Positions 1 through 64,000 of a stretch of DNA of 64,000 nt are shown piece by piece. Location: the NCBI GenBank assembly GCA_036275915.1, contig DASUCV010000018.1, positions 291,054-355,053 of the forward strand, given 5' to 3'. The DNA comes from Candidatus Polarisedimenticolaceae bacterium. GTDB lineage: Bacteria > Acidobacteriota > Polarisedimenticolia > Polarisedimenticolales > DASRJG01. Position numbers and translations under genes: made by a program. The notes beneath the pieces are model-generated. The model was not told where the DNA came from, made no database searches, and saw only the letters and a list, made by a program, of their open reading frames with translations. How positions within the stretch are numbered: position 1 is the first letter of the stretch; each line of letters begins with the position of its first letter.

Positions 1-1266
1 ACGAACGGCGACACGCACCTCGGCGGCGACGACATCGACCACGTCCTCATGGACTGGCTCGTCTCCGAGTTCAAGAAGGACCAGGGGATCGACCTCTCGA
101 AGGACAAGATGGCGCTCCAGCGCCTGAAGGAAGCGGCGGAGAAGGCGAAGTGCGAGCTCTCCTCCGTGACCGAGACCGAGATCAACCTCCCGTTCATCAC
201 CGCGGACGCGAGCGGGCCGAAGCACCTCCAGCTCAAGCTCAACCGCGCACGGTTCGAGCAGCTCGTCGATCCGATCCTGAAGCGCACGCTCACGCCGTGC
301 GAGCGGGCGATCGCGGACGCCGGGGTCAAGGCTTCCGACATCGACGAGGTCGTGCTCGTCGGTGGCTCGACGCGCATCCCGAAGATCCAGGAGATGGTCA
401 AGAGCTTCTTCGGGCGCGAGCCCCACAAGGGGGTCAACCCGGACGAGGTCGTCGCCGTCGGCGCCGCCGTGCAAGCGGGCGTGCTCGCCGGGGACGTGAA
501 GGACCTGCTCCTCCTCGACGTCACGCCTCTGACCCTCGGCATCGAGACCCTGGGCGGCGTCGCGACGAAGCTCATCGCGCGCAACGCGACGATCCCGACG
601 CGCAAGGCCGAGGTCTTCTCGACCGCCGCGGACGGGCAGACCTCCGTCGAGATCCACGTCCTCCAGGGCGAGCGGGAGATGGCGCGGGACAACAAGACGC
701 TCGGCCGGTTCCACCTGGACGGGATCGCGCCGGCGCCGCGAGGCGTTCCCCAGATCGAGGTCGCCTTCGACATCGACGCGAACGGCATCGTCCACGTGTC
801 GGCGAAGGACCTCGGCACCGGCCGCGAGCAGAAGATCACGATCACCGCCTCCTCGGGCCTGAGCAAGGATGAGGTCGACAAGCTCGTGCGCGAGGCCGAG
901 TCGCACGCTGCAGAGGACAAGAAGCAGCGGGGCGACGTCGAGGCGCGGAACCGCGCCGACCAGCTCGTCTACCAGACCGAGAAGGACCTCGCCGACAACG
1001 GCGCCAAGGTCCCCGAGTCCGACCAGGCGGCGCTCAAGGAGGCGATCGCGGCGGCGAAGAAGGCGCTCGAATCCGGTGACGGCGCCGGCATCCAGAGCGC
1101 GGCCGACGCGCTCGATCGCGCGCGCCTGCGCTTCGGCGAGGCGGTCTACCGGACGGCGAGCGCAGCACCTCCCGGCGGTCAGGACGCCGGGGCGAAGGCC
1201 CAGGACGGGAAGAGCGACGACGTCATCGATGCGGAAGTCGTCGACTCGGACCGCGGTAAGAACTGA
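1..1266 (+). CDS. dnaK: Chaperone DnaK (Hsp70), C-terminal ~420 aa; 5' end lies upstream of the window
   Basis: Frame 1 is open from nt 1 ([19 protein letters not shown]...). It carries Hsp70 signatures [28 protein letters not shown] and [14 protein letters not shown], plus an acidic C-terminal tail. Stop is TGA 1264-1266. Confidence 0.96.
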
Positions 1267-1291
1267 CCGCGTGCGCCCCGCCTGCTAGACT
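1263..1291 (+). promoter_or_regulatory. Candidate sigma70-type promoter for hsp20 (CTGACC-17-TAGACT)
   Basis: CTGACC 1263-1268, 17-nt spacer, TAGACT 1286-1291, 32 nt upstream of GTG 1324. The -35 matches TTGACA at only 4/6. No CIRCE or HAIR heat-shock operator is seen. Confidence 0.35.
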
Positions 1292-1323
1292 CACGTCACC
1301 GGTCCGTCCGGCGGAGGTCTGGC

Positions 1324-1770
1324 GTGGCGTCATCCGAGTGGGACCCTTTGAAGGACCTCGCGGGGATCCAGGAGCGGATGAACAAGCTCTTCGAGAGCGC
1401 TCTCGCCCGCACGAACTTCGACGCCGAGGGCGGGGCGGGGGCCTGGACGCCGGTCGCGGACGTGTACGAGAGTGCCGAGCGGCTCGTCTTCTGCCTCGAG
1501 CTGCCGGGGCTCACCCAGAAGGAGATCGACGTCCGCCTCGAGGATGACGAGATGGTCGTCCAGGGCGAGCGGGCCATGGGCCGCGGCGGCTCGGGGGAGC
1601 AGTTCCACCGGGTCGAGCGGTCCTACGGGAAGTTCGTCCGGCGCTTCCGCCTTCCGTCCCATGTCGATCGCGATTCCGTCATCGCATCCTACGTCGACGG
1701 CGTTCTCACGATCTCGCTCACGAAGACCGAAGACGCCGGACGGCGGCCGATTCGGGTCTCCATCCGCTGA
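1324..1770 (+). CDS. Small heat-shock protein, Hsp20/alpha-crystallin family
   Basis: 148 aa. The alpha-crystallin core is visible (WTPVADVYESAERLVFCLELPG, FHRVERSYGKFVRRFRLP, ASYVDGVLTISL). GGAGG sits 6 nt before GTG 1324. Confidence 0.9.
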   Translation: MASSEWDPLKDLAGIQERMNKLFESALARTNFDAEGGAGAWTPVADVYESAERLVFCLELPGLTQKEIDVRLEDDEMVVQGERAMGRGGSGEQFHRVERSYGKFVRRFRLPSHVDRDSVIASYVDGVLTISLTKTEDAGRRPIRVSIR

Positions 1771-1773
1771 CGC

Positions 1774-1782
1774 TGGTATACT
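1774..1782 (+). promoter_or_regulatory. Candidate extended -10 promoter (TGGTATACT) for the sigma factor gene
   Basis: TGnTATACT lies 22 nt upstream of ATG 1805, with no -35 match. The same TGnTATACT box recurs upstream of ribH and the M50 peptidase gene. Confidence 0.35.
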
Positions 1783-1804
1783 GCGCCCGCGACCCGGGGA
1801 GTCG

Positions 1805-2662
1805 ATGGAAGACGAACGCCAAGAAACCCGCGGTGGCGGCTCCGAATCCCTCAAGAAGTATCTCAAGGAGATCTCGCGGCTGCCCAGGATCACCGCCGAG
1901 GAGGAGCGAGTCCTCGGCGCGAAGATCCACAAGGGTGACCAGAAGGCCCTCCGCAAGCTCGTCGAGGCGAACCTCAGGTTCGTCGTCTCGTACGCGAAGC
2001 GCTATCGCGGCTGCGGGATGTCGTTCCTCGATCTGATCAACGAGGGGAACATCGGGCTGATCGAAGCGGCCAAGCGCTACGACCCGGGAAAGAACGTCAA
2101 GTTCATCACCTACGCGGTGTGGTGGGTGCGCCAGGCGATCATTCACGCGCTCTCCGACCAGAGCGGTGCGTTCCGACTCCCGCAGAAGCAGGCGAACCTG
2201 CTCTACCGGATCGGCAAGGCGCAATCCGCCTTGAGGAGCCAGCTCCAGCGCGCGCCGACGGCCCAGGAGGTCGCGGAGCGAATCGAGGCGACCCTGGAAG
2301 AGGTCACCGCCCTTCTTCAGGTGGCCGACGACAACATTTCCCTCTCCGCCGTCATCGACGAGGAGCACGAGTTCCATCTCTCCGACAAGCTCGAGCAGGA
2401 GACGATCCCGGCGGCGGACTTCGTCTTCCTCCGCCAGTCCCTGAGGCGCCACATCACGCAGGCGCTCGGCGAGCTCGACGACAAGGAAGAGCGGGTGCTG
2501 CGCCTCCGGTTCGGGCTCGACGGCTCGGATCCCAAGACCTTGAAGGAAATCGGCGAGATGATGAACCTCTCGCGCGAGCGCATCCGCCAGATCGAAGCCC
2601 AAGCCTTGGACAAGCTGCACCGCTCCCAGAAGTGCCAGCAGCTCCGGGGCTACCTCAACTGA
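1805..2662 (+). CDS. RNA polymerase sigma factor, sigma-70 family (short, group 2/3-like; not RpoH-like)
   Basis: 285 aa from the internal ATG 1805, which is preceded by GGGGAG. The ORF-track start at 1472 overlaps hsp20. Region 2 is present (NLRFVVSYAKRY, DLINEGNIGLIEAAKRYD, FITYAVWWVRQAI), and region 4 has an HTH (LKEIGEMMNLSRERIRQIEAQAL). No RpoH box was seen. Confidence 0.9.
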   Translation: MEDERQETRGGGSESLKKYLKEISRLPRITAEEERVLGAKIHKGDQKALRKLVEANLRFVVSYAKRYRGCGMSFLDLINEGNIGLIEAAKRYDPGKNVKFITYAVWWVRQAIIHALSDQSGAFRLPQKQANLLYRIGKAQSALRSQLQRAPTAQEVAERIEATLEEVTALLQVADDNISLSAVIDEEHEFHLSDKLEQETIPAADFVFLRQSLRRHITQALGELDDKEERVLRLRFGLDGSDPKTLKEIGEMMNLSRERIRQIEAQALDKLHRSQKCQQLRGYLN

Positions 2663-2663
2663 C

Positions 2664-3386
2664 GTGAGCGAACGCTGCGCCGATTGCGGGGGAACGGGCT
2701 TCACCATCCGCACCGACGAAGCCGGGATCGCCACGGCGGCGAGGTGCGCGTGCGCCTACCGTGAGCGCGGGACCCAGCTCCTGCGCGCCGCGCGGATCCC
2801 GCGCCGTTACGAGCTGTGCAGCTTCGACAACTTCGACCTCGTCGCGGACGAGCTCAAGGCGCCGCTCGGCACCGCGAAGGACTGGTTCGAGAGCTGGCCC
2901 GACCGTATCGAGCATGGGTTGCTGTTCCAGGGGCCTCCCGGCACCGGCAAGACCCATCTCGCCGTCGCGATCCTCCGAGATCTCGCCGAGCGGAAGGGCG
3001 CCCACGTTCATTTCGCCGAGCAGCGCGAGCTGCTCAAAGACCTCCAGTCGACGTTCGACGCGTCGGGGCGATCGGAGGCCGAGGTCCTGGCGCCGGTACT
3101 GGAGGCCGAAGTCCTGCTTCTGGACGATCTCGGTGCCGGGAGAACGACGCCGTGGGCTCAGGACGTCATGCACGACGTGCTCGCCCACCGCTACAACCGG
3201 CGCCTCCCGACCCTCATGACGACGAACCGCCCGATGGGCGACGAGGACGGCGTGGGCGAGGGGCTCTCGCTCAAGGACCGGCTCGGGGACGCCCTGATGT
3301 CCCGCCTCTACGAGATGTGTCTCATCGTTCCGGTCGTCGCGAAGGATTTCCGGCGCGAGGTCCGCCACGCGCAGCATCGATTCTGA
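2664..3386 (+). CDS. DnaC/DnaI-like AAA+ ATPase (putative helicase loader) with N-terminal Cys-rich zinc-ribbon-like segment
   Basis: 240 aa. N-terminal CxxC...CxC (CADCGG...ARCAC), Walker A GPPGTGKTHL and Walker B VLLLDDLG. Overall layout matches DnaC/IstB-family ATPases. There is a 1-nt gap after the sigma gene. Confidence 0.75.
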   Translation: MSERCADCGGTGFTIRTDEAGIATAARCACAYRERGTQLLRAARIPRRYELCSFDNFDLVADELKAPLGTAKDWFESWPDRIEHGLLFQGPPGTGKTHLAVAILRDLAERKGAHVHFAEQRELLKDLQSTFDASGRSEAEVLAPVLEAEVLLLDDLGAGRTTPWAQDVMHDVLAHRYNRRLPTLMTTNRPMGDEDGVGEGLSLKDRLGDALMSRLYEMCLIVPVVAKDFRREVRHAQHRF

Positions 3387-3400
3387 TCGAAAGGAACCGG

Positions 3401-4189
3401 ATGCCCGACACCTACCGCCAGGTCACCTACGACGTGAAGGAACGCGTCGCCCGGATCACCGTGAACCGTCCGGAGAAGCTGAACGCGCTCAACCGCGAGA
3501 CGACGCTTGAGATCGCCGCCGCAGCGCGGACCGCGATCGACGATCCCGCCGCCGGGGTCATCGTCGTCGGAGGCGCGGGGGAGAAGGCGTTCGTGGCGGG
3601 GGCCGACATCGCGGAGATGGCGACCTTGACCCCGCGGCAGGCGGAGGAGTTCGCGCACGATCTGAACCGTAGCTTCGAGACCCTCGAGCGCTCGCCGAAG
3701 CCGGTGATCGCGGCGGTGAACGGCTTCGCCCTCGGCGGCGGGTGCGAGCTGGCGATGGCGTGCCACGTGCGGATCGCGTCCGAGACCGCGAAGTTCGGTC
3801 AGCCGGAGGTCGGCCTCGGACTGATCCCGGGCGCCGGCGGGACGCAGCGCCTCCCGCGCCTCGTCGGGCGCGGACGCGCACTCGACCTCATCTTGACCGG
3901 CGACATGATCGACGCCGCGGAGGCGTACCGGATCGGGCTCGTCACGAAGGTCGTCCCCCAGGCCGACCTCGCGGGCACCGTCGCGGCGTATGCCGCGAAG
4001 CTCTTGGCGAAGGGCCCGCTCGCGCTCACCCGCGCGCTCGAGGCGGTCATCTCGGGAGGGGAGACGGCGCTTCCCGAGGGCCTGCGCCTCGAGGCCTCGC
4101 TCTTCGGCCTCGGATTCGCGACCGAGGACATGCGCGAGGGCACCCGCGCGTTCGTGGAGAAGCGGAAGCCGCAGTTCTCCGGGCGGTAG
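3401..4189 (+). CDS. Enoyl-CoA hydratase/isomerase (crotonase) family protein
   Basis: 262 aa from ATG 3401. Crotonase signatures are present: ITVNRPEKLNAL, AFVAGADI, AAVNGFALGGGCELAMACH, FGQPEVGLGLIPGAGGTQRLPRLVG. Confidence 0.9.
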   Translation: MPDTYRQVTYDVKERVARITVNRPEKLNALNRETTLEIAAAARTAIDDPAAGVIVVGGAGEKAFVAGADIAEMATLTPRQAEEFAHDLNRSFETLERSPKPVIAAVNGFALGGGCELAMACHVRIASETAKFGQPEVGLGLIPGAGGTQRLPRLVGRGRALDLILTGDMIDAAEAYRIGLVTKVVPQADLAGTVAAYAAKLLAKGPLALTRALEAVISGGETALPEGLRLEASLFGLGFATEDMREGTRAFVEKRKPQFSGR

Positions 4190-4192
4190 ACG

Positions 4193-6151
4193 GTGCAGCG
4201 CATTCGCCTCCTCCGCGTCCTCCTGCCGATCTTCCTCATCGCCTTCATCATCGTGATCGGTCTCACGCTGCGCACCCGGCCGACGCGCACCGGGCTCCCG
4301 GCGGACCTCGCGAAGGACACGCGCGCGCACGCGGAGGGGTTCACCTTCAGCGATCTCGTCGCCGGCAAGCGGCGCCTCATGGTCCAGGCGAAGGTCGGAC
4401 GGGTCGACAACGCGGGCCGGTTCGACGTGGAGGAGGTTCAGCGCGTCGAGATCGAGCGGGAGAACCAACCGCCCCTCATCCTCACCGCGGCGCGGGGCGC
4501 CGGGGCCGGCCCTCAGGGCAAGAGGACCATGCGCCTCGAGGGCGGCGTCACCGTCCACGACGACGACACGGGGCTCGATCTCGCGATCCCGACGGTCGAG
4601 ATCGACCAGGTCACCGGTGTCGTGCGCTCCGTCGGCGACGTGACGATCACCGGCGCAGTCTGGAAGGGAAACGCCTCGGCGCTCATCTACAGCCTCACCG
4701 GACAGCCGGCGGAGATCATCGGCGTCCATGTCGTGGGAGTGGACGGCGCCGAGCTGTCCGCCCATCGCGCCGTCGTCGAGCCGAAGTCGCAGACGCTGAC
4801 GCTCGACGGCGACGTCGACGCGAAGCAGGGAGGGATGACGCTCAAGGCTCCGATCGTCGTCCTGGTCCGGGGACCGAAGGGAAAGATCGAGAGCGCGACG
4901 GCCTCGTCCCAGGTGAGCGGCTCGATGACGTCGTCGACGAGCGGCGCGGGGACGTTCTCCGCCCGGGAAGCGCGCGCGAACTGGGCGCCGGACGGGAAGG
5001 TGCGCGCGGTCTCGCTCTCCGGCGGCGCCCACGTCCAGCACATCCGGGGTGAGATCCTCGCCGACCGCATCGACGCGCAGGCTCAAGACGACGGAGGCTG
5101 GGCGCTCGACGCGACGGGGCAGGCGGTCGTGACCGGCCCGACGCAGAAGGGGACCGGCAAGCTGACCGCGTCCACGGTTCGCGCGCACCTCGGCGGCGAC
5201 GGCGAGATCAAGGACGGCGTCGCCACGGGCGACGTCACCTTCGACGGCGACGGGACGTCGGGCGAGGCTGCGCAGGCGACATTCTCCGGGCTCGGGTCCG
5301 AGGGCGAGGTCACGCTCCGCGGCGCACCGGAGCGGCGCGCGCGTCTCGCCAACGCCCGGACGCGCGTCGTCGCCGACTCGATCGAGAGCGACCTTAAGGG
5401 CACCAAGATGACGGCGGAAGGACGCGTCGAGTCGACGCTCCTGCCGGCCGCCAGCTCGGACAGGAGCGGGCCCCAGACGCCGATGTTCGCCACCGACGAG
5501 GCGGTCCATTTCGTCTCGACGTCGCTCGAGAGCACGAGCTCCGGCGCGCGTCTCCTCTTCCGCGGCGATGTCCGCGGATGGCAGGGCGACCGAACGCTCT
5601 CCGCCGACGAGGTCGAGATGATCCAGGAAGGTCAGATCCTGAACGCCACCGGCTCGGTCGTCACGCGCATGCCCCGGGTCGCGGGGAAGGCGGCGGGCGA
5701 AGCGGACTTCATCCAGGTCGTCGCCGACAAGCTCCGTTACGGCGGCACCGCGCACGCGGCGGAGTACAACGGGTCGGTGCGCGCGAGGCAGGTCGAGGGC
5801 TGGCTCGAGGCGCCGCGTCTCGTCGTCGCCCTCCTCGAGGGCGGACACGGCGTGCACGACGTCCAGGCCTACGACGGTGTCCGCTTCGAGTACCGCTCCC
5901 TCGGGGGCGACAAGGGCGCCGGCAAGGGCACGCCGACCCAGGCGACGGGAGAAGGGGATCGCGCGGTCTACGAGGCCGGCGAGCAGCTCCTTCGCCTCTT
6001 CGGAGACAAAGGGCCCGCGACCGTGCGCAACACCGGGCCGAGCGGCGGGACGACCGTGGGACGGGTGTTACGCTACCACCTCGATACGGGTGCCTTGGAA
6101 GTCGAGTCCGGTGAGCGTGACCGAGCGACCATCAAGACCCCCAAGAGCTGA
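4193..6151 (+). CDS. Membrane-anchored LptC/LptA (OstA-like) protein, unusually long (652 aa)
   Basis: An N-terminal TM helix ([19 protein letters not shown]) is followed by long beta-strand-rich, Gly/Thr/Val-rich sequence. The gene sits immediately upstream of lptB-rpoN-hpf, which is the conserved lptC-lptA-lptB-rpoN-hpf context. The domain call rests on context and composition, not on a recognised motif. Confidence 0.6.
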
Positions 6152-6158
6152 GGCGAGG

Positions 6159-6920
6159 ATGGCGGAGCGATCGAGCGCGAGCGTCCAGGACGCGGCGCGC
6201 GGTCTCGTCGGGGAGTCGCTGGACAAGTCCTACCGCGGGCGCCGCGTCGTCCAGGACGTGTCGGTGCGCATCGCGCCCGGCGAGGTCGTCGGCCTTCTGG
6301 GCCCGAACGGCGCCGGCAAGACGACCTCCTTCTATCTCATCCTCGGTCTCGTGCCCGCCGACGCAGGGAAGGTCGTCCTGGACGGCCGGGACATCACGAA
6401 GTCGCCGATGTATCAGCGCGCGCGGGAGGGGATCGGCTACCTGCCGCAGGAAGCCTCGGTCTTCCGGCGCCTCTCGGTGGAAGAGAACGTGCTCGCGGTG
6501 CTCGAGCTCCAGGGGCTCGACGCGGAGACCGCGCACGAGCGCGCGAGGACCCTGCTCCAGGAGTTCGGCCTCGCCCATGTGGCGCGCACTCCCGGTTACG
6601 CGCTGTCCGGCGGAGAAAGGCGCCGCGTCGAGATCGCGCGCGCGCTCGCACTCGAGCCGCGCTACATGCTGCTCGACGAGCCGTTCGCCGGAATCGACCC
6701 GATCGCCGTCGGCGAGCTGCAACGAATCGTGACGGGGCTGAAGTCGCGGGGCCTGGGCGTGCTGATCACCGATCACAATGTCCGCGAAACTTTGCAGATC
6801 GTGGATCGGGCCTATATTATCAGCCAGGGCCGAATCTTCCGACACGGAACGCCACAGGAACTCGCAGGCGATGCCGATGTGCGGCGGGTCTACCTGGGTG
6901 AGAATTTCAGGCTGAACTGA
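6159..6920 (+). CDS. lptB: LPS export ABC transporter ATP-binding protein LptB
   Basis: 253 aa from ATG 6159. Walker [10 protein letters not shown], signature [15 protein letters not shown], Walker [13 protein letters not shown] and H-loop ITDHNV are present. The gene lies directly upstream of rpoN. Confidence 0.92.
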
Positions 6921-6944
6921 TCCGCGCGCGAGGCGATCTGCTCG

Positions 6945-8426
6945 ATGGCCCTCGAACAAAAACTCAATCTCAGGATGAGCCAACGGCTCATCATGACGCC
7001 TTCGCTGCAGCAGGCGATCAAGCTCCTCCAGATGTCGAAGCTCGAGCTCGTCGAGGAGATCCAGCAGGAGCTCAACGAGAACCCGGTCCTCGAGGAAGCC
7101 GCGGACGAGGCGCCTCCACCGGAGGTCCGCGAGCCCGAGCCCGCCCCCGCCGAATCGTCCGAGGCGGCGCCGGGTGAGGAAGCGGCCGAGCCGCAGACGA
7201 CGCCCGAGCCGGAGAGCAAGGACCTTTTCGACGACATCGACTACGAGTCGTACTTCCAGGATGTCGAGGGAAGCTACACGCCGCGCGCCGCGGTCGAGAC
7301 GGGGGAGGAGCTGCCCTCGTTCGAGAACACGCTCGCCGAGCGGCCCGGCCTCGCGGAGCACCTGACCTGGCAGCTCGACATGAGCGCCACTCCCGGCAGC
7401 ATGAAGGACATCGGCCGCGCGATCATCGGCAACCTCAACGAGGACGGCTACCTGCGCGCGAGCCTCGAAGAGATCCAGCAGATGGGCGCCTACGACGCCG
7501 ACGAGGTGCGCCAGACGCTGGCGCTGGTCCAGGGGTTCGACCCGCCGGGGGTCGCCTCGCGCGACCTCGTGGAATGCCTCACGATCCAGCTCCGCCATCT
7601 CGGCGAGGAGGGCTCGGTCGCCGAGACGATCGTCCTCCACCACATGGACAAGCTCCAGACCCGGCGCTACAAGGAGCTCGCCGAGATCCTCGCGCTCCCG
7701 CTCGACGACGTGCTCGCCGAGATCGAGATCATCAAGGGCCTCGACCCGCGCCCCGGGCAGAAGTACAGCGTCGAGAGCAGCCGGTACGTCGTCCCCGACG
7801 TCTACGTCGTGAAGATCGACGACGAGTACAACGTCATGCTCAACGAAGAGGGGCTGCCGCGCCTCAGGATCAGCCCGGTCTACCGGCGCATGGTCGAGCG
7901 CGGGGGCGGCGCCGACACACCGGCCGAGGCGAAGGACTACGTCCGCAACAAGCTGCGCTCGGCGTTCCGGCTCATCAAGAGCCTTGAGGAGCGTCAGCGG
8001 ACGATCTTCAAGGTCGCGACCTCGATCGTGAAGCACCAGCGCGAGTTCCTCGACTTCGGCATCGAGCGCATGCGCCCGCTCGTGCTCAAGGACGTCGCCG
8101 ACGACATCGGCATGCATGAGAGCACGGTGAGCCGGGTCGTCAACAACAAGTACATGCACACCCACCGCGGCCTGTACGAGATGCGCTTCTTCTTCCACAG
8201 CGGGATCGCGTCGGTTCACGGCGGCGAGAACGTCTCGTCGCTCACCGTCAAGGAACGGATCCGGAAGATCATCGCGGGGGAGGCTCAGGGACGGCCGCTG
8301 TCCGACGCCGCGATCGTCAAGGTGTTGCTCGGCGAAGGCCTGCAGATCGCACGGCGGACGGTCGCGAAGTATCGTGAGGAGCTGAAGATTCCGTCATCGA
8401 GCTCGCGCAAGTCCGGGCTCTCCTGA
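6945..8426 (+). CDS. rpoN: RNA polymerase sigma-54 factor RpoN
   Basis: 493 aa. N-terminal region I (LKQSQRL-type LNLRMSQRLIMTPSLQQAIKLLQMS), an acidic region II and a C-terminal RpoN box (ARRTVAKYRE). Confidence 0.95.
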   Translation: MALEQKLNLRMSQRLIMTPSLQQAIKLLQMSKLELVEEIQQELNENPVLEEAADEAPPPEVREPEPAPAESSEAAPGEEAAEPQTTPEPESKDLFDDIDYESYFQDVEGSYTPRAAVETGEELPSFENTLAERPGLAEHLTWQLDMSATPGSMKDIGRAIIGNLNEDGYLRASLEEIQQMGAYDADEVRQTLALVQGFDPPGVASRDLVECLTIQLRHLGEEGSVAETIVLHHMDKLQTRRYKELAEILALPLDDVLAEIEIIKGLDPRPGQKYSVESSRYVVPDVYVVKIDDEYNVMLNEEGLPRLRISPVYRRMVERGGGADTPAEAKDYVRNKLRSAFRLIKSLEERQRTIFKVATSIVKHQREFLDFGIERMRPLVLKDVADDIGMHESTVSRVVNNKYMHTHRGLYEMRFFFHSGIASVHGGENVSSLTVKERIRKIIAGEAQGRPLSDAAIVKVLLGEGLQIARRTVAKYREELKIPSSSSRKSGLS

Positions 8427-8439
8427 GGAGGGGTCGACG

Positions 8440-8988
8440 ATGCGTGTCCACATCACCGGCCGGCAGGTCGAGGTGACGCCGGCGCTCCGGAAGTTCGCGG
8501 AAAGCAAGCTCAAGAAGGTCGAGAAGCTCCTGGACGGCCCGGCGGAGGCGCATGTCGTGCTCGCCGTCGAGAAGCACCGCCACCTCGCCGAGATCCAGGT
8601 CAAGTCGCGCCACGTGCTCCTCGCCGGAGCGCACGAGACCGAAGACCTCTACGCGTCGATCGGAGACGTCGTCCTCAAGCTCGAGCGGCAGGCGCTCAAG
8701 CACAAGGAGAAGCTGACGTCGAAGAAGAAACGCGAGGCGCGGCGGAGCGCCCCCGAGGCCGCACCGGTCGCGCCGGCCGCGGCACCCGCGCGGAAAAAAC
8801 GGCCCGCGCCCCGGGTCGCGAGGAGCGAGCGCTACCGCCTGAAGCCGCTGACCGCCGAGGACGCGGTCATGGAGCTCGAGGCCAACCGGTCCGACCTCCT
8901 CGTCTACCGTGACGCGAAGACCTACCGGGTCAACGTCGTCTACCGGATGAAGGACGGCAGCTTCGGCCTCGTCGACCCCGAGTTCTGA
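8440..8988 (+). CDS. hpf: Ribosome hibernation promoting factor (long HPF)
   Basis: 182 aa. The N-terminal sigma-54 modulation/S30AE fold is present (MRVHITGRQVEVTPALRKFAESKL). A C-terminal dimerisation domain follows (KPLTAEDAVMELEANRSDLLVYRD...YRMKDGSFGLV). It lies downstream of rpoN as in many bacteria. Confidence 0.92.
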   Translation: MRVHITGRQVEVTPALRKFAESKLKKVEKLLDGPAEAHVVLAVEKHRHLAEIQVKSRHVLLAGAHETEDLYASIGDVVLKLERQALKHKEKLTSKKKREARRSAPEAAPVAPAAAPARKKRPAPRVARSERYRLKPLTAEDAVMELEANRSDLLVYRDAKTYRVNVVYRMKDGSFGLVDPEF

Positions 8989-9003
8989 CGCCGGCCGCGT
9001 TTC

Positions 9004-9032
9004 TTGACCCCTCTCCGGAAGCCTGATAAGTT
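9004..9032 (+). promoter_or_regulatory. Sigma70-type promoter for the acyl-CoA mutase operon (TTGACC-17-TAAGTT), overlapped by an inverted repeat
   Basis: TTGACC 9004-9009, 17-nt spacer, TAAGTT 9027-9032, 31 nt upstream of GTG 9064. The inverted repeat CCGGAA-N10-TTCCGG (9015-9036) spans the spacer and -10. Confidence 0.5.
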
Positions 9033-9063
9033 CCGGCGCTGTAACATTTTCGGGGAGGACAGC

Positions 9064-10733
<1,670 letters not shown>

Positions 10734-10734
<1 letters not shown>

Positions 10735-11147
10735 TGACGGGCGAGCGGCGCCTCAGGCTCCTCGTGGGCAAGGTCGGACTCGACGGTCACGACCGCGGCG
10801 CGAAGATCATCGCGCGCGCTTTCCGCGACGCCGGCTTCGAGGTCATCTACACGGGCCTCCACCAGACTCCCGAGATGGTGGTGCAGACGGCGATCCAGGA
10901 AGACGTCGACGCGGTGTCGTTGTCGATCCTCTCTGGCGCGCACAATTACCTCTTCCCGCGCGTCATCGAGCTCCTGAGGGAGCGGGGGGCGATGGACATT
11001 GCCGTCTTCGGCGGCGGGATCGTTCCTGACGAGGACGTCCCGGGCCTGAAGAAGGCCGGCGTGCTCGAGATCTTCACCCCGGGAGCCTCGACCGAGGACG
11101 TCATCGCGTGGGTCCGTTCGAACGTGAAGCCGCGCGTGCTCCGATGA
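10734..11147 (+). CDS. Acyl-CoA mutase small subunit, cobalamin-binding domain
   Basis: 137 aa, with an ATGA overlap with the large subunit. B12-binding DxHxxG motif ([12 protein letters not shown]), then SILSGAH and GGGIVP. Confidence 0.9.
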
Positions 11148-11821
11148 CGGCGGCCCGCACGATCCTCCTCGCCGACGACAGCGTGACGATCCGCAAGGTC
11201 GTGGAGCTGACCTTCTCCGACACGAACATCCGCGTTCTCGCGGTCGCCTCCGGCCACGAAGCGCTCGAGCGGATGAGCGAGGTGCATCCCGACCTCGTGC
11301 TCGCGGACGTCGTCATGCCGGGACCGTCCGGGTACGACGTGTGCCGCGCGGTCAAGGGCTCGCCCCGTCCGGTGCCCGTCCTCTTGCTCACGGGCGCGTT
11401 CGAGCCTTTCGATCCGGCGGAGGCCGAAGCCTGCGGGAGCGACGGCACGGTGACGAAGCCGTTCGACTCGCGCTCGCTCGTCGAGCGGGTGGAGGAGCTG
11501 CTCGCCCGCGGAGCGCGCCCCGCCTCGAGGACAGCGCAGGCTCCCGCGGAGCCGCCGCCCAAGGACGACGACCTCGAGGAGATCTTCGACGCGCTGGCCG
11601 ACGCGGCTCCCGAGCCGAAGACGGCCCCCCCGGAGCCGCCGCCACGTCCGACGCATCTTCTTTCCGAGAGCGACATCGACGCGATCGCACGCGCCGTCGT
11701 CGTGCGCCTCTCGGACAAGGTCCTCCGCGAGATCGCTTGGGACGTCGTGCCCGACCTCGCCGAGGTGATCGTCCGCGAGCGCCTCCAAGAGATCGAGCGC
11801 GGCGAGCGCGAGCCGCGCTGA
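11144..11821 (+). CDS. Response regulator: receiver domain + Pro-rich acidic linker + short conserved-looking C-terminal domain (no DNA-binding domain seen)
   Basis: 225 aa, with an ATGA overlap with the B12-binding subunit. REC residues are present: [16 protein letters not shown] (phospho-acceptor Asp), LLLTG, VTKPF. The linker reads [39 protein letters not shown]. The C-terminal part reads [46 protein letters not shown]. Confidence 0.85.
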
Positions 11822-11844
11822 CGCGCGAACCCTCCGAGGAATCG

Positions 11845-14475
11845 ATGTCCATAGAGAAGGAATACCGTCCCGACGCGATCGAGGAGCATTGGGCGAAGGC
11901 CTGGATCGAGCGCGACGTGTTCCGCGCCGGCCGCGACCAGGGCGCGCGCCCGTTCTGCATGGTCATCCCGCCGCCGAACGTGACCGGCAACCTCCACATG
12001 GGGCACGTCCTCGTCTACACGCTCCACGACGTGATCGCGCGCTGGCGGCGGATGCAGGGCTGGGACGTGCTGTGGCTCCCGGGCACCGATCACGCGGGGA
12101 TCGCGACGCAGACGGTCGTCGAGAAGCAGCTCCAGAAGGAGGGGATCGACCGCCGCACGATGGGACGCGAAGCGTTCGTCGCGCGCGTCTGGGAATGGAA
12201 GTCGCTCTACGGCTCGCGGATCACCGGCCAGCTCAAGCGCCTCGGCGCGTCGTGCGACTGGTCGCGCGAGCGCTTCACCCTCGACCCGGGGCTCAGCAAG
12301 GCCGTGCGGACGGTCTTCGTCCGCCTCCATCGCGAAGGGCTCATCTACCGCGATCGCGCGATGGTGAACTGGTGCCCGCGGTGCCGGACGGCGCTCTCCG
12401 ACCTCGAGACGATCCACGAGACCGAGCGCGGCAAGCTCTGGACGATCCGCTACCCGTTCGCCGACGGCAGGGGCGGGGGCATCGAGGTCGCGACGACGCG
12501 GCCCGAGACGATGCTCGGCGACAGCGGCGTCGCCGTCCATCCCGACGACGAGCGCTATCGCGCGGCGGTCGGGCGAACGCTCACGCTGCCGCTCGCCGGA
12601 CGCACGATCCCCGTCGTCGCCGACACCTTCGTCGACCCCGCGTTCGGAACCGGTGCCGTGAAGGTCACCCCCGCGCACGACCCGAACGATTTCGCCGCCG
12701 GCCGCAGGCTCGGCCTCCCGGAGATCGTCGTCATCGACCTCGACGGGAAGATGACGAAGGAAGCCGGCGAGTTCGCGGGGCTCGACCGCTACCAGGCGAG
12801 GAAACGCGTCGTGTCCCGGCTCGAGGAGGCGGGGCTCCTCGTGGGCGTGCGCGAGCACGAGCACGCCGTGGGGCACTGCCAGCGCTGCGGAACGGTCGTC
12901 GAGCCGCTCGCCTCGCCGCAGTGGTTCGTGAAGGTCGGTCCGCTCGCCGAGACCGCGGTCGCCGCGGTGGAGCAGGGCCGCACCGTCATCGTGCCCCCCT
13001 CGTGGGAGAAGGTCTACTTCGAATGGATGCGGAACATCCACGACTGGTGCATCTCGCGCCAGCTTTGGTGGGGTCACCGGATTCCCGCGTGGTACTGCGA
13101 TGCCTGCGGGACGGTCGAGGTCCACGAGGACGATCCGAAGGCCTGCGCGAAGTGCCGCGGCCCCCTCCGTCAGGACGACGACGTGCTCGACACCTGGTTC
13201 TCGTCCGGGCTCTGGCCGTTCTCGACGCTCGGCTGGCCGGAGTCGACGGCCGACCTCGCCCGTTACTACCCGACGAATCTCCTCATCACCGGGTTCGACA
13301 TCATCTTCTTCTGGGTCGCGCGCATGATGATGCTCGGCCTCAAGTTCATGGGCGACGTGCCGTTCCGCGAGGTCTACATCCACGGCCTCGTCCGCGACGA
13401 GCAGGGCCAGAAGATGTCGAAGTCGAAGGGGAACACGATCGACCCCGACGACGTGCAGAAGCGCTACGGCACCGACGCCGTGCGCCTCACGATGGCGATG
13501 CTCGCCGCGCCGGGCAACGACATCCCCTTGGCCGAGGGACGGATGGAAGGGTACCGGGCGTTCGCCAACAAGCTCTGGAACGCCTGCCGCTTCGTCCTGC
13601 TCCGGCTCGAAGGCGCCGAGGTCAAGCGCGATTACACCGAGGACGAGCTGACGCTCGTCGACCGCTGGATCCTCGCGCGCACCCACGCCGTCATCGGCGA
13701 GGTCGACCGCGCGCTCGAGCAGTACCGCTTCGACCGCGCGGCCGACACCCTTTATCACTTCGTCTGGCACGCGTTCTGCGATTGGTACATCGAGCTCGTG
13801 AAGCCGGACCTCCTGGCCGAGGGACGGCGCGCGGAGGTCGCCCGCGCCGTGCTGCTCGAGGTCCTCGACACGCTGCTCCGTCTCCTCCACCCGGTCATGC
13901 CGTTCGTCACCGAGGAGCTCTGGCAGAAGATTCCGCACGACGGCGAGCTCCTGGCGACCGCCGCGTGGCCCAGGGTCCGTGAGGACCGATTGGACGCCCG
14001 CGCCGAGCGCGACATGGAGCTCCTCCAAGAGCTGATCGTGAAGGCTCGGAACGTTCGTGCGGAGGCGGGGATCGATCCGTCGCGCCGTATCGACCTCATG
14101 GTGCATGCAGAGAACGCCCGCAACCGCAAGCTCGTGTCGGATCAGGCCGCGCTCGTCGCGACGCTCGTCCGCGCCGATCGTGTCGAGGTCGTCGAGGCGT
14201 TCCCCGAGGGTCTCGTCGCGGCGAGGGGCGTCGTGCGGAGCCTCGAGGTGGCGATCCCGCTCGAGGGGCTCCTCGACTTCGACGCGGAGCGCACGCGCTT
14301 GACGCGTGACCTCGCCAAGATCGTCGCGGAGCTCGACGCGCGGAACCGCAAGCTCGCGAACGAGTCGTTCCTCGAGCGCGCGCCCGCCGAGGTCGTCGAG
14401 AAGGAGCGGGCGATCCAGAAGGAGTTCCTCGAGAAGAAGCGCCGCATCGAGGCGACGCTCGCGACCCTGGGATGA
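11845..14475 (+). CDS. valS: Valine--tRNA ligase
   Basis: 876 aa from ATG 11845. Class I HIGH (PNVTGNLHMGH) and KMSKS motifs are present, with an editing domain and a C-terminal coiled coil. The track ORF from 11341 has a spurious N-terminal extension. Confidence 0.95.
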   Translation: MSIEKEYRPDAIEEHWAKAWIERDVFRAGRDQGARPFCMVIPPPNVTGNLHMGHVLVYTLHDVIARWRRMQGWDVLWLPGTDHAGIATQTVVEKQLQKEGIDRRTMGREAFVARVWEWKSLYGSRITGQLKRLGASCDWSRERFTLDPGLSKAVRTVFVRLHREGLIYRDRAMVNWCPRCRTALSDLETIHETERGKLWTIRYPFADGRGGGIEVATTRPETMLGDSGVAVHPDDERYRAAVGRTLTLPLAGRTIPVVADTFVDPAFGTGAVKVTPAHDPNDFAAGRRLGLPEIVVIDLDGKMTKEAGEFAGLDRYQARKRVVSRLEEAGLLVGVREHEHAVGHCQRCGTVVEPLASPQWFVKVGPLAETAVAAVEQGRTVIVPPSWEKVYFEWMRNIHDWCISRQLWWGHRIPAWYCDACGTVEVHEDDPKACAKCRGPLRQDDDVLDTWFSSGLWPFSTLGWPESTADLARYYPTNLLITGFDIIFFWVARMMMLGLKFMGDVPFREVYIHGLVRDEQGQKMSKSKGNTIDPDDVQKRYGTDAVRLTMAMLAAPGNDIPLAEGRMEGYRAFANKLWNACRFVLLRLEGAEVKRDYTEDELTLVDRWILARTHAVIGEVDRALEQYRFDRAADTLYHFVWHAFCDWYIELVKPDLLAEGRRAEVARAVLLEVLDTLLRLLHPVMPFVTEELWQKIPHDGELLATAAWPRVREDRLDARAERDMELLQELIVKARNVRAEAGIDPSRRIDLMVHAENARNRKLVSDQAALVATLVRADRVEVVEAFPEGLVAARGVVRSLEVAIPLEGLLDFDAERTRLTRDLAKIVAELDARNRKLANESFLERAPAEVVEKERAIQKEFLEKKRRIEATLATLG

Positions 14476-15329
14476 CCCCGCCGGCGCTCGACGCTCAGGC
14501 TGTGGCCCGGTCGATCGAGGCGGCGCTCGCGGAAGATCTCGGAGCGCGTGGGGACATCACCTCGCTGGCGGTGGTGTCTTCGGAGCTTCGGGCGCGCGCG
14601 CACGTCGTCGCGCGCGAGCCTCTCGTGGTCGCCGGCATTCCGATCGCCCGAGGGGTCTTCCTCCGCCTCGACGCCGGAGCGCGTTTCCCCTACGCCGCCG
14701 AGGACGGGCGGAGAACGACGGCCGGCGAGCGGGTCCTCACCGTGGAGGGGCGCGCGATCGCGCTCCTCGAGGGGGAGCGGACCGCGCTCAACTTCCTTCA
14801 GCGTCTCTCGGGGATCGCGACCGCGACCGCCGCCGCCGTGCAGGAGATCGCCGGCACCGGCGCCCGGATCCTCGACACGCGCAAGACGGCGCCGGGCTTG
14901 CGGCTCCTCGACAAGTACGCGGTCGCCGTCGGCGGCGGGACGAACAATCGCATCGGGCTCTACGATCAGGCGATGATCAAGGACACGCATCTCGGCGCGG
15001 CGGCGTCGCTCGGAGACGCGGTACGCGCTTGCTTGTCGTCCGGCGTGCCTGCCGACGCGATCACCGCCGAGGTGCGCAACCGTCGGGAGCTCGAGGAGGC
15101 GATCGCCGCGGGCGCCGGCCGCGCCATCCTCGACAACATGAGCCTCGACGATCTCGCGGCCTGCGTCGCCCTCGGGAAGGGGAAGATCGTGCTCGAGGCG
15201 TCGGGCGGCCTCCGGCCCGGGAGGCTGAAGGCGGTCGCGGCGACCGGCGTCGATGCGCTCAGCCTCGGCTACCTCACGCACTCGGTCGCGGCCGCCGATC
15301 TCGCCATGGACCTCGAGAGCCTCCCCTGA
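14472..15329 (+). CDS. nadC: Nicotinate-nucleotide pyrophosphorylase (quinolinate phosphoribosyltransferase)
   Basis: 285 aa, with an ATGA overlap with valS. Motifs typical of NadC are present: GERTALNFLQRLSGIAT, ILDTRKTAPGLRLLDKYAV, GGGTNNRIGLYD, DNM...LEASGG. Confidence 0.9.
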   Translation: MTPPALDAQAVARSIEAALAEDLGARGDITSLAVVSSELRARAHVVAREPLVVAGIPIARGVFLRLDAGARFPYAAEDGRRTTAGERVLTVEGRAIALLEGERTALNFLQRLSGIATATAAAVQEIAGTGARILDTRKTAPGLRLLDKYAVAVGGGTNNRIGLYDQAMIKDTHLGAAASLGDAVRACLSSGVPADAITAEVRNRRELEEAIAAGAGRAILDNMSLDDLAACVALGKGKIVLEASGGLRPGRLKAVAATGVDALSLGYLTHSVAAADLAMDLESLP

Positions 15330-15397
15330 GCGCACACCTCGACGCCGCGCGGCTCGAAGCCGAGCTCGGCGCCCGCGCCTGGATCCGCCGCGTCGTC

Positions 15398-16117
15398 GTG
15401 CACGACGCGACCGGCTCGACCAACGACGACGCGAAGGCGCTCGCCCGCGAAGGCGCACCCGCGGCAACGGTCGTGATCGCCGGCAGCCAATCGGCGGGGC
15501 GCGGCCGTCTCGGGCGCGCGTGGCATTCCGCGCAGGGTCTCGGTCTCTACCTCTCCGTCCTGGTGCGCCCCGAGGAGCCGGCCGACCGGCTGGGCCGTTT
15601 CGCGCTCGCCGCGGCGGTGGCCACGTGCCGCGCGTGCCGGACGCTCGGAGCGTCGCGTGCCTCCATCAAGTGGCCGAACGACGTCCTCGTCGGCCACCGC
15701 AAGCTCGCGGGGATCCTCGCCGAGATGAAGGCGGGGGAGAGCGGCCGCGAGCTCGTCCTCGGCATCGGCGTCAACGTGGGACACGGGGCGGAGGACTTTC
15801 CGGCGGACCTTCGCGACGCCGCGACCTCGTTGGCCCTCGCGGCCGGCGCACCCGCGCCGGAACGGGAGACGGTCGCTGTGGAGCTCCTCGACGCACTGGG
15901 AGACGCGTTGAATCGGCTGGAGAGCGGCGCCTGGGATCAGGTCGAAGAGACGTTCCTCGCGATGGCTCCGGCGGCCTCGGGCTCGCGGGTGCGCCTCGCC
16001 ACCGGCGAGGCCGGGGTCACGGACGGGCTCGATGCCACGGGCGCGCTCCGCGTGAAGACCGGCCGTGGCATCGTGACGGTGCACGCGGGAGAATCGGTGG
16101 CGCCGGCGGAGGATTGA
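15398..16117 (+). CDS. birA: Biotin--[acetyl-CoA-carboxylase] ligase (class I BirA, no HTH); start codon uncertain
   Basis: Motifs present: GSTNDDA, IAGSQSAGRGRLGRAWHS, GLYLSVLVRP, KWPNDVLVGHRKLAGILAE. The homologous region appears to begin near 15326 (LSAHLDAARLE...). There is no ATG/GTG/TTG in frame between the nadC stop and GTG 15398. Confidence 0.8.
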   Translation: MHDATGSTNDDAKALAREGAPAATVVIAGSQSAGRGRLGRAWHSAQGLGLYLSVLVRPEEPADRLGRFALAAAVATCRACRTLGASRASIKWPNDVLVGHRKLAGILAEMKAGESGRELVLGIGVNVGHGAEDFPADLRDAATSLALAAGAPAPERETVAVELLDALGDALNRLESGAWDQVEETFLAMAPAASGSRVRLATGEAGVTDGLDATGALRVKTGRGIVTVHAGESVAPAED

Positions 16118-16119
16118 CG

Positions 16120-16887
16120 ATGCTGCTCGCGGTCGACACGGGGAATACGCACACGGTGCTCGGGCTCTTCGACGGCAAGCGCCTCGTCGCGAGCTGGCGC
16201 ATCGCGACTCGCAAGGAAAACACCGCCGACGAGCTCGGAGCGCTCCTCCGCTCGCTCTTCGCGGCGAAGGGGCTCGACCCCGCCGGCGTCGACGGCGTCA
16301 TCGTCTCCTCGGTCGTCCCCGACTGGAACGGCGTCCTCGCGGCGACCTCGGAGGGGACGTTCGAGCGGACCGCCGTCTTCGTGGCGCCGGGAGTCAAGAC
16401 GGGAATCCCCATCCTCTACGAGAACCCCCACGAGGTCGGCGCGGATCGCATCGTCAACGCCGTGGCGGCGGTCCAGCGCTACGGCGCGCCGGTGATCGTC
16501 CTCGACTTCGGCACCGCGACGACGTTCGACGTCGTGAGCGCCAAGGGGGAATACCTCGGCGGCGTGATCGCCCCGGGCCTCGGCATCTCGGCCGAGGCGC
16601 TGTTCTCGCGCGCCGCGCGCCTCTCGCGCGTCGACGTGCGCAAGCCGGCGCGCGTCATCGGAAGAACGACCGAGGAGAGCGTGCAAGCGGGGCTCTTCCT
16701 CGGCTACGTCGCGCTCATCGAAGGGATCGTGAAGCGCCTCCATGCGGAGCTCGGGGTCGAGGCACCCGTGATCGCGACCGGCGGCCTCGCACCCGCGTTC
16801 GAGGGCGAGCTCGCTTTCCTCGCCGGGGTCGAGCCGGACCTCACCCTCGAAGGGCTGCGCCTCATCTGGGAGAAGAACCGCCGGTGA
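16120..16887 (+). CDS. coaX: Type III pantothenate kinase
   Basis: 255 aa. MLLAVDTGNTHTVLGLF, PHEVGADRIVNAVAA, VLDFGTATTFDVV and SVQAGLFLGY match the CoaX/Bvg accessory factor family. Confidence 0.9.
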   Translation: MLLAVDTGNTHTVLGLFDGKRLVASWRIATRKENTADELGALLRSLFAAKGLDPAGVDGVIVSSVVPDWNGVLAATSEGTFERTAVFVAPGVKTGIPILYENPHEVGADRIVNAVAAVQRYGAPVIVLDFGTATTFDVVSAKGEYLGGVIAPGLGISAEALFSRAARLSRVDVRKPARVIGRTTEESVQAGLFLGYVALIEGIVKRLHAELGVEAPVIATGGLAPAFEGELAFLAGVEPDLTLEGLRLIWEKNRR

Positions 16888-17354
16888 GGGTGCTCTTCGT
16901 CTGCGACGGCAACATCTGCCGGAGCCCGCTCGCTGCGGCGTACCTCCGGCACCGGGCCGCAGAGCGAGGCCTCGGCCACGTCGTGGTCGATTCGGCCGGC
17001 CTCCTCGGGATCAAGGGCGCGCCGGCGGCGCCGTTCTCGATCGAGGTCGGGCGCGAGGAGGGGATCGATCTCACCGGCCACCGCTCGCGCGGCGTGTCGA
17101 CGGCCGACCTGAAAACCGCTGACTTCGTCGTCGCGATGACGCTCCGTCAGCTCGACACGCTCCACGAGCGCTTCCCGCAGGGACCGGGGCGCCGCCTCCT
17201 GATCCGGGCCTTCGAAAACGGTCCGGAGCCCACCGGGGGCGCTCCCGAGCTCGACGATCCGGTCGCCGGCCCGATCGAGGACTACCGGGACGCCTTCGCG
17301 ATCATCCGGAGCGCCGTCGACCACATGATCCTGCACCTCAAGCACCGCGCATGA
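16884..17354 (+). CDS. Low-molecular-weight protein-tyrosine phosphatase (LMW-PTP/ArsC-like fold)
   Basis: 156 aa, with a GTGA overlap with coaX. Active-site loop VLFVCDGNICRSP (CX5R-S) and a downstream DP motif (LDDPVAG). Confidence 0.85.
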   Translation: MRVLFVCDGNICRSPLAAAYLRHRAAERGLGHVVVDSAGLLGIKGAPAAPFSIEVGREEGIDLTGHRSRGVSTADLKTADFVVAMTLRQLDTLHERFPQGPGRRLLIRAFENGPEPTGGAPELDDPVAGPIEDYRDAFAIIRSAVDHMILHLKHRA

Positions 17355-17938
17355 CGGCGGACGATCCCAAGCGTTACCACAGGACGATCGAGGAGGCGTG
17401 GGCCCGTCTGAAGTCCCGGCCGGGGCTTCTGTCCCCGCGCGAGTTCGCGGTCATCGAGGAGTGGCGGCGGCGCGGAATCCCCGCGGCGCTCGTCGTCGAC
17501 GTCTTCGACGCGCGACGGCGCTCCGGGGCGTCGCTCCGGTCGCTCTCGTACCTCGCTGCGGCGGTCGACGAGGCGTGGAGGACCGTGGCCGCTGGACGCG
17601 CCGCGGCGCCGGCTTCCCAGGAGCCGGCGAAAGCGTCCTCAGAAACGTGGGATGCCGCGCTCGCGCGCTCCGATCTGTCGCCGGCGCTCCGCGCGCTCCT
17701 CACGCGGCTCCTGGCTTCGTTCCGCAAAGACGACGACCCTCGCGCCCTCGATGCCGAGCTCGACGAGGCGCTTCCGCGGCTCGCGCCCGCCGATCTCATC
17801 GCCGCGGCCGAGCGCGAGACCTCCGAGGCGCTGGCTCCCTTTCGCGGGCGCATGCCCGCGGCCGAGCTCGCCAAAACTTACCTTCGCGGCCGTGCGGATC
17901 GGTTGCGCGCGGCCCTCGGCCTCCATCGAATGCGGTAG
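17351..17938 (+). CDS. Hypothetical protein (Ala/Arg-rich, helical-looking)
   Basis: 195 aa ORF coupled by an ATGA overlap to the PTP gene. No motif recognised. Coding status rests on operon position and the absence of a better frame. Confidence 0.5.
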   Translation: MTADDPKRYHRTIEEAWARLKSRPGLLSPREFAVIEEWRRRGIPAALVVDVFDARRRSGASLRSLSYLAAAVDEAWRTVAAGRAAAPASQEPAKASSETWDAALARSDLSPALRALLTRLLASFRKDDDPRALDAELDEALPRLAPADLIAAAERETSEALAPFRGRMPAAELAKTYLRGRADRLRAALGLHRMR

Positions 17939-17971
17939 AGTGCTCGTGTCCCGCCTCCCGGTGCGTCGCCG

Positions 17972-20620
17972 TTGCACCCGGATCTGCCCGCTCCGATCGT
18001 CGTTCTCGCCGCCGCGCTGATCGCAGGCGCCGCGATGGGCGGCCCGCGCCCGCATCTCGGCGCGGCGCTCGTCTTGGCCGGCGTGTGCTCGGTCATGACT
18101 TGGCTCGTGCGACGGCATCGCCGCGCGGCGCTCCTCCTCTTCATCGTGGCCACGTGGGGGGCGGGCGCCGCGGTGCAACGGCTCTCCTGGATCCGCCACG
18201 CCGCGGCTGAGCGACGCCTCTTCGACGGACGGGATCGCGTCGAGATCGAGCTGACCGGACGGGTCGTCTCCGCGCCCGAAAGACAGACGAACGGCGAGCG
18301 GGCCTTTCGCATCGACGTCGAAGGACGCGATGCCCGCATCGCGCTCGACGTCGCGGCACCTCAGGACGCCGATCGCGAGCGCCTGGACGGCCTCAGGCGC
18401 GGCGATCTCATCCTCGTCTGGTGCACGCTCCGCGCGCCGCGCGGGGGGCCGCTCGGCTCGGCCGACGACGCGCGCCGGCGACTCCTCGGCGACCGGCTCG
18501 ATGCCGAAGGGCGGGTGAAGAGTTCCCGTCTCGTGAGACGCCTCGAGAGCGGTGGGGCGTCGATCGGTCGCATCCTCGATCGCTTGCACGCGGCGGCGAT
18601 CGCGCGGCTCGACGGTGCCGTCGACCCGGCCGGGCGCACGCGCGCGATCCTAGGCGCCATGGTGCTGGGCGACCGCGGCCTCCTCGATCCCGAGGACGTG
18701 GCGTGCCTGCGCGACGCCGGCCTCGTCCATCTCATCTCGATCAGCGGACTCCACACGGCGATGACCGTGCTCGTGCTCCTGGCGCTCGCACGGCGCGCGG
18801 GTGCGGGGGCGAAGGCGTGTGCTCTCGCCAGCGTCGTCCTCCTTCCCGCGCTCGCCGCCCTGGTCGGCGACGGCGCCGCGGTGTGGCGCGCCTGCGGCCT
18901 CCTCGCGGTGACGCTCGTGGCGCGCGCGACGGGACGCGACGCCCTGCCGCTCGCGGCGCTGGCGCTCTCCTCCGCGGGGCTCGTCATCGCCTCACCGGGG
19001 CTCGCGTGGAACATCGGGTTCGTTCTGAGCGTCGCGGCCACAGCGGGTCTCGTCGTCGGCTTGAGCGACCGCGCCGCGAAGCGTGGACCGGTGGCACGCT
19101 CGCTCGGCGCGACGACCGGCGCCTACGCAGCGACGTTGCCGTTCGTCGCTCACGCCTTCGGGCGCACGGCACCCGCCGCTCTCGTCGCCAACCTCGTCGC
19201 AGCGCCGCTCTGCGCCGCGTGCATGGCGGGCGGCGTGCTCGTCCTGGTCGTGGGACGGGCGGGCGCCTCTGCCGCCGATCACTCGGTCGATGCGCTCCTC
19301 GCCGTCTCGAGAATCGCGGCGAATCTCCCGTGCGGTCATCTCCGCGTCGCGTCGCCGCCTCCTCTCCTCGACGCGCTCTACGTCGTCGTGCTTCTCCTCT
19401 ACGCATTCGCCGGCCGCCGCCGCGCGGCGGGGCTCGCGGTGTTCTTCCTGGCCCTCGCGATCCACCTCGGGCCGCTCCCCATGGCACCGGGGCGGGCGAC
19501 GGTGACCGTGCTCGACGTCGGCCAGGGGCTCTCGGTTCTCCTCCAGGGCGGGGAAGGGGACGTTTCGCTCTACGACGCCGGTCCCGCTGGCGAGGGACGG
19601 CTCGACGCGGGCGACCGCATCGTCGTTCCCGCCCTCGCCGCGATCGGCTGCCGGCGGCTCGACGTCCTCGCCCTCTCGCACGACCACGACGACCACGCTG
19701 GAGGCGCCTTTGCCGTGCTCCGGGACCGCGAGGTCGGCGAGCTGTGGCTCGCCCAAGGGAGCGAGCGCGATCCGCTCACCCAGGCGCTCGCCGCCGAGGC
19801 GGTCGCGCGCGGCGTCGCCGTGCGGCGGCTGATGCGCGGCGCGCACCTCGGCGCGGGGAGCTTCGCCGTCGACGTCCTCCATCCGGGACAGGACGACCGC
19901 ACCCGGCCGGTCAACGACCGATGCCTGGCGCTCCGTGCGCGCGCGCCGGAGGGACCGGCGATCCTGCTCCCCGGCGATCTCGAATCGGCGGGCGAGCGCT
20001 CGCTGCTCGCGGCCGCGAGCCCGGCGGCCGAGGCGCTCGTGGCGCCGCACCACGGCTCCGACGGCAGCAGCACGATCCCGTTCGTTCGCGCTGTCGCACC
20101 TCGCGTCGTCGTCGTTTCGGTCGGCGCGGGGAACCGGTTCGGCCATCCGGGAGCGTCGGCGCTCGCGCGGCTCGGATCTGGCGGCGCTGCGATCTACCGC
20201 ACGGACCGCTGCGGTGCCGTCTCTCTCGAAGCGGAAGCGCGCCGGTGGATCGTTTCAGTTGATGCCCATGGGCGCGCCCATGAACGTGAGCACGAGGATG
20301 GCGAGCAGGAATGCGGCGACGGCGCGGCGACCCCAGCCGAGAGGCTCACCCTCGTCGAGCAACCTGGGGTGGCGTCCACGAAGAATGAGGAGGATACCGA
20401 GCCAGAGCGAATAGGGAGAGGGCATCCCGGTCCACACGCTTTGTCCGATCACCCAGACGGCGAAGCCGGCGATCGTCGCCCACGAGATGACCGCGTGCGC
20501 CCGCGGCGAGATCGCGAACACGGCGTGACCGCCGTCGAGCTGCCCCACGGGGAAGAGATTCATCGACGTCACGAGCATACCGACCCACGCCGCGCCGTAG
20601 ATCGAATTCAGCTGGAGTGA
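17972..20620 (+). CDS. comEC: DNA internalization-related competence protein ComEC/Rec2 (membrane domain + metallo-beta-lactamase domain) with ~120-aa 3' extension
   Basis: 882 aa from TTG 17972. It has a polytopic membrane region (ISISGLHTAM... competence domain). An MBL domain follows (VTVLDVGQGLSVLL, LALSHDHDDHAGG, APHHGS). Homology seems to end near IYRTDRCGAVSLE (~20230), but the frame stays open to 20620. Confidence 0.8.
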   Translation: MHPDLPAPIVVLAAALIAGAAMGGPRPHLGAALVLAGVCSVMTWLVRRHRRAALLLFIVATWGAGAAVQRLSWIRHAAAERRLFDGRDRVEIELTGRVVSAPERQTNGERAFRIDVEGRDARIALDVAAPQDADRERLDGLRRGDLILVWCTLRAPRGGPLGSADDARRRLLGDRLDAEGRVKSSRLVRRLESGGASIGRILDRLHAAAIARLDGAVDPAGRTRAILGAMVLGDRGLLDPEDVACLRDAGLVHLISISGLHTAMTVLVLLALARRAGAGAKACALASVVLLPALAALVGDGAAVWRACGLLAVTLVARATGRDALPLAALALSSAGLVIASPGLAWNIGFVLSVAATAGLVVGLSDRAAKRGPVARSLGATTGAYAATLPFVAHAFGRTAPAALVANLVAAPLCAACMAGGVLVLVVGRAGASAADHSVDALLAVSRIAANLPCGHLRVASPPPLLDALYVVVLLLYAFAGRRRAAGLAVFFLALAIHLGPLPMAPGRATVTVLDVGQGLSVLLQGGEGDVSLYDAGPAGEGRLDAGDRIVVPALAAIGCRRLDVLALSHDHDDHAGGAFAVLRDREVGELWLAQGSERDPLTQALAAEAVARGVAVRRLMRGAHLGAGSFAVDVLHPGQDDRTRPVNDRCLALRARAPEGPAILLPGDLESAGERSLLAAASPAAEALVAPHHGSDGSSTIPFVRAVAPRVVVVSVGAGNRFGHPGASALARLGSGGAAIYRTDRCGAVSLEAEARRWIVSVDAHGRAHEREHEDGEQECGDGAATPAERLTLVEQPGVASTKNEEDTEPERIGRGHPGPHALSDHPDGEAGDRRPRDDRVRPRRDREHGVTAVELPHGEEIHRRHEHTDPRRAVDRIQLE

Positions 20621-21190
20621 GGCGTCGCTGCCGTGGAAGAAACGGATCGCAGCGATCGAGACGAGAGGATCGCCGATGAACATTCCGTGAAGATCGGGGG
20701 TGGGAGGGACTTCGACGAGTCGTGCCGCCCCCACGATGAGGACAGGCAGCGCGACGATGAACCCCGCGATCGGCCCGGCGGCGGCGATATCGAAGAGCGC
20801 GCGCCGCGAGGGAATGGGACCGCGAATCCTGATGACCGCACCGAACGTCCCGATCAGGAGCGGCGGTCCGGGGATGAAGAACGGCAGAGTCGCCGGAACC
20901 CGGTAGTAACGGCAGGCGAGGTAGTGACCCATCTCGTGGGCGCCGAGGATGAGGATGAGGAGGAGCGCGTACGGGATACCGTGCGCGAGTCTCGACGGCG
21001 ACAAGAGCTCCGCCCAGGTTCCGGTGACGTTGCTCGTGTCCTCCCACCACCAGCTTCCGGACATGCAGGCGGTGACGAATGTCGCGAGAAGGAGCACGCC
21101 ATGAAGCCAGGCACGCCGGCGGGGCTGCGTCGCTACCGGGAAGTGGGGGATGAACTCGGGCGCCGCGAATCCGGCGATCTCGTCGCTCAA
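20255..21190 (-). CDS. M50 family (site-2 protease-like) membrane metallopeptidase
   Basis: 311 aa from TTG 21190. HExxH in a TM helix (LGAHEMGHYLACRY), several further TM segments and a downstream NLFPVGQLDGGH motif typical of S2P/M50. Confidence 0.8.
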   Translation of the reverse strand: MSDEIAGFAAPEFIPHFPVATQPRRRAWLHGVLLLATFVTACMSGSWWWEDTSNVTGTWAELLSPSRLAHGIPYALLLILILGAHEMGHYLACRYYRVPATLPFFIPGPPLLIGTFGAVIRIRGPIPSRRALFDIAAAGPIAGFIVALPVLIVGAARLVEVPPTPDLHGMFIGDPLVSIAAIRFFHGSDASLQLNSIYGAAWVGMLVTSMNLFPVGQLDGGHAVFAISPRAHAVISWATIAGFAVWVIGQSVWTGMPSPYSLWLGILLILRGRHPRLLDEGEPLGWGRRAVAAFLLAILVLTFMGAPMGIN

Positions 21191-21226
21191 CGGGCGCCTC
21201 TAGGGAAAATCAACGGAACGACGGCC

Positions 21227-21235
21227 AGTATAACA
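21227..21235 (-). promoter_or_regulatory. Candidate extended -10 promoter (TGTTATACT on minus strand) for the M50 peptidase gene
   Basis: The reverse complement of 21227-21235 reads TGTTATACT, 36 nt upstream of TTG 21190. No -35 match. Confidence 0.3.
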
Positions 21236-21284
21236 ACCGCACGGTGTCCGCGGGAAAGGACGGACTGGCCTCCTTGGGGGACGT

Positions 21285-21300
21285 GAGTTCTCGAGAACTC
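21285..21300. promoter_or_regulatory. Perfect 16-bp palindrome GAGTTCTCGAGAACTC in the divergent M50/PEGA intergenic region (candidate operator)
   Basis: Read directly: GAGTTCTC|GAGAACTC is its own reverse complement. It lies 64 nt upstream of ATG 21365. Confidence 0.4.
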
Positions 21301-21364
21301 CCGGTGAATTCGAGGCCCGATCGCGGTATGAATGTTGCTGTGGTATGAGACCGGAGGTTCTCCC

Positions 21365-22465
21365 ATGAGCGCCTCGTTCCGTCACATCGCTCCGATCGCC
21401 CTCTCCGCCGCCCTCGCGATGTCTTCGGCCCTCGCGGGGCCTCGCATCGCCGTGCCGCATGGCGGGGGCGGAGCTCCGCGCAGCTTCGGCCACACGGTCC
21501 CGCACGCGGGAGGCGGAGTCCCGCGCGGCGGTCACGCGGTTCCCCACAGCGGCGGTGGAACTGGGATGGGTCATGCGTCGGCGCAGCGCGGCATGCCTCC
21601 GCCTCACGGCCAGGTGCCGGGTCACGGGACTGCGAACGGGATCGCGCGTTACGGCTATTACCACGGCGGCTACTACCCGTATTACGGCTACGGATACCCG
21701 TACTACGGTTACCCGTACTACGGATACTGGGGCTGGCCTTATTGGGGCTTCGGCTTCTACGGCAGCTGGGGCTACCCGTACTACGGCTACGGTTACTACC
21801 CGCCCAGCGACGCGGGCTACGGGATGGGGGACGCCCATCCGCAAACGCCCGCGGTCATCGAGACGAAAGTCAGTCCCGGCAGCGCCGAAGTCCTCCTGGA
21901 CGGCGAGTCGGTCGGTTTTGCGAAGGACTACAACGGTCACTGGGACGAGCTTCGGGTCTCACCCGGCAAGCACACGGTGAGCTTCCAGAACGGCGGCTAC
22001 AAAACTCTGACCTTCGACATCGACGTCATGCCCGGCGGTCACTATGTGCTCGACAACGACATGAGCGAAGGCTCGGGCGAGGAGCGCCGGACGATCGCCG
22101 CACCTCAGGCGCCTCAACGGCAGGCGGAAGGACCGGATCCCGGGTACGCCCCCAACGGCCAGCCGGGTGGTTACGCCGCCCCGAACGGGCCACCCTCGAG
22201 CGCGCCGCCGACGTTCCAGGAGAGCATGACGGTCGCCGGCGGGCGGATGACGATTCACGCGAAGCCCGACGATGCCGCGGTCTACCTCGACGGCGAGTAT
22301 CTCGGGACGGCGGGAGAGCTCGCGCGCCTGCATGGGGCGATTCCCGTCGCGACGGGGCCGCACCAGCTCCAGATCGTGCGTCCGGGTTTCTCGAGCGACG
22401 CGAGGACGGTGGAAGTCGGCGGCCCCGACGTCACGCGGGTCGACGTCACGCTCGCGAAGCAGTGA
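21365..22465 (+). CDS. Secreted protein: signal peptide + His/Gly repeats + Tyr/Gly/Pro/Trp-rich low-complexity region + two PEGA-like domains
   Basis: 366 aa from ATG 21365 (GGAGG upstream). Signal peptide MSASFRHIAPIALSAALAMSSALA. Three repeats of about 14 aa, VPH-x-GGG. An aromatic stretch RYGYYHGGYYPYYGYGYPYYGYPYYGYWGWPYWGFGFYGSWGYPYYGYGYY. Two PEGA-like beta modules (PGSAEVLLDGESVG...GKHTVSFQNGGY and PDDAAVYLDGEYLG...GPHQLQIVRPGF). Confidence 0.75.
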   Translation: MSASFRHIAPIALSAALAMSSALAGPRIAVPHGGGGAPRSFGHTVPHAGGGVPRGGHAVPHSGGGTGMGHASAQRGMPPPHGQVPGHGTANGIARYGYYHGGYYPYYGYGYPYYGYPYYGYWGWPYWGFGFYGSWGYPYYGYGYYPPSDAGYGMGDAHPQTPAVIETKVSPGSAEVLLDGESVGFAKDYNGHWDELRVSPGKHTVSFQNGGYKTLTFDIDVMPGGHYVLDNDMSEGSGEERRTIAAPQAPQRQAEGPDPGYAPNGQPGGYAAPNGPPSSAPPTFQESMTVAGGRMTIHAKPDDAAVYLDGEYLGTAGELARLHGAIPVATGPHQLQIVRPGFSSDARTVEVGGPDVTRVDVTLAKQ

Positions 22466-22471
22466 CCGCGC

Positions 22472-22741
22472 TCAGCTGAGGTTGCGAAGGTTCTTTCCGG
22501 GCTTGAAGCGGATCGTCTTTCCCGGCGGGATCTTGACCTCGCGCCCGGTGCGCGGGTTGCGGCCGATTCCCTTCTTGCGCGGTTTCACTTGGAACACCCC
22601 GAAGCCGCGGAGCTCGATGCGCTCGCCGCGCTGCATCGCCGTCTTCATCGCCTCGAACACGGCCTCGACCGCTTCGACTGCCTTGACCTTCGTGATCGAA
22701 GCGTCCTCCGAGACCCTGTTGATGATGTCGGCCTTGATCAT
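22472..22741 (-). CDS. HU/IHF family DNA-binding protein
   Basis: 89 aa from the internal ATG 22741. The track ORF to 22945 is an upstream extension. Signature: IELRGFGVFQVKPRKKGIGRNPRTGREVKIPPGKTIRFKPGK. Confidence 0.9.
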   Translation of the reverse strand: MIKADIINRVSEDASITKVKAVEAVEAVFEAMKTAMQRGERIELRGFGVFQVKPRKKGIGRNPRTGREVKIPPGKTIRFKPGKNLRNLS

Positions 22742-22772
22742 CCGCGAACCCCCGGGGCGGGAAAGGCCTCGG

Positions 22773-22801
22773 AGTCTACGGAGCGGGACGGGGCGTGTCA
22801 A
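22773..22801 (-). promoter_or_regulatory. Sigma70-type promoter for the HU/IHF gene (TTGACA-17-TAGACT on minus strand)
   Basis: On the minus strand TTGACA = 22801-22796, then a 17-nt spacer, then TAGACT = 22778-22773. This is 31 nt upstream of ATG 22741. Confidence 0.55.
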
Positions 22802-22908
22802 GGCGACAGCCGTTCTAACCCCTTGCCGATCAATAGTTAACTCGCGGGCTCCTCGAACTCGTGCTACGGTTCGCGCGCCGTTTTGAACCCCGCCGCGAGG
22901 TCGATGCC

Positions 22909-24246
22909 GTGAGCCGTCTTCCCGTCGTCGCGATCGTCGGCGCACCGAACGTCGGTAAGAGCACGATCTTCAACCGGCTGACCGGCCGGCGCGACGCCCT
23001 CGTCACCGATGAGCCCGGCGTGACCCGCGACCGGATCTACGGCACGGCGAAGGGCGGCGGTGTCCCGTTCCGGGTCGTCGACACCGGCGGCCTTCGCTGG
23101 GACGACGTCCCGTTCGGCGCCGAGATCCTCTTGCAGGCCGACGCTGCGCTCGCGGAGGCGGGTCTCGTCCTCTTCGTCGTGGACGCACGTGCGGGAGCGA
23201 CGGCGCTCGACCTCGAGGTCGCGGGCTTCTTGAGACGGAAGGGAGCCAAGACGCTCCTCGTCGCCAATAAGATCGATGGGCCCGCCCAGGACGCCGCCTT
23301 CCACGATCTCCACGCGCTCGGCCTCGGCGAGCCGGTACCGGTCTCCGCGGAGCACGGGCGCGGGTTCGACGAGCTGTGGGACGCGATCGAAGCCCGGCTG
23401 CCCGAGCTCCCCGCGGGTGAGGTGGCCGGCGAGGAAGAGGCGCCGATCAAGATCGCCCTCGTCGGCCGGCCGAACGTCGGGAAATCCTCGCTCTTGAACC
23501 GGCTCGTCGGCGAGGAGCGGATGCTCGTGAGCGACATCCCGGGAACGACGCGCGACGCCGTCGACACGGCGATCCGTCTCGGCGAGCGGCGCTACGTGCT
23601 CGTCGATACGGCCGGCCTCAGACGTAAGGGGCGGGTGCACCAGGTCGCCGAATCGCTGTCGGTCATGCGCGCGCGCCAGGCGATCGAGCGCGCGGACGTG
23701 GTCGTCCTCGTCCTCGACGGGAGCGAGCCGATCGCGGCGCAGGACACGCACATCGCGGGCTACGCGGCGGAAGAGTCGAAGCCCGTCGTCGTGGCGGTCA
23801 ACAAGTGGGACCTGGTCGAGGGACGAGAGGCGAAAGCGAAGGACTGGGAGCGCGAGGTGCGCTCGCGCCTTCGTTTCGTCAAGGAGGTTCCGATCGTCCT
23901 GGTGAGCGCGAAGAGCGGCCAGCGCGTGACGAAGATCCTCGATCGCGTCGACGATGTCTTCGCCTCGGCCAGCAAGCGCGTGCCGACGCCCGAGCTCAAC
24001 CGCTGGCTGCAAGACGAGGCCGCCCGGGAGCGGCGCGCGCCCGCGAAGGGCGGCTCCGTGCGGCTCTTCTACGCGGCGCAGACCGGGATCCGTCCGCCCC
24101 GCTTCGTCCTCTTCTGCAACGAGGCGCGCCGGCTCCACTTCTCCTTGAGACGCCACCTCGAGAACAGTCTGCGGGAGCGCTTCGCCTTCGGCGCGTCGCC
24201 GCTCCGCCTCACGTTCCGCAGCCGGCGCGAGCGCGAGGCCCGATGA
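22909..24246 (+). CDS. der: Ribosome-associated GTPase Der/EngA (tandem GTPase domains + KH-like)
   Basis: Two G domains are present (GAPNVGKSTIFNRL ... DTGG; GRPNVGKSSLLNRL ... DTAG ... NKWD) plus a C-terminal KH-like domain. I place the start at GTG 22909, just before PVVAIVG. GTG 22861 is the in-frame alternative. Confidence 0.9.
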   Translation: MSRLPVVAIVGAPNVGKSTIFNRLTGRRDALVTDEPGVTRDRIYGTAKGGGVPFRVVDTGGLRWDDVPFGAEILLQADAALAEAGLVLFVVDARAGATALDLEVAGFLRRKGAKTLLVANKIDGPAQDAAFHDLHALGLGEPVPVSAEHGRGFDELWDAIEARLPELPAGEVAGEEEAPIKIALVGRPNVGKSSLLNRLVGEERMLVSDIPGTTRDAVDTAIRLGERRYVLVDTAGLRRKGRVHQVAESLSVMRARQAIERADVVVLVLDGSEPIAAQDTHIAGYAAEESKPVVVAVNKWDLVEGREAKAKDWEREVRSRLRFVKEVPIVLVSAKSGQRVTKILDRVDDVFASASKRVPTPELNRWLQDEAARERRAPAKGGSVRLFYAAQTGIRPPRFVLFCNEARRLHFSLRRHLENSLRERFAFGASPLRLTFRSRREREAR

Positions 24247-25100
24247 AGGACCCGCTCTCGCGGTTCCTCCGCCTCCTGTGGCGCGCGCTGCGGCAGTTCA
24301 ACGCCGATCACGGGCCGAACCACGCCGCGGCGGTCGCCTACTTCTCGCTCCTGTCGCTTCCGCCGTTCCTGCTCCTCGCCGGCCGCCTCATCGGCCACCT
24401 GCTGCCGGGCACCGCGGGCACCGATGCGGCGCTCGCCGCCGTCGCGTCGTTCCTGCCCACGGAGATCGTGCCGTCGCTCTCGACCGTCGGGCAGAGCCTG
24501 AGCCACGGGCGCACGCTCCTCGCCATCGCCGTTCCCGTCCTCCTGTGGGTCGCGAGCCATGCGTTCTCGTCGCTCGAGGTCGCGGTGAACGTCGCGTTCG
24601 GGACGACGCCGCTGCGGCGGTTCTGGCTCTCGCGCCTCAAGGCGTTCGCCGGCCTCTCGGGCTGCGTCATCGTGCTCGGAGGAACGGTCGTCGGCGGCCA
24701 TCTCGCGACCTGGCTCGACATCTACTACACCCGCACCGGCGCGCCGCGGTTTCTCTCTCCGACCGCGCGGATCTTCTCGATCGTCGGGCTCCTCTTCGTC
24801 ACGTTCGGAGTCTTCGCGCTCTTCTACAAGACGCTGCCGCGCGGGAAGGTGCATTGGAGAGCGGCCGCGAAGGCCGCGCTGATCGCGGTCGTCCTCTGGG
24901 AGGGCGCGCGCCAGGTCTTCGGCGGGCTCCTCGCGAAATCGCCGACGTTCGGCCTCCTGAGCGGCGCGCTCGCCGGAGTGGTCGCGTTCCTGGCCTGGAT
25001 CTACGTCGCCGTCGTCGTCATCATCTACGGTGCGGAGGTCGCCTCGCTCCTGAACGGCAATCGCGGGCCTCTTCCGAGCCGCGCTGGGAGCGGACTCTGA
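24243..25100 (+). CDS. YihY/BrkB (virulence factor BrkB) family membrane protein
   Basis: 285 aa, with an ATGA overlap with der. AAAVAYFSLLSLPPFLLL, multiple TM helices and a C-terminal IIYGAEV motif are typical of YihY. Confidence 0.85.
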   Translation: MKDPLSRFLRLLWRALRQFNADHGPNHAAAVAYFSLLSLPPFLLLAGRLIGHLLPGTAGTDAALAAVASFLPTEIVPSLSTVGQSLSHGRTLLAIAVPVLLWVASHAFSSLEVAVNVAFGTTPLRRFWLSRLKAFAGLSGCVIVLGGTVVGGHLATWLDIYYTRTGAPRFLSPTARIFSIVGLLFVTFGVFALFYKTLPRGKVHWRAAAKAALIAVVLWEGARQVFGGLLAKSPTFGLLSGALAGVVAFLAWIYVAVVVIIYGAEVASLLNGNRGPLPSRAGSGL

Positions 25101-25106
25101 GCTTTT

Positions 25107-25135
25107 CTTGACCGTGCCGCGCATGGGAACTATGT
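25107..25135 (+). promoter_or_regulatory. Sigma70-type promoter for the MglA-like operon (TTGACC-17-TATGTT)
   Basis: TTGACC 25107-25112, 17-nt spacer, TATGTT 25130-25135, 57 nt upstream of ATG 25193. Confidence 0.55.
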
Positions 25136-25192
25136 TCGCGCCGATCCCCGAGGGCAGATCCTAGACGGGGTGTGGGAAAGGGGTGGTCTTCG

Positions 25193-26617
25193 ATGGTCCT
25201 GTTCAATTACTCGACGCGCGAGCTCACCGCGAAGATCGTCTATTACGGCCCGGGCCTCTGCGGAAAGACCACCAACCTCCAGTTCATCCACGAGAATCTG
25301 CCGGGCGAGGTCCGCGGGAAGATGCTCTCGCTCGCGACGAAGACCGACCGGACGTTGTTCTTCGACTTCCTGCCGATCGATCTCGGCGAGATCCGGGGCA
25401 TGAAGACGAGGGTGCAGCTCTACACCGTCCCCGGACAGGTCTTCTACAACGAGACGCGCAAGCTCGTGCTGAAGGGCGCCGACGGGATCGTCTTCGTCGC
25501 CGACTCGCAAGGGACGATGCTCGGCGCCAACGTCGAGTCGTTCAAGAACCTCGAGGAGAACCTGAAGGCGCACGGCATGAAGCTCGGCGAGATGCCGCAC
25601 GTCATCCAGTTCAACAAGCGCGATCTCGCGAAGCTCACCGGAATCGAAGACTTGAACGCAGCGCTCAACAAGTACAACGCGCCGTTCTACGAGTCGGTCG
25701 CCACGACCGGCATCGGCGTTCAGGACACGCTCAAAGCGATCGTGAAGCTCGTGTTGCTCCATCTCACGCGCAAGTACGATCCGAAGTCGCTGCCTCCGGC
25801 GCACGAGACGCCCTCGGCGGCCGTCGCCATGTCTCAGCCTGCGCCGGTGCCGCAGGCCCCGGCACCTGTCCCCACCCCCGCTCCCGCACCCGTTGCGCGC
25901 GCGGCCGCCCCGGCGAAGCCCGCGGTCCCCGCACCGCGCAAGGCGCCGAAGGCGGCGCCGGCGATCGCGCGCACGCCGCCGCCCGTCGAGACGATGCCCA
26001 AGTTCCAGGAGGCCGAGATCGACGACCTGGTCGGTGAGGTCGGCGAGCACGATGCGCCGCCGATCCCGGAGCCCGCGCCCGTGGCCGCCGCCGCGACGAC
26101 GGCAGCCGAAGACGGCGTCTGGATGGGGGCCCCGGAGGGCGAGGACACCTTCGCCGGTTCGACCGTCTCCCTCGAGGACCTTCTGTCGCACGAGGCGAAG
26201 GCGGCTCCCGAGGCCCCGCCCGCGGCCGATTGGCGTGACAACCCGGCGGCGCGTTCGGGGTTCGAGATCGACCGCGGGTTCGACCCGGAGTGGAAAACCC
26301 CCGCGGCTCCGCAGTCCGCCGCATCGCGCGCGCCGCGCACGCCCGTACCCCCCGCAGCGCCGCCCGCGGCCGACGACGACCGGCCGATCGCTCCGTTCCC
26401 GATTCCCTCGCCGGGGATCGAAGACGAGAGGGACGAGGATGTCGTCCTCACCGAGGTGGCGAGCAACGACGATCTCTTCAACGATCCGACACTCGACGTC
26501 GCGCAGATGGCCGAGGGAGCGATGCGGGAGATCCTGGTTCCCGTGATGCTCGGCGAGGGGCGCCATGCGAAGCGCTTCAAGCTCTCGATCCGCCTGCGGC
26601 TCGAACCGGTCGACTGA
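25193..26617 (+). CDS. MglA-type Ras-like GTPase (N-terminal ~195 aa) fused to a ~280-aa Pro/Ala-rich, acidic C-terminal extension
   Basis: 474 aa from ATG 25193 (GGGAAAGGGG upstream). The G domain is nearly colinear with Myxococcus MglA: FNYSTRELTAKIVYYGPGLCGKTTNLQ, TDRTLFFDFLPIDLGEIRG, LYTVPGQVFY (TxxGQ instead of DxxGQ), IVFVADSQ, QFNKRDL, ATTGIGVQDTLKAIVKLVL. Residues ~196-474 are PAPVP-type low complexity and end in ...REILVPVMLGEGRHAKRFKLSIRLRLEPVD. Confidence 0.85.
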   Translation: MVLFNYSTRELTAKIVYYGPGLCGKTTNLQFIHENLPGEVRGKMLSLATKTDRTLFFDFLPIDLGEIRGMKTRVQLYTVPGQVFYNETRKLVLKGADGIVFVADSQGTMLGANVESFKNLEENLKAHGMKLGEMPHVIQFNKRDLAKLTGIEDLNAALNKYNAPFYESVATTGIGVQDTLKAIVKLVLLHLTRKYDPKSLPPAHETPSAAVAMSQPAPVPQAPAPVPTPAPAPVARAAAPAKPAVPAPRKAPKAAPAIARTPPPVETMPKFQEAEIDDLVGEVGEHDAPPIPEPAPVAAAATTAAEDGVWMGAPEGEDTFAGSTVSLEDLLSHEAKAAPEAPPAADWRDNPAARSGFEIDRGFDPEWKTPAAPQSAASRAPRTPVPPAAPPAADDDRPIAPFPIPSPGIEDERDEDVVLTEVASNDDLFNDPTLDVAQMAEGAMREILVPVMLGEGRHAKRFKLSIRLRLEPVD

Positions 26618-26663
26618 GCGCGCGGAACCGGCGCGCCGCTTGAGACGGCCTTATCCTCGACGT

Positions 26664-27581
26664 ATGGCCTGGAAGCATCGCTCGTCGATCGCCGTCGTCC
26701 TCGCCGCAGGCGCGCTCGCCGCGACCCGCGCCGGGGCCGTCACCGAGCCGCCGCCCGATCCGATCCGCCTCGGCCTCTACGAGTGGATGGCGGTGGCGCC
26801 GATCGTCGTCGCCGCAGACGTTCTCGTCGACGACGGCAAGTACATCCAAGCGATGACCCGCGAGCCGATCAAGGGAGCCGTCCCCGCGCGAACGACCCTC
26901 TACGTCGACCTCAAGCGGGCCAACCGCGATCGCGCGGTCGGAGTCAAGGCTCTCGATCTCGCGCGGGGCCGTGGCTATCTGCTCCTCCTCGAGGCCGCGC
27001 CGCAGAAGGCGTCGGCGCCGAGCCCGCTCTACGATCTCGTGCGCGGAATCTCCGGCGCCCGCGAGATTCCGAAGGAGGCGCCCGGACCGCTGCTCGAGGC
27101 CGCCGCGAAGCTCGCGGACATCCAGGAACGAAAGACCGACAGCTTGCTGTGGTCGTCGGTGCCCGAGTTCCTCGAAGATCCGAATCCGGTCCTCGTCGAT
27201 GCCGCGCTCGAGCTGGTCGTCAAGTTCCGGAAGGAGACTCTCGATCTCCTCCCATCCCTGACACCGCTCCTCGAGTCGCCGCGACCCGACGTCCGTCAGC
27301 GCGCGGTGGTCCTCATCGGGCGCGTTCTCGTGCGCCAGGGGGCGGAGGCCGTGCCCGAGCGCAGCACGATCGTCGCGGAGATCACCGGCCGCGCACGGCG
27401 CGACGACGACGTCGAGGTTCGCCGCGCCGCGACCGCCGCGATCTCGACCCTCGCCGACGCCGGCGTCGACGAAACGCTGAAAACGATCTCGCACGATGAT
27501 CCCGATCAGAACGTCAGGTTCGAGGCCGAGAAGGCGCTCTACGAGCGGAAGCTCTCCGGCCGAGGGGGAGGCACCGATTGA
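26664..27581 (+). CDS. Signal-peptide protein with C-terminal HEAT/ARM-like repeats
   Basis: 305 aa from ATG 26664. Signal peptide MAWKHRSSIAVVLAAGALAATRAGA. Three or more HEAT-like repeats follow (DPNPVLVDAALELV, SPRPDVRQRAVVLIGRVL, DDDVEVRRAATAAISTL, DDPDQNVRFEAEKAL). Confidence 0.65.
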   Translation: MAWKHRSSIAVVLAAGALAATRAGAVTEPPPDPIRLGLYEWMAVAPIVVAADVLVDDGKYIQAMTREPIKGAVPARTTLYVDLKRANRDRAVGVKALDLARGRGYLLLLEAAPQKASAPSPLYDLVRGISGAREIPKEAPGPLLEAAAKLADIQERKTDSLLWSSVPEFLEDPNPVLVDAALELVVKFRKETLDLLPSLTPLLESPRPDVRQRAVVLIGRVLVRQGAEAVPERSTIVAEITGRARRDDDVEVRRAATAAISTLADAGVDETLKTISHDDPDQNVRFEAEKALYERKLSGRGGGTD

Positions 27582-28399
27582 CCACCAAAGAAACCGTGAA
27601 CAAGGTCGAGGACGTGGCACCGGCGGCGAAGGCGAAGGGGATGGCCGCCAACCCGTTCCAGAACTTCATGGTGCGCTACGGTGCCGGGGAGCGGATCTTC
27701 ACCGAAGGTGACCTCGGCACGACGATGTACATCGTGCAGTCGGGTAAGGTCCGTCTGTTCCGCGTCGCGGAAGGGGTCAAGCGCGTCCACGGAACGATGG
27801 AGAAGGGAGACTTCTTCGGGGAGATGTCGATCCTCGAGGGCTTGCCCCGGACGATCTCGGCCGAGTCCGTCGAAGACTCGGAGCTGATCGAGATCAACAG
27901 CATGACCTTCGACAAGATGATCAAGGGGAACATCGAGATCGCGATCCGCATGCTGCGGAAACTCTCGATCCGTCTCCGCGAGTCGGAGCGCCGCATCGAG
28001 ACGCTGCAGGCCGACGGCCGCACCGCGGCGGCGTCGCGACCGGTCGCCCCTGTGGCACCGCGGCCCTCGTCCGCGGCGGGGAGCGGCACGCGTCTCGAGG
28101 TGGAAGGGGAGGGAACGATCTTCCCCGTGGGCACGCAGGAGACGCTTATCGGCCGCTTCGATCCGGTGACCGAGCTCATGCCCGACGTCGACCTCACCCA
28201 GGTCGACCTCAAGCGATCGGTCTCGCGGCGCCATGCGCGGCTCGTGCGCGCGAGCGACGGATTCACGCTGACGGAAGAGGTCGGCGCGCTGAACGGCACC
28301 TTCGTGAACGGCACCAAGCTCGTCACCGGACGGCCGCACCCGCTGCAGGACGGCGACAAGGTCAGCTTCGGGATGGTCAAGCTCGTCTTTCGGGCATGA
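27578..28399 (+). CDS. Cyclic-nucleotide-binding domain / FHA domain fusion protein
   Basis: 273 aa from TTG 27578 (GAGGGGGAG upstream; overlaps the previous stop). The cNMP-binding beta-barrel reads YGAGERIFTEGDLGTTMYIVQSGKVRLF, GDFFGEMSILEGLPRTISAESV. The FHA domain reads LIGRFD...VSRRHARLV...NGTFVNGTKL...LQDGDKVSFG. Confidence 0.85.
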   Translation: MTTKETVNKVEDVAPAAKAKGMAANPFQNFMVRYGAGERIFTEGDLGTTMYIVQSGKVRLFRVAEGVKRVHGTMEKGDFFGEMSILEGLPRTISAESVEDSELIEINSMTFDKMIKGNIEIAIRMLRKLSIRLRESERRIETLQADGRTAAASRPVAPVAPRPSSAAGSGTRLEVEGEGTIFPVGTQETLIGRFDPVTELMPDVDLTQVDLKRSVSRRHARLVRASDGFTLTEEVGALNGTFVNGTKLVTGRPHPLQDGDKVSFGMVKLVFRA

Positions 28400-28980
28400 G
28401 CGGAGCCCGCGTCGCTGCGGCGACGCTCGCGGCCGTGCTTGCCGCAGCACCGCTCCATGCATCGTCGTCGCCCCCGCTCCCGTACCGCTTGGCGGTGGAG
28501 GTGCGGTGGGGCGCCGGCGGGGGGCCGGAGGCGTTCCGCGACGACGTCGCCCGCGCGCTCGCCGATGCCTTCACCGGGCGGTGCTACGCCGCGGCGAGCG
28601 CCGGCGCGGACGACCCGTCGGCACCCGCCGATCTCCACCTCGCCGTCTCGCTTTCCGCCCTCAAGGAGCAGCTGCGCTTTCTCGACTCGATCTCGACCTC
28701 CTTGGCGCCCGGCGATCCCGCCAAGGAGCTTCGGCGCACGGCGCTCTTCGACGTCAACGTCGACGGAGCGCTGACGACGGCGGGGGCGGCACCCGTTCAG
28801 GCCAAGCACTTCGTCGTCAGCGTGTCGCGCCAACCGACGATGCTCGGCGAGGACCCCCAGATCACGGCACGCACGTTCGCCGTCGAGCGGATCGTGGACG
28901 AGCTCGGCAAGGCGATGTGCAAGGGGCAGGACAAGCTCGACAAGAAGATCAAGGCGGCGCTCACGCAACCCGCGCGTTGA
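28396..28980 (+). CDS. Hypothetical secreted protein (signal peptide, no recognised domain)
   Basis: 194 aa, with an ATGA overlap with the cNMP/FHA gene. Signal peptide MSGARVAAATLAAVLAAAPLHA. It is the last gene before trpS. Confidence 0.5.
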   Translation: MSGARVAAATLAAVLAAAPLHASSSPPLPYRLAVEVRWGAGGGPEAFRDDVARALADAFTGRCYAAASAGADDPSAPADLHLAVSLSALKEQLRFLDSISTSLAPGDPAKELRRTALFDVNVDGALTTAGAAPVQAKHFVVSVSRQPTMLGEDPQITARTFAVERIVDELGKAMCKGQDKLDKKIKAALTQPAR

Positions 28981-29052
28981 CCCCCGCGCTCGCGGGTGTT
29001 ACTCTCCGCGAGCGCCCGCACGACCTCCGCGAAGCGTTTCCTCGGTGATGCG

Positions 29053-30051
29053 ATGACGCCAGAGCCACGCCCTCGGATCCTCTCCGGGATGCGGCCCACG
29101 GGGCCGTTGCATCTCGGGCATCTCGTCGGTGCGCTCGCGAACTGGGTGCGGCTGCAAGAAACGCACGCGTGCTTCTTCCCGATCGTCGACTGGCACGCGC
29201 TGACAACCGACTACGCCGACCCTTCGATGGTGCGGGGCTTCGTGCACGAGGTCGCGCTCGACTGGCTCGCCGCCGGCATCGACCCGGCGCGTGCCGTCGT
29301 CTTCGTCCAGTCCGACGTCAAGGAGCACGCCGAGCTCCACCTCCTGCTCTCGATGATCGTCCCGCTCTCGTGGCTCGAGCGGGTGCCGACGTACAAGGAG
29401 CAGCAGGAGCAGCTCCGCGAGCGCGACCTCGCCACCTACGGATTCCTCGGCTACCCGCTGCTCCAGGCCGCGGACATCCTCGCGTACCGGCCCATGGGCG
29501 TTCCGGTGGGGGACGACCAGGTGCCTCACCTCGAGCTGTGCCGTGAGATCGCACGGCGCTTCAACCATCTCTACGGCGAGGTCTTCCCCGAGCCGCAGGC
29601 GCTCCTGACGAAATCACCGCGCCTCCCGGGGACGGACGGCCGCAAAATGTCGAAGTCGTACGGCAACGCGATCTTCCTGAGCGATCCGCCGGACACGGTG
29701 AAGACGAAGATCGACGCCATGCTCACCGATCCGGCGCGGACTCACCGCCACATCCCTGGGAATCCGGAGATCTGCCCGGTCTTCGCGTGTCACAAGGTGT
29801 TCTCGGCTCCGGACACGGTCGCGTGGGCCGACGCGGGATGCCGCACCGCGGGGATCGGATGCCGCGACTGCAAGGGCCGCCTCAAGGAGCGCGTCGTCGA
29901 GGTGATGGCGCCGATCGCCGCCAAGCGCGCCGCGCTCGCCGCCGCACCCGAGCGGATCGACGCCATCCTCGAGGACGGTGCCGGAAAGGCCCGCGCGGCG
30001 GCTGGCGAGACGCTGCGCCTCGTGCGCGCGGGGATGGGGTTGGGACGATGA
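29053..30051 (+). CDS. trpS: Tryptophan--tRNA ligase
   Basis: 332 aa from ATG 29053. HIGH-type motif (PTGPLHLGHLVG), GYPLLQAADIL, VPVGDDQVPHLEL and KMSKS are present. Confidence 0.93.
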   Translation: MTPEPRPRILSGMRPTGPLHLGHLVGALANWVRLQETHACFFPIVDWHALTTDYADPSMVRGFVHEVALDWLAAGIDPARAVVFVQSDVKEHAELHLLLSMIVPLSWLERVPTYKEQQEQLRERDLATYGFLGYPLLQAADILAYRPMGVPVGDDQVPHLELCREIARRFNHLYGEVFPEPQALLTKSPRLPGTDGRKMSKSYGNAIFLSDPPDTVKTKIDAMLTDPARTHRHIPGNPEICPVFACHKVFSAPDTVAWADAGCRTAGIGCRDCKGRLKERVVEVMAPIAAKRAALAAAPERIDAILEDGAGKARAAAGETLRLVRAGMGLGR

Positions 30052-30785
30052 GCGACGACGGCCTCCGCGTCCACGTCGCGGCCTTCGAAGGGCCCCTCGA
30101 CCTCCTCCTGCACCTCGTGCGCGTCAACGAGGTCGACATCACGAACATCCCGATCGTCGAGATCGCCGCCCAGTACGACACCTACCTCGCGATGATGCGC
30201 GAGCTCGATCTCGAGGTCGCCGGCGAGTACCTCGTCATGGCCGCGACGTTGGTCCACATCAAGTCGCGCCTCCTCCTGCCTCCCGATCCCACGCTCCCCG
30301 AGGAGGCCACCGAAGACCCACGCGCCGAGCTGACCCGCCAGCTCCTCGAGTACCAGCAGCTCAAGCAGGCGACCGAGAACCTCCAGGCGATCGACAGCGT
30401 CCGGAGCCTCATCTGGACGAAGGGCGGATCGGTTCCGGCGGAGTTCGAGGGGGAGGAGCTCCTCTCGGTCGAGCTCTTCGACGTCATCGCGGCGTTCAAG
30501 AAGCTGCTCGACCGCCTCGGCGACGACGTCAAGCTCCACCTGAGACGGGACGACGTCTCGGTCGCCGACAAGATCGCGTGGCTCGCGGATCTCCTCCGCG
30601 AGGGCACCTCGCTCGATTTCATCGAGACGATCGCGGCGCTGCCGTCGCGGATCGAGCGCATCGCGACGTTCCTCGCCGTGCTCGAGATGGTGCGCCTGCA
30701 GATGATCGTCCTGTTCCAGCGCGCGGCCTACGGCGACATCCGCATCGCGCTCCGGCAAGACGCCGCCCCGAGGGAGGAGACATGA
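30048..30785 (+). CDS. scpA: Segregation and condensation protein A (kleisin)
   Basis: 245 aa, with an ATGA overlap with trpS. FEGPLDLLLHLVRVNEVDITNIPIVEIAAQY and AGEYLVMAATLVHIKSRLLLP are present. Confidence 0.9.
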   Translation: MSDDGLRVHVAAFEGPLDLLLHLVRVNEVDITNIPIVEIAAQYDTYLAMMRELDLEVAGEYLVMAATLVHIKSRLLLPPDPTLPEEATEDPRAELTRQLLEYQQLKQATENLQAIDSVRSLIWTKGGSVPAEFEGEELLSVELFDVIAAFKKLLDRLGDDVKLHLRRDDVSVADKIAWLADLLREGTSLDFIETIAALPSRIERIATFLAVLEMVRLQMIVLFQRAAYGDIRIALRQDAAPREET

Positions 30786-31429
30786 CCGACCCGACCGTCC
30801 AGGCCGAGCCGACCGCCGCTCTCGTCGCGGCGGTCGAAGCGGTGCTCTTCGCCGCCGCCGAGCCGGTGCCGCCGAAGGAGATCGCGGCGGCGTTCGGCGA
30901 GACGACGGAAGAAGAGGTGGCCGCGGCCATCGAGGCGCTCCGGCGGCGCTATGCCGACGGCCCCGGCGGCCTCGTCGTGGAGCAGGTGGCCGGCGCCTTC
31001 CGTCTCGCGACGAAGCCCGAGGTCGGCGGGCTCGTCCGCCAGTTCTTCCGGCACCGCAACCGCACGCGACTCTCGACGGCCGCCCTCGAGACCCTCGCGA
31101 TCATCGCGTACCGCCAACCGATGACCCTTCCCGAGATCCAGGCAATGCGCGGCGTCGATCCGGCGGGCGCCGTGAAGAACCTCCTCGAGAAAAAGATGAT
31201 CCGCATCCTCGGGCGCAAGAAGGTCGTCGGCAACCCGCTCCTGTACGGCACGACGAAGCAGTTCCTCGTGCATTTCGGATTGAACCGTCTCGAGGATCTT
31301 CCCTCGCTCGAGGAGTTCGATCAGTTCCTCGGGGCGCTCGAAGAGGGCACCGCGCCCGAAGTCCCGGTCGACGACGCGGAGGAGACCGCCGACATCCGCG
31401 GCGCATCCTCCGATTCCGAAGAGGAATGA
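30782..31429 (+). CDS. scpB: Segregation and condensation protein B
   Basis: 215 aa, with an ATGA overlap with scpA. VEAVLFAAAEPV, LSTAALETLAIIAYRQPMTLPEI, RGVD and GRKKVVGNPLLYGTTKQFL are present. Confidence 0.9.
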   Translation: MTDPTVQAEPTAALVAAVEAVLFAAAEPVPPKEIAAAFGETTEEEVAAAIEALRRRYADGPGGLVVEQVAGAFRLATKPEVGGLVRQFFRHRNRTRLSTAALETLAIIAYRQPMTLPEIQAMRGVDPAGAVKNLLEKKMIRILGRKKVVGNPLLYGTTKQFLVHFGLNRLEDLPSLEEFDQFLGALEEGTAPEVPVDDAEETADIRGASSDSEEE

Positions 31430-32157
31430 GCGAGCGGCTGCACAAGGTCCTGGCGCACGCGGGGATCGCCTCGCGGCGCGCGTCCGAGCGGCTGATTCTC
31501 GAAGGGCGGGTCACCGTCAACGGCCGGATCGTCTCCGACCTCGGCACGAAGGTCGACCCGGCCGACGACGCCATCAAGGTCGACGGGAAAAGGGTCGCCG
31601 CCGAGCCTGCCCAAAAGACCTATCTCCTGCTCCACAAGCCCCGCGGTGTCGTCACCACCATGAGCGACCCCGAGGGCCGTCCGACGGTCGCGGAGCTCCT
31701 CCGGGGGATCCGCACCCGGGTGTACCCGGTCGGCCGGCTCGACTACGACAGCGAGGGCCTCCTGCTCTTGACCGACGACGGCGACCTCGCGCGCGACCTC
31801 ATGCATCCTTCGAGCGGCGTGGAAAAGCGCTACGTGGCCAAAGTCCGCGGTCGCCCCGAGCCGGAGACGCTGCGGCGGTTGGCGCGGGGGATCCCGCTCG
31901 ACGGCCGCCGCACCGCGCCGGCGCGGCTCAAGCTCTTGCGCCCCGCGGAGAACCCTTGGGTGGAGATCGTCGTCGCCGAAGGGCGGAACCGCCAGGTCCG
32001 CCGTATGTTCCAGGCGGTCGGCCACCCCGTCCAGAAGCTTCGGCGGACAGCTTACGGCGGCGTGGAGCTCGGAAGCCTCGCCCCCGGCGCCTTCCGCGCT
32101 CTGACCCCCGCCGAGGTCCGCAAGCTCCGTCGCGCCGCCGCCTCCGGATCGGCGTAA
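31426..32157 (+). CDS. rluB: Pseudouridine synthase, RsuA/RluB family (S4 domain + catalytic domain)
   Basis: 243 aa, with an ATGA overlap with scpB. The S4 domain reads RLHKVLAHAGIASRRASERLILEGRVTVNG. The catalytic Asp context reads VYPVGRLDYDSEGLLLLTDDG. Confidence 0.88.
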   Translation: MSERLHKVLAHAGIASRRASERLILEGRVTVNGRIVSDLGTKVDPADDAIKVDGKRVAAEPAQKTYLLLHKPRGVVTTMSDPEGRPTVAELLRGIRTRVYPVGRLDYDSEGLLLLTDDGDLARDLMHPSSGVEKRYVAKVRGRPEPETLRRLARGIPLDGRRTAPARLKLLRPAENPWVEIVVAEGRNRQVRRMFQAVGHPVQKLRRTAYGGVELGSLAPGAFRALTPAEVRKLRRAAASGSA

Positions 32158-32176
32158 TTCCCTGACCGGACTCACC

Positions 32177-32205
32177 TTGACACTCCAGCGGCCGATCTCT
32201 ACGAT
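32177..32205 (+). promoter_or_regulatory. Sigma70-type promoter for rpsA (TTGACA-17-TACGAT)
   Basis: TTGACA 32177-32182, 17-nt spacer, TACGAT 32200-32205. It leaves a GC-rich, hairpin-prone leader of about 110 nt before ATG 32323. Confidence 0.55.
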
Positions 32206-32322
32206 GCCGTCTTTGTCGGCCCGGAAATCGGGACCGGCAGCCCGCCGACGGCGGGTACCAACGGGACCGGCGCTTGATCGGATCGAGGGGCGCCGGCCCG
32301 ATCCAGGAGGATCGATCCCTTC

Positions 32323-34086
32323 ATGAGCATCCAGGAAGAAGACAAGGTCACTGTGAGCGGACACGACGCGATCGAGGACGCCGAAGATTTCGGCAAGGCC
32401 CTCGAGGCGTGGGAGAGCGGATTCAAGTCGCTCAAGGAAGGGGACGTCGTCCACGGACGCGTTCTCAAGATCCTCGAGAAAGAGGTCATCGTCGACATCG
32501 GATTCAAGTCCGAGGGCGTGATCGACATCGACGAGGTCCGCGGCTACGACGGCGGTCTCACGGTCAAGGTGGGCGACCGGATCGAAGTCCTCCTCGAGCG
32601 TACCGAGAACAACGACGGCTACGTGGTCCTCTCGAAAGAGAAGGCCGAGAAGATGAAGGTCTGGGACGACGTCGAGCGCGCGTTCGAGACCGGCGAGCCG
32701 GTCATGGGCCGCGTCATCGACCGCATCAAGGGCGGCCTCAAGGTCGACATCGGCGTGCCGGCGTTCCTGCCCGGCTCGCTCGTCGACGTGCGGCCGGTCC
32801 GCAATCTCGATGCGCTGCGCGGCCAGGAATTCCGGATGCGCGTCATCAAGGTCAACAAGCGGCGCGGCAACATCGTGCTCTCGCGCAAGGCGGTCCTCGA
32901 AGAGGAGAACGCCGAGAAGAAGACGAAGACGCTCACCGAGCTCGAGGAGGGGAAGATCCTCCGCGGCACGGTCAAGAACCTCACCGAGTATGGCGCGTTC
33001 ATCGACCTCGGCGGGATCGACGGCTTGCTCCACATCACCGATATGGCGTGGGGCCGCATCAACCATCCGTCGGAGAAGTTCCAGATCGGAGACGAGGTCG
33101 ACGTCGTCGTGCTGAAGTTCGACCGCGAGCGCGAGCGCGTGTCGCTCGGCTTCAAGCAGCTCCAGGACGATCCGTGGGAGACCGCGTCGTCGAAGTATCC
33201 GCCGCAGACGCGCATCCGCGGCAAGGTCGTCAGCCTCACCGACTACGGCGCCTTCATCGAGGTCGAAGAAGGGGTCGAAGGCCTCATCCACGTCTCCGAG
33301 ATGTCCTGGACCAAGCGCGTCAAGCATCCTTCGAAGATTCTGAACGCCGGCGATTGGGTCGAGTGCGTCGTGCTCGACATCGATCAAGAGGGGCGCCGCC
33401 TCTCGCTCGGCCTCAAGCAGACCGAGCCGAACCCGTGGGACCTCATCGATACGAAGTACCGTGTCGGCGACGTCATCAAGGGCAAGGTCAGGAACATCAC
33501 CGACTTCGGCGCGTTCGTCGAGGTCGAAGAAGGCGTCGACGGCCTCGTCCACATCTCCGATCTCTCGTGGACGCGCCGGATCAAGAACCCCGGAGAGGTC
33601 CTGAAGAAGGGCGACGACGTCGAGGCGATCATCCTCAAGATCGACTCGGAGAACCAGCGCCTTTCGCTCGGCATCAAGCAGCTTCAGCCGAACGTGATCG
33701 AGGACTTCTTCCGCAGCCACGGCGTCGGCGACATTCTCACCGGCCGGATCGTCCGCCTCACCGAGTTCGGCGCGTTCGTCGAGCTCTTCGAGGGGATCGA
33801 GGGCCTCGTGCACGTCTCCGAGATGTCGAAGGACCGGATCGAGAAGCCCGAGGAACACTTCGCGGTCGATCAAGAGGTCCGCGTGAAGATCGTCAAGATG
33901 GACGCCGCGGACAAGAAGATTGGCCTCTCGATCAAGGCGGCCTTGGACGAGCCCGAGGACAGCTCGCTCTCCTCGTACCAGCAGAGCCAGTCGGGCGACG
34001 GCAGCGCGACGCTCGGCGATCTCGTCGGCGGAGACATGCTGCGGCGCGGCACGCCGCGCGACGACGACGGGGGCGCGGATCGCTGA
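32323..34086 (+). CDS. rpsA: 30S ribosomal protein S1 (six S1 domains)
   Basis: 587 aa. Repeated S1 motifs are present: G.V..I...G.FVD.GG.DGLLHISD..W; examples are GTVKNLTEYGAFIDLGGIDGLLHITDMAW and GKVRNITDFGAFVEVEEGVDGLVHISDLSW. Confidence 0.95.
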   Translation: MSIQEEDKVTVSGHDAIEDAEDFGKALEAWESGFKSLKEGDVVHGRVLKILEKEVIVDIGFKSEGVIDIDEVRGYDGGLTVKVGDRIEVLLERTENNDGYVVLSKEKAEKMKVWDDVERAFETGEPVMGRVIDRIKGGLKVDIGVPAFLPGSLVDVRPVRNLDALRGQEFRMRVIKVNKRRGNIVLSRKAVLEEENAEKKTKTLTELEEGKILRGTVKNLTEYGAFIDLGGIDGLLHITDMAWGRINHPSEKFQIGDEVDVVVLKFDRERERVSLGFKQLQDDPWETASSKYPPQTRIRGKVVSLTDYGAFIEVEEGVEGLIHVSEMSWTKRVKHPSKILNAGDWVECVVLDIDQEGRRLSLGLKQTEPNPWDLIDTKYRVGDVIKGKVRNITDFGAFVEVEEGVDGLVHISDLSWTRRIKNPGEVLKKGDDVEAIILKIDSENQRLSLGIKQLQPNVIEDFFRSHGVGDILTGRIVRLTEFGAFVELFEGIEGLVHVSEMSKDRIEKPEEHFAVDQEVRVKIVKMDAADKKIGLSIKAALDEPEDSSLSSYQQSQSGDGSATLGDLVGGDMLRRGTPRDDDGGADR

Positions 34087-34111
34087 ATCGGCGGCGCGAG
34101 GAGGGGTGAGC

Positions 34112-34411
34112 GTGACCAAGGCCGACCTGGTCGAGGAAATCATCCGTGTCGCCGATCTCAGCAAGAAGGACGCCGAGATCGTCGTCCACACGGTCTTCGA
34201 GCAGATCATCGAGGCCTTGAAGGGAGACGACAAGATCGAGCTCCGCGGCTTCGGGAGCTTTCGCGTCCGCCGGCGCCGCTCGCGCCAGGGCAGGAACCCC
34301 AAGACGGGTGATCGCGTGGACGTTCCGTCCAAGCGCATCCCGTACTTCAAGCCGGGGAAGGAGCTGCGCGACCTGATCAACGGCGAGGACGGCGACGGCG
34401 CGGCGCCATGA
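34112..34411 (+). CDS. Integration host factor/HU family DNA-binding protein (IHF-beta-like position downstream of rpsA)
   Basis: 99 aa from GTG 34112 (GAGGAGGGG upstream). Signature: IELRGFGSFRVRRRRSRQGRNPKTGDRVDVPSKRIPYFKPGKEL. Confidence 0.88.
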   Translation: MTKADLVEEIIRVADLSKKDAEIVVHTVFEQIIEALKGDDKIELRGFGSFRVRRRRSRQGRNPKTGDRVDVPSKRIPYFKPGKELRDLINGEDGDGAAP

Positions 34412-35742
34412 GCGCGCCCAGGTACTTCATCGAGACCTGGGGCTGCCAGATGAACGTCCTCGACGCCGACAAGATGTCGGGGGCGCTCGAGCGGCACGGC
34501 TACCTCCGCGCCGGAAATCTCGAAGATGCCGACGTCGTGCTCCTCAACACATGCTCGATCCGCGAGAAGGCGCAGGAGAAGGTCTTCTCCGAGCTCGGCC
34601 GCCTGAAGCCGCTCAAGGCACGTAAGCCCGGTCTCGTCCTCGGCGTCTGCGGCTGCGTCGCGCAGCAAGAGGGCGCCTCGATCTTCGCGCGTGCGCCTCA
34701 TGTCGATCTCGTCGTCGGGACGCGCGCGACCGCGAGCCTTCCGATCTTCGTCGACCGCCTTCGGGCGGGGGACGAGTCCGCGCGGCATTCCGCCGACACG
34801 GAGCTCCGGAACGACTCCATCGATTTCCCCTACGAGCAGATCCGCCGCTCCCCGGCCACGGCAGGGAAGGCGTACGTGACGGTCATCGAGGGATGCAACC
34901 ACCGTTGCGCCTTCTGCGTCGTTCCGACGACGCGCGGTCGCGAGGTCTGTCGCGACCTCGATGACGTCCTCGCCGAGGTGCGCTCGCTCGCCGGTTCCGG
35001 AACGCGCGAGGTCGAGTTCCTCGGTCAGACCGTCAACGCCTATCGCGACGGCCGCGGCCGGACGCTCGCCGATCTCCTCCTGGAGACCCGTCGGGTCGAC
35101 GGCATCGACCGCATCCGGTTCACGACGTCTCATCCCGCGCAGATGACCGAGCGCCTCATGGACGCGATGGCCGAAGCGCGACCGAAGCTCTGCGCCTACC
35201 TCCACCTCCCGGTCCAGTCGGGCTCCTCCGCGGTGCTCGCCGCAATGCGTCGTGGATACGACCGCGAGGGGTACCTCCGCAAGATCGAGGGACTCCGCCG
35301 CCGCATGCCCGAGCTCGCGCTCGGAACCGATGTGATCGTCGGCTACCCGGCCGAGAGCGAGGCCGAGTTCGGGGAGACGCTGACGCTCCTGGAAGAGGTC
35401 GCCTTCGACACGGTGTATTCGTTCACGTACTCGCCCCGTCCAGGAACCGCCGCCGAAGGTCTCTCCGATCTCCCCGCCGAGGTCAAGTTCGATCGACTCG
35501 CACGCCTCCAAGCGCTCCAGAAGGAGATCCAGGAGCGCATCGGCCAACGCTTCGTCGGACGCGAGGTCGAGGTTCTCGTCGAAGGGGAGAACGTCAGGCG
35601 GGCGGGCGAATGGTCCGGCCGGTCTGCCGAGCATCGAGTCGTCAACTTCCGCGGCGAGTCGACACCCGGGCGCCTCGAGCGCGTGCGGATCACCCGCGCG
35701 ACGGCGTTCTCCCTGCGTGGCGAAATCGCCTGCGGGGCTTGA
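34408..35742 (+). CDS. miaB: tRNA-2-methylthio-N6-dimethylallyladenosine synthase (radical SAM methylthiotransferase)
   Basis: 444 aa, with an ATGA overlap with the upstream gene. UPF0004 domain (YFIETWGCQMN...NTCSIREKA), radical-SAM CxxxCxxC (GCNHRCAFCVVP) and a C-terminal TRAM domain. Confidence 0.92.
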   Translation: MSAPRYFIETWGCQMNVLDADKMSGALERHGYLRAGNLEDADVVLLNTCSIREKAQEKVFSELGRLKPLKARKPGLVLGVCGCVAQQEGASIFARAPHVDLVVGTRATASLPIFVDRLRAGDESARHSADTELRNDSIDFPYEQIRRSPATAGKAYVTVIEGCNHRCAFCVVPTTRGREVCRDLDDVLAEVRSLAGSGTREVEFLGQTVNAYRDGRGRTLADLLLETRRVDGIDRIRFTTSHPAQMTERLMDAMAEARPKLCAYLHLPVQSGSSAVLAAMRRGYDREGYLRKIEGLRRRMPELALGTDVIVGYPAESEAEFGETLTLLEEVAFDTVYSFTYSPRPGTAAEGLSDLPAEVKFDRLARLQALQKEIQERIGQRFVGREVEVLVEGENVRRAGEWSGRSAEHRVVNFRGESTPGRLERVRITRATAFSLRGEIACGA

Positions 35743-35788
35743 CCCCGCCCGGACCGAACGGTAACCTGCGGTCCTTCGGAGCTACGGC

Positions 35789-36274
35789 ATGCCGGTCGAG
35801 ATGAAGATCAAGGGCCTCATGTTCGATCCCGTCTCCCGGATGCCGATCGTCATCCTGAGAGCGAAGGCGGGCGATAATCTTTTGCCGATCTTCGTCGGCT
35901 ATTTCGAGGCGAACGCCATCCTGCAGCAGATCGACGGGAGCGTGGCGCCCCGCCCGATGACGCACGATCTCTTGAGCAACATGATCGACGCGCTCAAGGG
36001 CAAGGTCGAGCGCATCGTGATCACCGATCTTCGGGACAACACCTTCTTCGCGACGATCCACATCGACCGGGACGGACAGAAGCTCCGCATCGACAGTCGT
36101 CCCAGCGATGCGATGGCATTGGCGTTGCGCGTGAAGGCTCCGATCCTCGTCGAGGAAGCCGTCCTCGAGCGGTCCACGGCGTCCGGCGACGCAGGCCAGA
36201 TCGACGAAGCGGAGCGCCTCCGCCGGTGGCTCGAGAACGTCGATCCCGAGGAGCTCGGCCGCTACGAGATGTAG
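35789..36274 (+). CDS. Bifunctional nuclease (BFN/DUF151) domain protein
   Basis: 161 aa. PIVILRAKAGDNLLPIFVGYFEANAI and RPMTHDLL...ITDLRDNTFFATI...DSRPSDAMALALR match the BFN domain pattern. Confidence 0.8.
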   Translation: MPVEMKIKGLMFDPVSRMPIVILRAKAGDNLLPIFVGYFEANAILQQIDGSVAPRPMTHDLLSNMIDALKGKVERIVITDLRDNTFFATIHIDRDGQKLRIDSRPSDAMALALRVKAPILVEEAVLERSTASGDAGQIDEAERLRRWLENVDPEELGRYEM

Positions 36275-36279
36275 CGCCT

Positions 36280-36297
36280 CGCAACCGTCCGGTTGCG
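36280..36297 (+). terminator. Weak hairpin after the BFN gene (CGCAACC-GTCC-GGTTGCG), no U-tract
   Basis: A 7-bp stem and 4-nt loop begin 6 nt after the stop. It is followed by AAAGCTT, so this is not a canonical intrinsic terminator. Confidence 0.3.
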
Positions 36298-36330
36298 AAA
36301 GCTTGTGCCGACATTTTGGTCGACTCGCGG

Positions 36331-36359
36331 TTGACACTCGTCTCTCCGCCTCGTACACT
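36331..36359 (+). promoter_or_regulatory. Sigma70-type promoter for parAB (TTGACA-17-TACACT)
   Basis: TTGACA 36331-36336, 17-nt spacer, TACACT 36354-36359, 117 nt upstream of ATG 36477. Confidence 0.55.
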
Positions 36360-36476
36360 CACGCCGTTTCGAGGCGGTACTAGATCTTGCGTTGGCACTC
36401 GAGCGTTCCTCAACATCCTGTGGGCACGTCGAGCCCCATGAAGCCCAGCCTTCCCCAGCGCTGAAGGAGTACGTCC

Positions 36477-37241
36477 ATGGGTGCCATGACCGTCGTCGTC
36501 GCCAACCAGAAAGGTGGCGTCGGCAAGACCACGACCGCGATCAACCTCGCCGCAGCTCTCGCGCAGAAGCGCCTCAAAACCCTCCTCATCGATCTCGATC
36601 CGCAGGGGAACGCGACCCTCTCGTTCATCGATCCGAACGAGATGCCGTTGACCGCGTACGACCTTCTGGTCGAGCCCGCAGTGACGGCGGAGCAAGTCGT
36701 CAGGACCTCGACCAACGAGAACCTCGACGTCATTGGCGCACGCATCTCCCTCGCCAAAGCTGAGGTCAAGCTGGTGGGGGAGTTCGACAGCCATTTCCGG
36801 CTCAAGGACAAGCTCGACCCGATCCGCGATCTCTACGACTACGTCGTCATCGATACGCCGCCGACCCTTGGCATCCTCACGGTCAACGCCCTCGTGGCGG
36901 CGACGCATCTGCTCGTCCCGATCCAGGCGTCGTACTTCGCCCTCGAGGGAACCGACGATCTCCTCGAGACGTACGAGAAGATCCGTTCGCGGCCGAACCC
37001 GACGCTCGAGTTCCTGGGCGTCGTCATCACGCTCCATGACAAGCGCACCGTGCTGGCCCGAGACATCCAGCGGCAGATCCGCGACGTCTTCGGTGAGAAG
37101 GTCTTTCGCACGACGATCTCCAAGAGCGTCCGTCTCGAAGAGAGCCCGGCCTACAAGCAGAGCATCTTCACGTTCGCCCCGACGTCTTCGGGTGCGACCG
37201 AGTACTACAGTCTTTCGGAGGAGGTGATCTCCCGTGTCTAA
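36477..37241 (+). CDS. parA: Chromosome partitioning ATPase ParA/Soj
   Basis: 254 aa. Deviant Walker A NQKGGVGKTTTAINLA is present, then LIDLDPQGNAT and VVIDTPPTLG. Confidence 0.92.
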   Translation: MGAMTVVVANQKGGVGKTTTAINLAAALAQKRLKTLLIDLDPQGNATLSFIDPNEMPLTAYDLLVEPAVTAEQVVRTSTNENLDVIGARISLAKAEVKLVGEFDSHFRLKDKLDPIRDLYDYVVIDTPPTLGILTVNALVAATHLLVPIQASYFALEGTDDLLETYEKIRSRPNPTLEFLGVVITLHDKRTVLARDIQRQIRDVFGEKVFRTTISKSVRLEESPAYKQSIFTFAPTSSGATEYYSLSEEVISRV

Positions 37242-38130
37242 GTTCAAGGGGCTGCCACAAGATCGACGGATGCGTCATGACTCGCACTTCGTCGAGGAGA
37301 TCACGTCCGCTCGGTCCGAGTCGATCGGCCGCCTGATCGACATCGATCGGATCGAGCCGAACCCTCATCAGCCGCGGAAGCAGTTCGGCGACCTCTCCGA
37401 GATGGTGTCGTCGATCAAGGAGAAGGGCGTCCTCGAGCCGATCCTGGTCCGGGCGATCGACGGCGGTCGTTTCGAGATCATCGCCGGCGAGCGCCGGTAC
37501 CAAGCGTCGAAGCTGGCCGGACTCCGGCATGTGCCTGCTATCGAAGTCGATGTCGACAACCGCGGCATGCTCGAGATCTCGCTGATCGAGAACCTCCAGC
37601 GGAAGGACCTGACGCCGTTCGAAGAGGCCGCCGCCATCCAGCGCCTCTGCGATCAGTTCCGTTACACGCACGAGGAGATCGCACGCAAGCTCGGGAAGTC
37701 GCGGACGGTGATCACCGAGGCCCTCAGCCTCAACCGGATGCCCGAGGCAGTCCAGGAGCGATGTCGGCAGGCCGACATTGAGAGCAAGTCCATGCTCCTC
37801 CAGATCGTCCGCCAAGAGACCGAGGAGGCCATGCACCGGCTCGTCGACCGGATCACCGGCGACGGGATGACCCGGGAGGAGGCCCGCCGGTTCAACCGAC
37901 CGGAAGACGGAGAGGGTCGGCGGACGAAGCGGTTCATCTATCGGTATGCGCCGGACGATGAGACGTTCCAGTTCAGTTTGAGCTTCGCGAAGCCTGAGGT
38001 CGATAAGCGGGAGCTGGTGGTCGCGCTCCAGTCGGTTCTCGAGAAGCTCATCAAGGAGCTCCACGAGAGCCCGAACACGCCGGCCGGCAGCCGGCAGGGT
38101 GCTCGGCGGACACCGGAAGCCGACGCCTGA
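37234..38130 (+). CDS. parB: Chromosome partitioning protein ParB/Spo0J
   Basis: 298 aa from GTG 37234, with an 8-nt overlap with parA. ParB boxes are present: IEPNPHQPRKQF, LEPILVR, EIIAGERRYQASKLAG. The HTH reads HEEIARKLGKSRTVITEALSL. Confidence 0.9.
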   Translation: MSKFKGLPQDRRMRHDSHFVEEITSARSESIGRLIDIDRIEPNPHQPRKQFGDLSEMVSSIKEKGVLEPILVRAIDGGRFEIIAGERRYQASKLAGLRHVPAIEVDVDNRGMLEISLIENLQRKDLTPFEEAAAIQRLCDQFRYTHEEIARKLGKSRTVITEALSLNRMPEAVQERCRQADIESKSMLLQIVRQETEEAMHRLVDRITGDGMTREEARRFNRPEDGEGRRTKRFIYRYAPDDETFQFSLSFAKPEVDKRELVVALQSVLEKLIKELHESPNTPAGSRQGARRTPEADA

Positions 38131-38254
38131 TATCACTCGTCCTCGGTCTTTGGGCCTCTTCTCTCCTAGTTAGTTGACATAATATGCATTATCGGACATT
38201 GGCCCAAAGGCGATAAGGCCTCCTTCCGACCTCTCCTGCTAGACTCGGCGGCTG

Positions 38255-40657
38255 ATGCTCCGCAAGCGTCGAATCACCCTCTACCTGCTCTCGGAGCTGG
38301 GTCTTGCGACCCTGGTCGGGATCTCCGTCTGGACTGTCATCCTGATGATGAACGACCTGTTCTTCATCGCGCGCCAGGCGATCCAGAAAGACCTCGGCCT
38401 CGACCTCGTCCTTCAGATCCTCGCGCTCAGGATCCCGAACCTCCTGATCCTGGCGATCCCGATCGGGACCCTCCTCGGATCGCTCATCGCGATCGGGCGC
38501 CTCTCGGCGGACGGCGAGATCGTGGCGCTCCAGGCGATCGGCCTCGGACCGCGCCAGCTGCTGGGGCCGATGGCGATCCACGGGACGCTCGCGTTCGTGG
38601 CGGCCATCTCGATCTACGCCTTCATCCAGCCATGGGCCAGCTACGAAGGCCGCCTGATGCAGGGCAAGATCCTGAACGCCCGGAACGTCAGCACCGAGCT
38701 ACGTCCACGCGTCTTCTTCGACAAGGTGCCGGGCTACGTCATGTTCGTCGACGAGATCCCACCAGGCACCCAGGGGGTCCTCCAGCGCGTCCTCTTTTAC
38801 GAGGCAGCTGATCCGAAGGGGTCGCTGGCCGAGAAGCTCATCCTCTCCAAGGACGCCGCGATCGGGCCCTCGGCCGCCCGGGAGGGCGAGATTCGCCTGG
38901 TCTTCAAGGACGGCGTTCAGCACACGGTGAAGATCGACGACCCGGACTCCTACCAGGTCTCGCAGTTCCAGGTGCTGTCTCCGCTGCCCCTCGAGCTTCC
39001 GGCATGGATGCGCCCGACCGACGAAGTCCCCGGAAAGACGGTCGCGGACATGACCCCCACCGAGCTCCTCCAGGAAACGCGCGACGCACGCAACGAGCCC
39101 GACAAGACCCTTCGCACGTATCGGATGCGATGGGCGGCGACCGAGATCCACCGGCGCTTCGCGCTGCCTCTCGCCAGCCTTCTCTTCGCATTGCTCTCCC
39201 TACCGCTCGGTGTGTCGCGGGTTCGGAGCGGCAAGGGCGCGGGATTCGCGCTCAGCCTCGGGATCGTCCTCATCTACTACCTGCTCTTCACGGTCGGCCT
39301 CGAGCAATCGAAGGACGGCCGACTTCCGGCTTGGATCGGCATGTGGGCGGGTAACTTCGTGATCGCCGTCTGGGTCGTCATCGCCTTCGCGAGGATGAGC
39401 CGCCCGTCGCGGCCACCGTTCTGGGCTGGAGTCGTCGAGCGCCTCAAGCGTCTCGTGCCTCACCGCAAGGCGCGGCCCGATCCGGCTCCCCCGTCGCCGT
39501 CGCTCCTCGAGGCCGCGGCCGCCGATTTTGGGCCGATTCCGCGGCGCCGACTCTCGGGCCTTCTCGACCGTTACGTCGGGTCGCTCTATCTCCGCACCCT
39601 CGGGCTCGCGCTCGCGGCGACGTACCTCATCTTCACGCTCCTCGAGCTGAAGTCGCTGATCGACGCGACGCTCGAGCGCAAGCAGCCGGCGATACTCATC
39701 CTTGTCTACCTCAAGTACTTCATCCCAGGGGTCCTCATCTTCGCGCTCCCCTTCGCCGCGATGATCGCCGCGGTCGTTTCCGTCACCGTTCTCGGACGCA
39801 CGGGCGAGATCACCGCGATGAAGGCGGCGGGCATCAGCGCGCGGCGGATCTGCCTTCCGATCGTGATCCTCACACTCTTCTGCTGCGTCGGCCTTCACCT
39901 GGTGCAGGATCGGATCGCGCCGGAGACGAACCGCCGGGCCCAGGCGGTCAAGGACCAGATTCAGGGAAGGAACCCGCGTACCTACGGTTGGACGCCGGGA
40001 GGCCGCTGGATGTTCGGGAGCGGCGGCCGCCTCTACCATTACCGGCTCTTCGACCCGGCGAATCTTCGATTCCAAGGACTGTCGGTCTACCGGCTCGATC
40101 TGGCGCGAGCACGTGTGTTCGAGCAGTGGTTCTGCGCATCGGCGCAGTGGAACGGTGCGAGCTGGGACGTCACCAAGGGCTGGTACCGCTCGTTCCCCGA
40201 GCCAGCGGTCGTCGGAGAGTACAGGCGCTTCGAGGAAGACAAGATCACGAGCTTCGACGGTCCCGAGACGTTCGCGCGGAAGGAGCAAACGCTCGTCGCG
40301 AGCGACCTCCCGGAGCAGACCTCGATCGCGGATCTACGCCAGGAGATCGAGATGCTCGCCAAGGGCGGCTACGACACGACGCGCCTCAAGGTCGATCTTT
40401 GGCAGAAGACGTCGTCCGTCGTCACTCCGCTCGTGACCGTCATCCTCGGGCTGCCCTTCGCGTTCAAGGTCGGGCGCCGGGGCTCGATGTACGGCGTCGG
40501 GGTCGGGCTCATCCTGGCGATCGTCTTCTGGGCGGTCGCCGCGATCTCGAACGCGCTTGGCCTCGAGACAATCCTCGCTCCGTTCCTGTCTGCGTGGGCG
40601 CCCGACGTGCTGTTCGCGGTGATCGGAATTTATTTATTACTGTTTATTCCGACTTAA
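38255..40657 (+). CDS. Fused LptF/LptG-type (YjgP/YjgQ family) LPS export permease, two permease modules in one 800-aa ORF
   Basis: The first module starts at RITLYLLSELGLATLVGISVWTVILMMNDL. The second starts near nt ~39540 at LLDRYVGSLYLRTLGLALAATYLIFTLLELKSLID. Each module has a periplasmic beta-rich insert and C-terminal TM helices. One uninterrupted frame. Confidence 0.8.
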   Translation: MLRKRRITLYLLSELGLATLVGISVWTVILMMNDLFFIARQAIQKDLGLDLVLQILALRIPNLLILAIPIGTLLGSLIAIGRLSADGEIVALQAIGLGPRQLLGPMAIHGTLAFVAAISIYAFIQPWASYEGRLMQGKILNARNVSTELRPRVFFDKVPGYVMFVDEIPPGTQGVLQRVLFYEAADPKGSLAEKLILSKDAAIGPSAAREGEIRLVFKDGVQHTVKIDDPDSYQVSQFQVLSPLPLELPAWMRPTDEVPGKTVADMTPTELLQETRDARNEPDKTLRTYRMRWAATEIHRRFALPLASLLFALLSLPLGVSRVRSGKGAGFALSLGIVLIYYLLFTVGLEQSKDGRLPAWIGMWAGNFVIAVWVVIAFARMSRPSRPPFWAGVVERLKRLVPHRKARPDPAPPSPSLLEAAAADFGPIPRRRLSGLLDRYVGSLYLRTLGLALAATYLIFTLLELKSLIDATLERKQPAILILVYLKYFIPGVLIFALPFAAMIAAVVSVTVLGRTGEITAMKAAGISARRICLPIVILTLFCCVGLHLVQDRIAPETNRRAQAVKDQIQGRNPRTYGWTPGGRWMFGSGGRLYHYRLFDPANLRFQGLSVYRLDLARARVFEQWFCASAQWNGASWDVTKGWYRSFPEPAVVGEYRRFEEDKITSFDGPETFARKEQTLVASDLPEQTSIADLRQEIEMLAKGGYDTTRLKVDLWQKTSSVVTPLVTVILGLPFAFKVGRRGSMYGVGVGLILAIVFWAVAAISNALGLETILAPFLSAWAPDVLFAVIGIYLLLFIPT

Positions 40658-40663
40658 TAATTA

Positions 40664-43615
40664 TCACTGTTTTTTAATTTCTTCGATCGCATGGATGATC
40701 GCCGGCTGCTTGGCGTCCACCGTCAGCGAGCGCTGCCAGGCGTCGAGGGCGGCGTCACGGTCGCCGAGCCGCGCGTGCGCCTCCCCTAGCGCGTTCAGGA
40801 TCTCGGTCGAGTCGCCGAGCGTGCGCTCGGCCTGCTCGAGCGCTTGGAGCGCGAGCCCGGGATGGCCTTCCTGAAGCTCCAGGAGCCCTCGCTGGAGCCG
40901 CGCCGGGCCCGCCGATTTCGGATCGGCGGTGGCGGCCTCGAGCTCGGTCCTGGCCTTCGCGACGTCGCCCCGCTTCCGCGCGAGCAGCGCCCGGTTGATG
41001 TGCGCATCGCCGTATCCAGGGTCGATCGCGAGGGCCCGGCTGAGGAGCGCATCGGCGTCGGCGTCCCGGTTCTCTGCGAGCGCCAAGCCCGCGAGATTGT
41101 TCAAGGGCGACGCGTACCCCGGATCCGCGGCGGCAGCGCGCTCCCACGTGGTCGCCGCGGCCCGTGCGTCGCCGGTCGCGTAATAGAGCGACGCAAGATT
41201 GTTCAGGACGACCGCGCTCGACGGCGACTTCGCGAGAGCGCGGTCGTAGAGGTCGATCGCGCGAGACGTCTGGCCCCGGTCCTGGTAGAGGAGCGCCAGA
41301 TTGTTGTACGCGCCCATGAAGTACGGGTCCGCATCGATCGCCGCCAGGTACCACCGCTCGGCCTCGTCACCATGGCGTGCCAGCTTCGCGAGGTTCCCCA
41401 GATTGTTGCGGGGCTCCGCCGCGTTGGCATCGGAGCGTGCGGCCGATTCATAGGCGGCTCGCGCCTCGTCGAGGCGTCCTTCCCGCTCGAGAACGATTCC
41501 GAGCGAGTTCCTGACCTCCGATGCGCCTGGCTCGCGTGCGAGAACGGCGCGCAGCCGGCGCTCGGCGCTTGCAAGCTCGCCGCTCTCGAGCTCGAGCTGC
41601 GCGAGCTGGTGGCCGGCGGCACGCTCCCCTTCGGCGGTCGCCGCTGCGCGCTCGAGCCAAGTCCGCGCCTCGTCCGCATGGCCCGAGAACCGCAGCGCGA
41701 TCCCCAGGTTGACCCAGAGCGTCGGCTGGTTCGGCTCGTCGGCGATCGCCTTGCGGAAGGCTTCGGCCGCCTCGGCGTACCGCCCGTCGCCGAGGAAGGC
41801 GACGCCGCGATTGTTCTCCGTCGTCATCGGCGCCGGCGTCGTGCCGGCCAGGTACCCGAGGCTCTGCAGCTTCTCCCGGAGCTCGCGGGCTTCGTCCCCG
41901 CCACCTCCGGGCGCCGAGGGGGCGAGTGGGGGGGGATCGTCCCGCAGCTCGGTCGGATGGGCGGCGAGCCACGACGGCTCCATCGCCGCCGCGAGCACGC
42001 GCCCGGGCCAGGAGATCGGAACCGGCTGCCCGAAGAGTGCGAGGACCGTCGGGGCCAGATCGTAGACCGAGACTTCGTCGATCTTGGCGCCGCGGCGGAC
42101 GCTCGGTCCTCGGACTACGAGGATCCCGAAACGCCGGTGCCAGTCGGCCGCCGCACCGTGACCGATCCGCGAGTCGGTCGTTCGTGGCCGGGTGTCGTCG
42201 GATGCGAAACCGTGATCGCTGCAGACGATGACCGTCCAGTCGTCGCGGCCCTCGAGGAGGCGCCCGAGCTGTCGGTCGGCGGTCTCGTAGTAGCGGTCGA
42301 CGACGGCGTGGAACGACGCGAAGCGGCGCGGGTCGACTCCCGTGAGACGCGGGTCGCGATACGGCATGAACAGATGGCCGACCGTATCGGTGCCCTCGAA
42401 GTAAACCGCCTCGAACCGTGCCGCTGGTGTCCGCGAGCGCAGGGCGAGAGCGACGTCGAGGTAGGTGCGACCCGAAGCGAGCACGGTCCGGAAGTCGTCG
42501 AGCCGCGCGCGCTCGTCGGCGTCGAACTGCTCCGGCGCCGTCCGCAGACCGTCGAGATAAACCCGAACGTCGCTCCATGGAACGTCCGACGGCGTCACGA
42601 TCCGCTTGCGCACCTCGTCGTAGAGCTCCGGCGGCCAGGTCTTTCCTTCCGCGCTGCGGGCGTTCGCATCGAAGCCGAAGAGCTGGTAGGCGACTCGGTC
42701 GGTGACCATCGCGCCGCGGACGGACGCCGCCGGCCACGTCGCCCACCACCCGGTAACCGCGACCGGCACCCCCGCCTCGGAGAGGAGGTCCCAGACCGCC
42801 GGAACCTTTCGGGCGGCGGAGGTGACGGGCTCGCTCGTCCCGGCGGCCGTCGGCGCGAGAAAGTCCATGACGCCGTGGATGCGCGGCTCGACACCGGTCG
42901 CGATCGTCGTCCATACCACCGGCGACAGCATCGGACTGATCGAGAGCAGCTTCGCGCGGACGCCCTGCTCGATGAGGTGTGCGAGGTGAGGCATACGGCC
43001 GGCCGCGATGAGCGGATCGACGATCTCCCAATCGGCGCCGTCGAGCCCGACCACGAGGACGCGGGCGTCCTCGGGGACCGGCGCGACAGGATTCCTCGCT
43101 CGCGCGTAGTCCATGCCCGACCACCGCAGTTCCTCGAGCGCCACGCCGCGCTCGTCCAGAGCGTCACGAAGCGATCGTTCGAAGAGCCCCTCGACCGCCG
43201 GCGTCGCCGTGCGCCGGCCGGCCGCCTCGTCGAGAACCGGTGCGCCCGCGCGCACCGCCGCGGCGAGGATGTCGTCCAACCGTCCCGGTCCCGCCGCGAG
43301 CGCCTGAGCGCGCTCCGGAAGCGCGCGGAGCGTCGCCGTCCCGGTGAGGCCGAATCGCTCACCGGAGGCAGCCGTGAGGCCGAGCTCCGGCCCGGGCAGA
43401 GGCAGGGTCACGGCACTTCGCGGCCAGCGCGTGAAGCGTGCGGTGCCGGGTGCGGCCCAGGTGAGATGCGACGCGGCGGCGCGCGCCGTCCCGCCTCCTC
43501 CGATGGTCCATACGCCGAACTCGGACCTGGGATCGAGGACGCGGACGCCGCACGCCGCCCACAGCGACGCCGCGAGAGCGAGGACGGCGAGGATCCGGGT
43601 CGCCCTTCGGATCAC
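40664..43615 (-). CDS. Lipoprotein: alkaline-phosphatase superfamily (type I phosphodiesterase/nucleotide pyrophosphatase-like) domain + C-terminal TPR repeats
   Basis: 983 aa from GTG 43615. The track ORF to 44233 runs through ahcY out of frame. Lipobox LAASLWAAC is present. The AlkP-like core reads VLVVGLDGADWEIVDP, SISPMLSPVVWTTIATG, YFEGTDTVGHLF, VIVCSDHGF. About 10 TPR-like repeats fill the last ~350 aa. Confidence 0.75.
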   Translation of the reverse strand: MIRRATRILAVLALAASLWAACGVRVLDPRSEFGVWTIGGGGTARAAASHLTWAAPGTARFTRWPRSAVTLPLPGPELGLTAASGERFGLTGTATLRALPERAQALAAGPGRLDDILAAAVRAGAPVLDEAAGRRTATPAVEGLFERSLRDALDERGVALEELRWSGMDYARARNPVAPVPEDARVLVVGLDGADWEIVDPLIAAGRMPHLAHLIEQGVRAKLLSISPMLSPVVWTTIATGVEPRIHGVMDFLAPTAAGTSEPVTSAARKVPAVWDLLSEAGVPVAVTGWWATWPAASVRGAMVTDRVAYQLFGFDANARSAEGKTWPPELYDEVRKRIVTPSDVPWSDVRVYLDGLRTAPEQFDADERARLDDFRTVLASGRTYLDVALALRSRTPAARFEAVYFEGTDTVGHLFMPYRDPRLTGVDPRRFASFHAVVDRYYETADRQLGRLLEGRDDWTVIVCSDHGFASDDTRPRTTDSRIGHGAAADWHRRFGILVVRGPSVRRGAKIDEVSVYDLAPTVLALFGQPVPISWPGRVLAAAMEPSWLAAHPTELRDDPPPLAPSAPGGGGDEARELREKLQSLGYLAGTTPAPMTTENNRGVAFLGDGRYAEAAEAFRKAIADEPNQPTLWVNLGIALRFSGHADEARTWLERAAATAEGERAAGHQLAQLELESGELASAERRLRAVLAREPGASEVRNSLGIVLEREGRLDEARAAYESAARSDANAAEPRNNLGNLAKLARHGDEAERWYLAAIDADPYFMGAYNNLALLYQDRGQTSRAIDLYDRALAKSPSSAVVLNNLASLYYATGDARAAATTWERAAAADPGYASPLNNLAGLALAENRDADADALLSRALAIDPGYGDAHINRALLARKRGDVAKARTELEAATADPKSAGPARLQRGLLELQEGHPGLALQALEQAERTLGDSTEILNALGEAHARLGDRDAALDAWQRSLTVDAKQPAIIHAIEEIKKQ

Positions 43616-43623
43616 GGCGCCGG

Positions 43624-44874
43624 CTACGCGCCCTCGCTCCACGACGCGAGATAGCGCTTCTGTTCCGGGCTCAACGTGTCGATGCGGACCCCGAGGCTCT
43701 TGAGCTTTAGCGCGGCGACGTGGCGGTCGATCTCGCGCGGCACCGAGAGCACCGAAGGCTCGATCTTGCCCCGCTGCGCGACGAGATACTCGATCGACAG
43801 CGCCTGGTTCGCGAAGCTCATGTCCATGATCGTCGCGGGGTGGCCCTCCCCCGCCGCCATGTTGACGAGACGGCCCCCCGCGAGAAGGTGCAGCCGCCGC
43901 CCGTCGGCGAGCTCGAACTCCTCGACCATGTCCCGCACGACGCGCCGCTTCACGGCGAGCGCCGCGAGCGCCTCGACGTCGATCTCGACGTTGTAATGCC
44001 CCGCGTTGGCGATGAGCGCGCCCTCGGGCATCCGCTTGAAGTGCTCCTCGCCGACGACGCTCTTGCTCCCGGTCGCAGTGACGAAGACCTGCCCGTGCTT
44101 TGCGGCCTCCTTCATCGGCTCGACGCGGAACCCGTCCATGCACGCCTCGAGCGCGGCGACCGGGTCGATCTCGCAGACGGTGACGTTCGCGCCGAGCCCG
44201 CGTGCGCGGAGCGCGATCCCCTTCCCCACCCAACCGTAGCCCGCGACGACGACCGGCATTCCGGCGAGGAGCACGTTCGTCGCCCGGACGATCCCGTCCA
44301 TCGTCGATTGCCCGGTACCGTGACGGTTGTCGAAGAGCTGCTTCGTCACGGCGTCGTTGACCGCAACGATCGGATAGCGGAGGCGTCCCCGCGCGGCCAT
44401 CGAGCGCAGCTTGATCACCCCGGTCGTCGTCTCTTCGGTGCCTCCGGCGACGGCGGGGAGGAGATCGGTCCGGCGGTCGTGGAGGAGCGAGACGAGATCG
44501 GCGCCGTCGTCCAGGGTCAGCGTGGGCCGCGTTTCGAGCACCTCGGCGAGATGGGCCGAGCGCGTCGCCGCATCCTCGCCCTTCGCGGCGTGAGTCGGGA
44601 TCTCGTGACGCTCGTCGAGGGCGGCGGCCACGTCGTCCTGCGTCGAGAGCGGGTTCGAAGCGCAGAGGGCGACGGTGGCGCCGGCCGCACGGAGGGCCAA
44701 CAGGAGATTCGCGGTCTCCGGCGTCACGTGAAGGCAGGCGGCAACGCGATGGCCCGCGAGGGGCCGGTCGGCGGCGAACCGGTCACGCACCGTCCGCAGC
44801 ACCGGCATGCTCCGCTCGGCCCACGCGATCCGCCGCATGCCCTCGTCGGCCTGAGGCGGACGCCGGCTCGTCAC
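43624..44874 (-). CDS. ahcY: Adenosylhomocysteinase
   Basis: 416 aa from GTG 44874, with a GTGA overlap with the metK stop. Motifs: [34 protein letters not shown]-binding [21 protein letters not shown]. Confidence 0.92.
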
Positions 44875-46022
44875 GCGCGCGCCACGCTCCGGAGCTTCTG
44901 GGCCGGAGCGGTCTCCTCCCACGTGAAGCCTGGCTCGCGCCGGCCGAAGTGGCCGTACGCCGCGGTCTGCCGGTAGATCGGCCGGCGCAGGTCGAGGTAT
45001 TCGATGATCCCGCCGGGTGTCAGGGGGAAGCTGTCACGCACCAGAGCGACGAGACGATCTTCCGGCATCTGCCCCGTGCCGAAGGTGTTCACGAGCACGG
45101 AGACCGGGTCCGCGACGCCGATCGCGTAGGCGAGCTGGACTTCCGCGCGGTCGGCGAGCTCCGCGGCCACGATGTTCTTCGCGATGTGGCGCGCCATGTA
45201 GCACGCCGAGCGGTCGACCTTCGTCGGGTCTTTCCCCGAGAAGGCGCCGCCGCCGTGGTGTCCCATGCCGCCGTAGGTGTCGACGATGATCTTCCGCCCG
45301 GTGAGCCCCGTGTCCCCCTGCGGCCCGCCGGTGACGAAGCGGCCGGTCGGGTTGACCCAGATCTTGGTCTTGCCGTCGAGCAGGTGCGCGGGAATCGTCG
45401 GCTTGATGACCGCCTCGCGCACCGCTTCGTCGAGCGCCGCGTTCGTGACCTCGGGGTGGTGCTGCGTCGAGACGACGATCGCGTCGACGCGGGCCGGCTT
45501 CCCGTCCCGGTATTCGATCGTGACCTGCGATTTCCCGTCGGGGCGGAAGTGCGGGACGACGTTCTCCTTGCGGCACGTCGCGAGGCGCCGCGTCAGCCCG
45601 TGAGCGAGCATGATCGGCATCGGCATCAGCTCGTCGGTCTCGCGGCACGCGTAGCCGAACATCATCCCCTGGTCGCCCGCGCCGCCGGTGTCGACGCCCA
45701 TCGCGATGTCCCCCGACTGCTCGTCGATCGCGGAGAGCACCGAGCAGCTCGCCGCGTCGAGGCCGTAGGCGGCGTCGGTGTAGCCGATCGACTCGATCGT
45801 GCGGCGCGCGAGCTTCTGCAGGTCGACGTATCCGCGCGTCGTGATCTCCCCCGCGACGATGCAGAGCCCCGTCGTGAGGAGCGTCTCGCACGCCACGCGG
45901 CCCTTGGGATCGATCGCGAGGATCGCGTCGAGCACGGCGTCCGAGACCTGGTCGGCGACCTTGTCCGGATGACCTTCCGTGACCGATTCCGACGTGAAGA
46001 GATGGCGGCTACTCTCGGGCAT
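44871..46022 (-). CDS. metK: S-adenosylmethionine synthase
   Basis: 383 aa from ATG 46022. Motifs: [54 protein letters not shown]. Confidence 0.95.
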
Positions 46023-46050
46023 GCAGGCTCCTCCCCGGCACGAAACCGGC

Positions 46051-46079
46051 ATCGTAGCAGGCCCCGGCCGGGCCCCCAA
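46051..46079 (-). promoter_or_regulatory. Candidate promoter for metK (TTGGGG-17-TACGAT on minus strand)
   Basis: On the minus strand TTGGGG = 46079-46074, then a 17-nt spacer, then TACGAT = 46056-46051. This is 28 nt upstream of ATG 46022. The -35 is weak (TTG only). Confidence 0.35.
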
Positions 46080-46082
46080 GCG

Positions 46083-49000
46083 CTATGACGGGGACGGGCG
46101 GCGCGCCGGGGGCTTGGCGCGAAGGCGGACGCGCCCCGTGCCCACGACCCCCTCGAGATCGGCGAGGAGCGCGCGGGACGGTGTGACGCGCAAGCCGGGC
46201 TCGGCGCGTACGACGATCCGGAAATCGCTCGGGCGCACGACCTCGACGTAGAGCGCCGCCTCCCCGCGATGAGGCGCCACGGCCGCCCGAAGGCGGGCCA
46301 GGAGGTCGTCGTCGATCTCGGCCGCGTCGAGACGCACCTGCACACCGTCGGCGTTGCGCTCGCGCAGATCGTCGAGCGCGCCGACCTCGTCGGCGGTGAG
46401 GCGCACGCGCCCGTCGTCCGACTCCACGCGGCCGGTGACGAGCACCGCGCGCCCGTTCTGGAGGAGCGCTTGACACGTATCGAATGTCTTCGGGAACGCG
46501 AGCACCTCGATCTGTCCTCCGAGGTCCTCGAGCTGGAACGATCCCCACCACGCGCCCTTCTTCGACTTGCGCTTCTTGAAGTCGGCGATCATCCCGCCGA
46601 CCGCGACCTCCGTGCCCGACGCCAGCTCGCGGAGGCCGTCGGTCGCGTGCGTCGCGAACTCGGCGAGCACCTCCTTCGAGCTCTCGAGCGGATGGCCGCT
46701 GACGTAGAACCCGAGCGTCGCCTTCTCGTGCGCAAGCCGGGTCCTCTCGTCCCAATCGGGAACGTCGGGGAGCGGCGCCTCCGGGGTGTCCGCGGAGCTC
46801 GCGCCGTCTCCGCCGCCTCCGAGGAAGAGGCTCCCCTGCCCCGACTCGCGATCGGTGCGGCGCTTCGCCCCCCACTCGAGCGCCGAGTCGACGGCGGCGA
46901 AGTTCGCGCTGCGCCTTCCGCCGAGCGTGTCGGCGGCGCCCGATTGAACGAGCGCCTCGAGGACGCGCTTGTTCGCGAGACGCAGGTCGATCTCGGCGGC
47001 GAGCTCGAAGATCGACCGGAACGGACGGCTCAAGCGCTCCCGGGCCTCGAGGATCGAGAGGATCGCGCCCTCCCCCACGTTCTTGATCGCGGAGAGCCCG
47101 AACCGCACGCGATCGCCGTCGACCGTGAAATCGAGGCTCGACCCGTTGACATCGGGCGGCAGCACGGCGACGCCCATCTCGCGGCACTCGTTGATGTAGT
47201 GGACGAGCTTGTCGGTGTTGCCCTTTTCCGTCGTGAGCAGCGCGGCGAGGAAGTGGACGGCGTGGTGCGCCTTGAGCCAGGCGGTGCGATAGGCGACGAG
47301 CGCGTACGCCGCGGAGTGCGACTTGTTGAACCCGTACCCCGCGAAGTACTCCATGAGGTCGAAGACCTTGCCCGCGTCCCCTGCCTTGATCTTTCGGTGA
47401 CTCCCCGAGCGGTGGATGAACTTCTCGCGCTCGGCGGCCATGACCTCTTTCTTCTTCTTGCCCATCGCGCGCCGGAGGATGTCCGCCTCGCCGAGCGAGT
47501 AGCCGGCCATCGCCGAGGCGATCTGCATGACCTGCTCCTGGTACACGATGACCCCGTAGGTCTCGCGCAGCACCTCCTCGAGGAGCGGGTGCGGATACTC
47601 GACCTTCACCTTGCCGTGGCGGCGCTTGATGAAGTCGTCGATGAGGCCGCCGCCGATCGGACCGGGGCGGTAGAGCGCGTTGATCGCGACGAGGTCCTCG
47701 AAGCGGTCGGGCTTCAGGCGCCGGAGGATGTTCTTCATCCCCTCCGACTCGAACTGGAAGATCCCCGACGTGCGCGCCTTGCCGAAGAGCTCGTAGACCG
47801 CGGGGTCGTCCAAGGGGAGCGCGTCCATGTCGACCGCCGCCCCCGTCGCCCGGATCGACGTCACCGCGTCCTCGATGAGGGTCAGCGTCTTGAGGCCGAG
47901 GAAATCCATCTTGAGGAGGCCGATCTCCTCGATGTCCGACATCGCGAACTGCGTCGTGATCGCATCGTCGGTGCCCCGGTAGAGCGGCGCGAACTCGACG
48001 ATCGGCTTCGGCGCGATGACGACGCCGGCGGCGTGCGTCGAGGCGTGCCGCACGAGTCCCTCCAGGCGCTGCCCGACGTCGATGAGCTGCTTGACCTGCG
48101 GGTCCGACTGGTAGGCCTGCTTGAGCGCCGGCACCTCCTCGAGCGCCTTCGCGATCGTGATCTCCTGGCCCGGCTGCTGCGGGACGAGCTTCGCGATCTT
48201 GTCGACCTCGGCGTAGGGGATGTCGAGGCCACGCCCCGCGTCGCGGATGACGGCGCGCGCCGCCATCGTGCCGAACGTGATGATCTGCGCCACGTTCGGA
48301 CGACCGTACTTCTCCGTGACGTACTCGATGACCCGCTCGCGCTTCCGGAAGCAGAAGTCGATGTCGATGTCGGGGAGCGACACGCGCTCGGGGTTCAAGA
48401 AGCGCTCGAAGAGCAGGTCGAACTGCATCGGATCGATGTCTGTGATCCGCATCGCGTAGGCGACGAGCGAGCCCGCGGCCGATCCGCGGCCGGGCCCGAC
48501 CGGGATGCCGTGCTCGCGCGAGAACCGGATGAAGTCCCACACGATGAGGAAGTACCCGGCGAACCCCATCGCGCGGATCATCTTGATCTCGCGCTCGAGG
48601 CGCTCCTCGTACTCCTCGATCGGATGCCGGAGGCGCCCGGCGTCGGCCTCCGCGCGCAGGCGCGGGCGGCGCGCGGCGAACCCCTCTCGTGCGACCGACT
48701 CGAAGTAGCCGTCGAGGTCGTAGCCGTCGGGCACCGGGAAATTCGGCAGGTGGTGGGGCTGCTTCTCGAACGCGAAGCGGCAGCGCTCGGCGACAGCGCC
48801 CGTGTTGGCGACCGCCTCCGGCACCCACGAGAAGAGCGCGCCCATCTCCGCGCGGGATTTGAGATAGTGCTGCGGCGAGTACCGGATCCGGTCGTGCGCG
48901 TGGACGTTCTTTCCGGTCTGGATGCAGACGAGGACGTCGTGGGCGAAGTGATCGCTGGGAAGGAGGTAATGGCAGTCGTTCGTCGCGACGAGCCCGACGC

Positions 49001-49616
49001 CGAGATCCTTCGCGAGGCGGACGGCGCCGTCGTTGACCTTCGCCTGCTCCTCGATCCCGTGGTCCTGCAGCTCCAGCCAGTACCGCCCCTCGCCGAAGAG
49101 ATCGCGGAACTCTCCCGCCACCGCGCGCGCCTCGTCGAAGCGGTCGCTGCGGAGGAGCGTCGGGACCTCTCCCGCGAGGCACGCCGAGAGACAGACGAGC
49201 CCCTCCGAGTGCGCGCGCAGGAGCTCCTTGTCGATGCGCGGCCGGTAGTAGAACCCCTCCAGGTAGCCGGCGGTCGACAGCTTGATCAGGTTCTTGTAGC
49301 CGGTGTAGCTCTCCGCCAGGAGGATGAGGTGGTGGTAGGGCTTCTGCCGTACGGCGCCGGCGGCGGCCCCCTTGTCGTGACGCGAGCCCGGGGCGACGTA
49401 CGCCTCGACGCCGACGATCGGACGGATTGACTGCTTCGCGGCCTCGCGCGCGAACTCGAGGACGCCGAAGAGGTTTCCGTGATCGGTGATCGCGAGCGCC
49501 TCCTGGCCGTCCGCCGCGGCCCGCGCGAGCATCTCGTCCAGGCGCTGCGCACCGTCCAGGAGCGAGTAGGTCGTGTGGTTGTGGAGGTGGACGAACGCGG
49601 GCGCCTTCTCGGTCAT
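46083..49616 (-). CDS. dnaE: DNA polymerase III alpha subunit
   Basis: 1177 aa from ATG 49616. PHP domain (FVHLHNHTTYSLLDGA), polymerase core (GPGRGSAAGSLVAY, DIDIDF) and an OB-fold C-terminus. Confidence 0.95.
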   Translation of the reverse strand: MTEKAPAFVHLHNHTTYSLLDGAQRLDEMLARAAADGQEALAITDHGNLFGVLEFAREAAKQSIRPIVGVEAYVAPGSRHDKGAAAGAVRQKPYHHLILLAESYTGYKNLIKLSTAGYLEGFYYRPRIDKELLRAHSEGLVCLSACLAGEVPTLLRSDRFDEARAVAGEFRDLFGEGRYWLELQDHGIEEQAKVNDGAVRLAKDLGVGLVATNDCHYLLPSDHFAHDVLVCIQTGKNVHAHDRIRYSPQHYLKSRAEMGALFSWVPEAVANTGAVAERCRFAFEKQPHHLPNFPVPDGYDLDGYFESVAREGFAARRPRLRAEADAGRLRHPIEEYEERLEREIKMIRAMGFAGYFLIVWDFIRFSREHGIPVGPGRGSAAGSLVAYAMRITDIDPMQFDLLFERFLNPERVSLPDIDIDFCFRKRERVIEYVTEKYGRPNVAQIITFGTMAARAVIRDAGRGLDIPYAEVDKIAKLVPQQPGQEITIAKALEEVPALKQAYQSDPQVKQLIDVGQRLEGLVRHASTHAAGVVIAPKPIVEFAPLYRGTDDAITTQFAMSDIEEIGLLKMDFLGLKTLTLIEDAVTSIRATGAAVDMDALPLDDPAVYELFGKARTSGIFQFESEGMKNILRRLKPDRFEDLVAINALYRPGPIGGGLIDDFIKRRHGKVKVEYPHPLLEEVLRETYGVIVYQEQVMQIASAMAGYSLGEADILRRAMGKKKKEVMAAEREKFIHRSGSHRKIKAGDAGKVFDLMEYFAGYGFNKSHSAAYALVAYRTAWLKAHHAVHFLAALLTTEKGNTDKLVHYINECREMGVAVLPPDVNGSSLDFTVDGDRVRFGLSAIKNVGEGAILSILEARERLSRPFRSIFELAAEIDLRLANKRVLEALVQSGAADTLGGRRSANFAAVDSALEWGAKRRTDRESGQGSLFLGGGGDGASSADTPEAPLPDVPDWDERTRLAHEKATLGFYVSGHPLESSKEVLAEFATHATDGLRELASGTEVAVGGMIADFKKRKSKKGAWWGSFQLEDLGGQIEVLAFPKTFDTCQALLQNGRAVLVTGRVESDDGRVRLTADEVGALDDLRERNADGVQVRLDAAEIDDDLLARLRAAVAPHRGEAALYVEVVRPSDFRIVVRAEPGLRVTPSRALLADLEGVVGTGRVRLRAKPPARRPSPS

Positions 49617-49623
49617 GGCGCGC

Positions 49624-51171
49624 TCACTCCCACTCGATCGTCGCCGGCGGCTTGCTCGTGACGTCGTAGACGACACGGTTGACCCCGCGCACCTCGTTGA
49701 CGATCCGCGACGCCGTGCGCGCGAGCAGGTCGTGCGGCAGCCGCGACCAATCCGCCGTCATGAAATCTTGGGTCGTGACGCAACGGAGCGCGAGGACGTT
49801 CTCGTAGGTGCGGTAGTCGCCCATGACGCCGACCGTCTTCACCGGGAGCAGGACCGCGAACGCCTGGCTGACCTCGTCGTAGAGCCCGGCTTCCCGGAGC
49901 TCGGCGATGAAGATCGCGTCGGCCTCCTGGAGGATCGCGACGCGGGCCGCGTCGACCGAACCGATGATCCGCACGGCGAGGCCGGGCCCCGGGAACGGGT
50001 GGCGGCGCACGAACGCCCGGTCGAGCCCCAGCTCTTCCCCGAGGCGGCGGACCTCGTCCTTGAACAGGTCCTTCAGCGGCTCGACGAGCTTGAGGCGCAT
50101 CCGCTCGGGGAGGCCCCCCACATTGTGATGCGTCTTGATCGTCGCCGAGGGCCCCTTGACCGAGGCCGACTCGATGCGGTCGGGGTAGATCGTGCCCTGC
50201 GCGAGAAAGTCCGCGTCGCCGAGCGCCTTCGCGTGCTCCTCGAACACGTCGATGAACGTCTCGCCGATGATCTTCCGTTTTCGCTCGGGATCCTCGACCC
50301 CGTCGAGGCGGGCGAGAAAACGGGATCCCTCCTCGGCGCGATGGACGCTCAAGCGGTACCGCTCGCGGAAATCGCGGACGACCTGATCGGCCTCCCCCTT
50401 CCGGAGCATCCCCGTGTCGACGAAGATGCACGTGAGCTTGTCGCCGAGCGCGCGGTGAAGGAGGAGCGCCATCACCGACGAGTCGACGCCGCCCGAGAGC
50501 GCGCAGACGACGCGCCCGCCGCCGACGGTCCTCTTCACGTCCTGGATGGCCTCGTCGACGAACGACGCGATCGACCAATCGCCCCGGAGGCCGCAGACAT
50601 CGAAGAGGAAGTTCCGGAGGACCTCGCCGCCGTGCTCGGTGTGCACGACCTCGGGGTGGAACTGTACGCCGAAGAGCGCCCGCGGCTCGTCCTCGACGAC
50701 CGCGCAGGGGGCGTTCGCCGACTCGGCGACACACCGGAAGCCCGGTGCGCCCGCACGCACGTGGTCGCCGTGACTCGCCCAGACGCGCTGCCGCGGCGCC
50801 AGGCCTCGCATGAGGCGCGAGTCCGGAACGAGGACCTCGATCGTCGCGGGTCCGTACTCGCGCCCCGCGGCCGGCTGCACGTCGCCGCCGAGCGCCTGCA
50901 TCATGAGCTGCATGCCGTAGCAGATCCCGAGGACCGGAACGCCCATCTCGAAGAGCGCGCGCTCGACCTTCGGCGCCTGCGCGTCGTAAACGGAGTCGGG
51001 CCCCCCGGAGAGGATGATCCCCTTCGGCGCGCGGGAGCGGATCGCCTCGAGCCCCGCGTGGAACGGAACGACCTCGCAGTAGACGCCCTGCTCCCGGACC
51101 CTCCGCGCGATGAGCTGCGTGTACTGCGACCCGAAATCGAGGATGAGGACGAGCTCGTGCGTTCCGGTCAT
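49624..51171 (-). CDS. guaA: GMP synthase (glutamine-hydrolysing)
   Basis: 515 aa from ATG 51171. The GATase domain has [15 protein letters not shown] and GICYGMQ. The ATP-PPase P-loop reads [10 protein letters not shown]. The C-terminus ends in ATIEWE. Confidence 0.95.
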
Positions 51172-52217
51172 CGGCTCTTCGCTCCCGTGAGATCGCTCAC
51201 CAGTGCTTCCAACACCGCCCCCTTGTCGATCCCGCTGCTCTTGAGCGCGCGATCGGCCCGGTAGAGCTTCGCCGGCATCGCCCTGAGCTCGGCCAGGCTG
51301 TACCGCGTGAGACCGTCCGCGAGCGCGTCTCGAAAGTACCAGGCGCGCGAGGCGTCGACGACGTCCTTCGGCGCCATCCCACCCTCGCGGAGCGCTTTCG
51401 CCCGGAGGAGCGCCCGCGCGCGCGAGGCGAGACCGCCGAGTGCGCGGATCGGCTCGCCGCCCGCGTCGAGCAGCCGGCGGGCGGCGGCGGCCGCGTCTTC
51501 GGGGCGTCGGGCGGTCACTGCATCGGCGAGCTCCCAATCCTCGAGGAGGCCCGAGCCCGCGACGAGCGCCCGCGCGGTCGTCGCGTCGAGCGCGGTCGAC
51601 GCACCGCCGAGGAAGCTCGCCATCTTCTCGATCTCGCCCGCCGCCCGGTGGAGATCCGCGCCGCAGACGTCGAGCACGAGCGCGAGCGCGTCCGGCTCGA
51701 GCGCGACCCCGGCCTCACGACCCATCGCTGTGATCGTGTCGGCGACCGCGCGCATCTCGACGTCGCCCGCGGCGCGCCGGAACTCGAGGAGCCGGCCGCT
51801 CTCCGCGAGCGCCTTGTGCAGCTTGCGCTTCCGGTCGAGCTTCGGGGCGCGCACGAGGAGGAAGCTCGCCTCGGGCGGCTTCGCGGCGTACGCGACGAGC
51901 GGCTCCGGATCGCCCTCGAGGCCCGAGACGTCGCGGAGGAAGACGACACGGCGCGACGCGAACATCCCCGACGAGCGCGCGGCGCCGACGAGCGCCCCGG
52001 CGCTGACCGGCGTGTCGCCGAGGATCGAGAGCGCGAAGGCGTCGGCCGGATCGGGCACGAGCTTGGCGAGCAGCGCCGCCTGCGCGCGATCGAGGTGATA
52101 GAGATCGTCGCCCGTGAGCACCGTGAGGCCGGGCCGCCAGCCGGAGGCGAGGTCGGTCTCGAGCCGGCGGAGGACCGCACCGCCCCAGGGGCCGGGGTGC
52201 GCCCGTGAGAACGCCAT
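51168..52217 (-). CDS. holA: DNA polymerase III delta subunit
   Basis: 349 aa from ATG 52217, with an ATGA overlap with guaA. Length, helical C-terminal half and the conserved leuS-lptE-holA order support the call. Motif-level similarity is modest. Confidence 0.8.
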
Positions 52218-52729
52218 CAGAACCCCTCGGTGATCGAGGCCACGAGCGTCTGCGCCGCCCCCTGGGCGAGCGTGTCGAGGGCGAGCGTCTCGAGGTCGAA
52301 GTAGTTCACGTCGGTCTGCTGCACGTCGTACTGGTCGCGGAAGACGAGGTTCGACTGGCTCCACAGGAGCTGGCCGGTCGCCAGATTCCTGAGCGACGAC
52401 CGCAGCACGATCGCCGTCTCGAGGCGCGTCGCACGCCCCTGCGCGTTGAACTGCACGGGGGTCGTCCGGAAGTCGGTGATCACCCCCTCGAGGAGCGCGT
52501 TCGCGTCGGCGCGATTGCTCACGACCTTGACGCCGCCGCGGCGCGAGAGCTCGCGCGCCACCGCCTCGGTCGTCCGCACCTCGATCTCGGGCCGGGCGCT
52601 CCGGTTCTCGAACGGGGCGACGACGATCGTCTTGATCTCGGGCGGGAGGAACGATCCGGTACCGGAGAGGCGGTAGCCGCACCCCGCCGACGCCACGAGG
52701 AGCACGGTGGCGGCAGCCCTCCGGATCAT
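52217..52729 (-). CDS. lptE: LPS-assembly lipoprotein LptE-like
   Basis: 170 aa. The lipobox LVASAGC is followed by GYRLSG (compare LptE GC-G-W/F-H-L-R). Its position between leuS and holA matches the conserved synteny. Confidence 0.65.
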   Translation of the reverse strand: MIRRAAATVLLVASAGCGYRLSGTGSFLPPEIKTIVVAPFENRSARPEIEVRTTEAVARELSRRGGVKVVSNRADANALLEGVITDFRTTPVQFNAQGRATRLETAIVLRSSLRNLATGQLLWSQSNLVFRDQYDVQQTDVNYFDLETLALDTLAQGAAQTLVASITEGF

Positions 52730-55173
52730 CCCGCCACCACGTTGAGCAGGCGGTCCTGGACGAACACGGTCTTCCTGATCGTCTTGCCGTCGAGGTGCGC
52801 CGCGATCCGTTCATCGGCGCGCGCCGCGTCGAGCACGTCGCGCTCCGCGCTTCCGGCCGGCAGCGTGATCTTGCCGCGCACCTTGCCGTTGACCTGAACG
52901 ACGACGAGCGCTTCGTCCGAGACGAGGAGCGCAGGGTCCGCGACCGGCCACGGGGCGACCGCGACGAACGGAGGATGTCCGAGCGCCTCCCAGAGCTCCT
53001 CGGCGACGTGCGGGGCGAACGGGGCGAGCACCTTGGCGATCGTCTCGAACGCTTCCCTGAGCGCCCACGCGGCGGCGCCGTCCGCCGGCTCGTCGGTGAC
53101 GAGCGGCGTCAACGCGTTCAGGAGCTCCATGATCGCGGCGACCGGCGTGTTCAGGTGCATCCGCGGGCCGAGGTCGTCCGTGATGCGGCGGATCGTCTGA
53201 TGCGTCTTCCGGCGGAGGTCCGAGGCCGCCGTCCCCGCCGGCTTCGGCGCGTGCACCGGCGGAAGACCGCGGCGGGCCTTCTCGAACGTCCTCCACAGGC
53301 GCCCGAGGAAGCGGGCGCAGCCTTCGATCCCCGCGTCCGACCATTCGAGATCGCGCTCCGGGGGTGCCGCGAAGAGCGAGAAGAGGCGCGTCGTGTCCGC
53401 GCCGAAGCGCGCGATCATCTGGTCGGGGTCGACGACGTTTCCCTTCGACTTCGACATCTTCGCGCCGTCCTTGATGACCATCCCCTGCGTGAACAACGAC
53501 GTCACCGGCTCGTCGATCTTCACGAGCCCGAGGTCGCGCATGACCTTGGTCCAGAAGCGCGTGTAGATGAGGTGCATCGTCGCGTGCTCGATGCCGCCGA
53601 TGTAGAGGTCGACGGGAAACCAGGGCGCCGCCTTGTCCCAGTCGAACGGAAGACGCTCGTTGTCCGGATCGCAGTACCGGAAGTAGTACCAGGACGAGTC
53701 GACGAACGTGTCCATCGTGTCGGTCTCGCGCGCGGCGGGGCCGTGACATCGCGGGCACGTCGTGTCGACGAACTCGGGGACGAGCGCCAGCGGCGAGCCG
53801 CCGGCGCCGGTGAGCGGCGCGCGCTCGGGCAGGAGGACGGGGAGGTCCTCGTCGGGAACGGGAACGACGCCGTCCTTCGGACAGTGGATCACCGGGATCG
53901 GCGTCCCCCAGAAGCGCTGACGCGAGACGCCCCAGTCCTTGAGGCGATACGTCACGGTCGCCTCGCCGAAGCCCTTGGCTTCCGCCTCCGCGACCATGCG
54001 GCGGCGCGCTTCGGCGCTCGGGACGCCGTCGACCATGCCGTCTTCCGTGAAGGGGAGCGCCGCCGCGCCGCCGTCTCGCGGCTGCACGACCGCGCGCACC
54101 GGAAGGCCGTAGGCCTGGGCGAACGCGAAGTCGCGTTCGTCGTGCGCCGGCACGCTCATGATCGCGCCGGTGCCGACGTCCATGAGGACGAAGTTCGCGA
54201 CCCAGATCGGGATCCGCTCGCCCGAGAACGGGTTGATCGCATAACGACCCGTGAAGACGCCGAGCTTCTCCGCCGTGTCCGCGAAGCGGTCGACGAGCGA
54301 GCGGCCCGCCTGCTCGGCGATGAAGCTCCGCACCGCGTCCGCTTGGCCGGTCCCCTCCGCAAGCGTCCGGGCGGCCGGGTGCTCGAGCGCGAGCGCCAGG
54401 TAGGTCGCGCCGTGGATCGTGTCGATCCGCGTCGTGAAGACCTCGATCGGCTCGCTCCCTCCCTCGAGCGCGAACCGGACGCGCGCGCCGTCGCTGCGGC
54501 CGATCCAGTTCCTCTGCATCGCGCGGACGCGGTCGGGCCAGCCGTCCAGGGTGTCGATGCCGTCGAGAAGCTCCTGTGCGTACTGCGTGATCCGGAGGAA
54601 CCACTGCTCGAACTCGCGCCGGGTCACCGGATTGTCGCAGCGCCAGCAGCGGCCGGCGACGACCTGCTCGTTGGCGAGGACGGTCGCGCAGGACGCGCAC
54701 CAGTTGAGAAGCCGGCGCGCGCGGAACGCGACGCCGCGCTCGAGCATGCGGAGGAACAGCCATTGGTTCCAGCGGTAGTACTCGGGGAGGCAGGTCGCGA
54801 TCTCCCGCCCCCAGTCGTAGCCGACGCCGAGCCGCTCGAGCTGCCCGCGCATCGTCTCGATGTTCGCGAGCGTCCACGCCCGCGGCTCGGCGCCGTTCTG
54901 GATCGCGGCGTTCTCCGCCGGCAGGCCGAACGCGTCCCAGCCGATGACGTGGAGCACCTGCTCGCCGCGCATGCGCCGGAAGCGTGCGATCGCGTCGCCG
55001 ATCGAATAGTTCCGGACGTGCCCCATGTGGATGCGTCCGGAGGGGTACGGCAGCATCTCGAGATCGTAGAAGCGGGGCCGTCCCGCATCCGGGGCGGCCA
55101 CACGGAACACCCCGGCCTCGGACCACCGGGCCTGCCACTTCGCTTCGATCCGTTTCGCGTCGTACTCGCTCAC
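52726..55173 (-). CDS. leuS: Leucine--tRNA ligase
   Basis: 815 aa from GTG 55173. HIGH-type motif (PYPSGRIHMGH) and KMSKS are present, and the CP1 editing domain is recognisable. Confidence 0.95.
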   Translation of the reverse strand: MSEYDAKRIEAKWQARWSEAGVFRVAAPDAGRPRFYDLEMLPYPSGRIHMGHVRNYSIGDAIARFRRMRGEQVLHVIGWDAFGLPAENAAIQNGAEPRAWTLANIETMRGQLERLGVGYDWGREIATCLPEYYRWNQWLFLRMLERGVAFRARRLLNWCASCATVLANEQVVAGRCWRCDNPVTRREFEQWFLRITQYAQELLDGIDTLDGWPDRVRAMQRNWIGRSDGARVRFALEGGSEPIEVFTTRIDTIHGATYLALALEHPAARTLAEGTGQADAVRSFIAEQAGRSLVDRFADTAEKLGVFTGRYAINPFSGERIPIWVANFVLMDVGTGAIMSVPAHDERDFAFAQAYGLPVRAVVQPRDGGAAALPFTEDGMVDGVPSAEARRRMVAEAEAKGFGEATVTYRLKDWGVSRQRFWGTPIPVIHCPKDGVVPVPDEDLPVLLPERAPLTGAGGSPLALVPEFVDTTCPRCHGPAARETDTMDTFVDSSWYYFRYCDPDNERLPFDWDKAAPWFPVDLYIGGIEHATMHLIYTRFWTKVMRDLGLVKIDEPVTSLFTQGMVIKDGAKMSKSKGNVVDPDQMIARFGADTTRLFSLFAAPPERDLEWSDAGIEGCARFLGRLWRTFEKARRGLPPVHAPKPAGTAASDLRRKTHQTIRRITDDLGPRMHLNTPVAAIMELLNALTPLVTDEPADGAAAWALREAFETIAKVLAPFAPHVAEELWEALGHPPFVAVAPWPVADPALLVSDEALVVVQVNGKVRGKITLPAGSAERDVLDAARADERIAAHLDGKTIRKTVFVQDRLLNVVAG

Positions 55174-55181
55174 GCCGGCTC

Positions 55182-55613
55182 CTAGGATCGCTCGACCGGC
55201 AGATCCCCCCGCTCGATCCGCTTGCGGATCGCGTCGAGGATGCCGTTGACGAACGCGCCCGATTGCTCGCTTCCGTACTTCTTTCCGACCTCGATCGCCT
55301 CGTCGAGCACGACGACCGGAGGGGTCTCGGGAAACCGCGCCAGCTCGAAGACCGCCATCCGCAGGATGTTCCGGTCGACGACCGCCATCCTCTCGATGCG
55401 CCAGTGCGCCGCGGTCGAGGCGATGATCGCATCGAGGCGCTCGCGATCGCCGATGACGCCGGCCACCAGTTCTTCCGCGAACGCCTTCACGTCGGCCTCC
55501 GCGTCGTGCTCACGCCAGAAGTGCGGGTAGACCTCGGCCGGAGTGCCGCCCGCCACGTCGAGCTGAAAGAGCATCTGGAGCGCGCACTCTCGAGCGCGCC
55601 GTCTCTGACCCAC
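55182..55613 (-). CDS. nusB: Transcription antitermination factor NusB
   Basis: 143 aa. ARECALQMLFQLD, DRNILRMAVFEL and VVLDEAIEVGKKYG...GFVNGILD are present. It lies downstream of ribH, as is common. Confidence 0.9.
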   Translation of the reverse strand: MGQRRRARECALQMLFQLDVAGGTPAEVYPHFWREHDAEADVKAFAEELVAGVIGDRERLDAIIASTAAHWRIERMAVVDRNILRMAVFELARFPETPPVVVLDEAIEVGKKYGSEQSGAFVNGILDAIRKRIERGDLPVERS

Positions 55614-55628
55614 CCGTGCCCCCGTTGC

Positions 55629-56093
55629 TCAGGCCAGCCGACGGTAGAGGCTGGCCATCTCGATGGCGGCGAGGGCCGCGTCCCATCCCTTGTTTCCGGC
55701 CTTCGAACCCGCCCGCGCCATCGCCTGATCCAGGGTGTCGCACGTGAGGACGCCGAACGCGACCGGTTTGCCCGCGGCGGCCGCGACCGCCGAGAGGCCC
55801 TTCGCCGCCTCGGCGGCGATGAGGTCGTAGTGCGACGTCTCGCCCCGGAGAAGGCAGCCGAGCGCGATCACCGCGTCGACGTCTTTCTGGGCCGCCATGC
55901 GCGCCGCGGCCTGAGGCAGCTCCCAGGACCCCGGCACCATGACGATCGTCTGGTCTCCGGGCGTGGCCCCGTGACGGACGAGCGCGTCGAGCGCCCCTTC
56001 GACGAGCCGTGAGGTGACGACGTCGTTGAACCGCGCGACGACGAGGGCCGTCTTGAGACCCTTGGCGTCGAGCGATCCTTCGAGCTTGCGCAT
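55629..56093 (-). CDS. ribH: 6,7-dimethyl-8-ribityllumazine synthase
   Basis: 154 aa. ALVVARFNDVVTSRLVEGA, VPGSWELP, ALGCLLRGETSHYD, FGVLT. Confidence 0.93.
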   Translation of the reverse strand: MRKLEGSLDAKGLKTALVVARFNDVVTSRLVEGALDALVRHGATPGDQTIVMVPGSWELPQAAARMAAQKDVDAVIALGCLLRGETSHYDLIAAEAAKGLSAVAAAAGKPVAFGVLTCDTLDQAMARAGSKAGNKGWDAALAAIEMASLYRRLA

Positions 56094-56131
56094 CTCCCGC
56101 CTCGCCCTCGCCGGCCCGGAAAAGAGCGAGA

Positions 56132-56140
56132 AGTATAGCA
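56132..56140 (-). promoter_or_regulatory. Candidate extended -10 promoter (TGCTATACT on minus strand) for ribH-nusB
   Basis: The reverse complement of 56132-56140 reads TGCTATACT, 38 nt upstream of ATG 56093. No -35 match. Confidence 0.35.
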
Positions 56141-56147
56141 GCGGGGT

Positions 56148-57059
56148 CTAATCGAGCGCGGGGAAGCGGGTCAGCTCCTCGAACCGTCGATACCGGCCTT
56201 TGATCTCGGCGTCCGTCAAGCGCCGGAGCCGTTCGAGCGAGAAATCCTCGACCTGGTACGAGGCCATCACCGAGCCGACGACCGCGGCGCGACGGAGGTC
56301 GAGCGGCGGCGTCGCGCCCTTCGACGCGAGGTAGCCCAGGAACCCGCCCGCGAACGCGTCCCCCGCTCCGGTCGGATCGAGCACGGCCGGGAGGGGAAAA
56401 CCCGGGAGCGCGAAGGTGAGGTCGCGATCGAAGACGACGACGCCGTGCTCCCCGCGCTTGACGACGACCGTCCGCGGTCCCCACCCGTGGACGATCGCGG
56501 CGGCGCGCACGAGGTTCTTCTCGCCGGTCAGGAGGCGCGCCTCCCCGTCGTTGATGAGCAGGACGTCGACCCGCGCGAGCAGCTTCTTCACCGCGTCGGG
56601 CTTCGAGTCGATCCAGTAGTTCATCGTGTCGGCGGCGACGAGGCGCGCGCCGCGCGCCTGGTCGAGCACGTCCCACTGCAGATCGGGATCGATGTTCGCG
56701 AGGAAGAGGACCGGCGTGTCCCGCCACGCCTCGGGGATCACCGGACGGAAATCCGCGAAGACGTTGAGCTGCGTGTCGAGGGTCTTGGCGACGTTGAGAT
56801 CGTCGCCGTAGCTGCCGGTCCATCGAAACGTGCGTCCTTTCGCGGTCGCGAGACCCGCGAGGTCGACCTTTCGCTCGTGGAGCGGCGCGCGATGGTCGTC
56901 GGTGAAGTCCTCGCCGACGACGGCGACGAGCCTCACGGGTGACCAGAACGAGGCCGAGACCGAGAAGTGCGTCGCCGAGCCGCCGAGGACCTCGACGCCC
57001 CGGCCGAACGGGGTCTCGACCGTATCGAATGCGACGGAACCGACGACGAGGATCGACAA
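56148..57059 (-). CDS. PfkB/ribokinase-family carbohydrate or nucleoside kinase
   Basis: 303 aa. N-terminal GSVAFD...GGSATHFS and C-terminal DPTGAGDAFAGGFLGYL (the PfkB anion-hole motif) are present. Substrate is unknown. The location beside mtnP and in the same run as metK/ahcY makes adenosine kinase a possibility only. Confidence 0.85.
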   Translation of the reverse strand: MSILVVGSVAFDTVETPFGRGVEVLGGSATHFSVSASFWSPVRLVAVVGEDFTDDHRAPLHERKVDLAGLATAKGRTFRWTGSYGDDLNVAKTLDTQLNVFADFRPVIPEAWRDTPVLFLANIDPDLQWDVLDQARGARLVAADTMNYWIDSKPDAVKKLLARVDVLLINDGEARLLTGEKNLVRAAAIVHGWGPRTVVVKRGEHGVVVFDRDLTFALPGFPLPAVLDPTGAGDAFAGGFLGYLASKGATPPLDLRRAAVVGSVMASYQVEDFSLERLRRLTDAEIKGRYRRFEELTRFPALD

Positions 57060-57068
57060 GGGGATCTC

Positions 57069-57941
57069 CTAGCGCGGAACGTAGGCGTCGAGCAGGACGC
57101 CGAGGCGCGCCCGCGCGTCCGGCGGAATCGCCGCAGCGGGCGTGATGAGCGCGTGGCGGAGCGCTTCGCCGCACGTGCAGGCGGCGCGCGCGCGCGGCAG
57201 CGTCCGCACCGTCTCGTGGAGTACCCGGCCGGCGAGCGCGGCGTTGTCCTTCAGGATCTCGAGGATCGTCCCGACCGAGACGTCGTCCTCGGTCTCGTGC
57301 CAGCAGTCGTAGTCGGTGACGAGGGCGAGGGTCGCGTAGCAGATCTCGGCCTCGCGGGCGAGCTTCGCCTCGGTCAGGTTCGTCATGCCGATGACGTCGA
57401 CGCCCCACGACCGATACAGGCGCGACTCGGCCCTCGTGGAGAACGCCGGGCCCTCCATGCAGAGGTAGGTCCCGCCGTCGTGCGCCGTCGCCCCTGACGA
57501 CCGCGCCGCGGCGAGGAGTGTCATGCGCGTCTCCGGGCAGACGGGATCGGCGAACCCGACGTGCGCGGCGACCCCCTCGCCGAAGAACGTCGCCTTGCGC
57601 CCGCGCGTGCGGTCGATGAACTGATCGGGAACGACGACGTCCCGCGGGTGGATCGTCTCGCGCATCGAGCCGACCGCCGACGCGGACAGGATCCTCGTGA
57701 CGCCGAGGCTCTTGAGTGCGTAGAGGTTCGCGCGATAGTTGATCTCGCCGGGGAGAAGGCGGTGGTTGCGTCCGTGCCGTGCGAGGAAGGCGACCGGCCG
57801 CCCGTCGATCCGCCCGGTCACGATCGTGTCGGACGGCTCGCCGAAGGGGGTGTCGACTCGGATCTCGCTGGGGTCGCCCAGGCCGGCGAGCGCGTAGAGC
57901 CCGCTGCCTCCGATGAGGCCGATCTCGGACGGCTCCGTCAC
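57069..57941 (-). CDS. mtnP: S-methyl-5'-thioadenosine phosphorylase
   Basis: 290 aa from GTG 57941. The track ORF to 60353 is an out-of-frame shadow of the upstream gene. Motifs: IGLIGGSGL, FLARHG, NYRANLYALKSLGV, GMTNLTEAKLAREAEICYA. Confidence 0.9.
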   Translation of the reverse strand: MTEPSEIGLIGGSGLYALAGLGDPSEIRVDTPFGEPSDTIVTGRIDGRPVAFLARHGRNHRLLPGEINYRANLYALKSLGVTRILSASAVGSMRETIHPRDVVVPDQFIDRTRGRKATFFGEGVAAHVGFADPVCPETRMTLLAAARSSGATAHDGGTYLCMEGPAFSTRAESRLYRSWGVDVIGMTNLTEAKLAREAEICYATLALVTDYDCWHETEDDVSVGTILEILKDNAALAGRVLHETVRTLPRARAACTCGEALRHALITPAAAIPPDARARLGVLLDAYVPR

Positions 57942-59887
57942 GGAGCGCCGACGACGCTCGATGCGAGCGCCTTCACCTCGTTCGGGAGGGCCGCGGGATC
58001 GTCGACGCGGCGCGTGGCTCCGCGCCACGACAGCTCGGCGCCCGCCGGACCGCCCTTCCGCGTGCGGATGACGACCCAGCCGTGCGGCACGTCGAGCGCC
58101 GAGCGACGGAGCGCGGCTGCGGCGGGATCGCCGTCGGCCCCTTCGATCGTGATGACGAGCGGATCGTTCAGGAGCTCGTCGATCGCCAGGCCCGACTCGA
58201 TGGCGCGGGCACCGTGGGACGCGAGGTCCCCGGCATAGTTGCCGAGGATCGCGCGCGCCGTGTCGCGGCCGTCCTGGATCTCGCCCAGGGCCTCGAGCCG
58301 CACGAGAACGCGTGCGATCCGCGTGTTGTCGGCCATCGGCCGGAACGGCATGTCCATGAGGCCGAACTCGGCGCCGCCGGTCGGAACGTGGTCCCGGTAG
58401 CTCGTCTCGGTTCCGGTCTTCATGTTGTTGCGGACGAAGGCGACGATCCCCTTGGCCGCATCGAGATAGCGCGCGTCGCCGGTGGCCTCGTACGCGTCCT
58501 CGAAGCCGAAGGCGACGTCGGCCTGGGTGACGAGGAACCGGCCGGCGTCCGGGTCGGGCTCGACGACGTGGTCGGCGCCGCGTCCCGGCTTGACCGAGCG
58601 CGTGAGGACCAGGTCGAGAGCGCCGCGTCCCGCGCGCTCGAGAGCCGGATCGCCGAGGATCGCTCCCGTGCGGAGGAGCGCCGCGCCCGCGAGCGCGTTG
58701 GGCCCCGCGAGGACGAGCTTGTCGACCTGCGGGGCGTGCGCGGGGTCGCGCGGGGAGGTCGTCCAGTAGGCGCCGCCGTCGAGCGACGTTGGATCCGCGG
58801 ACTGCGCGTGGTAGAACCCGCCGCCCGGGCGCGCGAGCACCGTGGTCACGAACCGCGCGGTGCCGGCGAGCGCCTCGCGCAGGCCGGGCGCCTCGGCGGT
58901 CCGGAGCGCGAAGGTCATCTCGCGCATGAGGTCGGTGTTCGCCGAGAGCATCTTCTCGTACTGGATCGAGCCCCAATCCGGTGCCGCCGCCATGCGATGG
59001 AACCCGCCGTCGATCCCGTCGTAGAGCGGGCTCGCGATCATCTTGCCGAGCGTGTTCTTCCCGATCGCGAGGAGCGCCGGCTGCGCGCGGTCCGACCGCA
59101 CCGCGGCCCACTCGGCGAGGCATTCGATCGCGTACTTCGGCGCGATGCCGAAGCCGCCGTTCTTCTGGTCGGCGTTCCCCAGGATCCACCGGACCAGATC
59201 TTCGTTGGCCTTCGGGTCGACCGGTCCGGGCTTGACGTCCTCGAGATCGACACGGTGCTCGTAGATCTGCGACACGCCGCTCAGCACGTTCTGCCACTTC
59301 TCGAAGTACTTGCGCCCCTCGTTGAGGTTGAAGAGGAGAGTCTTCGAGTCGACGAAGCCGATGCTGATCGGGAGCGCCAACCCCTTGGGGTTGGCCTGGC
59401 TCAGCATCGGCGCTCCGTCGGGGAGGAGGAGCGAGATCGCGGGCCAGTTCCCCGTGCCGTAGCGCGCAAAGATGTCCGGGTGGCGGTCGGCGCGCACCGC
59501 GACCGAGATGTAGTCGTGATTCAGGACTCGCAGCGCGACCGGATCGGCGAGCGCCTCCTTCATGATCCGCTGGCCGAACCGGTTCCAGGGCACGGAGACG
59601 AAGAGGAAGACCGGCTGGTTGAAGAGGGAGGCACGCTGGAACGTGAGCCCGGTCCAGGGGAGCCAGTAGAGGCGCTCCTCGAGATCCTTCGGGGGCCAGT
59701 CCTTGAACGCGGACTGCGCCGGGAGGTTGAGGTCGACCCCTCGGAGATAGAAGGGCACGACGAACTTCGACGGCGGCAACGGCGCGGCCTGGGGGCTTTC
59801 CGCGGAAGGAGGAGCCTCCTGCGCGGCGAGCGGGGCGACGGCGAAGCACAATGCGGCGGCGATCGAGACGCTGAGTGCCCGGCTCAT
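57938..59887 (-). CDS. Exported YyaL/DUF255-like protein (thioredoxin-like N-domain lacking CxxC + alpha/alpha-barrel domain)
   Basis: 649 aa from ATG 59887, which lies downstream of the 59922-59950 promoter. Signal peptide MSRALSVSIAAALCFAVAPLAAQ. DUF255-like VAVRADRHPDIF and GGFHRMAAAPDWGSIQYEKMLSANTDL are present. The usual CHWC is replaced by NRFG. Confidence 0.7.
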   Translation of the reverse strand: MSRALSVSIAAALCFAVAPLAAQEAPPSAESPQAAPLPPSKFVVPFYLRGVDLNLPAQSAFKDWPPKDLEERLYWLPWTGLTFQRASLFNQPVFLFVSVPWNRFGQRIMKEALADPVALRVLNHDYISVAVRADRHPDIFARYGTGNWPAISLLLPDGAPMLSQANPKGLALPISIGFVDSKTLLFNLNEGRKYFEKWQNVLSGVSQIYEHRVDLEDVKPGPVDPKANEDLVRWILGNADQKNGGFGIAPKYAIECLAEWAAVRSDRAQPALLAIGKNTLGKMIASPLYDGIDGGFHRMAAAPDWGSIQYEKMLSANTDLMREMTFALRTAEAPGLREALAGTARFVTTVLARPGGGFYHAQSADPTSLDGGAYWTTSPRDPAHAPQVDKLVLAGPNALAGAALLRTGAILGDPALERAGRGALDLVLTRSVKPGRGADHVVEPDPDAGRFLVTQADVAFGFEDAYEATGDARYLDAAKGIVAFVRNNMKTGTETSYRDHVPTGGAEFGLMDMPFRPMADNTRIARVLVRLEALGEIQDGRDTARAILGNYAGDLASHGARAIESGLAIDELLNDPLVITIEGADGDPAAAALRRSALDVPHGWVVIRTRKGGPAGAELSWRGATRRVDDPAALPNEVKALASSVVGAP

Positions 59888-59921
59888 CCTGTCTCCGGAA
59901 GTGGCAGGCCGAAAAGCGCTC

Positions 59922-59950
59922 ATTATCCCGGCCGGAAGCAGCACCGTCAA
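59922..59950 (-). promoter_or_regulatory. Sigma70-type promoter heading the long minus-strand gene run (TTGACG-17-GATAAT on minus strand)
   Basis: On the minus strand TTGACG = 59950-59945, then a 17-nt spacer, then GATAAT = 59927-59922. This is 34 nt upstream of ATG 59887. Confidence 0.55.
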
Positions 59951-59995
59951 GCCGCGCCCATGGCACGCCGGCGCCCTCGTCCTTAACTTCATGGC

Positions 59996-61018
59996 GTGCC
60001 GCCTCTCGCCGCAGCCCTCGCCGGGGGGGCGATCCTCCTCGCCGCCGTCCTCGCGTCGGCCCTCGTTCTGAGGTCGCGCCGGGCCGCTGCCGCCGCGGCC
60101 GAGGAAGCCGCGTCACGCGCGTCGGAGCTCGCCGTCCTCCAGGCCCTCGGCCTCGATCTCGCCTCGGCGCGGAGCGCCGGCCAGGCGTTCGCCGCGGTCG
60201 ATCGCGAGTGCCGCAAGCTCCTCGCCGCCGACGAGGTCGCGCTCGGTCTCGTCCTGGGCGACGGACCGGAGATGACGGTCCACGCCCGCGCCGCGGCCGA
60301 GCGGGAGGCGCGCCTCCTCCGCGCGCCGGTCCCGCGCGACCGGCGGCCGTCATCGCGCGACGGGGCGCTCACCGTCCCCCTGGTCTCCGGCGACGCGATC
60401 GTCGGGACGCTGACGGTGAAGCTCCGGGCGGGCGGTGCTCACGAGGACCGCGATCTCACCGCTCTGACCGCCCTGTCCGCTCCGGTAGCGCTCGCGGCCC
60501 TCGCGCTCCGTGTCCGGCACGAGGCGACCCACGATCCGTTGACGGGACTCGCGCTCGGTGACGTCGTCGCCTCACGGCTGACCGAGGAGCTCGCGCGCGC
60601 GGAGCGCCACGGCCAGCGTGTGGCCGTCATCATGGCCGATCTCGACGGCTTCCGTGTCGTCACGGAGCGGTACGGTTCCGACGCCGCCGACCGGTTCCTC
60701 GCCGCGGCTGCGGACGCCCTCCGCCGTGAGCTCCGCGCGAGCGACCTCGTGGTCCGTCACCGCGCCGACGCTTTCTGCGTCCTCCTTCCGGCGACAGGCA
60801 TCCTGGGCGCCGACCGGCTCGCGGAGCGCATGCGCGGCGCGATCGCTCGTCTCCAGGTCGTCCACGGAGACGCGACGCTCCAGGCCACGGCGTCGTTCGG
60901 TGTCGCGGCCCATCCCGAGCACGGGGCGACGGCCCGTACGCTCCTTTACCGCGCCGACGCCGCGCTCCACCGGGCGAAGCGCGCGGGGCGAGACCGCGTC
61001 GCGATCGCGACCGTCTAG
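59996..61018 (+). CDS. Membrane-anchored GGDEF-domain protein with degenerate active site (RADAF) and retained RxxD I-site
   Basis: 340 aa from GTG 59996. There is an N-terminal TM helix and a GAF-like middle region. The GGDEF fold reads HDPLTGL, VIMADLDGFRVV, RASDLVVRHRADAFCVLLP, ASFGVA, ADAALHRAKRAGRDRV. The GG(D/E)EF position reads RADAF (60761-60775). Confidence 0.8.
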   Translation: MPPLAAALAGGAILLAAVLASALVLRSRRAAAAAAEEAASRASELAVLQALGLDLASARSAGQAFAAVDRECRKLLAADEVALGLVLGDGPEMTVHARAAAEREARLLRAPVPRDRRPSSRDGALTVPLVSGDAIVGTLTVKLRAGGAHEDRDLTALTALSAPVALAALALRVRHEATHDPLTGLALGDVVASRLTEELARAERHGQRVAVIMADLDGFRVVTERYGSDAADRFLAAAADALRRELRASDLVVRHRADAFCVLLPATGILGADRLAERMRGAIARLQVVHGDATLQATASFGVAAHPEHGATARTLLYRADAALHRAKRAGRDRVAIATV

Positions 61019-61022
61019 CGCG

Positions 61023-61742
61023 TCAACGCCCCAGGACCTCGAGCACGCTCCTGCCGGTGCGGCGGGCGAAACCGTCGGAGAGCGACGGCAGCGCGGGCGT
61101 TCCGCGGTCGAGGAGGACACGCTCGACGCGCGCCATCGGGACGAAAAGGACCGAGGGAACGATCCCCTCCTCGTTGCGCTCGATCTGCGAGGTCCAGGAA
61201 TCGAACGACGCGAGGTCGAACCCTTCGATCGTGATTCCGGACGCGTCGCGCTCGCGGAGGATTCCCCAGAGCTTCTCGTGCGGATCGCGCAGGTAGAGCA
61301 GCACCGGCTCCCCCGGCGTCACGCCGCGCGCCCGCGCGCTCTCCGGCTTCTCGACGAGCTCGACGAGGACGCCGCCCGCGGCGCGCGGGTGGAGGAAGGC
61401 AACCTTGGTCCCGGAGGCGCCGGGACGCGGCGCGTCGTCGAGGAGCGGAACCCCCGCCGCGCGGAGGCGGTCGAGGACCGGCTGGATCGCCTCGACCTGG
61501 AAGGTGACGTGGTGGATCCCCTCGCCGCGCTTCTCGACGAACTTCGCGATCGGCGAATCGGGCCGGCTCGCCTCGAGCAGCTCGACGCGCGACTCTCCCG
61601 CGGGGAGGAACGCGACGACGACGCCCTCCGTCGGAACGTCCTCCCGGCCCGCCTCGCGCATACCGAGGGCGTCGCGCCAGAAACGGAGGCGCTCCTCGAG
61701 GTTCTTCACCGCGATCCCGACGTGGTCGATCGTCAAGCTCAT
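61023..61742 (-). CDS. Methylmalonyl-CoA epimerase (VOC/glyoxalase fold) with ~100-aa C-terminal extension of unknown function
   Basis: 239 aa. The first ~135 aa read IDHVGIAVKNLEERLRFW, RVELLEASRPDSPIAKFVEKRGEGIHHVTFQV, VAFLHPRAAGGVLVELVE. The remaining ~104 aa (61023-61337) match nothing I recognise. Confidence 0.85.
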   Translation of the reverse strand: MSLTIDHVGIAVKNLEERLRFWRDALGMREAGREDVPTEGVVVAFLPAGESRVELLEASRPDSPIAKFVEKRGEGIHHVTFQVEAIQPVLDRLRAAGVPLLDDAPRPGASGTKVAFLHPRAAGGVLVELVEKPESARARGVTPGEPVLLYLRDPHEKLWGILRERDASGITIEGFDLASFDSWTSQIERNEEGIVPSVLFVPMARVERVLLDRGTPALPSLSDGFARRTGRSVLEVLGR

Positions 61743-62668
61743 GACGGCTTCCCCTCGCGGAGCAGCCGCTCCGCCGCGGTGTAGGGATCGAGACGGCGCT
61801 CGGCGATCTCGCCGACGATCTCGTCGAACCGGCGTCCCTCCGCGCGCACGCCGGCCAGGAACCGGTCGGTGAGGACCCCGAGGAAGCGCATCTCCGCGCG
61901 CTCGCGCCGCCGGGCTGCGCGGTGAGCCTCGGGGTCGGACGCGACGAGCCCCATGAGGCCGGTCGCGAGCTCCGGGATGCCTTCCCCCGACAGCGCGATC
62001 GTCCTGAAGATCGGAGGCTTCGGCGCCGACGGGTGCGGCGCCAGCGCCATCATCGCCTCGAGATCGGCGGCGACACGGTCGGCTCCCGCGCGGTCCGCCT
62101 TGTTGATCACGAAGACGTCGGCGATCTCGAGGATGCCTGCTTTGATCGCCTGGATGTCGTCACCCATGCCGGGAACGAGGACCACCGCGACCAGGTCCGC
62201 CGCGCGCGCCACCTCGATCTCGTCCTGACCGACGCCGACGGTCTCGACGATGACCGGGTCGTAGCCGGCGGCATCGAGGAGATCGACCGCGTCGCTCGCC
62301 GCGCGGGAGAGGCCGCCCATGTGGCCGCGGCTCGCCATCGAGCGGATGAAGACGCCGGGGTCGGTCGCGTGCCCCTGCATGCGGACCCGGTCGCCGAGGA
62401 TCGCCCCGCCCGAGTAGGCGCTCGACGGATCGACGGCGACGACGCCGACTCTCTTCCCCTCGGACCGGTACGCGGCGACGAGCCGGTCGACGAGGCTCGA
62501 CTTCCCCGCGCCCGGCGAGCCGGTGATCCCGACGACCGTCGCGGCTCCCGTGTGCGGGAACAGCTCGCGGAGGATGTCCGCCGAGCCGGCGGCGCCGTCC
62601 TCGACGTCGCTGATCGCGCGCGCCAGCGCGCGCACGTCGCCGCCCAGGATGCGCGCGACGATCTCCAC
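61739..62668 (-). CDS. meaB: Methylmalonyl-CoA mutase-associated G3E GTPase MeaB/ArgK
   Basis: 309 aa from GTG 62668. P-loop GITGSPGAGKSSL, then AVDPSS..SGGAILGDRVRM, ETVGVGQDE and INKADR. Confidence 0.9.
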   Translation of the reverse strand: MEIVARILGGDVRALARAISDVEDGAAGSADILRELFPHTGAATVVGITGSPGAGKSSLVDRLVAAYRSEGKRVGVVAVDPSSAYSGGAILGDRVRMQGHATDPGVFIRSMASRGHMGGLSRAASDAVDLLDAAGYDPVIVETVGVGQDEIEVARAADLVAVVLVPGMGDDIQAIKAGILEIADVFVINKADRAGADRVAADLEAMMALAPHPSAPKPPIFRTIALSGEGIPELATGLMGLVASDPEAHRAARRRERAEMRFLGVLTDRFLAGVRAEGRRFDEIVGEIAERRLDPYTAAERLLREGKPS

Positions 62669-63816
62669 TAGATCGCCTTCAGGAGCTCGCGGGCGATGAC
62701 GAGGCGCTGGATCTCGCTCGTCCCCTCGCCGATCGTGCACAGCTTCATGTCGCGGTAATACTTCTCCGCGGGAAAGTCCTTGACGTAGCCGTAGCCGCCG
62801 AAGATCTGGAGCGCGCGGTCCGCGATGTAGACGCCGATCTCCGACGCGTAGAGCTTCGCCATCGACGATTCGAGCGTCGTCTTCTTCCCTTGATCCTTGA
62901 GCCACGCGGCGCGGTAGACGAGGAGCGACGCCGCGTCGAGGCGGGTCGCCATCTCGGCGAGCATGTGCTGGATCGCCTGGAACTCCGAGATCGGCTGGCC
63001 GAACTGATGCCGCTCCTTCGAGTACTTGATCGCGGCGTCGTACGCGCCGCGCGCCATGCCGAGCGCCAGCGCGGCGATCGAGATGCGCCCGCCGTCCAGG
63101 ATCTTCATCGCGTCGACGAACCCCTCGCCGGGCACGCCGATCATCGCCTCGTCGGGGACGCGGCAGTCTTCCATGAGGACCTCCGCGGTGTCCGAGGCGC
63201 GCAGGCCCATCTTGTTCTCTTTCTTCCCGGGCTTGAATCCCGGCGTCCCCTTCTCGATCGCGAAGGCGGAGATCCCGCGCTTCCCTGCCGACGCGTCGGT
63301 GACCGCGAAGACGACAGTGAGGTCGGCGACCGAGCCGTGCGTCGTGAACGTCTTCGAGCCGTTCAGGATCCATCCCCCGCCCGGGGCGCGCTTGGCCGTC
63401 GTCTTCGTCCCGCCGGCGTCGCTTCCCGCCGTCGGCTCGGTCAGGCTCCAGGCGCCGATCCATTCGCCGCTCGCGAGCTTCGGGATGTACCGCTGGCGCT
63501 GCGCGTCGTTGCCGCAGGCGAACACGTGGTTCGTGCAGAGCGAATTGTGCGCCGCAGCGGAGATGCCGATCGAGCCGTCGACCCGGCTGAGCTCCTCGAC
63601 GACGATCACGTACTCGACGTAGCCGAGGCCGGCGCCTCCGAGACTCTCGGGGAAGAGCACGCCGTAATACCCCTGCTCGGCCGCCTTCTTCACGATCGCG
63701 CGGGGGAACTCCTGCGCCTCGTCGAACGCCATGACGTGCGGGCCGATCTCGGACTCCGCGAACTCGCGCACGGAGCGGCGCAGGAACTCCTGATCTTCGG
63801 TGAGCGCGAAATCCAC
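62668..63816 (-). CDS. Acyl-CoA dehydrogenase
   Basis: 382 aa from GTG 63816 (AGGAGG upstream). Motifs: [56 protein letters not shown]. Confidence 0.92.
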
Positions 63817-63841
63817 GGGGACCTCCTGGGAAGCGGCGAAG

Positions 63842-63847
63842 ATTATA
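63842..63847 (-). promoter_or_regulatory. Perfect -10 hexamer TATAAT (minus strand) upstream of the acd-meaB-epimerase operon
   Basis: The reverse complement of 63842-63847 reads TATAAT, 25 nt upstream of GTG 63816. It overlaps the stop codon of the upstream partial gene. No convincing -35. Confidence 0.3.
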
Positions 63848-64000
63848 GCGAGCCGCTCACGATCTCCGAGAAGAGCTCGTTCGACCGCACGCGGCCGGCG
63901 CGCGTCAGCCGCACGCGCTCCCCCTCCCAGACGAGGAGGCCCGCCGCTTCTCCGCGCTCCCAGGCGGCGGCGTATCGCGTCCGGAGATCCGCTCCGTAGC
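63843..64000 (-). CDS. 3' end (51 codons) of a HemN/HemW-like radical-SAM family gene; rest lies beyond the window
   Basis: My own translation of the minus strand reads ...[51 protein letters not shown]. This resembles HemN_C-type C-termini (G-L-L-x-x-x-G-x-R-V-R-L-T-x-x-G-R-x-x-x-N-E-V-F). It is too short to appear in the ORF track. Confidence 0.5.

Follow-up and report, generated by a model that had tools for sequence, protein, structure and literature searches.

A long orphan MglA-type GTPase with a conserved tail heads a four-gene set in Acidobacteriota

The genome of an acidobacterium from soil/sediment contains four same-strand genes, the first of which encodes a group-1 MglA GTPase with no adjacent MglB. 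The main peculiarity of this GTPase is a conserved tail of 278 aa, absent from the preliminary description of this DNA. Its neighbours encode an exported HEAT protein, a cytoplasmic cNMP-binding and FHA protein, and a second exported protein of predicted LptE/PelC/CsgG-like fold (Table 1). We hold it about evenly probable that these genes form a vertically inherited, clade-specific set of the Acidobacteriota (Polarisedimenticolia and deeper relatives), centred on the long orphan MglA, and that they cooperate, the cooperation itself being something we infer. Literature searches found no description of this composition (long orphan MglA, HEAT, cNMP-FHA and exported protein), as had been supposed earlier. 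Orphan MglAs, such as SofG and that of Bdellovibrio, are already known, whereas the long tail, its acidic motifs resembling the MglB Ct-helix and the set of partners were not known before.

Table 1. Position of genes and sequence features in the window (the whole 64-kb stretch of DNA analysed).
Feature	Position	Strand	Description
Promoter P1	25108..25136	+	TTGACC-17-TATGTT, upstream of gene 1
Gene 1 (g1)	25193..26617	+	Long orphan group-1 MglA, 474 aa
Acidic amphipathic motif	26003..26041	+	F271-Q-E-A-E-I-D-D-L-V-G-E-V283; family consensus F-x-E-x-EIDxLVGEV
Tail motif	26261..26293	+	F357-E-I-D-R-G-F-D-P-E-W367; conserved in gene 1 alignment
C-terminal module	26417..26614	+	aa 409-474; acidic SNDDLFNDP segment, then beta-hairpin
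Stem	26618..26636	+	GCGCGC-7-GCGCGC, in g1-g2 spacer, without U-tract
TATCCT box	26652..26657	+	6 nt 5' of gene 2 start codon
Gene 2 (g2)	26664..27581	+	Exported HEAT protein, 305 aa
Internal promoter-like site	27578..27606	+	TTGACC-17-CAAGGT, before gene 3
Gene 3 (g3)	27641..28399	+	Cytoplasmic cNMP-binding and FHA protein, 252 aa from ATG 27641
Gene 4 (g4)	28396..28980	+	Exported protein, 194 aa, predicted LptE/PelC/CsgG-like fold

Genomic setting and conservation

All four ORFs described earlier were recovered, the third being open from TTG 27578 or ATG 27641, and their domain assignments hold in Pfam/NCBIfam-type searches, gene 4 again giving no match. The module had also been called stand-alone, which is wrong, because the set always lies inside a conserved housekeeping block, der-(yihY)-...-(trpS)-scpA-scpB-rluB. 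Indels involving yihY, PEGA and trpS affect the borders of the set and never the interior of g1-g2-g3. Synteny in these genomes extends over all 20 kb between the LMW phosphatase and comEC genes on one side and miaB on the other; therefore, adjacency alone is no proof of a functional module and may be inherited.

Across Acidobacteriota, the gene order g1-g2-g3-g4 is kept even where Der identity has fallen to 43-48%, and it was seen in nearly all of the 27 genome loci and the roughly 18 metagenome loci of sufficient length, so that the set is indeed syntenic in relatives, a point raised in the preliminary description. Exceptions are L033, which has no gene 2, L051, in which other genes are inserted and the long MglA is separated from gene 3, and L022 and L032, where the genes after the long MglA encode a Zn-ribbon(-GYF) membrane protein and a secreted protein. 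Identity across loci is 73-92% for the G domain of gene 1, 43-83% for gene 3, 27-57% for gene 2 and 21-46% for gene 4 (23-44% where BLASTP detects it), so each of the four is being maintained. Every locus has the set at the same chromosomal position. GC3 of the four ORFs (84-89%) resembles that of adjoining genes, and no mobile-element genes adjoin the set. PADLOC gave generic domain-level matches only. Two of the products are predicted to stay in the cytoplasm and two to reach the periplasm, and the set lacks a gene for a membrane-spanning partner.

The G domain of gene 1

Gene 1 encodes a Ras-family G domain (aa 1-196), a Pro/Ala-rich disordered linker, short conserved motifs and a C-terminal module. 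Its group-1 class is reportedly that of Wuichet and Søgaard-Andersen (2015). The ATG start is preceded by GGGAAAGGGG, and P0001, a protein of a Candidatus Polarisedimenticolaceae MAG, has the identical sequence. The near-colinearity with Myxococcus MglA noted earlier, including TVPGQ, was borne out by a gapless alignment with M. xanthus MglA (PDB 6h17) over residues 3-192 (E 1e-74, 61% identity). Like the MglAs of M. xanthus and Thermus thermophilus, gene 1 has the P-loop GPGLCGKT, an intrinsic Arg53 beside Thr54, TVPGQ82 and NKRD. G21, R53, T78-VPGQ82, N141, D144, L64, I67 and K185 are invariant in 30/30 orthologues, and K181 is retained in 29/30. Thus every residue that MglA needs for GTP binding and hydrolysis is kept, with all catalytic residues intact. 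L64, I67, K181 and K185, also shared with the M. xanthus and T. thermophilus proteins, are the residues of the pocket that in M. xanthus binds the acidic C-terminal helix of MglB; positive alpha5 residues are known to co-vary with the D/E-rich MglB Ct-helix (PMC6785124).

Unlike the MglAs of M. xanthus and T. thermophilus, gene 1 encodes 474 rather than about 195 aa and always lies between der and scpAB; no mglB was found within four genes, in the rest of the 64-kb window or, for about 60 related loci, at a distance of up to 8 kb. No Roadblock/MglB was present among the gene products of the window, in agreement with the earlier impression that no neighbour resembles Roadblock. The description of gene 1 as a TVPGQ-type group-1 MglA without adjacent MglB, accompanied by a cNMP/FHA reader and two exported proteins, is therefore supported. 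The absence of an adjacent mglB is real, but its presentation as unusual needs tempering, since the 449 genes of the MglA family include 59 orphans, among them SofG and Bdellovibrio MglA (PMC4316618). The G domains of SofG (M. xanthus) and Bdellovibrio bacteriovorus MglA are likewise of group 1 and work without adjacent MglB (PMC4316618, PMC3983030). SofG, too, is described as longer than its G domain, whereas the tail and C-terminal module of gene 1 are specific to its family. Ala/Ser occupies position 21 in five of nine MglB-lacking species counted (PMC3983030); in contrast, gene 1 keeps Gly21.

The conserved tail of gene 1

The tail is rich in Pro, Ala and acidic residues and ends in a C-terminal module specific to the long-MglA family. 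Its motif at aa 271-283 is conserved in 23 homologues and in distant loci, e.g. as EQEIDDLVGEV in L017 and DDVIELVDEVD in L051, and acidic amphipathic motifs are kept in all long-MglA tails, distant types included. Judged by eye, motif 271-283 may resemble the MglB Ct-helix EISDDDIDNLF (PMC6785124), a likeness seen in both the SDxDLF and the EIDxLV motifs of the tail. In the motif at aa 357-367, D360 and D364 are invariant in the homologue alignment, and F357, G362, F363, P365 and W367 are nearly so. RomR, the response regulator of the M. xanthus polarity module, has a Pro-rich linker and a Glu-rich C-terminus in which Trp and Pro are invariant, and each of these two parts directs the protein to the pole (PMC3441718); in the gene 1 tail, similarly, a long unstructured linker rich in Pro precedes conserved acidic segments that contain conserved Trp and Pro. 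Unlike in RomR and MglB, these elements are fused to the GTPase, and the match, made by eye, is one of composition and layout only.

In the AlphaFold model of gene 1, the C-terminal module alone is confident (pLDDT 77-82), with strands at 444-453 and 460-469 forming the beta-hairpin REILVPVMLGEG…RFKLSIRLRLEPVD. A profile of the module gave 134 matches in a search of 1.84 billion representatives. These sit at the C-terminus or a few residues away, except in about a dozen very long repeat proteins, which match the strand region only, in internal repeats. The matches inspected were long-MglA proteins or N-terminally truncated fragments thereof.

Promoters and gene junctions

P1 was the sole sigma-70-like match of a promoter scan in 24-30 kb, versus 0.2 expected; it had been described previously, one base away from its actual position. 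CTTGACC-N17-(A/T)TATGTTCG precedes gene 1 in about 20 orthologous loci, with varying spacer and flanks. The g1-g2 gap is 46 nt long and contains the GCGCGC stem with no U-tract, as first described; the stem sequence is not conserved among orthologues and is probably not a terminator. No terminator-like site was found by scanning 24-30 kb. Gene 2 has no Shine-Dalgarno sequence, and a C(A/T)CTAT(C/G)CTGA box lies 5-7 nt upstream of its start in about 10 close orthologues. The TATCCT box of the window could be a candidate -10 box at leaderless distance.

The preliminary description proposed one promoter and a fully coupled operon, which fails at the g2/g3 junction, where gene 3 has its own conserved promoter. 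Orthologues carry TTGAC[T/A/G]-17/18-TAAGAT at the same place before gene 3, and the scan flagged this site in L005 and L037; the window's own -10 (CAAGGT) is degenerate and falls below the scan's calling level. TTG 27578 is unlikely as the start of gene 3 (a 273-aa ORF), as all orthologues begin MA-x-NPFQNF with a Met equivalent to ATG 27641, and the frame upstream of this ATG holds stop codons in most of them. The proposed coupled start at the -4 TTG/TGA junction is rejected, the TTG being inside a conserved GATTGAC -35 box. Because this TTG belongs to the -35 box of a conserved internal promoter, the set has at least two conserved putative sigma-70 promoters, before gene 1 and before gene 3. 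The ATGA overlap of genes 3 and 4 at 28396-28399 stands, and most orthologues have an (A/G)TGA overlap.

The partner proteins

After a Sec signal peptide with an AxA site, the gene 2 protein has an N-domain without assigned fold (aa ~30-150) and then PBS-type HEAT repeats (aa ~150-300; HEAT_2 E 4e-11, alphaRep/HEAT structures up to E 8e-16). Four orthologues conserve both the n/h/c regions of this signal peptide and its AxA site. Bdellovibrio MglA works via a helical-repeat (TPR) partner and RomR (PMC4316618, PMC3983030), whereas the repeat-protein neighbour here carries a signal peptide and therefore cannot meet the GTPase in the cytoplasm.

Gene 3 matched cNMP_binding (E 1e-21) and FHA (E 4e-13), with a weak NCBIfam match of its FHA domain to GltG (E 0.0017). 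The FHA motifs GR…SRRH…NG are invariant. The phosphate-binding cassette FGEMSILEGLPRT is intact in the window's gene 3; the distant clade L024-L033 has lost the phosphate-binding Arg of this domain, and cyclic-nucleotide sensing is therefore not constant across the set. Relatives of this cNMP-FHA protein with 42-50% identity occur without nearby MglA in other lineages.

The lack of a recognisable domain in gene 4 was confirmed by the absence of Pfam or NCBIfam matches. Its AlphaFold model (pLDDT 86, pTM 0.79) matched LptE, PelC, CsgG, PqiC, FlgT and GNA1162 in a Foldseek search against PDB (E 3.5e-7 to 1e-3, TM 0.37-0.47), indicating a predicted LptE/PelC/CsgG-like fold. The model shares the beta-alpha-beta-beta…beta-beta-alpha two-layer fold of these periplasmic lipoproteins (Foldseek probability 1.0), and the protein is likewise predicted to be exported; unlike them, it has a signal peptide without lipobox, has no LptE Pfam match and reaches the modest TM values given above. 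Cys63 is invariant, and a second Cys lies near the C-terminus. On this modelled fold, gene 4 was rejected as a Roadblock protein. Elsewhere, at 52217-52729, the window has a gene for a bona fide LptE.

Alternative explanations and possible role

It is also conceivable, though rather unlikely, that the genes are mere neighbours: gene 1 would be the lineage's tailed MglA orthologue, using MglB, RomR or others encoded elsewhere, and genes 2-4 unrelated envelope and signalling genes. Synteny of the entire der…scpAB…miaB region fits this, as do the separate conserved promoters before genes 1 and 3 with a candidate box before gene 2, the different compartments of the products, the existence of g3-like proteins without MglA, the other genes downstream of the long MglA in L022/L032 and the distance of gene 3 in L051. 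Retention of the K181/K185 pocket implies a partner with an acidic helix, a role that MglB or RomR encoded in trans could fill. However, among the fetched loci, gene 2 and the close form of gene 3 (at least 53% identity) occur only beside the long MglA; indels fall at the borders and not in the interior; the scan found no terminator anywhere in the set; and exported or membrane proteins follow the long MglA in both locus types.

We regard as less credible still that gene 1 is a self-contained, MglB-independent switch whose tail gives in cis what MglB and RomR give in trans. The acidic motif(s) at aa 271-283 and/or 424-432 would dock in the alpha5/beta2-beta3 pocket and would govern both the beta-screw and nucleotide exchange, and the Pro-rich linker and C-terminal hairpin would mediate localisation. 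Conservation of the pocket residues in 29-30/30 orthologues, the alpha5/Ct-helix co-variation (PMC6785124), the acidic motifs of all long-MglA tails, the lack of MglB within 8 kb in related loci and the comparable layout of RomR (PMC3441718) are consistent with such a switch. Against it, the motif likeness is judged by eye, the single-chain model of gene 1 is too poor to show docking, the absence of MglB covers the window and 8 kb around related loci, and an acidic helix alone is no GAP, so that hydrolysis would need a Roadblock-like helper or a high intrinsic rate. The idea of a decaying paralogue (gene 1) or of a mobile or defence island (the whole set) has nothing in its favour except the missing adjacent mglB and is effectively refuted: the G domain, 73-92% identical across loci in which Der is 43-79% and ScpA 43-78% identical, is among the most conserved protein segments of the region, and GC3, the fixed position, the lack of adjoining mobile-element genes and the generic PADLOC matches all speak against it.

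If the genes do form a cooperating set, gene 1 would resemble MglA in acting as a spatial or assembly switch that depends on GTP, and its tail may supply the localisation and/or regulation for which Myxococcus uses separate proteins, MglB or RomR contributing the acidic helix and RomR the Pro-rich linker. Through the cNMP-FHA protein, cyclic-nucleotide and phospho-threonine signals may reach the switch or its target. The two periplasmic proteins could be parts of an envelope structure whose assembly or position is under the control of the switch, with the inner-membrane link encoded elsewhere. A comparable system is the Agl-Glt focal-adhesion platform of M. xanthus (GltJ ZnR-GYF, GltG FHA), in which an MglA-type switch is likewise associated with FHA-containing and envelope proteins; GltJ of M. 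xanthus is a ZnR-linker-GYF membrane protein that binds MglA-GTP and a proline-rich partner (PMC11135422). Unlike in that platform, other Glt/Agl genes are absent, gene 3 is soluble with a cNMP domain, and the window's set has no ZnR-GYF gene. In L022 and L032, however, the Zn-ribbon(-GYF) membrane protein is encoded directly after the long MglA or one gene on, which, given the binding partners of GltJ, fits a long MglA wired to envelope-spanning machinery.

Gene 1, a long orphan MglA

The product of gene 1 (474 aa) is identical to a protein from a Candidatus Polarisedimenticolaceae MAG (Acidobacteriota; 491-kb contig). Its G domain matches Pfam Ras with an E-value of 4e-5, and residues 3-192 align without a gap to Myxococcus xanthus MglA (PDB 6h17; E 1e-74), with 116 of 190 positions identical (61%). 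Hallmarks of group-1 MglA include TVPGQ and an intrinsic Arg finger beside the G2 Thr (Wuichet and Søgaard-Andersen, 2015; PMC4316618). Gene 1 carries G21, R53-T54, T78-VPGQ82 and NKRD; T78-V-P-G-Q82 and R53-T54 do not vary among 23 homologues and 30 orthologues, and G21 is retained in 30 of 30 orthologues, with no Ser or Ala. In M. xanthus, the acidic C-terminal helix of MglB sits in a pocket of MglA made by L64, I67, K181 and K185, and these residues co-vary with the presence of such a helix (PMC6785124). The same four residues are kept in 29-30 of the 30 orthologues of gene 1. Judged from its sequence, the G domain belongs to group-1 MglA and has all features required for the MglA GTPase cycle, in agreement with the TVPGQ-type assignment of the preliminary description.

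Gene 1 is neither a single-domain MglA nor one encoded close to an MglB. The published survey kept proteins of 150-240 aa only and held just two acidobacterial MglAs, both short, from Chloracidobacterium (MglB>MglA) and Koribacter (orphan) (PMC4316618). Full-length members of the gene 1 family recovered by homologue search measure ~400-565 aa, and long MglAs of this type would have been left out by the size limit of that survey. A coupled module has a Roadblock MglB within four genes. No Robl_LC7 domain was found in Pfam scans of the window genes, and phmmer with M. xanthus MglB (sequence identical to PDB 6h5b_B) gave no match among ORFs of at least 50 aa in the window and 111 loci, a search of limited sensitivity to very divergent Roadblock proteins. 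Gene 4 was rejected as a Roadblock/LC7 candidate on the LptE-like fold of its predicted structure. With no mglB within four genes, the published criterion, gene 1 is thus an orphan MglA, and the initial impression that no neighbour resembles Roadblock still stands.

Of 449 MglA-family genes, 59 are orphans, SofG and the MglA of Bdellovibrio among them (PMC4316618). Similarly, 9 of 70 MglA-bearing species lack MglB, and five of these nine carry Ala or Ser at position 21 (PMC3983030). Gene 1 shares with known orphans the absence of an adjacent MglB, but is set apart by its retained Gly21, its family-specific tail and its other partners. In particular, the Bdellovibrio-type, MglB-independent MglA is recognized by a Gly21 to Ser/Ala change, whereas the gene 1 family keeps Gly21.

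The tail of gene 1

The 278-aa tail (20% Ala, 18% Pro and 16% Asp+Glu) is mostly unalignable linker with conserved islands. A profile of its C-terminal module, searched against 1.84 billion representatives, matched 134 proteins. The matches sit at the C-terminus or a few residues off it, bar about a dozen very long repeat proteins that match the strand region only. Since those inspected were long MglAs or N-terminally truncated fragments thereof, the module can be regarded as a family signature. The long-MglA family comprises more than 100 sequence clusters from Acidobacteriota.

Acidic amphipathic motifs (EIDDLVGEV, DDVIELVDEVD, SDDDLF) occur in all long-MglA tails, variant types included, and by eye resemble the EISDDDIDNLF of M. 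xanthus MglB. In arrangement, the tail also parallels the output part of RomR: conserved acidic segments, with conserved Trp and Pro, come after a long Pro-rich linker. In RomR, the linker and the Glu-rich C-terminus each direct the protein to the cell pole (PMC3441718). An AlphaFold2 model of full-length gene 1 product from the 23-sequence alignment reached a mean pLDDT of 47; from so shallow and nearly invariant an alignment, even the G domain was poorly predicted.

Features of the four-gene set and of related loci (tail islands from an alignment of 23 homologues)
Feature	Position	Strand	Remark
P1, TTGACC-17-TATGTT	25108-25136	+	promoter upstream of gene 1
Gene 1, long group-1 MglA	25193-26617	+	ATG after GGGAAAGGGG; GTG 25172 is an alternative start
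Tail island F-x-E-x-EIDxLVGEV	aa 271-283 of gene 1
Tail islands W-MG-PE, LEDLL, PIAPFP	gene 1 tail
Tail island FExDRGFDPEW	aa 357-367 of gene 1
Tail C-terminal module	C-terminus of gene 1		VLLTEVASDxDLFxDPxLEVAxL..G..REIVVPVxLGEG..ARRFKLSIRLRLDPVD
TATCCT box	26652-26657	+	before gene 2 start; no Shine-Dalgarno
Gene 2, exported HEAT protein	26664-27581	+	Sec signal peptide, PBS-type HEAT repeats
P3, TTGACC-17-CAAGGT	27578-27606	+	promoter-like site before gene 3; degenerate -10 CAAGGT at 27601-27606
Gene 3, cNMP-FHA protein	27641-28399	+	all orthologues start at the equivalent of ATG 27641
Gene 4, exported, predicted LptE-like fold	28396-28980	+	signal peptide, AlphaFold model
Variant locus L022	9329-15031		der and long MglA, then a different set replacing genes 2-4
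Variant locus L032	9315-12359		as L022
Distant cNMP-FHA locus L066	6638-10600
Distant cNMP-FHA locus L103	4196-10936
Distant cNMP-FHA locus L107	7929-10855
Distant cNMP-FHA locus L113	7728-10776

Promoters, gene starts and junctions

P1 is the sole sigma-70-like match within the 6 kb at 24-30 kb, where shuffled sequences give 0.2 expected matches. A CTTGACC-N17-(A/T)TATGTTCG box precedes gene 1 in ~20 orthologous loci, with differing spacers and 5'-UTRs. This conservation across orthologues is much stronger evidence for P1, the promoter of the preliminary description, than the single scan match. The 46-nt gap between genes 1 and 2, with its GCGCGC stem and no U-tract, and the ATGA overlap of genes 3 and 4 are both present as originally described. 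No terminator-like site was found by a scan of 24-30 kb, and Rfam gave no match in the same interval.

The start of gene 3 had been placed at TTG 27578, coupled to the gene 2 stop codon; this start is rejected. Every orthologue begins MA-x-NPFQNF, corresponding to ATG 27641; the 21 codons before it show no conservation and in most orthologues include in-frame stops. The TTG lies within a conserved GATTGAC, the -35 element of P3, which thus gave rise to the spurious start. Orthologues of P3 read TTGAC[T/A/G]-17/18-TAAGAT, of sigma-70 type, and were flagged by the scan in L005 (10434-10463) and L037 (7932-7961) alongside the gene 1 promoter; in the window the -10 has decayed to CAAGGT. The stop codons of genes 2 and 4 both fall within TTGACC hexamers. 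In L037, TTGACC-17-TATCGT directly follows gene 4, before trpS.

With P1 before gene 1 and the conserved P3 before gene 3, the set has at least two promoters, and the earlier picture of a single promoter has to be given up. P1 would drive gene 1 and perhaps gene 2, and P3 would drive genes 3-4. In the window and in L003, L005, L007-L011, L034 and L037, gene 2 has no Shine-Dalgarno sequence, and its start codon is preceded at 5-7 nt by a conserved C(A/T)CTAT(C/G)CTGA box. It resembles a -10 element at leaderless-mRNA distance, with no -35 evident, and hints at a third, leaderless start for gene 2. Further, the overlap of genes 3 and 4 is conserved in orthologues as (A/G)TGA, so that these two genes are probably translationally coupled.

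Partner proteins

Gene 3 does encode the proposed fusion of a cNMP-binding domain (PF00027, E 1e-21) and an FHA domain (PF00498, E 4e-13). Its phosphate-binding cassette FGEMSILEGLPRT is intact in the window clade, with the Gly-Glu and Arg by which CRP/PKA-type domains are recognized in sequence, and the phospho-Thr-binding residues of the FHA domain, which counted from ATG 27641 are G171-R172, S195-R-R-H198 and N218-G219, show no variation across the alignment. In a distant clade (L023-L031 and L033; e.g. L025 11113-11883), the FHA domain is intact and the phosphate-binding Arg is lost, GLPRT being changed to GGTYG(V), GKPYG or GRPYP; these copies may no longer bind cyclic nucleotide. No adenylate or guanylate cyclase or Ser/Thr kinase that could feed the cNMP-FHA protein was found in the window. 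The only other second-messenger gene seen there encodes a GGDEF diguanylate cyclase (59996-61018).

Proteins 42-50% identical to the gene 3 product also occur with no MglA within 8 kb (L066, L103, L107 and L113). In three of these loci the cNMP-FHA gene is directly followed by recG and, a few kb further on, by trpS-scpA-scpB. Upstream in L103 are genes for a DUF4388-SPOR and a YacP-like NYN protein, and the neighbouring genes in L066 encode a GAF-HD protein and a secretin.

Much as first described, the product of gene 2 combines PBS-type HEAT repeats with a signal peptide, which is of the classical Sec type and ends in a conserved AxA site. In a profile search of PDB sequences its HEAT half alone was matched, the N-domain finding no match. 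Profile-profile comparison detected no relation between genes 2 and 4.

The signal peptide of the gene 4 product ends AxA/LHA-S with no Cys and hence no lipobox; Cys63 is invariant and a second Cys lies near the C-terminus. No domain had been recognized in this protein, and Pfam, NCBIfam and a profile search of PDB sequences gave no match either. Homologue searches returned 12 proteins each from the single sequence or a 20-sequence profile (18 distinct overall), and an AlphaFold model from these 18 homologues reached pLDDT 86 and pTM 0.79. The structure search adds a predicted fold: the best Foldseek match was LptE (8h1s_B, E 3.5e-7), within a set of LptE, PelC, CsgG, PqiC, FlgT and GNA1162 (E 3.5e-7 to 1e-3, probability 1.0, TM 0.37-0.47). 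Proteins of the LptE/PelC/CsgG-type fold are periplasmic, outer-membrane-proximal and often ring-forming. Gene 4 would share this fold with LptE (PF04390) and LptE-like lipoproteins, but differs from them in having no sequence-family match and no lipobox.

Conservation and surroundings

A genome scan with one genome per species yielded 27 loci, all from Acidobacteriota and including the complete genome of strain Mor1, and a metagenome scan with the gene 3 profile added 80. All ORFs of these loci were searched with profiles of genes 1-4 and with the window flanking proteins. The order of genes 1-4 was found in essentially every locus having a long MglA and enough sequence, which settles the synteny raised by the preliminary description. 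It is kept in the distant clade L024-L031, in which Der is only 44-47% identical; there gene 4 has diverged to the point that its profile finds it in L030 and L031 only, though a gene 4-like ORF is present, e.g. L025:11893-12420.

Identity to the window proteins is 73-92% for the G domain of gene 1, 43-79% for the essential GTPase Der, 43-78% for ScpA, 43-83% for gene 3, 27-57% for gene 2 and 23-44% for gene 4. This places the G domain among the most constrained sequences of the region, so that the alternative named at the outset, a decaying paralogue, is excluded.

Several loci depart from the common arrangement. L033 has the set with no gene 2, and L051 has a Rce1-like protease gene and unknown genes between genes 1 and 3. 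In L022 and L032, der and the long MglA are followed by genes for a Zn-ribbon membrane protein and a homologous secreted protein of 430-460 aa, with a 1009-aa DUF294-type nucleotidyltransferase in L022 and a LolA-like protein in L032. The Zn-ribbon protein gene adjoins the long MglA in L032 and lies one gene further in L022, where the protein has a GYF_2 domain and hence a GltJ-like architecture. GltJ is a ZnR-linker-GYF membrane protein whose linker binds MglA-GTP and whose GYF domain binds a proline-rich sequence; ZnR-GYF proteins are said not to correlate with MglA outside Myxococcales (PMC11135422). By analogy with GltJ, it is plausible that an MglA-type switch is connected to trans-envelope machinery.

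The G+C content of the window is 69%, and a GC3 > 80% marks out the real genes, genes 1-4 with their head-to-tail arrangement on the + strand among them. Pfam scans of essentially all confident ORFs found housekeeping genes only, including dnaK, a sigma-70-family sigma factor, rpoN, lpt genes, valS, comEC, der, yihY, trpS, scpA, scpB, rluB, S1, miaB, parAB, dnaE, guaA and leuS. PADLOC gave only generic cNMP-domain and HEAT matches, with no system-specific model; a mobile or defence island was rejected on GC3, fixed synteny and these results. Two Lpt proteins have unusual architectures: an 800-aa protein with two LptF_LptG matches, apparently a fused LptF-LptG permease (38255-40657), and a 652-aa protein with LptC-like and repeated LptA/LptD_N-like regions (4193-6151). 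A PEGA-domain protein (21332-22465), encoded in some but not all orthologous loci, has a Gly/Tyr/Pro/Trp-rich low-complexity stretch (...YGYYHGGYYPYYGYGYPYYGYPYYGYWGWPYWGFGFYGSWGYPYYGYGYY...) after its signal peptide.

A functional set or mere neighbours

The anatomy and conservation of the set are solid; the mechanism is hypothetical. We consider the chances about even that the four genes form a functional set. In such a set, gene 1 would act as a spatial switch, its tail supplying localization and perhaps allosteric control in cis; gene 3 would bring cyclic-nucleotide and phospho-threonine signals into the switch; and the products of genes 2 and 4 would be parts of an envelope structure whose placement or assembly the switch assists. 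That genes 1-4 are mere neighbours is a somewhat unlikely explanation, favoured by the separate promoters within the set, by products in different compartments and by synteny extending well past the four genes. The conserved flanks comprise an LMW-phosphatase gene, an unknown gene, comEC, an M50 peptidase gene, (PEGA), HU, der and (yihY) before the set, and (trpS), scpA, scpB, rluB, S1, HU and miaB after it. Indels in this stretch hit yihY, PEGA and trpS and never split genes 1-2-3.

A functional set could extend to a bolder and, as a whole, improbable proposal. The long MglA would be an autonomous, MglB-independent Ras-like switch carrying in cis an acidic-helix regulator and a Pro-rich localization tail, which Myxococcus encodes in MglB and RomR. 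Together with the cNMP/phospho-threonine reader and the two periplasmic proteins (HEAT and LptE-fold), it would constitute an unrecognized envelope-organizing system, core to a deep branch of Acidobacteriota. A literature search found no relevant account of long or C-terminally extended MglA or of MglA combined with FHA and cNMP domains, in line with the preliminary description, to which no described system of such composition was known.

Implications

Among bacterial Ras-like spatial switches, MglA is the paradigm and, to our knowledge, nearly all that is known of it comes from Myxococcus, Thermus and Bdellovibrio. Acidobacteriota are abundant in soils and sediments and difficult to culture. 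Their long-MglA family is unstudied, with a G domain conserved above Der, no adjacent MglB and tail motifs resembling regulators that act in trans elsewhere. Even if the four genes are only neighbours, a new long-MglA subfamily is described here and its gene starts and promoters are corrected. As for signalling, the cNMP-FHA and envelope proteins linked to the long MglA point to a second messenger and a Ser/Thr kinase on the input side and to an envelope structure on the output side, which would set it apart from the motility control of Myxococcus. If the tail regulates the switch in cis, this would be a new way of building a GTPase cycle, and the allosteric pocket of MglA could be dissected in a compact system.
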